Shown here: positions 1-40,160 of the stretch, piece by piece
Layout: every line of letters begins with the position of its first letter
How positions within the stretch are numbered: the stretch's first letter is position 1
NCBI GenBank assembly: GCA_040757115.1
Contig: JBFLYA010000007.1
Span: 1-40,160 of the forward strand
Length of the DNA stretch: 40,160 bases
Direction: 5' to 3'
Source of the DNA: a bacterium
Lineage (GTDB): Bacteria > UBA9089 > CG2-30-40-21 > SBAY01
Program-made: the position numbers and the translations under genes
The notes under the pieces: model-generated
The model's database searches: none
The model's input: only the letters and a program-made list of their open reading frames with translations
Told to the model about the DNA's origin: nothing

Positions 1-173
1 ATTTAAAAAATTCACTTGTATCCGAACATACTATTTTTGTGCCTTTTTAGGGATATAAGTCAAGAAAAATATTTTTAAAAAAACTTAATTTTTTACTTGA
101 CATTTCACCATAAGACTTTGTGCCCTGCAGGGCTATGAGTGTTTCTCCTTCATCCATTTTTCACTATCCTTTT

Positions 174-902
174 CTATCCTCCCATAGTAAATTTCTCACC
201 CAGATATATTTCCCTTGCCTTTGGGTCATTAATCAGGTCTTGAGAAGTCCCGGAGAGAAGTATTTCTCCTTGATACATAATATAGGTGCGGTCGGTTATT
301 TCCAATGTTTCCCGAACATTATGGTCAGTAATCAGCACGCCTAATCCTTTTTCTTTAAGGTGAGAGACAATAGTTTGAATATCATCCACGGCAATCGGGT
401 CAATGCCGACAAAAGGTTCATCTAAAAGCATAAAGTCAGGGCAGGTAACTAACGAGCGGGCAATCTCGCATCGTCTTCGTTCCCCTCCAGAAAGGGTTAC
501 GGCTTTTTGTTTCGCTAAATGAGCAATGCCTAATTCCTCTAATAATTCGTTTAATCTTATTTTTCTTTGCTCTGGAGTTATCTTGATGGTTTCCAGAATG
601 GCTAATAGATTTTCCTCAACAGTTAATCCTCTAAATATAGAAGGTTCCTGGGCTAAATAGCCGATGCCTTTTCTTGCCCTCTGGTACATAGGTAAGTGGG
701 TAATTTCTATTTCATCAAGCCAGATATTGCCAGAATCAGGCGAGATTAGTCCTGTAACCATATAAAATGTGGTTGTTTTTCCCGCACCATTTGGTCCTAA
801 TAAACCAACAACCTCACCTTGATTAACCTCAATATTAACCTTATTCACGACCCGTTTTGAGCCGTAGTTTTTGATTAAATCATTAGTTTTTAGAATAGAC
901 AT
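174..902 (-). CDS. lptB: LPS export ABC transporter ATP-binding protein
   Basis: Walker A GPNGAGKTT, signature LSGGERRR, LLDEPFVGIDP, ITDHNVRETL; adjacent to an LptA-like gene. Confidence 0.96.
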   Translation of the reverse strand: MSILKTNDLIKNYGSKRVVNKVNIEVNQGEVVGLLGPNGAGKTTTFYMVTGLISPDSGNIWLDEIEITHLPMYQRARKGIGYLAQEPSIFRGLTVEENLLAILETIKITPEQRKIRLNELLEELGIAHLAKQKAVTLSGGERRRCEIARSLVTCPDFMLLDEPFVGIDPIAVDDIQTIVSHLKEKGLGVLITDHNVRETLEITDRTYIMYQGEILLSGTSQDLINDPKAREIYLGEKFTMGG

Positions 903-911
903 AATTACTAC

Positions 912-1523
912 CTATTTCTTCATTAATATCGCTTTTACTCCACCTATTACCTCAAACCTATCCTCTTTAAGATAATAGATTATTTTTTCACCGACGAGTT
1001 TATTTTCTGATTGAATTACCTGCGGATAACCAATTAATTCTAATCTTTTTTTATCATCAGAATAGATGGCTTTTGAAGCGGTGGCAATCGTATCTTGATG
1101 AATAATCTTAACCAAATCTGTAATCACAAACTCATTTTTTTTATAAAACCCTTCCATTTTCATTGCAGTAATCGTTACATCTTCATTTTTTAATTCTAAT
1201 TTAGGCTGGTTAGTAATAAGGATATATTCAATCGGCTTCTGATATTTCAGATAACCACCAGTAAGGTAAATATTTTTCTCTTTATCAACAACCTTTACCT
1301 CCCCTTCACCTATCATCTCATCTAATGTTGATAATTTACCAATTACCTTTATTTTTGTTGAAGAAATAGAGATACTTCCTTTAGTAATCAAAACATTCCC
1401 TGTCAGGATTGTGCTTTCTTCTTTACGGTTCCAAACAGCATTATTGGCAAAAATATTAATATCCTCTGCCCATATGTTGGAAATAACAAAGATATTTATT
1501 AGAAGAAAAATCGTTCTCCTCAT
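912..1523 (-). CDS. LptA/OstA-family periplasmic LPS transport protein
   Basis: Signal peptide, beta-jellyroll-like repeats (LTGNVLI, LIGYPQVIQ, GEKIIYY), directly upstream of lptB. Confidence 0.8.
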   Translation of the reverse strand: MRRTIFLLINIFVISNIWAEDINIFANNAVWNRKEESTILTGNVLITKGSISISSTKIKVIGKLSTLDEMIGEGEVKVVDKEKNIYLTGGYLKYQKPIEYILITNQPKLELKNEDVTITAMKMEGFYKKNEFVITDLVKIIHQDTIATASKAIYSDDKKRLELIGYPQVIQSENKLVGEKIIYYLKEDRFEVIGGVKAILMKK

Positions 1524-1531
1524 TTGTTTTT

Positions 1532-1560
1532 ATAATACCATAGATAAATATTATTGTCAA
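1532..1560 (-). promoter_or_regulatory. Sigma70-type promoter for lptA-lptB
   Basis: Minus strand TTGACA-17bp-TATTAT. Confidence 0.6.
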
Positions 1561-1652
1561 TGATAATTTTGGGTAAGGATAAGTTCGCAAGGAGGGGAAA
1601 GAGGGAACTATAATATCGGACACCACCAGTATTTCGTAGTTTATTAAAAAAA

Positions 1653-1819
1653 GTAATCGTTCAGGTAACAGGAATAATATTGAATATCGAATGTAGAATG
1701 ATGAAGTTTCTGGATTTTTCTGTTTGGCCGTTTTTATACTTTGAACATTCTACATTCAATATTTTGTAAGTGTTCCGAAATCTCAATCAATATTAGTAAC
1801 TCAAGACCTGAACGGTTAC
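1653..1819. mobile_element. GTAA-ended miniature inverted-repeat element (IS66-like MITE)
   Basis: Ends GTAATCGTTCAGG ... CCTGAACGGTTAC, with A-runs on both flanks. Confidence 0.65.
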
Positions 1820-1961
1820 AAAAAAAGGTGCTAAATAGTAATTAACTACTTAGCACCCGGAAAATTAATAGGTATAGAAACTGGGAGGGGAAAACTACAC
1901 GCTATCAACTTTCCTAATATAATAATCGGCAAAAAAATAAAAAACTTTAATCTTTTTTTTT

Positions 1962-2284
1962 GTAACTATTCACCACGAAGAGCGCGAAGGACACGAAATG
2001 GAATTTAATGTCTTGTAATTTTCGGTAGTGTCTGACAATAACTACAATTCTTTTAACCACAAAGATCACAAAGAGTTTCACAAAAGAGTCAAAGATTTTT
2101 GAGAGAATAGATTTTTCCCTTTATTTCTTTGTGTATTCTTTGTGTACTTTGTGGTTAATTTCAGAGGCCATCTAATTTTCTTCGTGTTCTTCGTGGTGAA
2201 TAGTTACGCGCATCCAATGACTCTATTCGATAATTCATCAAATTTCACTTCGTGCTCTCCGTGCCCTTCGTGGTGAATAGTTAC
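1962..2284. mobile_element. GTAA-ended MITE with duplicated right end and nested palindromic repeats
   Basis: Left end GTAACTATTCACCACGAAG; right ends CTTCGTGGTGAATAGTTAC finishing at 2207 and 2284; internal CACAAAG/CTTTGTG inverted arrays. Confidence 0.65.
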
Positions 2285-2302
2285 AGTTTCAGAAAAAAAA
2301 TC

Positions 2303-2331
2303 TTGACTTAAATAAAATTATCTGGTATGAT
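2303..2331 (+). promoter_or_regulatory. Sigma70-type promoter for vanZ-like gene
   Basis: TTGACT-17bp-TATGAT. Confidence 0.6.
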
Positions 2332-2341
2332 ATAAACTATA

Positions 2342-2806
2342 ATGAGTATATCAACGCGGTATTGGTTTTTGGCAGGGATTTATATGGGTTTGATTTTTAT
2401 TCAATCATCAATTCCAGGGGATAAATTGCCACCACTACCAATTTCAGATAAACTTTCACATCTGACTGAGTTTGGAATATTGAGCTGGCTTATTGGCAAG
2501 GCATCAAGAACTTCAAACAAAAAATTCTTGATTAAACAAGCGGCAATTTTTTCAATCATTATCACGATATTGTATGGCATAAGTGATGAACTACATCAAT
2601 CTTTTATTTCCTTACGCGAGCCAGAGGTTTATGATGTTATCTATGATGGAATTGGAGGTGTTTTGGCTCAAGGGATATTTTTGATAAGAAGAGGACAGAA
2701 AATAGTAACTGTTCAGCCACTGATTAACACAGATTTAGCACGGATAAATAGCAGAAGACAGAGGGCAGAAGGCAAAGGACAACCGGAGGAAAAAACTTCA
2801 GCCTAA
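2342..2806 (+). CDS. VanZ family membrane protein (C-terminus runs into a MITE)
   Basis: DKLSHLTEFGIL and YGISDELHQSF...DVIYDGIG motifs; the last ~33 codons lie inside the element at 2705-2869. Confidence 0.88.
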   Translation: MSISTRYWFLAGIYMGLIFIQSSIPGDKLPPLPISDKLSHLTEFGILSWLIGKASRTSNKKFLIKQAAIFSIIITILYGISDELHQSFISLREPEVYDVIYDGIGGVLAQGIFLIRRGQKIVTVQPLINTDLARINSRRQRAEGKGQPEEKTSA

Positions 2807-2869
2807 CTACGGACACGGTTCACGGATTTTCCGTGTTTCATCCGTGTCCATCTGTAGCTGAATGGTTAC
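2705..2869. mobile_element. GTAA-ended MITE
   Basis: GTAACTGTTCAGC ... GCTGAATGGTTAC; interior similar to the element at 20654-21442. Confidence 0.7.
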
Positions 2870-2888
2870 AAAGAAAGGATGTGGAATA

Positions 2889-3788
2889 ATGAACAAAAAA
2901 TGCTTTCTTGTGGTTTTTCTATTGATTTCAGGCATAGTTTCCCAATCTTTAGCCAATCCCATTCTTGGAGAATATTCCGCTGTTTTAGCACCGGGGAAAT
3001 ATGAATTAAAGAAAAACTTGCTCTGGATGGTAAGTGACGAAGTGTGGAATAATGAGGGAGAAAGGCAGGATTACGAGTCCGAGGAAGAGGTTAAAGAAGG
3101 ATTTGAAGCAACGGAATTTGAAATTCAATTAGAACTTTATCGAGGGATAGTAGAAAATTTACAATTGGGTCTGGTTTTCCCTTTTTTGTTTTTAAATGAA
3201 ACCCCTTATTTAGGTGCTCAAGAAAAATCTGGTCATGGTAGAGGAGACCTCGAATTAAAAGCAAAATATAATCTTATTTCAGGTAAAATTGACCTACCAT
3301 CTATTTCCGGGTTATTAATCATAAAACTTCCTACCGGCAAAGAGGCAAAAAAAGGCTCAACTGACTTACCAACTTCATCCGGAGGAACAGATTTGACTTT
3401 TATGGGAATATTGACCAAAAATTTAGAGCCTTTTACCACACACTTAAATCTCGCTTATACTATCACCGGCAAAGGCAAAAATGAAGAAGGAATTGAAATT
3501 AACCCCGGCAATGTATTCGCCTACGATGTAACTTTAGACTATCCAGCGGGAAAGAGAACAACCATTGTTACTGAGCTAATGGGTGAATTTAAAAGCGAAG
3601 ATAGAAATAGCCAGAAAAAGAAAATTAACGCCTCCAAATCTTCATTAATGACGCTTTTATTAGGTCTTCAATACGAAACTGTTGAATTGCATAATACTAC
3701 CCTACAAGCGGCAATTGCTTACCGTCTTACTGGTAAAAATGAAAAAACTGGAATAACACCTCTTTTAGGTTTTATTCGTGAGTTTTAA
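2889..3788 (+). CDS. Outer-membrane beta-barrel protein (MetA-pathway/transporter-like family)
   Basis: Signal peptide, GRGDLELKAKY, LPTG, THLNLAYT...NPGN motifs, terminal Phe. Confidence 0.65.
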   Translation: MNKKCFLVVFLLISGIVSQSLANPILGEYSAVLAPGKYELKKNLLWMVSDEVWNNEGERQDYESEEEVKEGFEATEFEIQLELYRGIVENLQLGLVFPFLFLNETPYLGAQEKSGHGRGDLELKAKYNLISGKIDLPSISGLLIIKLPTGKEAKKGSTDLPTSSGGTDLTFMGILTKNLEPFTTHLNLAYTITGKGKNEEGIEINPGNVFAYDVTLDYPAGKRTTIVTELMGEFKSEDRNSQKKKINASKSSLMTLLLGLQYETVELHNTTLQAAIAYRLTGKNEKTGITPLLGFIREF

Positions 3789-3953
3789 TAAGCGTTCAGC
3801 CACAGAGGTACAGAATTCACAGAGAATTAAGGAAATTAGCCAGAAGCGAGGCTAAAGCCTCGCACTACAAATCTTTTTGCATTTGTGTTCATTCGTGGTT
3901 ATATATTTCCTCTGTGTTCTCTGTGACTCTGTGGCTATATCCTGAACGGTTAC
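3789..3953. mobile_element. GTAA-family MITE containing a REP-like hairpin
   Basis: TAAGCGTTCAGCC ... CCTGAACGGTTAC; flanks GAGTTTTA/GAGTTTTT; reverse-complement relative of 35879-36218. Confidence 0.7.
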
Positions 3954-3958
3954 GAGTT

Positions 3959-4156
3959 TTAAACAGTTTGTAAAGATGGTTGTTTTTTAGTCCGCAGACA
4001 ATTCGTGCAAAGATAGACATATTTTGCTGTTTTATTTATCATTATTTTAGTCCTGTGAAGATTTGGTAACCATCTTCGCTTCGTTTTGCGATTTGAATGG
4101 CTAACATTATAACCAACTTGAGGACCTTTACCGCAGATGTAACATACCTTAGCCAT
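3959..4156 (-). CDS. rpmB: 50S ribosomal protein L28
   Basis: [33 protein letters not shown]...LCTNCLR; RBS AGGAGG upstream of the ATG at 4156. Confidence 0.97.
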
Positions 4157-4336
4157 ATTGAATCTTACCTCCTGAACAAATTTTATATATAATAACATAA
4201 AATTTATATTCTTGCAAGTATTTTTTTGTAATTATTCAACCAGTGATTGACAGGGAGATGAAAAGTAGGCTGAAGGCTGAAGGACATAGGATAAAAAATC
4301 TTCAGCCTTAAGCCTTCCGCCTTCAGCCTATTCACA

Positions 4337-4485
4337 GGAAAAACGGTCATGAACCGTTAGTTCACAAATGAAGATGAAAATAGTAGATAGGAGATAGAAG
4401 GTGGGAGATGGGGAGATAAGCGTGAGGAGTGATGTTTTCTTTACTTTCTACTTTCTACTCTCTACTCTCTACTTCCTATTTTCAG
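4337..4485. repeat. ~150 bp dispersed repeat, copy 1
   Basis: Highly similar to 24979-25128 (TCATGAACCG...TTCACAAATGA...CGTGAGGAGTGATGTTTTCTTTACTTTCTAC...CTATTTTCAG). Confidence 0.85.
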
Positions 4486-4561
4486 AAGAATGCTTATTCC
4501 TGTCCTTAAATTATTATTTTTGGGTCGTTTAAAATTATTCCCTACAAAAAAGGAAGAAGGT

Positions 4562-5503
4562 ATGTATATACACATTGCATCAGTTATGCTCAATCTGAAG
4601 GCATTAGAGCCAATCATCCTCCCTTCTTACAAAGGCTCGACGCTAAGGGGAGGATTTGGGACTGCCTTTAAGCGAGTAGTTTGTGCCATAAAGGATAAGG
4701 AATGTCCAGACTGCCTGCTGAAAGAAAAATGCGTTTATTCATATATCTTTGAAACCCCGCCTCCAAAAGATACAAAGATTATGCGTAAATACACCTCTGC
4801 ACCTCACCCATTTGTTATTGAGCCACCAGAGGAAAAACGCATAGGCTATAAACCTGGTGATGAGATAAACTTCTCCCTTATTTTAATCGGCAAGGCAATA
4901 GATTACCTGCCTTATTTTATCTATACCTTTCAAGAACTTGGGAAGATAGGAATAGGCAAGGATAGAGGCAAGTTTGAGTTGGAACAAGTGGCTTGTGATG
5001 GAGAGACAATCTATGATTCTAAAGATAAAACGCTTAAATCCATTACCCCTTCAACCTTATCGGTAGGCTTTGACAATACTTATGACCCATTTACCCTTGA
5101 AACCTTAACCTTAAATTTTCTCACCCCCACCCGTATCCTTTATGATAACCATCTTACGATTGAGCTTAATTTCGAGATTCTGCTCAGGCAACTTTTGCGC
5201 CGCATCTCTCTCCTCTACTACTTTCATTGTAATGGTGACCCATCTGAATGGGATTTCAGGAGAATAATTTACAAATCCAAACAGGTAAAGACAATAAAAC
5301 GGATGTTAGACTGGTATGACTGGGAGCGATACTCTGCCCGGCAGGATACCAGAATGAAACTGGGTGGGTTTGTGGGAGAAATAACCTTTGAGGGCAATAT
5401 TGAGCCATTCATCCCTTTAATTAAAGCAGGTGAGGTATTGCATATTGGCAAAGGCACAAGCTTTGGACTGGGGAGATATAAAGTAGTATCAGCAACCTGC
5501 TGA
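4562..5503 (+). CDS. cas6: CRISPR pre-crRNA processing endoribonuclease Cas6
   Basis: YKGSTLRGGFG, Cys cluster, PHPFVIEPP, WYDWERYSARQ, C-terminal Gly loop IGKGTSFGLG. Confidence 0.93.
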   Translation: MYIHIASVMLNLKALEPIILPSYKGSTLRGGFGTAFKRVVCAIKDKECPDCLLKEKCVYSYIFETPPPKDTKIMRKYTSAPHPFVIEPPEEKRIGYKPGDEINFSLILIGKAIDYLPYFIYTFQELGKIGIGKDRGKFELEQVACDGETIYDSKDKTLKSITPSTLSVGFDNTYDPFTLETLTLNFLTPTRILYDNHLTIELNFEILLRQLLRRISLLYYFHCNGDPSEWDFRRIIYKSKQVKTIKRMLDWYDWERYSARQDTRMKLGGFVGEITFEGNIEPFIPLIKAGEVLHIGKGTSFGLGRYKVVSATC

Positions 5504-5528
5504 CAAAGCTACTCTGAAATTTCCACCA

Positions 5529-6024
5529 GTAATCGGTCAGTTATTGGTGGGCGAAAGGCACAAAGATTAAATTTCTCGCCAAGGTGCAAAGGAATAAATT
5601 ATAATCTTTGTGAACTTTGCGTCTTTGCGAGAGAAAATTTATATTTACTCGATATTCAAGTTTTTTTAAGATTAAGTGGTTTATCCTTTTTTAACCGCAA
5701 AGAACGCAAAGAAATTAACCGCAAAGAACGCAAAGATTATAGTGCTCTGTTAAGATTGAAGTTGCATGTTACTTAGGTAATCGGTAATCAGTAATCGGAG
5801 ATAACAGGCCATTGTTTTCTCTTCACCGATAACCTGATAACCGATAACTTTCTAAACATAGCAAAGCAAACTTAACAAAGCAATAGGTTGTTCACCACCT
5901 TATTTTCCTTCCTTTGCGTCCTTTGCGAAATCTTCCTTTGCGCTCTTTGCGGTTAAATCTTTATACCTTTAAAAAACTTGAACATCAAGTATTTAGTTTT
6001 TACCACCGATAACTGAGGGATTAC
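5529..6024. mobile_element. Three-level nested inverted-repeat element
   Basis: Outer GTAATCGGTCAGTTAT...ATAACTGAGGGATTAC with flanks TTCCACCA/TTCCACCT; middle 5646-5991; inner 5738-5886. Confidence 0.75.
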
Positions 6025-6043
6025 TTCCACCTTGAATTTTTTC

Positions 6044-6072
6044 TTGACATTTTTAATGATAAATAGTATATT
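6044..6072 (+). promoter_or_regulatory. Sigma70-type promoter upstream of MNT/cas10 operon
   Basis: TTGACA-17bp-TATATT. Confidence 0.65.
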
Positions 6073-6101
6073 AAGAGTATCTAAAAAGCAGAGGTAGAGT
6101 T

Positions 6102-6435
6102 ATGAATAACGGGTTAAACGAAAAGGAGCTAAAGAATATTATTAAAACCTTACAGGGATTTTCCTCAAATTGAACAAGCGATTATATTCGGTTCACGCGC
6201 CAAAGGAAGCCATAAAAAAGGCTCTGATGTTGATCTGGCCATAAAAGGCAAGGATATTACCGAAGAAACAATCAAACATCTAAGCTTCACCCTTAACGAA
6301 GAAATCCCCTTACCATATTTTTTTGATGTAGTTCATTACGAAAGCATAAACAACCCTGATTTGATTGAACATATCAACCGTGTGGGGAAAATTATTTATA
6401 AAGGAGCAGATGGCACAAACCCGAATGAGGAATAA
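6102..6435 (+). pseudogene. Minimal nucleotidyltransferase (MntA-like), frameshifted
   Basis: MNNGLNEKELKNIIKTLQGF, then one extra T at ~6159-6162, then PQIEQAIIFGSRAKGSHKKGSDVDLAIKG...LPYFFDVV...HINRVGK. Confidence 0.85.
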
Positions 6436-6471
6436 TACTATACCACAGCCCAATTTTCAAGAGGTAAAAAG

Positions 6472-6555
6472 ATGAAAGATAATAATCAAGAATATCAAAC
6501 CGTAATCTTAGCCGCACTTCTGTATGGTTTGGGAAGGAGGGAGAAATATGATTAA
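6472..6555 (+). pseudogene. Remnant N-terminus of an HD-domain Cas10/Csm1
   Basis: 27-aa ORF with RBS GAGGT: MKDNNQEYQTVILAALLYGLGR, resembling the LAALLHDIGK start of Csm1. Confidence 0.55.
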
Positions 6556-8854
6556 TAATAAGCACTTAGAAGAATTATTGAAGCCGATTTTTATAGATGG
6601 ACTACTTGAAACCATCAATTGGTATAAATCAGATGCTCCCTATTATCTCAGGTCTATATTTAATCAGGTAGGTTTTAAAGATAGGGATGGGAAAGAGGCT
6701 ATTTACTATACCTCACCCTCAAGTCTTTCATCTCAGATTGTATATCCAAAGTCAGACAAAAATGGGCTAAAAAGGATTAAAAAAGAGGTGTTGGAGCAGA
6801 TAAATGAGTACTATAAAGCCTTTTCAAAAGACTACCTTGATTCTCTAAATTCTAACCAGCTACTTTTCCTGCTTGAGAAATTTGGTGGAAATGTGCCTAT
6901 AAAGGAATCAGAAGTTACATCAATCTTTGATGTATATAAAATTAAAGCAGCAAAAGCGGTTATCCAATTAAATAGAGAAAATTTAGAACATCACGATAAT
7001 CTGCTTATAAATATTGACCTATCAGGAATCCAGAGATTTATCTATAATATCTCTTCCTCTGGAGCATCAAAAAATCTCCGCTCCCGTTCCTTCTTTGTTG
7101 AACTTTTGTCTAATCATCTTATCTATAAAGTGTTAAATGCTTTAAACCTCCATTATGTAAATGTCATTATGAATGGTGGAGGCAATATTTACATACTTTC
7201 AGGTTGCCCCAAGGAAGATGAAGACCCTCTCATTAACATCGCCTATAGCCTTAACCGGTGGTTTCTAAGAGAATTCAATGGAAAACTTTATGCTGCCTTT
7301 AGCTATGTTAAATGTTCGGATGAGGAACTCAAGATGAATCTTCCAGGCTTATTAAGAGAAATTTCAAACCAGGCATTTACTAAAAAACGCATGAAGTTCA
7401 AAGCCATTATAGAAAGGGGTGAATTCCCTTTTGTGGAAGAAACTGACCCAAATTCTCAAAGTTGTGAAATTTGCTATAGAGATGATTCCACAATCAGAGT
7501 TCAGGAGGAGGAAGTCAGATGTTCCTTGTGCCAAAGACTTATTGAACTTGGTAATCAGATACCAAAAGCAAAATTTATCTACAGTTACAACAAGGATGAT
7601 AGAGAATGTCTACCGATAGAGGCCTCATATTATCTTTTGTCTGAAGTGAAAAAAGACTTAAGGTGTTTATGGGTTGTTTTTGAAGATAGAGAGGATTTTA
7701 TAGAAGACATTGAAGACTCTGCTACATATATATTTGTAAAGACATATATCACAAAGATTGGTGATTTGGATGAAACTGTGCTCAGAAACAAAGAGACAGA
7801 ATCAATGGTAAAAGAAGATATTGCCCCTCTTGAAGATATTGCTGAAAGTTCAAAAGGTGCGAAACTCATTGGAGCTTTAAGAATGGATGCAGACAATATA
7901 GGTAAAATTCTGCATTCCGGTTTTTACGAAGGTGCAAATCTTGAGCTCCTATCATCTCTTTCAAGAAATATGAATTATTTCTTTAAATTATATCTGGAAT
8001 CGTTATGTAAGGGAACAGAATCCCTTTCTACCAGGAACAACCATCGTTTAAGTGGTCATGTTATATATGCCGGAGGTGACGACCTTTTCATTCTTGGTGC
8101 ATGGGACAAGACTGCCTCTCTTGCAATTGACATTGGAAAAGCCTTTAAAAAATATACCTGCGAAAATATTGATATTGGTCTAAGTGGAGGACTTACACTT
8201 CACAATCCTAAATTTCCTGTAAGCAAGATGGCAGAGACATCAATGAGGGCTTTAAAAACAGCAAAAGAGAACCTTGAACCCTGTTGGATGTGCAGGAAGG
8301 AATGGATTACTTGCCCTCTTTATGAAATAGGTAAGTGCTTAAGAAAGGACTCGTTTGCCCCATTCTTTACCGAATATCTGTTATCTCGTAAAAAGAAATT
8401 TAGCGAAAGGTTTAGAACCCCCAAATATTCCCAAGAACCGCCAAGATTGAAACTTGCCCTCAAATGGGAAAAATATAAGAGAGAAGAAGCGAAGGTGGTT
8501 GATGAGGTTAATGAATATATCTTAAAACCTTTAGATGCATTTAAAAAAGGAAGCAATTTGCTACCACAGGGATTTTTTCATAATACCTTGAATTTGCTGG
8601 AGATATGGTATAATGAAGACCTGCTCTATCTTCCTAAAATTGTATGGGGTCTTGAAAAGGTTAAAAGAGAGTTGAAAAAGCAAAAGATTGAGAGCGAAGA
8701 GGGGAAATCTCTTTATGAACTTTATGAAATGTATCTCCATTTTAATAAAGGGATGTTTTCAACATTGTATATACCCCTTTCTTGGGTTATACTTTTAACC
8801 AGAGGAGGTGATGAAATTGATTACGAGAAAGCCAATGGAGGAAAAACTCTATGA
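6548..8854 (+). CDS. cas10: Type III-A Cas10/Csm1, Palm cyclase intact, HD nuclease absent
   Basis: DLSGIQRFIY, LRSRSF, CEIC/CSLC zinc finger, LRMDADNIG, IYAGGDDLFILG; RBS AAGGAGG; no HD motif at the N-terminus. Confidence 0.95.
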   Translation: MINNKHLEELLKPIFIDGLLETINWYKSDAPYYLRSIFNQVGFKDRDGKEAIYYTSPSSLSSQIVYPKSDKNGLKRIKKEVLEQINEYYKAFSKDYLDSLNSNQLLFLLEKFGGNVPIKESEVTSIFDVYKIKAAKAVIQLNRENLEHHDNLLINIDLSGIQRFIYNISSSGASKNLRSRSFFVELLSNHLIYKVLNALNLHYVNVIMNGGGNIYILSGCPKEDEDPLINIAYSLNRWFLREFNGKLYAAFSYVKCSDEELKMNLPGLLREISNQAFTKKRMKFKAIIERGEFPFVEETDPNSQSCEICYRDDSTIRVQEEEVRCSLCQRLIELGNQIPKAKFIYSYNKDDRECLPIEASYYLLSEVKKDLRCLWVVFEDREDFIEDIEDSATYIFVKTYITKIGDLDETVLRNKETESMVKEDIAPLEDIAESSKGAKLIGALRMDADNIGKILHSGFYEGANLELLSSLSRNMNYFFKLYLESLCKGTESLSTRNNHRLSGHVIYAGGDDLFILGAWDKTASLAIDIGKAFKKYTCENIDIGLSGGLTLHNPKFPVSKMAETSMRALKTAKENLEPCWMCRKEWITCPLYEIGKCLRKDSFAPFFTEYLLSRKKKFSERFRTPKYSQEPPRLKLALKWEKYKREEAKVVDEVNEYILKPLDAFKKGSNLLPQGFFHNTLNLLEIWYNEDLLYLPKIVWGLEKVKRELKKQKIESEEGKSLYELYEMYLHFNKGMFSTLYIPLSWVILLTRGGDEIDYEKANGGKTL

Positions 8855-9314
8855 AGAGTGGGGGCTAAAAACCGCAGAGGGGATACGAAACAAGATATTT
8901 GAAAACTATTCAGGGGATGCCACACTTAAAACTATCCTTGATGCTGAAAAATTGGTGGTGTGCAGTTATGCTTTGGGTAGGATACTCTCAAGTCCTGAGG
9001 TTCGTCTTAAAGTTGCTCAGCTAAGAAGGTTTTACGAGGCACTCCTTACCATTAGAGCTATTATCGGCACTATCAGGAAAAAGCCAAAGGTAGATGCAGA
9101 TGAGTCGTTTAAAACTATGGTAAGGAATAAAATCCTGATGTTGAAACCTCGGCTTGCCGATGCTAAGGCAAGACAACCACGCGAGGTAACCCCTTTCTTT
9201 GAGGTAATCAATCCATTGATTGATATGGTAAGAGATATTGAGGATTACGACAGGCTCTGTGAGTTTGTCGAAGCAATAGTCGCCTACCACAGATATTGTG
9301 GGGGAAGAGACTAA
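8808..9314 (+). CDS. csm2: Type III-A small subunit Csm2
   Basis: AQLRRFY, LMLKPRLA, FVEAIVAYHRY; position after cas10; exact start uncertain. Confidence 0.92.
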   Translation: MMKLITRKPMEEKLYEEWGLKTAEGIRNKIFENYSGDATLKTILDAEKLVVCSYALGRILSSPEVRLKVAQLRRFYEALLTIRAIIGTIRKKPKVDADESFKTMVRNKILMLKPRLADAKARQPREVTPFFEVINPLIDMVRDIEDYDRLCEFVEAIVAYHRYCGGRD

Positions 9315-9334
9315 ACAAAAAGGAGGTATTTACT

Positions 9335-10246
9335 ATGGGAGAAAATGGACATAGGCTTTTAATGGGAAAGGTGCTTTTCGGGGGGAAAATTATTTTAGAG
9401 ACAGGACTTCATATCGGTGGGTCCCAGGAGTCTATGCAGATAGGTGGTGTTGACCTGCCAGTTATCAGGGATTCGGCAAACAACCTGCCCTATATTCCTG
9501 GAAGTTCTTTAAAGGGAAAACTAAGAAGCACCCTTGAGAAATTTGGAGAGCGGATTAAGGAGAATAAAAGGGAGAAACTCTCCTCCAACCGAAATATAGG
9601 AACATACAGAAATCCCTTATTCATCCACTGCTGTGAAGATGTCAGATATTCATTATCCTGTGATGTCTGCAGAATCTTTGGCTCAAGTGGTGATGATAGG
9701 TCTGTCCCAAAAGGGGAAAAGGCGGAAAATTTCCCATCACTATTGATGGTTAGAGACTGTCTTCTCGATGAAAGTCTGATAGAGGTCTCTTCTGTTTTTA
9801 CTGAGGTAAAGATAGAAACCGGTATAGACAGGACAACTATGTCTGCCAATCCAAGAAGGATTGAAAGGGTTTTGCCTGATAATGTGTTCAAATTTGAAAT
9901 GGTTTATACCGTTGACTCACTTGGATTTACAGGTAGAGACAAACCTTGCTTTAGAGAAGATGCCTTAAAAAGAGACCTGAATAACCTTCTAACTTGTATG
10001 GAGATTATCCAGAATGAAGGGATAGGAGGTTATACCTCTCGGGGTTATGGCAAGATAAAATTTACATTTAAAGAATTTGTGGGAAGGTCTCTGGGTTATT
10101 TTATGGGTGATGAGAGAAAGTGGAAGGGTAAAGTAGAAAAAGAGGGAGAATTTACCATAGAAGAGGCAAGGGGTGAGATAGACAATATTGTGAACTTTTT
10201 GAAAGAGGAGGCACAAGGTGTTATTGCTGGCAAGGATGAGATTTAA
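9335..10246 (+). CDS. csm3: Type III-A RAMP Csm3 (Cas7)
   Basis: TGLHIGG...GGVD (catalytic Asp position), PYIPGSSLKGKLRS, CRIFG, ANPRRIERV, IGGYTSRGYG. Confidence 0.96.
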   Translation: MGENGHRLLMGKVLFGGKIILETGLHIGGSQESMQIGGVDLPVIRDSANNLPYIPGSSLKGKLRSTLEKFGERIKENKREKLSSNRNIGTYRNPLFIHCCEDVRYSLSCDVCRIFGSSGDDRSVPKGEKAENFPSLLMVRDCLLDESLIEVSSVFTEVKIETGIDRTTMSANPRRIERVLPDNVFKFEMVYTVDSLGFTGRDKPCFREDALKRDLNNLLTCMEIIQNEGIGGYTSRGYGKIKFTFKEFVGRSLGYFMGDERKWKGKVEKEGEFTIEEARGEIDNIVNFLKEEAQGVIAGKDEI

Positions 10247-11186
10247 AAGGGCTATATCCATTGGAGGTGGAGATTTATCCCTTGGGGAAGGATTTACCGG
10301 TATTCTTCATTCAGACACAATCTTTAGTGGTATTGCCAATAAGTTGGCTGAGATACCCAGCAATTACGATGGTGGATATTCTATAAAGGAATTAATTAGC
10401 AATTTGAACACTGATTCTCCTCCCTTTAGAATTTCCTCAGCCTTCCCTTATTTTATGGATGAATATTACCTTCCCACCCCATACGGGACAGGTGAACTGT
10501 ATCTGGAGAAATTAAAAGATGTTCCCCTCATTAAGCTCTCTGATTTTCTTGAGCTTGCCTCAGGCAACTACGAAAGAATCAAAAAGAAACCACTCAAAGA
10601 TTCTGTTAATGAGCTGATGGTAAGTTTTACTGCCCCGAGGGTGACCATTGATAGAATAACTACCTCTACAAATATCTATCAGACTACCGGATGGCTGATG
10701 AATCAAGACTGTGGGCTTTACTTTTTAATAGACCTTAAAGATGAATTACTCAAGGATAAACTTTTGCTGTGTATAAGGCTTCTGGGTGAAAGTGGAATAG
10801 GTGGTGATAGAAGCATCGGTTATGGTATTTTTGATTCAGAGCTTATTGAGATAGATAATTTGCCTGAATGGTCTGAGTTATTTCAAGAAAGAGGCGGGAA
10901 AAACACTTCTTATTATTCCCTTTCACTCTGCTATCCCTCAAACAATGATGAGGCAAAAGAGGCTATATCGTATAATATTCTTTCCAGAAAGGGCTGGATC
11001 TTCTCAAGCTCCTCTATAAAACAGAGCAAACGCAGAGAATGTAAGATGTTTGCCGAGGGCTCATTATTTAAAAGCCCAATAAAAGGTCAGATGGCAAAGG
11101 TAGCTCCCTCAAGGTTTCGCCAGGAGGAACATGAGGTCTATAGATACGGACTTGGGATGATGGTTGAAATTGTTAATCATTATTAA
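10218..11186 (+). CDS. csm4: Type III-A RAMP Csm4 (Cas5)
   Basis: LHSDTIFSG, ISSAFPY, LGESGIGGDRSIGYG, MFAEGSLF, HEVYRYG. Confidence 0.95.
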   Translation: MLLLARMRFKRAISIGGGDLSLGEGFTGILHSDTIFSGIANKLAEIPSNYDGGYSIKELISNLNTDSPPFRISSAFPYFMDEYYLPTPYGTGELYLEKLKDVPLIKLSDFLELASGNYERIKKKPLKDSVNELMVSFTAPRVTIDRITTSTNIYQTTGWLMNQDCGLYFLIDLKDELLKDKLLLCIRLLGESGIGGDRSIGYGIFDSELIEIDNLPEWSELFQERGGKNTSYYSLSLCYPSNNDEAKEAISYNILSRKGWIFSSSSIKQSKRRECKMFAEGSLFKSPIKGQMAKVAPSRFRQEEHEVYRYGLGMMVEIVNHY

Positions 11187-11196
11187 GGAGTCTTTT

Positions 11197-12096
11197 ATGG
11201 GGATTGATGCTTTAAAGTTAGATGATTATATAAAGGATTGTTTAATCCTTAAGGCAAGGTTGGAAAATGACTTTAAAACTTCGTATGAGAAACTCCTATG
11301 CTCAACAATAGACATTAAATTTACTGAGTTAAATAAAAAAATAGAACCTTTTAAAACATTTAATGATGCAAATAGAAAAATTGAAGAGGCAGGCGCACAT
11401 TTGTGCGTTATAGAAAAGGATATTCTACAGTTTGCTGGCCTTGATGCAGAGAAAACTGAGAATTTATTTAAACCAATAAAAGAATCCGTAGAGAAGATAA
11501 TTAAGAATTTTCAAAAGGGGTTAGCCATCATTAACACCGAGACAGTCCGATTATTTAAAGAAATCAGTGAATGCTCACCAGGAGACGGTAAAAGCTTTCA
11601 AGATCTTGTTCTTGAATTCTTTGATGTCATATTTATAGATGAAATAAATAGATATAGATATGGAGAGGAAGAACCAAAAGAGCTAAAAAAAAGAGAATTT
11701 AAGATTTTAAAAAGGCTTGATGGATTTTATACTAAGTGTGATTCCTTTGATGCGAAACAAAGAATAGGCTTTGAGTTTCAGGGATTAATTATAGAGTGTA
11801 AAAACAAAAGACCAGATATAAATGATTTGATGCAATGCTTTAAATATACTCTTTATTTTCAAGATACAGAATTATCTAAGGTGCCATTGACATTGTTGGT
11901 GGGTAGGGATTCACCAAGAGAAAATAGTTCAATCTGGGAGATAAATAGGAAAATATTTGATAAGTCAATAGCCAATGAAACAAGGCTTATTTTAATTCTG
12001 GATAGGAAAGATTTAGGTGAAATGAAGGAAAATAAAGTTAAAGGTAGAGATTCAGCTATGGTTATAAAAGATAAGGTGAAAAAATTCAGCTCCTAA
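11197..12096 (+). CDS. Putative PD-(D/E)xK restriction-endonuclease-fold protein with helical N-terminus
   Basis: CSPGDGKSFQDLVLEFFDVIF, IIECKN, DLMQCFKY motifs; RBS AAGGAG 10 nt after the csm4 stop region. Confidence 0.55.
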   Translation: MGIDALKLDDYIKDCLILKARLENDFKTSYEKLLCSTIDIKFTELNKKIEPFKTFNDANRKIEEAGAHLCVIEKDILQFAGLDAEKTENLFKPIKESVEKIIKNFQKGLAIINTETVRLFKEISECSPGDGKSFQDLVLEFFDVIFIDEINRYRYGEEEPKELKKREFKILKRLDGFYTKCDSFDAKQRIGFEFQGLIIECKNKRPDINDLMQCFKYTLYFQDTELSKVPLTLLVGRDSPRENSSIWEINRKIFDKSIANETRLILILDRKDLGEMKENKVKGRDSAMVIKDKVKKFSS

Positions 12097-12106
12097 GGAG
12101 GAAAAT

Positions 12107-13090
12107 ATGGATAATTTAGAAAGTCTCTTTGAAATTTGGAAACAGAGGAATTGCAATCTGAATTTTTATTTTCAGCACATATTTAATCAGGCATTAGAGG
12201 CTCTTGCCAATAATACCACAAGTAAAATAAGAGAAGAAATAGGTAAAGGCAGATATAAAGCCTTATTCACTCCGGTTGGTTACTCTATAGAAAATATTGC
12301 CCTTATCTCTGGCTTTATTAAACCAAAGTATTTGATGATGGCTTTCTCTGAAAAAACCAGGAGTTTCCACAGAAGACATATAGATTTGGTTAAAGAGAAT
12401 ATAAAAAATATGTGTCCAGATATGAAAATTGATGAGGTTATGATTCTCAGTGATGACCAAAAAATTACCGAACAAAAAATTGTAAGCTGGATTGAAGAAA
12501 TGAATGCAGGATACAACCTTTCAAATAACCAATTGGCTATTGATCTAACCGGTGGAACAAAGCCAATGTCTATCGGTGCTTATAATGCCGCTGTATCCTT
12601 TAAAGATGTAGAGGCATTCTATCTGTGGACTGATTATGACGAAGATACTCAGATGCCAATTCCTGGCACTGAAAGGCTTGTTCAGCTAATAAAAGAAAAA
12701 TCTCAGTTAGATGAAGACTTCGTATTTGTTATTATGCCATTTAATGAGGAATTTAATAATGTTTATGACCGTATAAAGGAAGTAGTTGAAAGTTTAGGGA
12801 TGAGGTGCGAAAGGGTAGATGAACAGATTTTTTTCGGTGGGATTATGGATAAGATTAAAGAAAACTTGATAAAGGCAAGGATTATTATTGCTGAGTTATC
12901 AGAAAAGAATCTGAATGTATACTATGAGCTTGGACTATCTCATGGATATGAAAAAAGGGTAATAATGCTTACCCAGGATGTTAACAATTTGCCATTTGAT
13001 TTGCGACACTTAAGGATGGTAATTTATAATAAAAATAATCTTTTTGGGTTAAAAGAAAAACTTAGAAACGAGATTAAATCTGCTCTTTGA
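12107..13090 (+). CDS. CARF-domain effector fused to nucleoside 2-deoxyribosyltransferase/TIR-like domain
   Basis: CARF motifs LFTPVGYS and IDLTGGTKPMS; C-terminal FVIMPF...IIIAELSEKNLNVYYELGLSHG...LPFDLRH. Confidence 0.85.
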   Translation: MDNLESLFEIWKQRNCNLNFYFQHIFNQALEALANNTTSKIREEIGKGRYKALFTPVGYSIENIALISGFIKPKYLMMAFSEKTRSFHRRHIDLVKENIKNMCPDMKIDEVMILSDDQKITEQKIVSWIEEMNAGYNLSNNQLAIDLTGGTKPMSIGAYNAAVSFKDVEAFYLWTDYDEDTQMPIPGTERLVQLIKEKSQLDEDFVFVIMPFNEEFNNVYDRIKEVVESLGMRCERVDEQIFFGGIMDKIKENLIKARIIIAELSEKNLNVYYELGLSHGYEKRVIMLTQDVNNLPFDLRHLRMVIYNKNNLFGLKEKLRNEIKSAL

Positions 13091-13325
13091 AAAGTGAATA
13101 AGACCTGATGAATAAGGGATTGCGACTCGTAGTAAAAAAGAGAGTCATGTTCTGGATTTGGCTTGATCCGTGCGAATAATAGACCTGATGAATAAGGGAT
13201 TGCGACAATCCAGGAAAGTTAAACAGCCAAAGTCTATTTTTGTGCGAATAATAGACCTGATGAATAAGGGATTGCGACGAAGAAAGCGGGACTCGGGGCT
13301 CGGGGCTCGGGGAAAAAGGAGGAAT

Positions 13326-13905
13326 GTAGTGAGGGTCTTTAGACCCGTCTTTAGTCTTTTACAGGAGGTAAAAAATTGTGTCAGCACCAAGATTAGAAAA
13401 TTTTGATTATATTGGTTATGCTGCTTATTCAATCACAATATGTTGTAATTTTAAACATAACTATTTTGAATCAGATAAAACAGTCCATGAATGTATAAAT
13501 ATATTAAAAGAGATTGCAGAAAAATATCAATTCAAGATTTATTTATACACATTTATGCCCGACCATTTGCACTTATGTGTTATTGGTGATTCTGAAAATG
13601 CAAATTTACAAAAGATGATTAAGATATTTAAACAGAAATGTGGATTCTGGTTTAAAAAAGAATATAATAAACAGTTGTTTCAACAAGGATACTATGACCA
13701 TATTATTAGGAAAGAAGAAGGGATTGAAAATGTAATGAAATATATTGCCAATAATCCAGTAAGAAAAGAACTATGTAAAAATTTTGAAGATTATAGATTT
13801 ACAGGTTCATTTGAGTTTGATGTAAATAAAATATTTATGTAGTTTCCAGTTTAGTTTCTAAAACGGGTCTAAAGACCTCACTACATTTTAAAAGACCCTC
13901 ACTAC
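13326..13905. mobile_element. REP-flanked tyrosine transposase unit (REPtron-like)
   Basis: GTAG-TGAGGGTCTTTAGACCCGT at 13326-13348, inverted copy at 13863-13884 and partial copy at 13891-13905. Confidence 0.8.
13378..13842 (+). CDS. REP-associated tyrosine transposase (RAYT, IS200-like Y1 HUH)
   Basis: YSITIC, FMPDHLHL (HUH), FQQGYYDHIIR, YIANNP. Confidence 0.9.
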   Translation: MSAPRLENFDYIGYAAYSITICCNFKHNYFESDKTVHECINILKEIAEKYQFKIYLYTFMPDHLHLCVIGDSENANLQKMIKIFKQKCGFWFKKEYNKQLFQQGYYDHIIRKEEGIENVMKYIANNPVRKELCKNFEDYRFTGSFEFDVNKIFM

Positions 13906-14146
13906 ATTTTAATAGGTTAGGTTAGTATTTTTAGCCTTGCCGAGCCACTATGTGCAAGGGGTTTTGACCCCTGCGTGCGAATAATAGACCTGATGAATAA
14001 GAGATTGCGACGGCCCGCCGATGGCGGAGTTGAAAGTGAAAGTTGAAAGTGAAAGGAGAGAACGAATGGCAGAGTGAAAGTCAAAAGTGAAAGTGAAATA
14101 CGAGCTATGTTGAGTAAAATGATAGACACATTAGATAAGGAGTTCA

Positions 14147-14210
14147 TGGGGTCAAACCTTGATTATGGAATACAGAATGCCTTAACTTCAATAATCAAGG
14201 TTTGACCCCA
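14147..14210. repeat. Perfect 20-bp inverted repeat
   Basis: TGGGGTCAAACCTTGATTAT ... ATAATCAAGGTTTGACCCCA; related hairpin at 29852-29892. Confidence 0.85.
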
Positions 14211-14259
14211 AAATCCTCTCTATAGCTACAGAGGTCCTCCTGACAATAAACAGCGTCAA

Positions 14260-14895
14260 ATGGATATAAAACAAACTTTGAAAAAAAATGGTAAACTTGC
14301 CGCAGAACTTGACATGGTCTGGGGAACAAGTGGTAATATGAGTTTGAGAATAGATGAAGATAGTTTTCTTATCACCACCAGTGGAGCCTCACTTGGAAAC
14401 CTGCAGGACGAAGAGATGATTATTTGTCAGATAAATGATGATTTGGTTAAGGGAAAACCATCTATGGAATTTAGAATGCATAAACAAATCTATCTTCAAA
14501 GAAAAGAAATTATGGCTGTTCTTCATTCCCAACCTCTGTTTAGTACCATTGTGGCTTGTGCTAAAAATCTGGAAATAAAAACACAAATTATCCCGGAATC
14601 AATTGTTTATCTCAAAAAGATAGAAAGAGTGCCATATCAACATCCTGGCAGTCTGGAACTGGCATTAGCAGTTGGGGAAAAGATTAAAAATGCTACTATC
14701 TTGTTACTTGAAAATCATGGCGTTGTTTGTGCCGGTGATTCTATCGAAGAGGTGATTAATAAAACCCAGACACTTGAGTTTCTATGCAAATTAATTATCT
14801 TCTCAAAATCGGCGAATATAGAATTAAGACCTATTGCCAGGCAGAAAGCCAGTGCTTTTCTTAACTCATTGGATATAGAGATTGATAGGTGGTAA
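14260..14895 (+). CDS. Class II aldolase/adducin family protein
   Basis: GTSGNMSLR, KPSMEFRMH, AVLHSQP, LLENHGVV. Confidence 0.92.
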   Translation: MDIKQTLKKNGKLAAELDMVWGTSGNMSLRIDEDSFLITTSGASLGNLQDEEMIICQINDDLVKGKPSMEFRMHKQIYLQRKEIMAVLHSQPLFSTIVACAKNLEIKTQIIPESIVYLKKIERVPYQHPGSLELALAVGEKIKNATILLLENHGVVCAGDSIEEVINKTQTLEFLCKLIIFSKSANIELRPIARQKASAFLNSLDIEIDRW

Positions 14896-15402
14896 GGGTT
14901 CAGGTAAGATAAAAATAAGGAGAAAGGGAGAAGATGGAGAAGTGGAGAAAAGAAGAGTTAACTGATAGGATTATTAATGCCTGTATTAATGTCCATAAAA
15001 AGTTATGACCTGGTTTTCTGGAGAGCATCTATCACAATGCTTTGAAGGTTGAGTTTGCAAGACAGAACATCATCTTTGAATCAGAAAAAGAAGTCAAGAT
15101 ATTCTATCAAGGTGTTGAGGTTGGGATTCATAGACTTGATCTTTTTGTTGAAGATGAGATTGTGGTAGAGATTAAAACTGTTGAGGAGATAAGTGGGAAG
15201 TATTATAATCAGGTTAGATTATACCTTAGAGCAGTGGATAAAGAAATAGGGTTACTGGTAAATTTCGCAGACTCCAGGATTGATGTCCGAAGGGTGGAGC
15301 AAGAAAAAGTTTGAGCCATTTCTCCAATTCTCCCTTTTCCCCATTTCTCCTTGTTTACACTTCTAATGTATAGCCCTGTAATGTATAGCCCTGAACGGTT
15401 AC
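14892..15402. mobile_element. GTAA-ended element carrying a GxxExxY gene, 8-bp target duplication
   Basis: GTAAGGGTTCAGG ... CCTGAACGGTTAC flanked by GATAGGTG on both sides. Confidence 0.85.
14934..15314 (+). pseudogene. GxxExxY family protein with in-frame TGA
   Basis: ELTDRIINACINVHKKL*PGFLESIYHNAL...RLDLFVEDEIVVEIK...GLLVNF; TGA at 15006-15008 replaces the conserved Gly. Confidence 0.88.
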
Positions 15403-15407
15403 GATAG

Positions 15408-17660
15408 GTGAAAATGAAAAACTATAAAAATCTATTTGCCATATCCGTTATTTTTATCTTACCTATTATCTTCTTCTGGCGGATAATATTTTTAAATGAA
15501 ACCTTATTTGTTGGAGATATAATTAGTCTAAATTATCCTTCACGGGTATTTGTTCGGGACTGCATTAGAGAAGGCATTCTTCCTTTGTGGTGTCCTTATA
15601 TCTATTGTGGATTTCCTTTATTAGCCGAAGGACAGGCAGGTGTCTTCTACCCTTTAAACCTCATTTTATTTACCCTTCTTGAGCCAGTAACTGCCTTTAA
15701 CTTGAGTGTCATCCTCCATTTTTCTCTGGCAGGGCTATTTATGTTTATGTATTTGAGGATAATTAAATGTGACCAATGGAGTGCTCTTCTTGCCGGGATT
15801 ACATTTATGTTCAGTGGCGTATTTATAACCCACTTAATTTATTTTAATATGTTGACTATCTATGTCTGGTTGCCGTTAATCCTTTACCTGATTGAAATCT
15901 CATTTTTAAAAAAAGGCATAAGATACATAATTTTTATCGGTGTTATATTTGGGATGCAATTTTTAGGTGGTTACCCACAAGCCTCATTACAAATATTACT
16001 TGTTGTTACCGCATATCTTTTATTCAAAACCATTAAACTAAAAAGGTTAGTTATCATTTTTTTAATTGCATCCGGGATTTATGCAATTCAATTATTTCCG
16101 ACTTATGAATTATTAAGAGAAAGTTACCGCAGTCAACCTATCCCTTATTATGAATGGGTATTAACCTCACTTTCTTTACCTCAACTTATTACCTTTATCC
16201 TGCCTGATTTCTTTGGTAATCCATTTAAAGGTATTTATGTTGGTGATTGGAATTACATTGACTTATGTGGCTATCTGGGGATTATCCCTCTAATCTTCGG
16301 AATAATGGCTATTAGTTTAAAAAGGGATAAATACACCTTTTTTTCCCTGGCAATATGCCTTTTAGGATTATTATTAGCCTTTGGAAAGTATAATCCACTT
16401 TATAATCTTTTGTATCATTTCCCGATAATAAGTTCAATCAGATATCCAGCACGATATTTATATCTATGGACATTTGGTATGTCTGTTTTGGCTGGTTTGG
16501 GATTCAATTATTTGCTTGAAAATCAATCTATAAAGAAACGGTTAGTTATTTTTACCTGTCTGTGTTTTAATTTGGTGAGTATCTTTTCGCTTATTTGGAT
16601 TTATGGAGAAAAAGATATCCTATATTCAATAATGATAAAAGACTGGTTGTTATTTATGACATTAAGCACATTGAGTTTTAGTCTGCTTATTTTATACCTG
16701 AAATATAAAATTACCCGGTCAATATTTGCCTCATTAAGTATTGTTGTTTTGATAGTGAATATCTTTATATATTGGTCCGGATTTAATCCGACAGTGAAAA
16801 AATCAATTTTAACTTCTACCCCGCAGTCAGTCCGTTTCTTAAAAAAAGATAAGAGTCTTTATCGAATTATTACCTGGGACTGGAAGGAAAAATATAAAGA
16901 CCCAATTGCCCGAAGTAATATTACTAAATTAAAGCCTTTTACAGAAGTAATAACACCAGTCAAAGAAAGCATCACTCCAAATCTTTCTTTATTATATAAA
17001 ATATCATCGATTGATGGTTGGCTTCCCTTAAATTTAAGTCGATACATCGAATTTAGCCAAATATTAAATTTTAAGCTATTTTCTTTAATCAATGGTAAGT
17101 ATATAATTACCTCTAAAGATACCCATATTCCTCATCCGTTGGTTTTTAGCAACGAGGCGATAAATATTTATGAAAATAAAACCTGTCTCCCAAGGGCATT
17201 TATTGTTCATCAGGCAAAGGTCATTAAAGATAAAGAAACTATTCTTCACACACTTAAAAGTGAGGATTTTTATCCCGGGGAATATGTTATCCTTGAGGAA
17301 GAAATAGACAAAAAAATATCACCTCAACTAAAGAATACCAAAGAGAAGGTCAAAATAACGAAATATTTCCCATTAGAGGTAAAAATAGAAGCAAGTTTAT
17401 CCAGAGCAGGTTTTCTTGTTCTTACTGATACCTATTATCCTAACTGGGAGGTCTATGTAAATAATAAAAAAGAAAAAATTTATCGAGCAGATTTTTTATT
17501 TAGAGCCGTTCCTTTACCTGCAGGGAATTTTAGCCTCAGGTTTGTTTATAATCCTGTCTCTTTTAATCTTGGGGCAAAAATTACCGTTATCACCTTGATT
17601 TTTCTTGGCGGACTATATATCTTCGGAGATGTCTTGAACCCGGGCAAGCGTTCTCGATAG
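15408..17660 (+). CDS. YfhO-family multi-pass membrane protein (GT-C-like)
   Basis: PLWCPYIYCGFPLLA, many TM segments, RYPARY, LPRAF, LVLTDTYYPNW. Confidence 0.85.
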   Translation: MKMKNYKNLFAISVIFILPIIFFWRIIFLNETLFVGDIISLNYPSRVFVRDCIREGILPLWCPYIYCGFPLLAEGQAGVFYPLNLILFTLLEPVTAFNLSVILHFSLAGLFMFMYLRIIKCDQWSALLAGITFMFSGVFITHLIYFNMLTIYVWLPLILYLIEISFLKKGIRYIIFIGVIFGMQFLGGYPQASLQILLVVTAYLLFKTIKLKRLVIIFLIASGIYAIQLFPTYELLRESYRSQPIPYYEWVLTSLSLPQLITFILPDFFGNPFKGIYVGDWNYIDLCGYLGIIPLIFGIMAISLKRDKYTFFSLAICLLGLLLAFGKYNPLYNLLYHFPIISSIRYPARYLYLWTFGMSVLAGLGFNYLLENQSIKKRLVIFTCLCFNLVSIFSLIWIYGEKDILYSIMIKDWLLFMTLSTLSFSLLILYLKYKITRSIFASLSIVVLIVNIFIYWSGFNPTVKKSILTSTPQSVRFLKKDKSLYRIITWDWKEKYKDPIARSNITKLKPFTEVITPVKESITPNLSLLYKISSIDGWLPLNLSRYIEFSQILNFKLFSLINGKYIITSKDTHIPHPLVFSNEAINIYENKTCLPRAFIVHQAKVIKDKETILHTLKSEDFYPGEYVILEEEIDKKISPQLKNTKEKVKITKYFPLEVKIEASLSRAGFLVLTDTYYPNWEVYVNNKKEKIYRADFLFRAVPLPAGNFSLRFVYNPVSFNLGAKITVITLIFLGGLYIFGDVLNPGKRSR

Positions 17661-17662
17661 AT

Positions 17663-17911
17663 TATAACACTTATTAATCGAAATTTGACATAGATATGGC
17701 TCTGAAATTCCAAATCACAAATTCCAAATTCCATTTAGTGAATTAGTGAATTAAGCGAATTAGCGAATTAGTAAAATCTAATCTCTAATTCACTAATCTC
17801 TAATTCGCTTTTTGGTATGTGGAATTTGGTGCTTATTTGAGATTTGGTGCTTGGGATTTGGGATTTTTTACTTATCCACTCTGAGTAAAATTTTGACTAA
17901 TAACTGCTATA
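17663..17911. mobile_element. TA-ended MITE (IS630-like), subfamily 1
   Basis: Reverse-complement relative of 35927-36148 (TATAGCAGTTATTAGTCAAAATTTTACTCAGAGTGGATAAG). Confidence 0.75.
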
Positions 17912-17951
17912 AGTAACCAATCTGCAATATTACTCAATATTTACAAAAATC

Positions 17952-17980
17952 TTGACATTTAACCTTAAAAGTGTTATATT
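17952..17980 (+). promoter_or_regulatory. Sigma70-type promoter
   Basis: TTGACA-17bp-TATATT with extended TG. Confidence 0.6.
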
Positions 17981-17989
17981 TAATTTATA

Positions 17990-20023
17990 ATGGAACAGGC
18001 ATGGGATGTAGATGGTCATTTTAAACTTGAAACGAGAGGTTATGATGTTTTTCTAACTGTTTATCCTCCTATTGGTAAAGGGAGAAAAGTAGAATTAGAT
18101 GATGTTTTATCCACAGTTAGCCAGTGGGAAGATGCGGCTGTAGATATTCAACTCATAAGTTCACTCATAGCTGAGGATAATGAAACCGAGGGTAAAATCG
18201 GTGAGATTCAAACCCGACCTAAAGTGAATCGGGTATTGGTAGAAGTTACCCATGATGAAATGAAGGCTTATTTGACCCTCAATCAAGAAGTAGATGAACG
18301 CGAGATAGAACGAGAATTAAGACGAAATGAGGTGTTTCATAATGTAAATCACGAACTGATTAGTTATCTATTAGAAAAAAAGGAGTTTGGTAAACCAACA
18401 TTAATTGCTCAGGCTACTCCACCTGTCCACGGTGAAGATGCAAAATTAGAATATAAATTTAATCTGAATAATGAAATTCAACTAAAGGAAAAAGAAAATG
18501 GACGGGTAGATTTTAAGGAATTAGGAATTATCAATGTTGTTAATTCAGGACAAATATTAGTCATAAAAACACCTCCGACATTAGGTCTTCCAGGAATGAC
18601 AGTTAAAGGTAATGAAATTTACGCTAAAAATGGGCTCGATATACCATTACCTCTGGGTAAAAATACAGAACTTTCTGAAGATGGGCTTAAACTCTTATCT
18701 AAAATTGATGGTCAGGTAGTAGTTCGGGATAATAAAATCCATATAGAACCTGTTTTTGAAGTAAAAGGAAATGTGGATTATTCCACAGGAAATATTGATT
18801 TCCCTGGTTCAGTATTTATTGCGGGTAGTATCCTTGATGGTTTTCGGGTTAAATGCGGTGGTAATATCGAGGTAGGTGGTTGTATTGAAAAGGCTTATGT
18901 CGAAGCTGAAGGAAATATTATTGTTGGTGAAGGAATAATTGGAAAAGATGAAGGTATTGTTAAAACCCCAAAAAATATCTATGCTAATTTCGTAGAACAT
19001 GGCAATATAGAAGCAGGGGAAGATGTTATTGTTAATGAATCTATACGATACAGTCAGGTGGATGCTAAAAAGAAGGTTATTGTTCAGGGGAGGATAGGTG
19101 TAATTTTAGGTGGTAAAATACGCGCCGGAGAAGAAATAAATGTAAAAGTAATCGGCTCTGTTACTGGCACACCCACTATTGTTGAAACAGGTTCATTACC
19201 TTTATTAAGAGAAGAGGTAGAAAAGTTAAAACAGGAATTAATATCTGATGAAGAAAAATTCAAAGGTATAGAACAAGGAATAAAATATTTGTTTGATTTA
19301 AAAGAAAAAATGGGTAACAATTTCCCGGAAGATAAAGAAAAATTACTGGTGCAACATATCGAGGCAAAAAATACTTTAAAAGAAAAATTATATACAATGA
19401 GTATGGCGTTGCCTTTATTAGAAGCAGAAATACATCAAGCTAAAGAGGGAAAAATCTGTGCCTATAAAATCGTCTATCCGGGTGTAAAAATTTCAATCAG
19501 GTCAGTTAGTCTGGAAGTAGAAAATGAATATAGATTTGTTACTTTTACTGCGTTAGGTGGAAACATTAAAGTTGGACCTTATGAAGAACCTAAAGGGATA
19601 CAAATTGTTAAAGAAGAACTCCCACGAGGAAGAATTATATTTGAACCAAAACAAGAAAAAGAGCGAGTCCCTAAACCAAAATTACCGGTGATTAAAGAAT
19701 TAGAAGAACCACCGCCGCAAATAGCCAAACTTAAAATTAGACTTATTTCTGATGCGGTTAATGGTGTTAAACTCCAAAAATTAAAATTAGGAGATAAGGT
19801 TTATACCAAGATTTTAGATAAAAATGAATTAAAAGAGGTGCGAGATTTAATTACACTTAAGTCTGGTGGCGTTGTAGAAGCAACCATAGAAGAATTATTT
19901 GCCTTAGACCACGCAAGGTCTAAAATACTTGCAAGATTGGGGCCGGGAGTAACTGGCGAAACAATCGTTGCCAATAAATCAAAGGTAAAGGTACCAAAAA
20001 GAAAACTGCGGATATTTAAGTAA
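17990..20023 (+). CDS. FapA/DUF342 family protein
   Basis: GRVDFKELG, GNVDYSTGNIDFPGSV, beta-helix-like repeats, YPGVKISI; extra C-terminal domain. Confidence 0.88.
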   Translation: MEQAWDVDGHFKLETRGYDVFLTVYPPIGKGRKVELDDVLSTVSQWEDAAVDIQLISSLIAEDNETEGKIGEIQTRPKVNRVLVEVTHDEMKAYLTLNQEVDEREIERELRRNEVFHNVNHELISYLLEKKEFGKPTLIAQATPPVHGEDAKLEYKFNLNNEIQLKEKENGRVDFKELGIINVVNSGQILVIKTPPTLGLPGMTVKGNEIYAKNGLDIPLPLGKNTELSEDGLKLLSKIDGQVVVRDNKIHIEPVFEVKGNVDYSTGNIDFPGSVFIAGSILDGFRVKCGGNIEVGGCIEKAYVEAEGNIIVGEGIIGKDEGIVKTPKNIYANFVEHGNIEAGEDVIVNESIRYSQVDAKKKVIVQGRIGVILGGKIRAGEEINVKVIGSVTGTPTIVETGSLPLLREEVEKLKQELISDEEKFKGIEQGIKYLFDLKEKMGNNFPEDKEKLLVQHIEAKNTLKEKLYTMSMALPLLEAEIHQAKEGKICAYKIVYPGVKISIRSVSLEVENEYRFVTFTALGGNIKVGPYEEPKGIQIVKEELPRGRIIFEPKQEKERVPKPKLPVIKELEEPPPQIAKLKIRLISDAVNGVKLQKLKLGDKVYTKILDKNELKEVRDLITLKSGGVVEATIEELFALDHARSKILARLGPGVTGETIVANKSKVKVPKRKLRIFK

Positions 20024-20100
20024 TAGAGGAAAGATGGTGGGGTTAGACCTTGAAAGCAAAATTAACTTGATTAATTCTGCTTTCAAGGTGTAACCCGAAT

Positions 20101-20175
20101 GCGCCTGTAGCTCAGTATGGACAGAGCAGCGGTTTCCTAAACCGCGTGTCGGAGGTTCGAGTCCTCTCAGGCGCA
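20101..20175 (+). tRNA. tRNA-Arg(CCT)
   Basis: Acceptor GCGCCTG/CAGGCGC, D arm AGCTCAG...GAGC, anticodon arm GCGGT-TTCCTAA-ACCGC, T arm GGAGGTTCGAGTCCTCT; CCA not encoded. Confidence 0.96.
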
Positions 20176-20196
20176 CTTAAATATTTTAATATGATA

Positions 20197-20688
20197 ATGA
20201 AAGCCTATCTTGATATTGAAACCTCTTATGGAGGTGAAATAACCGTAGTCGGTGTTCTTTTAGAGACGGGAAATTTCACCCAACTTATTGGAAATGAAAT
20301 TACTTCATATTTTCTCTTGCAGATTTTAAAAGGAGTATCAACTATTTATACCTATAATGGCAGTAGGTTTGATTTACCTGTAATTAAGAAAAATATAGGG
20401 TTAGATTTAACTAAATATTTTGGCTCTTATGATCTGATGTTCGATTGCTGGCGACTGAATTTATACGGTGGATTAAAGAATGTCGAAAAAAAATTAAATA
20501 TCCCGCGTAAATTAAAAGGAATTACGGGATATGAGGCAATGAAACTCTGGCATCTATATCAGAATTACGGTGATACCCACGCATTAGCACTATTACTCGC
20601 TTATAATCGGGAGGATGTAGAGAATTTAGTTGTTTTAGAAAAAAGGTTATTTGGTAACTGTTCAGCCATTGATTATAGCGGTTATTAA
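20197..20688 (+). CDS. RNase H-like (YprB-type) exonuclease domain protein
   Basis: AYLDIET, TYNGSRFDLP, GGLKNVEKKL, YNREDVENL; C-terminus runs into a MITE. Confidence 0.88.
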   Translation: MKAYLDIETSYGGEITVVGVLLETGNFTQLIGNEITSYFLLQILKGVSTIYTYNGSRFDLPVIKKNIGLDLTKYFGSYDLMFDCWRLNLYGGLKNVEKKLNIPRKLKGITGYEAMKLWHLYQNYGDTHALALLLAYNREDVENLVVLEKRLFGNCSAIDYSGY

Positions 20689-21442
20689 CTGGAACTTTAC
20701 ATAGGATAATACCCATAAATAAGGCATGAGAATAATCGTTCCGTTAGGAACATAATATCGGTAGGAATAGATAGATAAATCAATCAGTTCCGTAGGAACG
20801 ATATATTGGTAGAAAATTTGTGAAACATTTACCGATATATTGTCCTTATGGGACATTATTTGTATGATATTTATTTCTACCGATATGTTGTCCCTATGGG
20901 ACATTAAATGAAGGATGAGGTAGAATTTTCACATTCTATTTTTTTCCACTTTATCATAAGAAATAGGGGAAGGCAAGCCAAATGGACATAATTGTCTAAA
21001 AATATAGAGAGTTATAGCACTAATTTGACATAGTGTAGTAATGGTTCACGCATAACTTGTTAATTCACTACGAGTAGTTACGAGTATTTAATTCTAAGTA
21101 AAGTTTTGAATAATAACTGCTATAACACTGATTAACACGGATGAATACAGAGGTCAGAAGACAGATGAGAAAGGGAGAAACGGAGAAGGAGAGGAGACAC
21201 GAGGCACTATACCTGAATTTTCAGCCTTCAGCCTAATTACGGACACGGATTACGAATTTTCAGTGTTTCATCTGTGTGCATCCATGGCTGAATATAGTAG
21301 TCATTAACGAAAATTTCTCATAGAACAGATATAGCAACATGGTTGAGGGTTTATAGTTTATAGTTGATAGTTTCATAGACTATCAACCATCAACTATCAA
21401 CAATACTAATGTGAACTTTTGGTTAATACTTACTATAGTTAC
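20654..21442. mobile_element. GTAA-ended MITE with two nested TA-ended insertions
   Basis: Left end GTAACTGTTCAGCC; right end GGCTGAA-TA-[21295-21435]-TA-GTTAC; second nested block 20674-21124 with CCGTAGGAAC/GTCCCTATGGGAC repeats. Confidence 0.75.
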
Positions 21443-21456
21443 AAAGGAAGATTTTG

Positions 21457-23214
21457 ATGAAAGAAATTAATTTGCCTTTGAATAAAGAGATAGTTAACTC
21501 GCTAAAAGTAGGTGATGAGATATTACTTAATGGCTGGTTCTACACCGCCAGGGATAAGGCACATCAAAGATTGGTTAAGAGCCTGGAGAAAAAAGAAAAA
21601 TTGCCAATTGATTTAAAAGATATAACTATTTATTACACAGGTCCTACAGCCGCAAAATCAGGAGAAATTATAGGTTCAGCCGGTCCGACGACCAGCTCTC
21701 GTATGGATGTATTCACACCAATACTTTTGAAAAATGGTGTGATTGGAACAATTGGCAAAGGAAAAAGGTCAAAAGAGGTTATTTCAGCAATGAAAGAATA
21801 TGGTTGTATTTACTTTATTACGATTGGAGGAGCTGGAGCATGGCTATCACAAAAAATTACACAAGCAAAAGTAATTGCTTACCCTGATTTGGGAACAGAG
21901 GCAATATTTCAATTTAAAGTAAAGGATTTTCCGGTTATTGTTGCTATTGATTCACGAGGTAATTATATTTATCAGAACGGTCCACTGACTGAAAATTCAG
22001 CATATCTATCTTCACTACAAAAAGATAAATCAGAGTTTGGAGACATCAGTCAGATAATAACAGTTTTTTTTAACCAAAAGAAAGAACTTGCTTTGGCAAA
22101 TAAACAACTTCAAGAAGCAAATCAGGCAAAGTCGCAATTCCTCGCCAATATGAGCCATGAACTCAGGACTCCTCTCAATTCCATCATCGGCTTCAGCGAG
22201 GTTTTATTAGAGGAGACCTTTGGTAGCCTCCAGGAAAAACAAAAAAAATATCTCTCTAATATCCTTACCAGTGGCAAACACCTGCTCATACTTATCAATG
22301 ATATTTTAGACCTTTCCAGGGTAGAGGCAGGTAAGGTAGAACTTAAGATTGAGGAGATTCTACCCAAAGAGATATTCAATGAGTGCCAGACATTAATTAA
22401 GAATATGGCATCAAAGAAGGGTATCTCGCTTGACTTTAAGGTTGAAGGCATCTCAACCATAAAAGCAGACCCGGTCAGGTTTAAGCAAATAATGTATAAT
22501 CTTCTCTCAAATGCGATTAAGTTCACACCGGAAAGAGGAAGGGTAGATGTCCTCGCAAGACCAGTAGACGAAATGGTGCAAATTTCTGTCCAGGATACAG
22601 GAATTGGAATTGCCAGGGAAGATCAAGAAAAGGTCTTTGAGGAATTTAAGCAAATAGATAGCAGTTATGCCAAGCAATATGCAGGGACAGGACTTGGTCT
22701 GCCCTTAACCAGAAAATTGGTAGAACTGCATGGAGGGAAAATCTGGTTAGAAAGCGAGCCTGGCAAGGGAAGCACCTTTACTTTTACCATACCCGAGAGG
22801 GTAGAGAGCAAACAGCAGGAAGCAGAATACAAAGTGCAGAAATTAGAAGATAAACCTACTATATTAGTCGTGGAAGATGAATCACAATCCAGGGAACTCT
22901 TGACCATTTATCTTGAAAAGGCAGGGTATCAGGTAGTTTATGCCGTAGATGGCGAAGAAGCTATCCGGAAGGCTAAAGAGATTAAGCCCTCTGCTATTAC
23001 ATTAGATCTTATCCTTCCCAAGAAAAGTGGTTTTGAAGTAGTGAAAGAATTAAAAAGCCTTCCTGAAACTAAAGAAATTCCTATAATCATTATCTCTATG
23101 ACAGATAATAAAGAATTAGGATTTAGCCTTGGAGCATCTGATTATTTGTTAAAACCTGTAGATAAGAACGAATTACTCTTAAAATTGAAAAAACATAGCG
23201 TTATGAAAAAATGA
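21457..23214 (+). CDS. Fe-S fumarate/tartrate hydro-lyase beta subunit fused to hybrid histidine kinase (HisKA-HATPase-REC)
   Basis: [40 protein letters not shown], then [35 protein letters not shown] and a receiver domain. Confidence 0.88.
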
Positions 23215-23250
23215 AAGAGAAATATATTGCTTTCTCGCTATAAAAATTTC

Positions 23251-23279
23251 TTGCAATAATTTTCTGCGTATGCTATACT
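23251..23279 (+). promoter_or_regulatory. Sigma70-type promoter
   Basis: TTGCAA-17bp-TATACT with extended TG. Confidence 0.55.
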
Positions 23280-23322
23280 ACAAATAGATAGTAAATAAAA
23301 AAAACATATATGGAGGGAAAAA

Positions 23323-23694
23323 ATGGCAAAAGAAAAGATACTGGTTGTTGATGATGAACCATTGAATAGAGAATTGGCTAAAGACCTGCTTGAGGTGGCA
23401 GGTTATGTCGTTTTTGAGGCCGGTGATGCTCATGAGGCAATAGAGCTGGCAAACAAGGAGAGGTTTGACCTTGTCTTGATGGATGTTCAACTTCCTGGCA
23501 TGGATGGACTTTCTGCCATAAACATAATCAAAGGAAATTCTATGAACAAAGATATGCCGATTGTAGCCTTGACTGCTTATGCCATGAAAGGAGATAAAGA
23601 AAGGATAGAATCAGCAGGTTGTGATGGGTATCTTACCAAACCTATTAATACTAAAGAATTTGCTCAAAGTGTTGCCGGGTTTTTGAGGGTTTAG
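23323..23694 (+). CDS. Single-domain response regulator (DivK/CheY-like)
   Basis: ILVVDD, LMDVQLPGMDG, ALTAYAMKGD, YLTKP. Confidence 0.93.
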   Translation: MAKEKILVVDDEPLNRELAKDLLEVAGYVVFEAGDAHEAIELANKERFDLVLMDVQLPGMDGLSAINIIKGNSMNKDMPIVALTAYAMKGDKERIESAGCDGYLTKPINTKEFAQSVAGFLRV

Positions 23695-23780
23695 AAGCAG
23701 AAAAGATTGAAGAATTTGTGTTGGAAAAGATAGATATTTCAGTTGAAGATATAAATAACTTTGTGGGCGAGGTTAAAATT

Positions 23781-24977
23781 ATGGGAACGAGAAAATCAAA
23801 GGTTTTAGTAGTTGATGATGAAGAATTTAATCGGGATTTGCTTGAGGCTATTCTGGTCACGCAATATGAGGTCATTATGGCTTGTGATGGATATGAGGCA
23901 CTGATAAAGGTTAATCAAGAGCCAATAGATATAATTTTATTAGATATTATGATGCCAGGATTAGATGGATATGAGGTCTGCAGGCAATTGAAGGAAAAAA
24001 AGGAGACAAGCTTCATTCCGATAGTAATGGTTACTGCATTAAGGGAGAAGGAAGATAGGATAAAGGGACTTGAGGCAGGAGCAGACGATTTTTTGACCAA
24101 ACCCATAGACCGGGCTGAGGTTTTAGCCAGGGTAAAATCACTGCTTCGCATTAAGCATCTAAATGATGACTTAACCGAGATTAACGCCACTTTAGAACAG
24201 AGGGTGAAAAAACAAGCAGAGGAATTGTGGCGGACTACCGCTGAAAAAGAACGACTCCAGAAAGAATTAGAGATTGCACGAAATATCCAGATGAGTTTCT
24301 TGCCGCAGATTATTCCTCAGATAGAAGGATTTGAGTTAGCCGCTATTAGCATCCCGGCAAAGGAAGTTGGAGGCGACTTCTATGATTTTATCCCGATTAC
24401 CGAAGATAGATGGGGATTAACCATAGGTGATGTCTCAGGAAAAGGTATTCCTGCGGCTTTGTTTATGGCATTATCAAAAACCGTTGTCAGAACTAATACC
24501 ATAGCCAATCCTCAACTACTTGATGCCATAAGTAAGGTAAATGAATTTATAGCTGAAGAGGCTACGGCAAATACTATGTTTGTTACTTTGTTTTATGCTA
24601 TCCTGGATACGAAGAAAAAGAATTTGCTTTACATTAATGCCGGACATAACCCACCCTTGCTTATTAGACAGGATGAGGTTGCAATCTTAGAAGGGAAAGG
24701 GATGGCACTTGGGGTCATTCCTGCGGTTGAGCTGGAAGAGAAGGAAATTTGGCTTAAAAAAGGTGATATGGTAGCCTTTTACACCGACGGCGCCACTGAG
24801 GCAATCAATGAACAAGAAGAACAATTTGGTGAGGAAAATTTGATACAGGTGCTTCGTGAGAATCAACAAATGTCAGCACAAGAAATTATTAACCGAGTTC
24901 AACAGGCAGTAACTATCTTTTCTGGGACTCAATCTCAGTTCGATGATATTACTTTGATGATTTTAAAGGTTGATTGA
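23781..24977 (+). CDS. REC + SpoIIE/PP2C phosphatase (RsbU/RsbP-like)
   Basis: Receiver domain, then EVGGDFYD, GDVSGKG, NAGHNPP, YTDG, DDIT; alternative start at 23718. Confidence 0.92.
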   Translation: MGTRKSKVLVVDDEEFNRDLLEAILVTQYEVIMACDGYEALIKVNQEPIDIILLDIMMPGLDGYEVCRQLKEKKETSFIPIVMVTALREKEDRIKGLEAGADDFLTKPIDRAEVLARVKSLLRIKHLNDDLTEINATLEQRVKKQAEELWRTTAEKERLQKELEIARNIQMSFLPQIIPQIEGFELAAISIPAKEVGGDFYDFIPITEDRWGLTIGDVSGKGIPAALFMALSKTVVRTNTIANPQLLDAISKVNEFIAEEATANTMFVTLFYAILDTKKKNLLYINAGHNPPLLIRQDEVAILEGKGMALGVIPAVELEEKEIWLKKGDMVAFYTDGATEAINEQEEQFGEENLIQVLRENQQMSAQEIINRVQQAVTIFSGTQSQFDDITLMILKVD

Positions 24978-24978
24978 A

Positions 24979-25128
24979 GGAGAAACGCTCATGAACCGGG
25001 GGGTTCACAAATGAGGATGAAAATAGTCGGTAGGAGATAGAAGGTAGGATGTAAGGAGATAGGCGTGAGGAGTGATGTTTTCTTTACTTTCTACTTTCTA
25101 CTCTCTACTTTCTACTTTCTATTTTCAG
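24979..25128. repeat. ~150 bp dispersed repeat, copy 2
   Basis: Highly similar to 4337-4485. Confidence 0.85.
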
Positions 25129-25144
25129 GAGGAAAGGAAAAAAT

Positions 25145-26428
25145 ATGCAGTCTCAAGATAAAGATTTTGCTTTATATACCTTGAATTACGCCACAAAATT
25201 GATTTACTCAGCTACAGATTTAAAAGGGCTGATAGAGGTGGCAATTGATATGTTTTTAGAACTGGCAGAAGCCAATTGCGGTTCTATAATATTACTTGAC
25301 TCTCAGGATTCTAGTCTAAAAATAGCCGTGGTAAAACGCCAGTATTCAACCATTTATAATTACCCGGAGAAAAGATTAGAGCCTGCTCCCAAATTAATTT
25401 TAGAGGTAATTAATGAAACTAAACCTTATTTCACCAATAATCCCGCTCAATTTCAAAACATAGGCGATGATTCAGGAAAAGATGCAAACTCTTTACTCTG
25501 TATTCCATTACTTGGTCAGGAAAAGGCGATAGGAGTCGTCTGCCTTTACTCCCAATGCAATGAATACGACCAGGATACGATTAATCTTATTTCTACATTA
25601 GCCACACAGGTTGGTGTCAATATAGAGAATGTTCGATTATATAAGGAGTTGGAGGAATGGGCAAAAGTGCTTGAACTCCGCGTCGCAGAACGGACTAAGG
25701 AACTGGCAGAGGCAAACGAAGAATTAAGAAAAATAGACCAGGCTAAATCAGATTTCCTCTCTACCGCGGCACACGAATTGAAGACACCTATGACCTCAAT
25801 CAAGGCTATTGCTCTGACATTGGTTAATAACCCTGATGAGGATATTGCTATCAGAACAGAATTTTTATCCCTTATTTCTTCAGAGGTTGACAGGTTGACC
25901 AGATTAATCAATGATATTCTGAATTTATCTAAAATAGAGGCGGGTATGCTGGAATGGGATATGAACCAAATATCTCTAAGAGATGTAATTAATCAGTCTA
26001 TTACCAATATCAATCCAGTAGCCTGCCAGAAGAAGATAAAGATTCAAATGAATATACCAGAGGGATTACCAAACATCACTGGTGATTATGAGAGATTGAT
26101 GCAGGTCGTGATTAATCTGCTTAGCAATGCCATTAAATTTACGCCAGAGGGAGGTGAGATAGAAGTAAGGATAAAATATAGACACCAACCCGAAGAAATA
26201 TTGCAAGTAAGTGTAACTGATAGCGGAGTAGGTATCGCCAGGGAGGATTTAGAGAAGGTATTTGATAAATTTAAACAGGTAGGTGGTAAAAAAACACAGG
26301 GCACAGGACTGGGACTGACTATCTGTAAGCAGATTATAGAACATCATGGCGGAAAGATATGGGTGGAAAGTCAATTGGGGATGGGTGCAACATTCCATTT
26401 TACTATCCCGGTCAGGAATAATCCATAG
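25145..26428 (+). CDS. GAF-domain sensor histidine kinase
   Basis: GAF (SLLCIPL...IENVRLY), [32 protein letters not shown]. Confidence 0.92.
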   Translation: MQSQDKDFALYTLNYATKLIYSATDLKGLIEVAIDMFLELAEANCGSIILLDSQDSSLKIAVVKRQYSTIYNYPEKRLEPAPKLILEVINETKPYFTNNPAQFQNIGDDSGKDANSLLCIPLLGQEKAIGVVCLYSQCNEYDQDTINLISTLATQVGVNIENVRLYKELEEWAKVLELRVAERTKELAEANEELRKIDQAKSDFLSTAAHELKTPMTSIKAIALTLVNNPDEDIAIRTEFLSLISSEVDRLTRLINDILNLSKIEAGMLEWDMNQISLRDVINQSITNINPVACQKKIKIQMNIPEGLPNITGDYERLMQVVINLLSNAIKFTPEGGEIEVRIKYRHQPEEILQVSVTDSGVGIAREDLEKVFDKFKQVGGKKTQGTGLGLTICKQIIEHHGGKIWVESQLGMGATFHFTIPVRNNP

Positions 26429-26615
26429 ATTTCACAGATGAAAGTAATGAAGTAATGGAGTGTTAATTTTAAATTCATTCCCCCATATTTCCATCACTTC
26501 ACTACTCCATATTATAGTGCTTCACGAAATAAAAGTAAGTAATCGGTTAACTGGTAATTGGTAACTAATTACCATTCACCAATTACCAGTTACCAAAAAA
26601 AAGGAGGTGGAAAAT

Positions 26616-28076
26616 ATGCCTGTAGTAACAACAGAAAAGATTGATTTAGGTCGATTGTTAGTGGACTACAAACTGATGACACAAGAGCAACTCAAAGAAG
26701 CAGAAAAAGTAGTTGCAGAAAAAAATAGGGATATAAGGGAAGTTCTAAGAGAATTAAACTATGTGAATGAAGGAGGAATCAATTATGTTTTGAGTAGTTA
26801 TCTTGACCTACCCTATGTCCATATCTCTCCTCAGATAGTTGACCCGGCAGTAGTCAAATCTATTCCCAGAGAGATACTGGAGAGGTATCGTATGGTACCT
26901 ATTGTTTGTCTCGACCATGAAATAGAATTAGTTATGGCTGATCCAACTGATGTGGAGGCAATCAAAGAGGCAGAAGGTATTACTCAGTGTTCGGCAAAAA
27001 TTTCTATTGGTCTGGCTGATGAGATTTTAGAGGTAATTGACCAGATTTTTGGGAAGGAATTAACTCAAATACCCAAACCACCGGAAGAAATTTTAGCCGA
27101 TACCTCAGGAGTAGCCTTTGTTTATCATCACTTAACAGAGGCAGTAACCGAAGGCGTCAGCGAGCTCTATATTGAGCCGACCAGCACCCAGCTAAGGATA
27201 CTTTACCGGATGAGGGATGGTAGGTTGGAGGAGAAAAAACCTCAACCTTTAAGCCTGTATCCAGGGATATGTGCTCGATTGAAGATAATGACTAACATCC
27301 CGGCTACCGGAAAAGAAAGCAATATCCTCACCAGAATTGGCGATAAAGAGGTGTATCTCCATACCTCTGTTTTATCCAGTATCAACGGTGATTGCTGGAC
27401 AATCAAAATATTAGAAAGACAAAAACAAATCTTTAAATTGGAGGAATTAGGGTTTCAAAATGAGTTGATAGAGCAAATAAGAACAATAATTAATCAGCCT
27501 TCGGGCGTAATTATCGTTACCGGACCACCAGGGAGTGGTCGGACAGCAACCTGCTATTCACTTTTATCCGAGGTCAGAAATAAGCGTGTGGTAACTATTG
27601 AGGAGGCAACCTCTTATCAAAACGATGAATTTATCCAGCTCGAATCAAAGGCAGATTCAGGGCTAAAATCTGCCATTTCTTCTGGGGCTGATATAATAAT
27701 GCTCGAAGATATGAGCCAGGAGTATGTCCTGAAACAGTGTTTCGATACTGCCTTAGCCGGGAAATTGATATTAGGTCAGATGTATCACCCATCTTGCTTT
27801 GACACCCTTGAGCAGTTAATCAAGGAGTTAGGTTCGACACTACTTGCAAATACCCTTTTAATGCTCATTGCCCGGAAAAAGGTTGTCGGGGCTGGAAAAG
27901 GTGTTAACTACCTCTATGAGGTGTTAATCTTTAATGAGCGGCTTAAAACCTTCCTGCGAGAGGGAGATTTAAAGAAGGTAAAAGAGGATGCAGAAAAGAG
28001 TGGATTTCGTTCCCTATCATCTCTCCTTAAAGAAAAAATGTCCGCAGGAACGATTAGTTTGAAGGAGGTGTTCTAA
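26616..28076 (+). CDS. GspE/PilB-like protein with MshEN-type N-terminus and degenerate ATPase motifs
   Basis: LGRLLVDYKLMTQEQLKEA, SELYIEP, LEELGF, GPPGSGRT; Asp box, Walker B and His box altered. Confidence 0.8.
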   Translation: MPVVTTEKIDLGRLLVDYKLMTQEQLKEAEKVVAEKNRDIREVLRELNYVNEGGINYVLSSYLDLPYVHISPQIVDPAVVKSIPREILERYRMVPIVCLDHEIELVMADPTDVEAIKEAEGITQCSAKISIGLADEILEVIDQIFGKELTQIPKPPEEILADTSGVAFVYHHLTEAVTEGVSELYIEPTSTQLRILYRMRDGRLEEKKPQPLSLYPGICARLKIMTNIPATGKESNILTRIGDKEVYLHTSVLSSINGDCWTIKILERQKQIFKLEELGFQNELIEQIRTIINQPSGVIIVTGPPGSGRTATCYSLLSEVRNKRVVTIEEATSYQNDEFIQLESKADSGLKSAISSGADIIMLEDMSQEYVLKQCFDTALAGKLILGQMYHPSCFDTLEQLIKELGSTLLANTLLMLIARKKVVGAGKGVNYLYEVLIFNERLKTFLREGDLKKVKEDAEKSGFRSLSSLLKEKMSAGTISLKEVF

Positions 28077-28077
28077 A

Positions 28078-29139
28078 ATGAATCTGAAAGAATTACTTAT
28101 GTTATGTAAAGAGAGGAATGCATCGGACCTTCATCTATCTTCAGATGCCCCGCCACTAATTCGGGTTGTTGGAAAATTAGAGAAGGTAAGTGATGAAAAG
28201 ATAACTAAAGAAGAGATTCGCCAGACAATTTATTCTCTCCTTTCCGAGAGCCAAAAAGTTAGATTTGACAAAGAGCTGGAACTCGATTTTTCCATTGAAT
28301 ACCCTGAAATAGGTCGATTTCGAGTCAATGCCTATTCTCAAAGAAGAGGCGACTCATTGGCATTTAGACTTATTCCTACTAAGATTAAATCTATTCGGGA
28401 ATTAGGATTACCTTTAGTATTAGAGAATTTTGCTCACGAGTCAAGAGGTCTAGTCCTGGTTACTGGAGTTACTGGTTGTGGCAAAAGCACGACATTAGCC
28501 GCGATGATTGACCTTATCAATCAGAAGAGAACTGAACATATCATTACTATTGAGGACCCGATAGAATATGTCTATGAGAATAAGAATTGTTTAATTGACC
28601 AACGAGAGATAGGCACAAATACCGGCTCTTTTTATGGGGCACTTAAAAATGCTTTAAGAGAGGACCCTGATGTTATCTTAGTTGGTGAGATGCGTGATTT
28701 GGAGACAATAGCTATGACCATAACCGCGGCGGAAACAGGTCATCTGGTCTTTGCGACATTACATACGGTTAACGCACCGCAGACTATAAATCGAATAATA
28801 GATGTTTTCCCTGCGGCACAACAAGACCAAATTAGAACACAATTATCCGAGGTCCTTTTAAGTGTCGTCTCGCAAACACTTATTCCAACCATTGATGAAA
28901 AAGAAAGGGTTTGTGCCGCTGAGGTAATGGTTACTACCTCGGCAATAAAAAATATGATTCGTGAAAGCAAAGTATTTCAAATACCTTCACTTATTCAGAC
29001 AGGAAGAAAAGATGGTATGCAAACGATGGACCAGGCATTAGAGGCATTGGTTAATGAAACCAAAATCACTAAACAAGAAGCCATAAAACGCGCCTTTAAC
29101 AAAAATATTTTTGATAGATATGGGTATGAATCAAGGTAA
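28078..29139 (+). CDS. pilT: Type IV pilus retraction ATPase PilT
   Basis: ASDLHL, GVTGCGKSTT, TIEDPIE, ALREDPDVILVGEMRD, GHLVFATLHT, AIKNMIRE. Confidence 0.94.
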   Translation: MNLKELLMLCKERNASDLHLSSDAPPLIRVVGKLEKVSDEKITKEEIRQTIYSLLSESQKVRFDKELELDFSIEYPEIGRFRVNAYSQRRGDSLAFRLIPTKIKSIRELGLPLVLENFAHESRGLVLVTGVTGCGKSTTLAAMIDLINQKRTEHIITIEDPIEYVYENKNCLIDQREIGTNTGSFYGALKNALREDPDVILVGEMRDLETIAMTITAAETGHLVFATLHTVNAPQTINRIIDVFPAAQQDQIRTQLSEVLLSVVSQTLIPTIDEKERVCAAEVMVTTSAIKNMIRESKVFQIPSLIQTGRKDGMQTMDQALEALVNETKITKQEAIKRAFNKNIFDRYGYESR

Positions 29140-29190
29140 GAAGATACAGGTGGTAATTTACCGCAGAGACGCAGAGGAACAGAGAAGACA

Positions 29191-29383
29191 TATAGAAATA
29201 TTAACCAAAAGTTCACATTAGTATTGTTGAGGGTTGATGGTTGATGGTTGATAGTCTATGAAACTATCAACCATCAACCATCAACTATAAACTATCAACT
29301 ATAAACTATAAACTATCAACTATCAACCATCAACCCTGTTGCTATATCTGTTCTATGAGAAATTTTCGTTAATAACTACTATA
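29191..29383. mobile_element. TA-ended MITE (IS630-like), subfamily 2
   Basis: Reverse-complement relative of 21293-21437; internal ACTATCA/ACCATCA heptamer arrays with different copy number. Confidence 0.78.
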
Positions 29384-29480
29384 GAAATAAAAAGGAAAAA
29401 ATAGTTAGCTGAAAAGGCTAATAAAATCAAGGGTAAGTTTTATCCGAGAGTGTTCGTAAGTAAAAAAGGAGGTGGGAAAT

Positions 29481-29846
29481 ATGAATAAGAAAGTACTTTT
29501 AACTGATGATGATGAAGTTATCCTCAAAATAGGGAAATTTAACCTGGAAAAGGCAGGTTATGAAGTTTTTACTGCCAGTAATGGACAGGATGCAGTAGAA
29601 AGAAGTAGAGACATTAAGCCAGATTTAATTATCCTGGATATAATGATGCCGATAATGGATGGCTACACCGCCTTGTTAAAGTTAAAGGGATACGAAGAGA
29701 CCCGGGATATTCCGATAGTCATCCTTACTGCTCAAGAAGGGGATGTGTATAAAAAGATAAGTGGGGAAATGGGTGCCATAGAACATTTGAATAAACCATT
29801 CAATCCGAATGACTTGGTCGAAAAGGTTAATTCGATATTGAAGTGA
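29481..29846 (+). CDS. Single-domain response regulator
   Basis: LTDDD, ILDIMMPIMDG, ILTA, NKPF. Confidence 0.92.
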   Translation: MNKKVLLTDDDEVILKIGKFNLEKAGYEVFTASNGQDAVERSRDIKPDLIILDIMMPIMDGYTALLKLKGYEETRDIPIVILTAQEGDVYKKISGEMGAIEHLNKPFNPNDLVEKVNSILK

Positions 29847-29851
29847 TATTG

Positions 29852-29892
29852 GGGTCAGACCGTGAATGTGGAATGCAAACCCGGTCTGACCC
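29852..29892. terminator. Hairpin between convergent genes (possible terminator or REP-like repeat)
   Basis: GGGTCAGACCG ... CGGTCTGACCC. Confidence 0.4.
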
Positions 29893-29904
29893 TAATTTCT
29901 GTCC

Positions 29905-30681
29905 CTACCATTCAAAGGTCTGCACCACAATTATCCCTTTTTTCTCTGCTTCAGTTATAAACCCAGTCGTAGCAAAATGGGCAATTAACAACCTTACTAC
30001 ATCTGCCTGGTATTCACCCTTTACCAATTCTACCTTCTCCTCCAAATCCGCAAATATCCCCTCCTTATCCTTCTTGCGTATTTCATCAAGCCTGAGTTGG
30101 ACCTCACCAACCAGCATTATCTCTTTCCCATCCATCCTTCCCCTGCCAAATATATTTATTTCTTTTCCCCTAATCTTTGCACGAACCAATCTCTTCTCTA
30201 TCTCTATCCCATACCTTTCCTTTAACAGGGCTGGAAGCATTCGGTAGGCTTCATTCTCAAATCCGTAGCTAACACTCTTTTGTAATCCCCCAAGCTCTAC
30301 CCTTGTATCCTTTAATCCCTTAGCAAGCCCTCTTATCTCAAATGCCATCTTCTCTATCTCAATCTCTGTTCTCTTTTGTGCCTCAGCCAATTCTTTCTGT
30401 GCTACGGTTAATTCCTCTACCTTTATCTCTGTCCTTTTCTGTGCCTCAGCCAATTCCTTCTGTGCTAATGATAACTCCTTCTGTGCCGATGATAACTCCT
30501 TCTGTGCCTCAGCTAACTCCTTTACCTCAATCCCAATATCTCTCACTATTGTCTTAAGTTCAGAAAAGTCCTCTCGGGTAACATAATTTTCCCTTATCCG
30601 CTCATCAACTATCCTTACTATCTCTCTCTTTATTGGCTCTGTTATCCTAAAATCCGCCCGGCTCATTGTTTGTGTGTGCAT
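29905..30681 (-). CDS. Coiled-coil protein with ELAEAQK heptad repeats and nuclease-like C-terminal domain
   Basis: Repeated ELAEAQK(RTE); SYGFENEAY, EINIFGRG, LVGEVQ. Confidence 0.7.
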   Translation of the reverse strand: MHTQTMSRADFRITEPIKREIVRIVDERIRENYVTREDFSELKTIVRDIGIEVKELAEAQKELSSAQKELSLAQKELAEAQKRTEIKVEELTVAQKELAEAQKRTEIEIEKMAFEIRGLAKGLKDTRVELGGLQKSVSYGFENEAYRMLPALLKERYGIEIEKRLVRAKIRGKEINIFGRGRMDGKEIMLVGEVQLRLDEIRKKDKEGIFADLEEKVELVKGEYQADVVRLLIAHFATTGFITEAEKKGIIVVQTFEW

Positions 30682-30763
30682 AAATTACTCCTCCTGATTG
30701 TCTACGATATAAAAATTATAACATTACCTAAGATCTTTTGTCAACAGAAAATTATTTTGAAAC

Positions 30764-30957
30764 GTAATGAGTCAGTGAAATGGGGGATTTTCCTGAAAGT
30801 AGGAAAGTAGGAAAGGGGGAGACATCGCCCCCAGAAGAGGAATACCGTGCACATCCTTTATCCCTTTCCTACTTACCTACTACCTACTTGCCTACTATTT
30901 TCATTGCTCTGTCCTCCGCAGGTTAATGTTCATTCCCTCAAATAACTGACGTATTAT
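30764..30957. mobile_element. GTAA-ended MITE, 8-bp target duplication
   Basis: GTAATGAGTCAGT ... ACTGACGTATTAT flanked by TTTGAAAC on both sides. Confidence 0.7.
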
Positions 30958-31026
30958 TTTGAAACTTACCTACATCTTTTAATCTTAAATTTTGTTATAT
31001 CTATTAGGGAAAACCTAATAAATATT

Positions 31027-31572
31027 GTAAGCGTTCAGCCACAGAGGCACAAAGTTCACAGAGAATTAGGGAAATTAACCACATAAGGACACGATTAACC
31101 CCTAATATCCCATAATTTAAGTAATAGGTGGATTAAAAAGTTAAGATTTTTCTTCACAAAAAAAGATAATCCATCACATAAGGAAAAAATTTCGACCTGT
31201 GCGGTTAAATGTAAAATGGATAATGTAAAATGAGAAATGTAAAATGAAAATGTATAACTGAAAGGTAATGAGTTTTGCGAAGTTCTAAAATTTCCCATTT
31301 TTCATTTCCTATTTTACATTTTACATTTATTTTTCGTAAGCGTTCAGGTGGTGTAACAAAAGGAGATGTGGAGATTAAGGAGATAGGGAGATATTATTAA
31401 AAAAATTGAAATTAATAGAAACTAATAGAAATTTATGGAAATTTGTTGTTTTCCACAATCAATTTCTACCTATTTCTATAAATTTCAATCTATTTCTATT
31501 ATCTTATCTCCATATCACTCTTATCTCCTTATCCCCTTTCTTACACTTTTGATATATAGCCTGAACGGTTAC
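31027..31572. mobile_element. Composite GTAA-ended MITE, 8-bp target duplication
   Basis: GTAAGCGTTCAG at 31027 and 31336; right end CTGAACGGTTAC; flanked by TAAATATT on both sides. Confidence 0.8.
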
Positions 31573-31621
31573 TAAATATTTACCTTTTAAGACTTATGGG
31601 TAAGTTTTCAGGAATATTAAC

Positions 31622-31651
31622 TTGACAATTAACTCCCTTTTTTGATATAAT
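31622..31651 (+). promoter_or_regulatory. Sigma70-type promoter
   Basis: TTGACA-18bp-TATAAT. Confidence 0.65.
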
Positions 31652-31765
31652 TATTTTCAGGAAGAAGGTGAATAATATGATTTATCATACCATTGATTCT
31701 AAGTTCAAATTACAGATAGTTAAAGATTTCAAAATATAATACACATTTTTAAGAGGTAATTAAAA

Positions 31766-33109
31766 ATGCCACAAAAGATATTAATTGTTGATGATGACCA
31801 AACAATTCGGAAAATAGGTGAGTATAATCTAAAAAAAGCAGGTTATGAAGTAATCACTGCCAACAATGGCGAGGAAGGAATAAGAAAGATTGAGACCGAA
31901 AAACCTGACCTGGTAATCCTGGATCTGATGATGCCTGTTATGGATGGATATGAGGTTTGTCAAAAGATTAAGGAAGATTGGTTAAGAAGTCATATCCCGA
32001 TAATCATCTTATCGATTAAGAAGGATGTGGATGATAAAGTAAAAGGGTTAAGGGTTGGTGCAGATGACTACCTGGCAAAGCCTTTTGACCCGCAGGAGTT
32101 ATTGGTAAGGGTAGAGGCAAATCTGCGCCGCATTAAACGGGATATGCAGGCTAACCCATTAACAGGCTTACCAGGGAATGTCCCGATTAATAACAAGATT
32201 ACAGAGGTAATAAAACAAGGAAGAAGTTTTTGTATCCTTTATATTGACCTGGATTACTTTAAGGCATTTAATGATACCTATGGCTATGAGCGGGGAGATG
32301 AGGTTATCCAATTTACCTCCCAGACGATTATTCAAACCATAAGAGAGTTGGGAAATTCAACAGATTTTGTAGGTCATATAGGTGGTGATGATTTTGTTGT
32401 CCTGACTACACCGACTAAGGTTGATTCTATCTGTAATGAAATTATTAAAGCATTTGACATTGGTATTCTCAATTTCTATGATGAAGAAGATAGGGAAAGA
32501 GGTTTTCTTCTCTGTCCAGACCGTAAAGGACAACCAAATAAATTTCCATTAATCTCTATCTCGATTGCCTGTGTAACTAATGAGCAGAACAAATTTACGC
32601 ATCTGGGTGAGATAAGTGCCGCGGCGGCTGAAATGAAAAAATACGCTAAATCTATCGCCGGTAGTAGCTATGTCAAAGATAGAAGAAAAATGTTAAATTT
32701 CAAGACTACGGCTAAATTGGAAAATTTACCTTTGATGAGTAACTTTATTAATCAAGCAACACAAAAATTTGGGCTGGATAAGGATACAGGATTTGATATT
32801 CAAGTTGCTGTTGAAGAGGCGTGTGAAAATATAGTTGAACATAGCTACCCAAAAGGTAGTGAAGGCTCTATTGAGATTAATTGTGAATACAAAGATAATA
32901 ATTTTATCGTTAAAATCAAGGATTATGGTCAATCATTTGACCCCAATACCATTCCTGAACCGAATTTAGAGGCTAAATTAGAAGACCGAACTACAGGTGG
33001 ATTAGGTATCTACTTTATGAAAAGATTGATGGATGAAATCAATTACTATTTTGACCCGAAAGAAGGCAATGAACTGATAATGGTCAAAAGATTAAATGCA
33101 AAAAGGTAA
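31766..33109 (+). CDS. REC-GGDEF(GGDDF)-RsbW-like anti-sigma kinase fusion
   Basis: Receiver domain, ANPLTGLPGN, DLDYFKAFNDTYG, HIGGDDF, then AVEEACENIVEHSY, DYGQSFDP, GGLGIYFMKRLMDE. Confidence 0.88.
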   Translation: MPQKILIVDDDQTIRKIGEYNLKKAGYEVITANNGEEGIRKIETEKPDLVILDLMMPVMDGYEVCQKIKEDWLRSHIPIIILSIKKDVDDKVKGLRVGADDYLAKPFDPQELLVRVEANLRRIKRDMQANPLTGLPGNVPINNKITEVIKQGRSFCILYIDLDYFKAFNDTYGYERGDEVIQFTSQTIIQTIRELGNSTDFVGHIGGDDFVVLTTPTKVDSICNEIIKAFDIGILNFYDEEDRERGFLLCPDRKGQPNKFPLISISIACVTNEQNKFTHLGEISAAAAEMKKYAKSIAGSSYVKDRRKMLNFKTTAKLENLPLMSNFINQATQKFGLDKDTGFDIQVAVEEACENIVEHSYPKGSEGSIEINCEYKDNNFIVKIKDYGQSFDPNTIPEPNLEAKLEDRTTGGLGIYFMKRLMDEINYYFDPKEGNELIMVKRLNAKR

Positions 33110-33168
33110 TCGATTATGGGTAATACTGAGTACCGGTTACCAATTATAAACTACAAGGAGGAAAAGAT

Positions 33169-33501
33169 ATGAAGGTAGAAATTAAAGGAATTCAGGAAAT
33201 TACCGTAATGAATCTTACTGGTCGAATAGATGCCGCTACGGCTCCCCAATTAGAAGAAGAATGGCATAACCTTATGACACAGGAAAAGAACAAGGTGGTC
33301 ATTAACTTTAAAAGGGTTGATTATATCTCCAGCGGCGGATTACGGGTGCTATTACTTGTGGCTAAAGAGATGAAGGCTCGAGATGGAATTTTAAGGTTTT
33401 GTCATTTAGACCCCAATGTCTATAAAATCTTCAAATTGGCGGGCTTTACCTCTATCTTTAATATCTACGAGACAGAAGAAGAGGCAGTCCGGGATATTTA
33501 G
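33169..33501 (+). CDS. STAS anti-sigma factor antagonist (RsbV/SpoIIAA-like)
   Basis: GRIDAATAP, VDYISSGGLRVLL, IYETEEEA. Confidence 0.92.
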   Translation: MKVEIKGIQEITVMNLTGRIDAATAPQLEEEWHNLMTQEKNKVVINFKRVDYISSGGLRVLLLVAKEMKARDGILRFCHLDPNVYKIFKLAGFTSIFNIYETEEEAVRDI

Positions 33502-33524
33502 TGTTCTGACAAGGAAATTGAGAG

Positions 33525-34755
33525 ATGATAGAAATTAAGGACATTATTCAAGCCGTTGAATCTATCATTGAAGGAAAGACTAATTCAATTAATCTTTCGG
33601 CTCAAGGTGAGGCAGGAGAACTAATCTGTGCTCTAAATAAAATGCTTTCTTCATTGCAAACAAAAAATATCGAAGTTGAGGAAAGATTAAATGAAAAACT
33701 CCTTTCCTTGTATGAGTTAAATTACGCCACTAAGATGATAAGTTTCACTATGGAGATGAAGGAATTATTGGACATCTCCATTGATATGATTAGTGATTTA
33801 GCTCGGGTAGAGAAGGCTTCGATTATGCTGATTAATCCCAGAAACCGAGAATTGGTAGTAGAGATTGTCAAAGAAAGTGGAAAGATTATCTATCCAGAAA
33901 CAGTTTTAAGACCACCACACCAAATTCTTTCTGAAGTTATTAATGAAGGCAAGGTTTATCTTTCCTATGAGCAGTTTGAAGATTTAGGGGATGGATTAAT
34001 TAATGAGATAACTTCTTTTCTTTCTTTTCCCATAATGGGCAAGGAACAAGTTTTAGGGGTAGTTAATCTTTACAATTGTCTAAACAAGAAGGAATTCAGC
34101 CAGGATGAGATGAATCTAATCTCTACTTTAATCTCCCAGGTGGGTATTTCTATTGAAAATGCCCGGTTATTTATCAGGATAAAAGAACTCTTCTGGGACA
34201 CCGTGAGGGCTTTAGCCTCAACCATAGATGCCAAAGACCCATATACTTATGGTCATTCGGAAAGGGTAGCAGAATATTCAGTAGAGATTGCTAAAAGATT
34301 AGGATGGAGTGTGCAAGAACAAGAGGAGGTGCAATTAGCCGGGCTTTTACATGATATTGGAAAAATTGGCATACCAGATGATATTCTTCACAAACCCGGT
34401 GGTCTGGATGACAAAGAATTCGAAAAGATAAAACTCCATCCCCTCAAAGGTAGCAAAATTATGGAGCATATCAGTCAACTGGAAAAAGTCCTTCCCGGGA
34501 TGAAACATCATCACGAACGATTCTGTGGAGGTGGGTATCCAGATAATTTAAAGGGTGATGAAGTTCCTTTAATCGGCAGGATAATCTGTGTGGCAGATGC
34601 CTATGATGCTATGACCTCAAATCGTGCCTATCGAAATAAAATGACTACTCAGGAGGCTTTATCGAGAATAAAAAATGCCTCAGGCACACAATTTGACCCG
34701 CAAGTTGTGGAGGCATTTTTGAAAGTAGTTGGGGGGGGAGGGGGTTGTTATATGA
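33525..34755 (+). CDS. GAF + HD-GYP c-di-GMP phosphodiesterase (reads through into next gene in this sequence)
   Basis: DAKDPYTYGHSERV, LLHDIGK, HHERFCGGGYP, VADAYDAMT, GTQFDP; G8 tract at 34731-34738. Confidence 0.85.
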
Positions 34756-35882
34756 AATTGACACGGCGTGAATTTTTTAAGAAAATCTCAATATTAAGTT
34801 TAGCCTTAGCCAGTTGTCCTCTTTTGCCTAAAATTGGGTCTGGTGCAGAAATTTCAGGTAGAAAAGGCTACATTTCACCCCGGGAAGCACGAAATTATTT
34901 AGTATTAGAAGATGGTGTGGTGCAGTGTCAAAATTGTCCACGAAGGTGCACGCTTGGTCCGGGACAAAGGAGTTTTTGCAGGGTAAGAGAGAATCAAAAT
35001 GGGAAATTAATGACGCTTGTCTATGGAAATCCGTGTGCGGTTCATATTGACCCAATCGAGAAAAAACCTTTCTTCCATTTTTTGCCAGGAACATCAGTTT
35101 TTTCATTAGCCACGGCAGGTTGCAATTTACGATGTCAATTCTGTCAAAATTGGCAAATCTCACAAGCAACGCCTGAGGAAACAATAAATTTCCCTCTTAG
35201 CCCGGAATTAATCGTTCAAGCAACATTATCGGAAAAATGTCCTTCGCTGGCATTTACTTATACCGAACCAAGTGTCTTTTTCGAGTATATGCTGGATACC
35301 TGTAAATTAGCCAGAAAACAAAAAATAATGACTACTTATCATTCAAATGGATTTATTAATCCCACTCCATTGAAAGAGTTATGTAAATATTTGAATGCGG
35401 CGTGTATTGACTTGAAAGGATTTACAAATGAATATTATCAACAGATGTCTTCAGCCTGGATTGCCCCGGTCAAAAATACTCTCGAAACCCTTAAAAAAAA
35501 TAATATTCATCTTGAGATTGTAACTTTAGTTGTGCCAAATAAAAATGATGATTTAGAGATAAATGAAAAGATGTGTAAATGGATTAAAGAAGAATTAGGA
35601 GATGATGTCCCGTTACATTTTTCCCGTTTTTATCCACATTATAAATTAGAACATCTACCGCCAACACCTGTCCACAAATTAGAAACACTTCGCCAGGTAG
35701 CTTTTTCTGCCGGATTAAAATATGTCTATATTGGCAATGTCCCCGGTCATCCCGGAGAAAATACCCATTGTCCCAAATGTTCTAAAATAATAATAAAAAG
35801 GTTTGGGTTTAAAATCATTGAGAATAATCTTGCGGAGGGCAAATGTAAATTCTGTAAGCAACCAATCTCTGGAAAATGGTAA
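34752..35882 (+). CDS. AmmeMemoRadiSam-system radical SAM enzyme with Tat-like leader
   Basis: Own start MKLTRREFFK after GGAGG; DPIEKKPFFHF, GCNLRCQFCQNWQISQ, LHFSRFYP, YVYIGN. Confidence 0.88.
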   Translation: MKLTRREFFKKISILSLALASCPLLPKIGSGAEISGRKGYISPREARNYLVLEDGVVQCQNCPRRCTLGPGQRSFCRVRENQNGKLMTLVYGNPCAVHIDPIEKKPFFHFLPGTSVFSLATAGCNLRCQFCQNWQISQATPEETINFPLSPELIVQATLSEKCPSLAFTYTEPSVFFEYMLDTCKLARKQKIMTTYHSNGFINPTPLKELCKYLNAACIDLKGFTNEYYQQMSSAWIAPVKNTLETLKKNNIHLEIVTLVVPNKNDDLEINEKMCKWIKEELGDDVPLHFSRFYPHYKLEHLPPTPVHKLETLRQVAFSAGLKYVYIGNVPGHPGENTHCPKCSKIIIKRFGFKIIENNLAEGKCKFCKQPISGKW

Positions 35883-36218
35883 CCGTTCAGGATATAGCCA
35901 CAGAGTCACAGAGAACACAGAGGGAATATAGCAGTTATTAGTCAAAATTTTACTCAGAGTGGATAAGGGAAAAATCCCAAATCCCAAGCACCAAATCTCA
36001 AATAAGCACCAAATTTCAAGTAATAAATACCAAACTATGGGGGGTAATGTTTTGAATTTTGGTCATTCGAATTTGTTTGGAATTTGGAATTTGTGATTTG
36101 GAATTTCATAACCATATCTATGTCAAATTTCGATTAATAAATGCTATAATTCGTGTCCATTTGTGGCTAATTTCTCTAATTCTCTGTGAACTCTGTGCCT
36201 CTGTGGCTGAACGGTTAC
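35879..36218. mobile_element. GTAA-ended MITE with nested TA-ended element (35927-36148)
   Basis: GTAACCGTTCAG ... CTGAACGGTTAC; outer part matches 3789-3953, inner part matches 17663-17911. Confidence 0.82.
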
Positions 36219-36286
36219 TAAAAATGAGGTGATTAAAGATTAATATAATCCAAAAACTAACTCTAAAACTAACAAAAAAAGACCGG

Positions 36287-36805
36287 ATGGACCTGACAGA
36301 AATCTTCAGGATAAAAGCAGTGCTTCCTTTTGTAAAAGGAAGATTACTTGACATTGGTTGTGGTTATAATAATCTTGTTAAAAAATATAAGGGAGAAGGA
36401 GTAGGGGTTGATGTTTTTAATTGGGGAGAAAGACCGGATTATGTTGTTGAACGAACTGATTGCTTACCATTCGAAGATGAAACATTCGATACCATAACTT
36501 TTCTTGCATGTTTAAATCATATTCCGTATCGTGTATCAGTTTTGAAGGAAGCACGGCGGATATTGAAAAAGGATGGGAGAATAATTATCACAATGATAGC
36601 CCCTTTAATTGGAAAGATAGCACATTTGATAGAAATCAAGGATGAATTAATGAGGGGTGAAATACATCAAAATGAGACACCTGGCTTAAGTCTTCAGGAC
36701 CTTAAAGCAATCTTCAAAGAAGCAAATTTGATTATTGAAAAAACTAAATCATTTGAATTCGGTTTAAATAAAATTTATCTCTTAAAAAAACAGTTTAACT
36801 TTTAA
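36287..36805 (+). CDS. Class I SAM-dependent methyltransferase
   Basis: LLDIGCG, LPFEDETFD, EARRILKKDGR. Confidence 0.9.
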   Translation: MDLTEIFRIKAVLPFVKGRLLDIGCGYNNLVKKYKGEGVGVDVFNWGERPDYVVERTDCLPFEDETFDTITFLACLNHIPYRVSVLKEARRILKKDGRIIITMIAPLIGKIAHLIEIKDELMRGEIHQNETPGLSLQDLKAIFKEANLIIEKTKSFEFGLNKIYLLKKQFNF

Positions 36806-36831
36806 CTTCCGCGGTAATGGGATAACACCCG

Positions 36832-37533
36832 TTATTCCTTTTTTTCCAGATATGCCTTTAGCGGTCCTGCATCGGTTTTTACTTCAATCTTAACCGGTAG
36901 ATGTGTTTTATTTGTTGTGAACCAGACGATAATATCTGGTCCAGCTATTACCTTTAAAGTTTTAAACCTTCCCGCCGGGGTAGAGAGCATTTCTTCTTTT
37001 ACTATATTTACTTTAATCTTTTCTACTTCATCTGAAGTTAATAAACTTAAAAGATATGAATTACCTATTTTCAAATCTTGATTCCGTAGATAATAAATTA
37101 AAGAAAGAAAATCTCTGGTATTTGGAACTATATCAATAGTTCGAGTTATATCCGTATGTTGACTGAAAACAACTGCCTTTTGATTTATGTGGTCAAATGT
37201 GGAGATATAATGTTTATGATATTTTTTGCGGTTAATATCCTTTATTGTCAGCACTGGAAGTAAAGTTGAGGTTTGCACCCAGCTATCTATTTGTTCAGAT
37301 AGGTAGTAATAATGTGAAAAAAAAGGATTAGATTTAATTGTAGAGCGAAGATGATAAGTTTGCTGAGTATTTATCTCCTCGATTCCTATAACCTCATCTA
37401 TTTGACTGCCTATTTTAAATCCAAATAGCCGAACCTCATAGGTAAGTTTGTCGCTTGTTCCAAATGGCAATTCCTCAGCACATATCGTTGTTCTGATAAA
37501 AATAAATATGATTATAAAAAATATCCTTCGCAT
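36832..37533 (-). CDS. DUF3108-like exported protein
   Basis: Signal peptide, KLTYEV..FGFKIG, DFLSLIYYLR, TPAGRFKT, HLPVKI. Confidence 0.75.
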   Translation of the reverse strand: MRRIFFIIIFIFIRTTICAEELPFGTSDKLTYEVRLFGFKIGSQIDEVIGIEEINTQQTYHLRSTIKSNPFFSHYYYLSEQIDSWVQTSTLLPVLTIKDINRKKYHKHYISTFDHINQKAVVFSQHTDITRTIDIVPNTRDFLSLIYYLRNQDLKIGNSYLLSLLTSDEVEKIKVNIVKEEMLSTPAGRFKTLKVIAGPDIIVWFTTNKTHLPVKIEVKTDAGPLKAYLEKKE

Positions 37534-37536
37534 TTT

Positions 37537-38271
37537 TTAATATCCCTCTGATAATCTGTCAATCAGGAGTGTGGGTAAAACTTCTTTTCTCATTAGTTCT
37601 TGTGTTTTTCGGATATCATAAGGAATTTTATGTATCGTGATTTCTTTAGTCTTTGTATCAAATATGCCAAAACTTGCTCTCGGGTCACCGTCTCTTGGTT
37701 GTCCTACTGCTCCAACATTAACGATTAATTTCTCATCAGACAAAATTCTAATTGTATCTGTATCACCAAGTCTAATAGAATAAATTGGGTAATATTCTTT
37801 ATAAACAAATAGGTATGGATGATGGGTATGTCCTACTAATAAAAGATTACTCTTTTTTAATAACCTGAAGTTTTTAGCGGCTTCTTTAATCCCACTAATA
37901 TACTCATCTGTATAATCATTTAAACTGCCATGAACCATAATAAAATCTTTTTCTTCGATGATTTCTGGTAATGAGGCTAAATATTCTTTATTCTCTTTAG
38001 TTAAAGTATCCATAGTCCAGATAATCGCTCTTTGGGCATATTCATTAAACCAGGAGGTATCCTTCCAACCAATGCAGGCTAAATCATGATTACCAACAAC
38101 CACCTTCAATCCTGAAAGATTTCTTATTTCCTGAATGCACTCATTTGGAAGAGGTCCGTAACCAACAATATCTCCCAGACAGATTATTTGGTCAACATCT
38201 TTCAATTCATTAAGGACTACCTTTAAAGCCTCTAAATTACTATGAATATCCGAAATAATTCCATATTTCAT
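37537..38271 (-). CDS. Metallophosphoesterase (calcineurin-like)
   Basis: ISDIHSN, LGDIVGYGP, GNHD, HGS, GHTH, NVGAVGQPRDGDPRAS. Confidence 0.93.
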   Translation of the reverse strand: MKYGIISDIHSNLEALKVVLNELKDVDQIICLGDIVGYGPLPNECIQEIRNLSGLKVVVGNHDLACIGWKDTSWFNEYAQRAIIWTMDTLTKENKEYLASLPEIIEEKDFIMVHGSLNDYTDEYISGIKEAAKNFRLLKKSNLLLVGHTHHPYLFVYKEYYPIYSIRLGDTDTIRILSDEKLIVNVGAVGQPRDGDPRASFGIFDTKTKEITIHKIPYDIRKTQELMRKEVLPTLLIDRLSEGY

Positions 38272-38326
38272 AAAATTATTCCACCACCCGAGCCCCGAGT
38301 CCCGGACCCCGAGCCCCGTTTTCTTC

Positions 38327-38351
38327 GTCGCAATCCCTTATTCATCAGGTC
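38327..38351 (-). CRISPR. Isolated 3' part (25 nt) of the CRISPR repeat
   Basis: Minus strand GACCTGATGAATAAGGGATTGCGAC, identical to the 3' end of the array repeat. Confidence 0.85.
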
Positions 38352-38356
38352 GATTT

Positions 38357-38900
38357 GCAGAGAGCAGAAGGCAGAGAGCAGAGAGCAGAAGGCAGAGAGC
38401 AGAGAGCAGATTATTATTGGCAAAACTTCTCAGGTTGTTTCAACATTCCATTAAGCATCTTTCCAATTTCTTCATAGCCTTGAGTCCAATATTTGTAAAT
38501 CTCCGCATTGATATATTTACAACTTGAAGAAAAATCTATCCATACCTGGGTCTCGCTACCTTCAGCATCAGCATCTGTCAATTTATTAGTGAAGTATTTG
38601 GGGTATCTTCTTTTTCTCCATGCTTCTGCTATAGATGTACAAACAGACCGTGATGAGCGTCGCATTTGGTCAATAAGTGAATACTTTTCTTCCTTAGGGA
38701 AACTTTTTGTTTGTTCAAATATTTCCATTGCTAATTGATATGCTAATTGATATACTTTCAAGTCTTTATAGCTTTCAATTCTCATTATATCATTTTGCTC
38801 CTTCCTTCTGCCCTCTGCCCTCTGCTCTCTGCTCTCTGCCCTCTGCCTTCTGCCCTCTGCCCTCTGCCTTCTGCCCTCTGCTCTCTGCCCTCTGCTCTCT
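38357..38900. repeat. Inverted heptamer arrays (GCAGAGA/GCAGAAG/GCAGAGG) bracketing the four-helix-bundle gene
   Basis: 38357-38410 purine-rich array; 38804-38900 complementary pyrimidine-rich array. Confidence 0.9.
38414..38785 (-). CDS. Four helix bundle protein (23S rRNA IVP-like family)
   Basis: [49 protein letters not shown]. Confidence 0.93.
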
Positions 38901-38907
38901 AAAAAAA

Positions 38908-38927
38908 CAATCCCTTATTCATCAGGT
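38908..38927 (-). CRISPR. Isolated 20-nt core of the CRISPR repeat
   Basis: Minus strand ACCTGATGAATAAGGGATTG, 1 nt after the HEPN gene stop. Confidence 0.75.
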
Positions 38928-38928
38928 A

Positions 38929-39402
38929 TTAGATTCGATACGTCCCCAGTGTTTGCAAGTAATTAGAAAGCGTGGATTTGAATTTTAGAAATATATCTTC
39001 TATGTTTTTAATACCCTCTTGCATCCTATCCCATTCCAATTGAAAACCATATCCGTGATATACAACATGTCTGAATTTGCGAAAAGGTGCAAAGGCTAAA
39101 GATAGAGAGTCATCAAACAAAACTGGTAAAGGGACATAGGAAGGTGCACAAAATCGTTTAAATAAGTCAGTATGCCAGTTACTACCAGTTGGCAATGGAA
39201 TAGAATAAAAGTGACTAATTCGTTTGAGGATATTTTCTATACCTCCATAAAACTGAGCAAGAAAAGCACCCGCAGCGGTTTTTTCACGAACAGTTGGTTC
39301 CCTTTTAGATATATCATCGCGTAAAGATAAAAGTTCTCACAGAATTGACTCAATCAATTCAAGTTCAATGTTGATTTCTTCACGAAGTTCTTCATCTGTC
39401 AT
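38929..39402 (-). pseudogene. HEPN RNase toxin (HepT-like) with premature TGA
   Basis: MTDEELREEINIELELIESIL*ELL...FYGGIENILKRI...WHTDL...FRHVVYHGYG (Rx4H); TGA at 39337-39339; ATGA overlap with the MNT gene. Confidence 0.85.
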
Positions 39403-39668
39403 AGTAAAACTTTCCCTTTTGTTTCAATATACCTTGTAAACCGTGTTGGCGGACTTAATGGAACTATATCCAAAGGTGTTTCTAACTCCTCTTCAAGTTT
39501 TGCCGCCAATTCATAAATCTTCCATCCTGTTACTCCCTCACAAGCCAAATCAATATCTCTCGTCTCTAATGGCATTTCCAGCGCACTGCCAAAAAGAATC
39601 AATCGTGTAGCACCATATATTTTAGCCAAAGAGACTATCTTTTCAATTTGTCCTTGATTTATTGCCAC
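39399..39668 (-). CDS. Minimal nucleotidyltransferase antitoxin (MntA-like)
   Basis: LILFGSA, RDIDLAC, PLDIV; GTG start with AGGAGG RBS; paired with the HEPN gene. Confidence 0.88.
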   Translation of the reverse strand: MAINQGQIEKIVSLAKIYGATRLILFGSALEMPLETRDIDLACEGVTGWKIYELAAKLEEELETPLDIVPLSPPTRFTRYIETKGKVLL

Positions 39669-39719
39669 CTTTATTACCTCCTTCTTTGCTTTCTGTATAA
39701 CAGCCTTTCACGAAATTCA

Positions 39720-39792
39720 TAACTCCTTGATTAACAAGAAGTTACAAATACGCTTTTTTCTTATTGCCCTCCTACTATATAACTCCTTGATT
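39720..39792 (-). promoter_or_regulatory. Two IHF-consensus sites 60 bp apart (CRISPR-leader-like)
   Basis: AATCAAGGAGTTA (WATCAANNNNTTR) at 39720-39732 and 39780-39792. Confidence 0.5.
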
Positions 39793-39930
39793 TCAAAAGA
39801 GTTGCAAATGTCAATTTCTTGCTTTTTCTTGATTTTCACCCTTTTTAAATAGGGGTGGAGGGCAATTTTACTTTTTCCCCTCTACCCAGAGGGAGGCTAG
39901 ACTTACCCCGGGGTTCCAGGCAATTCCCCC

Positions 39931-40160
39931 TTAATAAAGGGGGTTAGGGGGTTGTGATTGTTCAATCCATCCTTCAATTGCCCTTAAAACATTGTCTATA
40001 TCTTTCTTTACATCACTATCATTGAATCTTATGAGAGTTAAACCCATAGACTTTAATTTCCATCCCCCTTAATAAAGGGGGCATAGGGGGTTGTTTCTTT
40101 CCATATCGTACTCAAATCTACTCTCGTTGTGGGTTTCTCCATCAATTTCAATTATCAGTT
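39931..40160 (-). pseudogene. DUF559/Vsr-like endonuclease 3' part, interrupted by a palindromic repeat
   Basis: LIIEIDGETH...YDMER, insert, KLKSMGLTLIRFNDSDVKKDIDNVLRAIEGWI; repeat CCCCCTTAATAAAGGGGG...AGGGGGTTGT at ~39926-39955 and ~40064-40094. Confidence 0.65.

Follow-up and report, generated by a model that had tools for sequence, protein, structure and literature searches.

ORF-bearing intervening sequences (IVSs) are found within the 23S rRNA genes of Leptospira and Coxiella. Among mobile elements that use CRISPR repeats, the temperate phage PhiAP1.1 integrates into the CRISPR repeats of Streptococcus pyogenes in the form of a complete prophage that brings its own integrase, disrupting the immunity provided by a type II-A array (Varble et al., bioRxiv 10.1101/2020.10.09.333658). 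Repeat-like sequences also occur as standalone units, either in crRNA-like regulators and CreTA-type mini-arrays (Shmakov et al., 10.1101/2023.03.03.530964) or in RNA anti-CRISPRs made of solitary repeat units (PMC10651486); as far as these sources describe them, such repeats have guides of spacer length between them or reside in viruses. Finally, in the legend to their Figure 6B, Altae-Tran et al. 2023 (PMC10910872) name the 23S rRNA intervening-sequence protein (23S-IVP) as one of the proteins with a link to CRISPR adaptation modules; passages of that study describe neither a mechanism nor repeat splitting.

The locus analysed here is part of a 40,160-nt stretch of contig JBFLYA010000007.1 (assembly GCA_040757115.1), referred to below as the window. 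Positions in the 37-nt type III CRISPR repeat are numbered R1 to R37, and the genomes compared are labelled by G and a number, with G001 representing the sister species. The relevant features are as follows.

39399-39668, minus strand: MNT-type nucleotidyltransferase gene (antitoxin-like), a neighbour outside the cassette (Pfam Polbeta, PF18765, E 3.8e-5, below the curated cut-off)
38929-39402, minus strand: HepT (HEPN) gene with an in-frame TGA at 39339-39337 (Pfam HepT-like_2, E 9e-22, with the TGA read through as W)
38908-38937, minus strand: left repeat copy, R4-R33, identical at 29 of 30 bases to an array repeat variant of G001, with an exact 20-nt core and without the repeat 3′ end CGAC
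38901-38907, minus strand: run of seven T (T7) at the left junction (ATTG/TTTTTTT), identical in G001 and found twice in G021
38795-38900, minus strand: left heptamer arm, (AGAGRGC)n (TRF period 7, 13.4 copies; heptamer-array script; inverted repeats I9-I15)
38414-38785, minus strand: four-helix-bundle (4HB) gene, 23S-IVP/bAvd-like, 123 aa (PF05635, E 7.4e-32; PF22296, E 1.7e-12)
38357-38410, minus strand: right heptamer arm, (CTCTGCT)n, pairing with the left arm (TRF)
38356-38352, minus strand: AAATC preceding the right repeat copy
38327-38351, minus strand: right repeat copy, R13-R37, with the hairpin and the 8-nt handle ATTGCGAC, an exact match to the array repeat tail
38287-38326, minus strand: trailer module, GAAGAAAAC plus (GGGGCTC)n, without an inverted partner downstream, also present after array repeat 3 and after the last repeats of the C356 array
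37537-38271, minus strand: metallophosphoesterase gene, a host gene displaced beside the trailer module (PF12850, E 7.5e-24)
13100-14011, plus strand: mini-array after the CARF gene, comprising a partial repeat 1, repeats 2 and 3, a 696-nt segment and repeat 4

On the minus strand, a 556-nt insert is flanked by a 30-nt repeat copy (38937-38908, R4-R33) and a 25-nt copy (38351-38327, R13-R37); as the left copy ends at R33 and the right copy begins at R13, the core R14-R33 is present twice. This 20-nt core holds a 3-bp hairpin (CCU/AGG) and the putative Cas6 cut site, at which G is followed by ATTGCGAC (G29/A30), and both elements are retained in either copy. Across the repeats of G000, G007 and G008, the hairpin pair R16-R27 is either C-G or U-A, and R17-R26 either U-A or C-G. 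The right copy carries the full 8-nt handle, whereas half of it is missing from the left copy. The original prediction described the left copy as 20 nt long and as starting 1 nt after the HepT stop; at its actual length of 30 nt, however, the HepT stop codon and the last four codons lie inside the repeat. Nor does the accompanying notion of a 3′ repeat half after a gene stop amount to a rule, as the repeat itself contains TGA, ATG and TAA, and the genes simply abut it.

Searching the window for the 21-mer GACCTGATGAATAAGGGATTG with up to three mismatches returned six matches, at 13102, 13182, 13254 and 13987 on the plus strand and at 38331 and 38908 on the minus strand, compared with none in 100 shuffles of the window, which shows that the repeat pieces reported to bracket the 4HB gene and its heptamer arms are real. 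Genome-wide, the repeat core was confined to the C356 array, the window array and the split site (31 of 33 matches), with the remaining two matches each carrying three mismatches. The split-site copies are thus direct repeats of the same family as those of both arrays. Regular spacing with unique spacers of ~30-45 nt was absent from the split site, where the copies lie 556 nt apart with a gene cassette between them. What is present, 25 kb away from the cas genes, is one repeat and an array-end trailer module with no spacers, suggesting that the site would be a relic without immune function; the proposal of a decayed second array colonised by selfish genes is therefore broadly right, and the module is absent from same-family genomes. 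The repeat had no match in Rfam, the sole Rfam match of the window being one tRNA, and promoter and terminator scans gave signals no higher than in shuffled sequence. The repeat copies are identical between G000 and G001, as is nearly all sequence outside the left arm, so that this identity is uninformative with regard to selection.

The insert itself represents a heptamer-armed 4HB cassette, i.e. a PF05635 gene within inverted tandem-heptamer arms; the 54-nt arms are 93% complementary, and the predicted RNA fold has an energy of -206.4 kcal/mol (z -7.0). In total, 26 PF05635 matches and 547 heptamer arrays were identified in the genome. Among its 18 4HB cassettes, only the two that are CRISPR-linked possess flanking direct repeats of at least 20 nt other than the arms. 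The other 4HB elements of the genome, as read by eye, carry terminal inverted repeats (GTAACTATTCA) together with duplications of 8 bp, whereas the CRISPR-linked cassettes are without such ends and show duplications of 20-24 nt, which sets them apart from MITE/DDE-type transposons. No recombinase or integrase gene was detected in or beside the cassette, the only transposase-like gene of the window being of the Y1/RAYT type (13378-13842), and a Pfam scan of the 37 window ORFs revealed no integrase such as an integron would have. The insert is also distinct from a 23S rRNA intervening sequence in that it sits in a CRISPR repeat and not in a 23S rRNA helix.

The cas genes of the window were assigned to type III-A based on Pfam matches to Cas10, Csm2-5, Cas6 and a CARF effector; Cas10 has its GGDD cyclase motif at residue 517 and no HD motif within the first 120 residues. 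In the window array, full 37-nt repeats start at 13170, 13242 and 13975, the first repeat (13100-13126) being intact only in its 3′ part, as the original prediction had stated, and the 696-nt segment consists of a trailer module (13279-13312) and the Y1/RAYT-like gene. Genuine spacers in the genome measure 35-43 nt, and none of 23 spacers matched elsewhere in the genome beyond chance. The array on another contig, C356, ends with a full repeat followed by GAAGAAAAC, (GGGRCTC)n, a 4HB gene, (GAGCCCC)n and ACTTAAC, then R13-R37, a gene-less version of the same cassette and a further R13-R37. The module composed of repeat, GAAGAAAAC and (GGGRCTC)n terminates both the window array and the C356 array. 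The sequence following the right copy had been noted to be nearly the same as that after array repeat 3, and indeed the trailer modules at 13.25 and 38.3 kb are inverted copies of each other over 63 nt, with 90% complementarity and a distance of 24,980 nt between them.

The independently assembled genome of the sister species contains the same region (contig C29) with 97% identity over 2,936 nt. An assembly chimera, in which repeat pieces were misjoined during metagenome assembly, had been raised as a concern and might be expected of a 462-contig assembly rich in dispersed repeats, yet its probability is negligible, because the region and its junctions recur in the sister assembly and the same junction types are present on many independent metagenome contigs. 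In the CARF-linked array of G001, a 4HB cassette, a further 4HB remnant and a RAYT segment lie in among normal spacers, and the array end (R13-R33/GTTTTTT(AGAGGGC)n) reproduces the left junction of the window in a different upstream context. The window's cassette type was also identified twice in G021, in an empty form, with junctions ATTG/T7 and AATC/GACC as in the window; the G021 contigs are short and, over the aligned pieces of cassette and repeat, 89-98% identical to the window's genome, and may consequently be mis-binned. A search for the junction pattern GATGAAWARRGGATTGKTTTTT in 185,579 species genomes returned 14 stretches, of which only that of G021 was real, the other 13 being chance matches, several of them within coding sequence.

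To extend the comparison beyond these genomes, 80 metagenome loci were collected by means of a 19-nt repeat core; four of the 32 singleton loci proved to be chance matches inside the coding sequences of four similar enzymes, which we take to be dxr, and were excluded from later counts. By eye, the repeat was seen to abut a heptamer hairpin, which may or may not hold a 4HB gene, at ~16 independent loci of the 80. The geometry of a left copy cut at R29-R37 and a right copy beginning at R1 or R13-R15 is thus found again in the sister species and in ~16 metagenome arrays, where several different arm families are represented. A cut-off end was observed in 55 of 674 repeat copies, with left copies ending at R29-R37 and right copies starting at R1 or R11-R15. 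When the search was anchored on the 5′ 14-mer, three of 561 copies were truly cut before R29, and when it was anchored on the 3′ 15-mer, none of 577 copies started within R16-R22. The 16 4HB matches, located in 12 of the 80 loci, were all oriented with the repeat in the direction of crRNA transcription, and 14 of them lay at most 390 nt downstream of a copy, although these counts of 16 are not independent, since L075/L116 and L066/L111 are near-duplicate loci. The repeat-adjacent members were polyphyletic in a tree of 4HB genes, with six label changes, at least two of them forced by well-supported branches, indicative of several colonisations; the clustering of labels on this tree may be a sampling effect. 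At one locus (L139), left repeats of two kinds, local-type and foreign-type, each precede the same cassette, which fits exchange through repeats.

Automatic detection identified far fewer cases than reading by eye. Period-7/8 arrays abutted seven of 630 repeat copies (6/76 loci) and 13 of 3,800 positions drawn at random; for exact 11-mer arms, the corresponding figures were 1/580 and 7/3,040, and a duplex-energy test gave 12/72 against 5% by construction. Solitary copies without a cassette were numerous (e.g. L095, L102, L104, L108, L125 and L129), and viral contigs contained a single match to the repeat. Arrays were found to resume with normal spacers after the cassette, and in the arrays examined cassettes occupied the trailer end or a mid-array position, with none seen at the first repeat. 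The idea that the repeats serve as insertion sites for small gene cassettes thus holds for a heptamer-armed element, empty or with a 4HB gene, that recurs at a reproducible position, but not for general gene capture.

With respect to the neighbouring genes, the in-frame TGA of HepT is common to G001, where HepT additionally carries a 1-nt indel. In G003 and G005, an ancestral-type order of VanZ, OMP, rpmB (minus), phosphoesterase (plus) and DUF3108 (plus) is contiguous and free of the repeat, and the orientation of the phosphoesterase gene relative to rpmB differs between the window's genome and same-family genomes. As rpmB adjoins the phosphoesterase gene without a repeat in those genomes, the module probably came by a genus-specific rearrangement. 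The suggested comparison with related genomes yielded same-family genomes lacking the module but no pair of alleles with and without the cassette: the spacer-sharing locus pairs L084/L143 (31 spacers), L075/L116 (3) and L096/L124 (3) do not differ by a cassette.

Based on these sequence comparisons, both 'halves' are probably parts of one type III CRISPR repeat that was split by a heptamer-armed 4HB cassette, although two neighbouring repeats whose intervening spacer had been replaced would look identical. A CRISPR-Cas island may have entered between rpmB and the phosphoesterase gene in this genus, bringing the module with it. A rearrangement would have followed, probably an inversion between the inverted module copies at 13.25 and 38.3 kb; the window contains many further long-range inverted repeats, so that these end-points are not unique, and undoing the proposed inversion does not restore synteny past DUF3108. 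The cassette itself could spread through recombination in the repeat core, either by Campbell-like integration of a core-bearing cassette or by exchange between repeats. We propose that it is tolerated because hairpin and cut site persist on either side: Cas6 could excise the cassette RNA from the pre-crRNA and still provide the next crRNA with its 5′ handle, in parallel with the removal of ORF-bearing intervening sequences from 23S rRNA by RNase III. All RNA steps in this scheme, namely cleavage by Cas6 and by RNase III as well as read-through expression, are ones that we infer.

A role for Cas6 could alternatively be sought in the host, with the repeat tails acting as selected RNA-processing signals that mature or stabilise the 4HB and phosphoesterase mRNAs. 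The hairpin and cut site in both copies, the full handle on the right copy, the presence of cas6 in the window, G001, G007 and G008 and the co-orientation of all 16 metagenomic 4HB genes with the repeats would agree with such a function. We nevertheless regard it as unlikely, given that the left copy lacks half the handle, that 16 of the 18 4HB cassettes in the genome have no repeats and that no upstream repeat or heptamer module accompanies the phosphoesterase orthologues of G002, G003, G005, G006, G010 and G011; with the repeat absent upstream of the orthologues in eight relatives, it is not a conserved regulatory device for this gene. No better are the prospects of a model in which the CRISPR adaptation machinery (Cas1-Cas2, beside an RT-AEP fusion) integrates cassettes as oversized 'spacers', staggered attacks flanking the hairpin and duplicating the core only. 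Cas1-type integrases are known to produce long duplications at repeats, the C356 array adjoins Cas1, Cas2 and an RT-TPR-AEP fusion, and the bounds of the duplications at R13-R15 and R29-R37 (R1 and R29 in L139) correspond to a staggered strand-transfer geometry. Against this, a Cas1-Cas2 product would be a leader-proximal duplication of the whole repeat, whereas only R14-R33 is duplicated here and cassettes were never seen at the leader; identical junctions recur in unrelated contexts, and the foreign-type left repeat of L139 points to the import of a repeat-plus-cassette unit.

Less probable still are two models that assign the repeats a broader function. In one, split repeats and heptamer hairpins would act as integron attC-like sites that capture arbitrary small genes as true 'gene-sized spacers', a reading for which we see little room. 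It could draw on contig C52 of G021, in which an AAA/DUF4143 gene and a gene pair including DUF2283 lie between three split-repeat units, and on the defence-type MNT-HepT pair adjoining the unit in the window. The G021 case, however, is a single short contig, possibly mis-binned, the window ORFs include no integrase, and the repeat-adjacent gene was a 4HB gene within its own arms in 14 of 16 cases. The MNT-HepT pair, originally presented as a bracketed cassette, has no repeat upstream of it within the contig. In the other and the more remote of the two, the right copy followed by GAAGAAAAC(GGGGCUC)n would yield a crRNA-like guide directing the type III complex to heptamer transcripts, as in CreTA or crRNA-like regulators. 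Here, the heptamer run directly follows the full 8-nt handle, the genome contains at least 41 (GGGRCTC)n arrays, a full repeat runs into CGAC(TGGTGCA)n on 21 contigs of G007, and regulatory spacers have been described in mini-arrays (Shmakov et al., 10.1101/2023.03.03.530964). By contrast, a second repeat at spacer distance is absent, the copies being 556 nt apart and 25 kb from the cas genes, while the known regulators described in that study lie within cas loci, mostly of type I; moreover, as Cas10 has kept its GGDD cyclase motif, one would expect harm from the matching of self transcripts.

If one CRISPR repeat was indeed split by the cassette, a single type of element would have left behind the oversized 'spacers' and half repeats seen in arrays of this family, which bears on the annotation of arrays and on spacer counts in metagenomes. 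Cassettes lodged in repeats may also account for the 'CRISPR-associated' score that large screens give to 23S-IVP/Avd-like genes, whose products need not then be Cas accessory proteins. Furthermore, the 15-nt stretch of hairpin and cut site offers a testable target for enzyme-less movement of the cassette and for its release from pre-crRNA by Cas6. More tentatively, heptamer-armed 4HB cassettes could be specialists of processed non-coding RNA genes, which enter and duplicate a hairpin (an rRNA helix or the Cas6 hairpin) and are excised from the RNA by a host RNase (RNase III or Cas6). The host RNA would then stay functional and the cassette would gain a strongly transcribed home, and rRNA intervening sequences and the statistical link between 23S-IVP and CRISPR would share one insertion strategy. 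Should the parallel with rRNA intervening sequences hold, the old question of IVS origin would become directly testable.

The split-repeat geometry appears to be new, as our literature search found no paper that describes these cassettes within CRISPR repeats. The closest likeness is to the IVSs of 23S rRNA genes, with which the cassette shares a PF05635 4HB gene flanked by inverted arms that pair into a long stem, insertion at the hairpin of a processed non-coding RNA gene, and the prospect that the function of the host RNA can survive if the insert is cut from it. It differs from them in that the host is a CRISPR repeat, the arms are tandem heptamers and the target core is duplicated, and the RNase proposed to act is Cas6, together with RNase III on the arms. 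Like PhiAP1.1 (Varble et al., bioRxiv 10.1101/2020.10.09.333658), it would be a mobile element with a CRISPR repeat as its attachment site, where spacers can be rearranged as the element enters or leaves, yet it is a cassette of 0.1-0.6 kb without an integrase, beyond which normal spacers continue. With crRNA-like regulators (Shmakov et al., 10.1101/2023.03.03.530964) and RNA anti-CRISPRs (PMC10651486), it has in common repeat-like sequences off regular arrays for which binding or processing by Cas proteins is possible, although the copies described here are chromosomal, 25 kb from the cas genes, and surround a gene at a distance of 556 nt. Finally, the statistical link of the 23S-IVP family to CRISPR loci (Altae-Tran et al. 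2023, PMC10910872) is matched here by an insertion point inside a CRISPR repeat, with the hairpin core duplicated and the orientation fixed.

An array-type CRISPR repeat, probably split by a small gene cassette, lies between an MNT-HepT gene pair and a metallophosphoesterase gene, in the following order (R denotes base positions in the 37-nt type III repeat; 4HB, four-helix bundle).

39668-39399, minus strand: MNT gene
39402-38929, minus strand: HepT gene
38937-38908, minus strand: left CRISPR repeat copy, R4-R33, matching an array repeat variant of the sister species G001 (GTGCGAATCTAAGACC...) at 29 of 30 bases
38907-38901, minus strand: T7 (run of seven T)
38900-38795, minus strand: left arm, about 14 x AGAGRGC
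38785-38414, minus strand: 4HB gene of 123 codons (23S-rRNA-intervening-sequence-protein/bAvd family; PF05635, E 7e-32)
38410-38357, minus strand: right arm, inverted heptamers
Between right arm and right repeat copy, minus strand: AAATC
38351-38327, minus strand: right repeat copy, R13-R37 (terminal 25 nt)
38326-38287, minus strand: trailer module, GAAGAAAAC then (GGGGCTC)n
38271-37537, minus strand: metallophosphoesterase gene

R14-R33 (20 nt) is duplicated, with one copy on each side of a 556-nt insert, the arms of which base-pair across about 54 bp; six copies of a repeat 21-mer lie in the window, compared with none in 100 shuffles. The left copy exceeds the 20 nt originally assigned to it, and the HepT stop codon falls within it. 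Codon 22 of HepT (39337-39339) is an in-frame TGA common to G001, where the gene carries an extra 1-nt indel near 39067; judged from sequence, this toxin gene seems to have been inactivated in both genomes. As spacers are absent and HepT is broken, the split-repeat site is a relic. Misassembly, which had been considered, was not borne out, since G001 carries the same arrangement at 97% identity. Across 39450-38201, most differences between the two genomes fall in the left arm, which shows unit swaps and an insertion of 28 nt, while the repeat copies show no differences, at a divergence too low to show selection.

The split-repeat cassette is a real and reproducible structure. Best supported is a reading in which a heptamer-armed 4HB cassette split a single repeat left over from an array, so that the hairpin core is now present in duplicate, and in which cassettes of this kind have entered arrays of the repeat family again and again in a single orientation. 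The original prediction had viewed the repeats either as insertion or recombination sites for gene cassettes, which is partly right in that one repeat appears to be split by a 4HB cassette with junctions that recur in metagenome arrays, or as a decayed second array colonised by selfish genes, also partly right in that the site looks like an array remnant that holds the 4HB cassette and is devoid of spacers.

The window, which comprises an entire contig, encodes a type III-A locus (cas6, cas10, csm2-5 and a CARF gene), in which cas10 has the GGDD motif and lacks the HD motif. The mini-array that follows consists of array repeats R1 (partial), R2 and R3, a 696-nt segment and array repeat R4; the segment opens with GAAGAAAGC(GGGRCTC)n and encodes a Y1/RAYT-like transposase. 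A second array, on contig C356, contains at least 23 repeats beside Cas1, Cas2 and an RT-TPR-AEP fusion protein, and ends with a full repeat, GAAGAAAAC(GGGRCTC)n, a 4HB gene, (GAGCCCC)n, ACTTAAC, R13-R37, the same cassette without the gene, and R13-R37. A module of repeat tail, GAAGAAARC and (GGGRCTC)n is found in three places (window array, C356 array and split-repeat site), and the genome-wide search that had been proposed placed all good matches to the repeat core (31 of 33) in the 4.3-Mb genome at these sites, the other two carrying three mismatches.

Further features were observed around these arrays. The fusion protein (L183, part of C356, 659-3523; 954 aa) combines a reverse transcriptase, TPR repeats, a TOTE-type archaeo-eukaryotic primase domain and a Mu Gam-like domain, and its gene immediately precedes cas1-cas2 and the array of 23 repeats. 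Both arrays are followed closely downstream by fragments of PD-(D/E)XK (PDDEXK_3) genes (window 15042-15314; L183 7833-8000), the C356 fragment lying between (AATTCAC)n-type arms; by its sequence context, PDDEXK_3 appears to be another family of small genes carried by hairpin cassettes adjoining CRISPR. At L183 6723-7154, the ATG of the repeat itself (GATGAATAAGGG) shares its frame, through a heptamer run, with the 4HB gene that follows, giving a 143-aa ORF, which is probably due to chance because the repeat has TGA and TAA in the other two frames.

In two same-family genomes (G003 and G005), the genes for VanZ, an outer-membrane protein, rpmB, the phosphoesterase and DUF3108 are contiguous, with no CRISPR repeat within this stretch; the repeat module before the phosphoesterase gene is therefore specific to this genus. 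Processing of mRNA at the repeat, also suggested originally, may occur, but it is not a trait that the phosphoesterase gene has conserved. In the window, VanZ, the outer-membrane protein gene and rpmB occupy 2.3-4.2 kb, DUF3108 and the phosphoesterase gene are found inverted at 36.8-38.3 kb, and the stretch between the two groups holds the cas locus plus about 20 kb of ordinary genes. An inverted repeat of 63 nt, formed by the two trailer modules, bounds 24,980 nt; undoing an inversion between these modules would place the phosphoesterase gene right behind the array, in the orientation it had ancestrally, while leaving synteny beyond DUF3108 unrestored. These end-points are not alone, as the window has other long inverted repeats. 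Such long-range pairs (17661-17911/35927-36150, 3783-3959/35873-36223 and 21293-21431/29196-29383) are 58-111 nt long, 86-95% complementary and made of heptamer modules, and dispersed composite repeats across the window could be drivers of rearrangement.

The genome contains 547 heptamer arrays and 26 PF05635 matches, and short-period inverted arms flank all 22 4HB genes with inspected flanks. Among the 4HB cassettes compared, long flanking direct repeats were confined to the two CRISPR-linked ones. A multi-copy 4HB element (contigs C407, C409, C450, C433, C90 and C11) is bounded by terminal inverted repeats (GTAACTATTCACC...GCTGAATAGTTAC) and shows what look like target duplications of 8 bp (AATAATTC, CTATAAAT and GTGAAATG), indicating that some 4HB cassettes ride in MITE-like transposons.

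Repeat-linked cassettes were also found in relatives. In the CARF-linked array of G001, which has no spacers in common with that of the window genome, normal spacers are interleaved with a segment of cas2 remnant plus leader, a complete 4HB cassette ending in R13-R37, a RAYT segment and a 4HB remnant; the array ends in R13-R33|GTTTTTT(AGAGGGC)n, the left junction of the window in another upstream context. The cas2 3' remnant and leader-like sequence lie at about 3400-3800 of L031 (part of contig C761), and the leader-like 60 nt recur before two G001 repeats and before array repeat R4 of the window (13917-13974), a sequence pattern that suggests fused or rearranged arrays. One 2.3-kb contig of G021, from another family, has the cassette type of the window twice, both empty, and the beginning of a third copy, with the same junctions (ATTG|T7 and AATC|GACC) and with units kept apart by an AAA/DUF4143 gene and a small gene pair; as the G021 contigs are short and very like the window genome, they may be mis-binned. 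In G007, of the same order, a full 37-nt same-family repeat (GTGAGAAACTGATATTTGATGAAAAAAGGATTGCGAC) lies between inverted (GCACCAG)n arms in a dispersed element with its own terminal inverted repeats (ACTCGATGTTCAAGTTTTT...), matched on 21 contigs (sequences from 14 examined, L037-L050). Some copies have a second, degenerate repeat upstream; the G007 assembly has a cas6 orthologue and no regular array of this repeat.

A metagenome scan with a 19-nt repeat core yielded at least 118 stretches, 80 of which were taken as loci; four of the 80 were chance matches in coding sequence. Read by eye, these 80 included about 16 independent loci, with at least six different arm families, in which the repeat abuts a heptamer hairpin that is either empty or holds a 4HB gene. 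Automatic cassette tests were much weaker than this reading and many solitary repeat copies have no cassette, which limits the claim of colonisation. All 16 4HB matches (two locus pairs being near-duplicates) are oriented like the repeat, 14 of them at most 390 nt downstream of a copy, and the 4HB genes adjoining repeats are polyphyletic. In several cases the right copy leads into a normal spacer and another repeat, indicating that arrays carry on past the cassette. On one viral contig (L184, 2490-2570), a direct duplication of 21 nt, TTATCTTTCTTTATAAATTAA, flanks a repeat-like 36-mer (...CCCTGATGAATAAGGGATTGAGA) that stands alone.

Left copies retain the 5' part and break at R29, R30, R31, R33 or R36-37, whereas right copies are full or begin at R11-R15, with a perfect 3' end. 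Because the first scan was anchored on the core, repeats were also counted from outside it: 3 of 561 copies with a 5' 14-mer anchor were truly cut before R29, and 0 of 577 with a 3' 15-mer anchor began within R16-R22. What is thus always kept on both sides is the hairpin of 3 bp together with the G|A step, which lies 8 nt from the end of the repeat and is where Cas6 of such systems usually cuts. The repeat stem co-varies among the window genome, G007 and a further genome, G008 (C-G to U-A at one pair, U-A to C-G at another).

Cassette entry may have occurred by recombination within the repeat core, by Campbell-like or repeat-to-repeat exchange. This fits because the junctions are family-specific and because, at metagenome locus L139, the same cassette follows a local-type left repeat in one instance and a foreign-type left repeat in another, which points to exchange through repeats. 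Off-register integration by Cas1-Cas2 would match the staggered geometry but is at odds with the cassette positions within arrays, and appears improbable. The cassettes may persist because Cas6 could cut them from pre-crRNA and still supply the handle of the next crRNA.

In a figure legend, 23S rRNA intervening-sequence proteins appear among adaptation-module-associated proteins, with no mechanism given there (Altae-Tran et al. 2023, PMC10910872). Other reports describe prophage integration into CRISPR repeats (10.1101/2020.10.09.333658), standalone regulatory repeats (10.1101/2023.03.03.530964) and solitary repeat units in viruses (PMC10651486); our literature search found no description of heptamer-armed 4HB cassettes inside CRISPR repeats. 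The finding provides a testable mechanistic proposal. It most resembles two known kinds, namely mobile elements that insert into CRISPR repeats and cassettes of the IVS type: by analogy with 23S rRNA, from which RNase III removes ORF-bearing intervening sequences, Cas6 would assume that role here.
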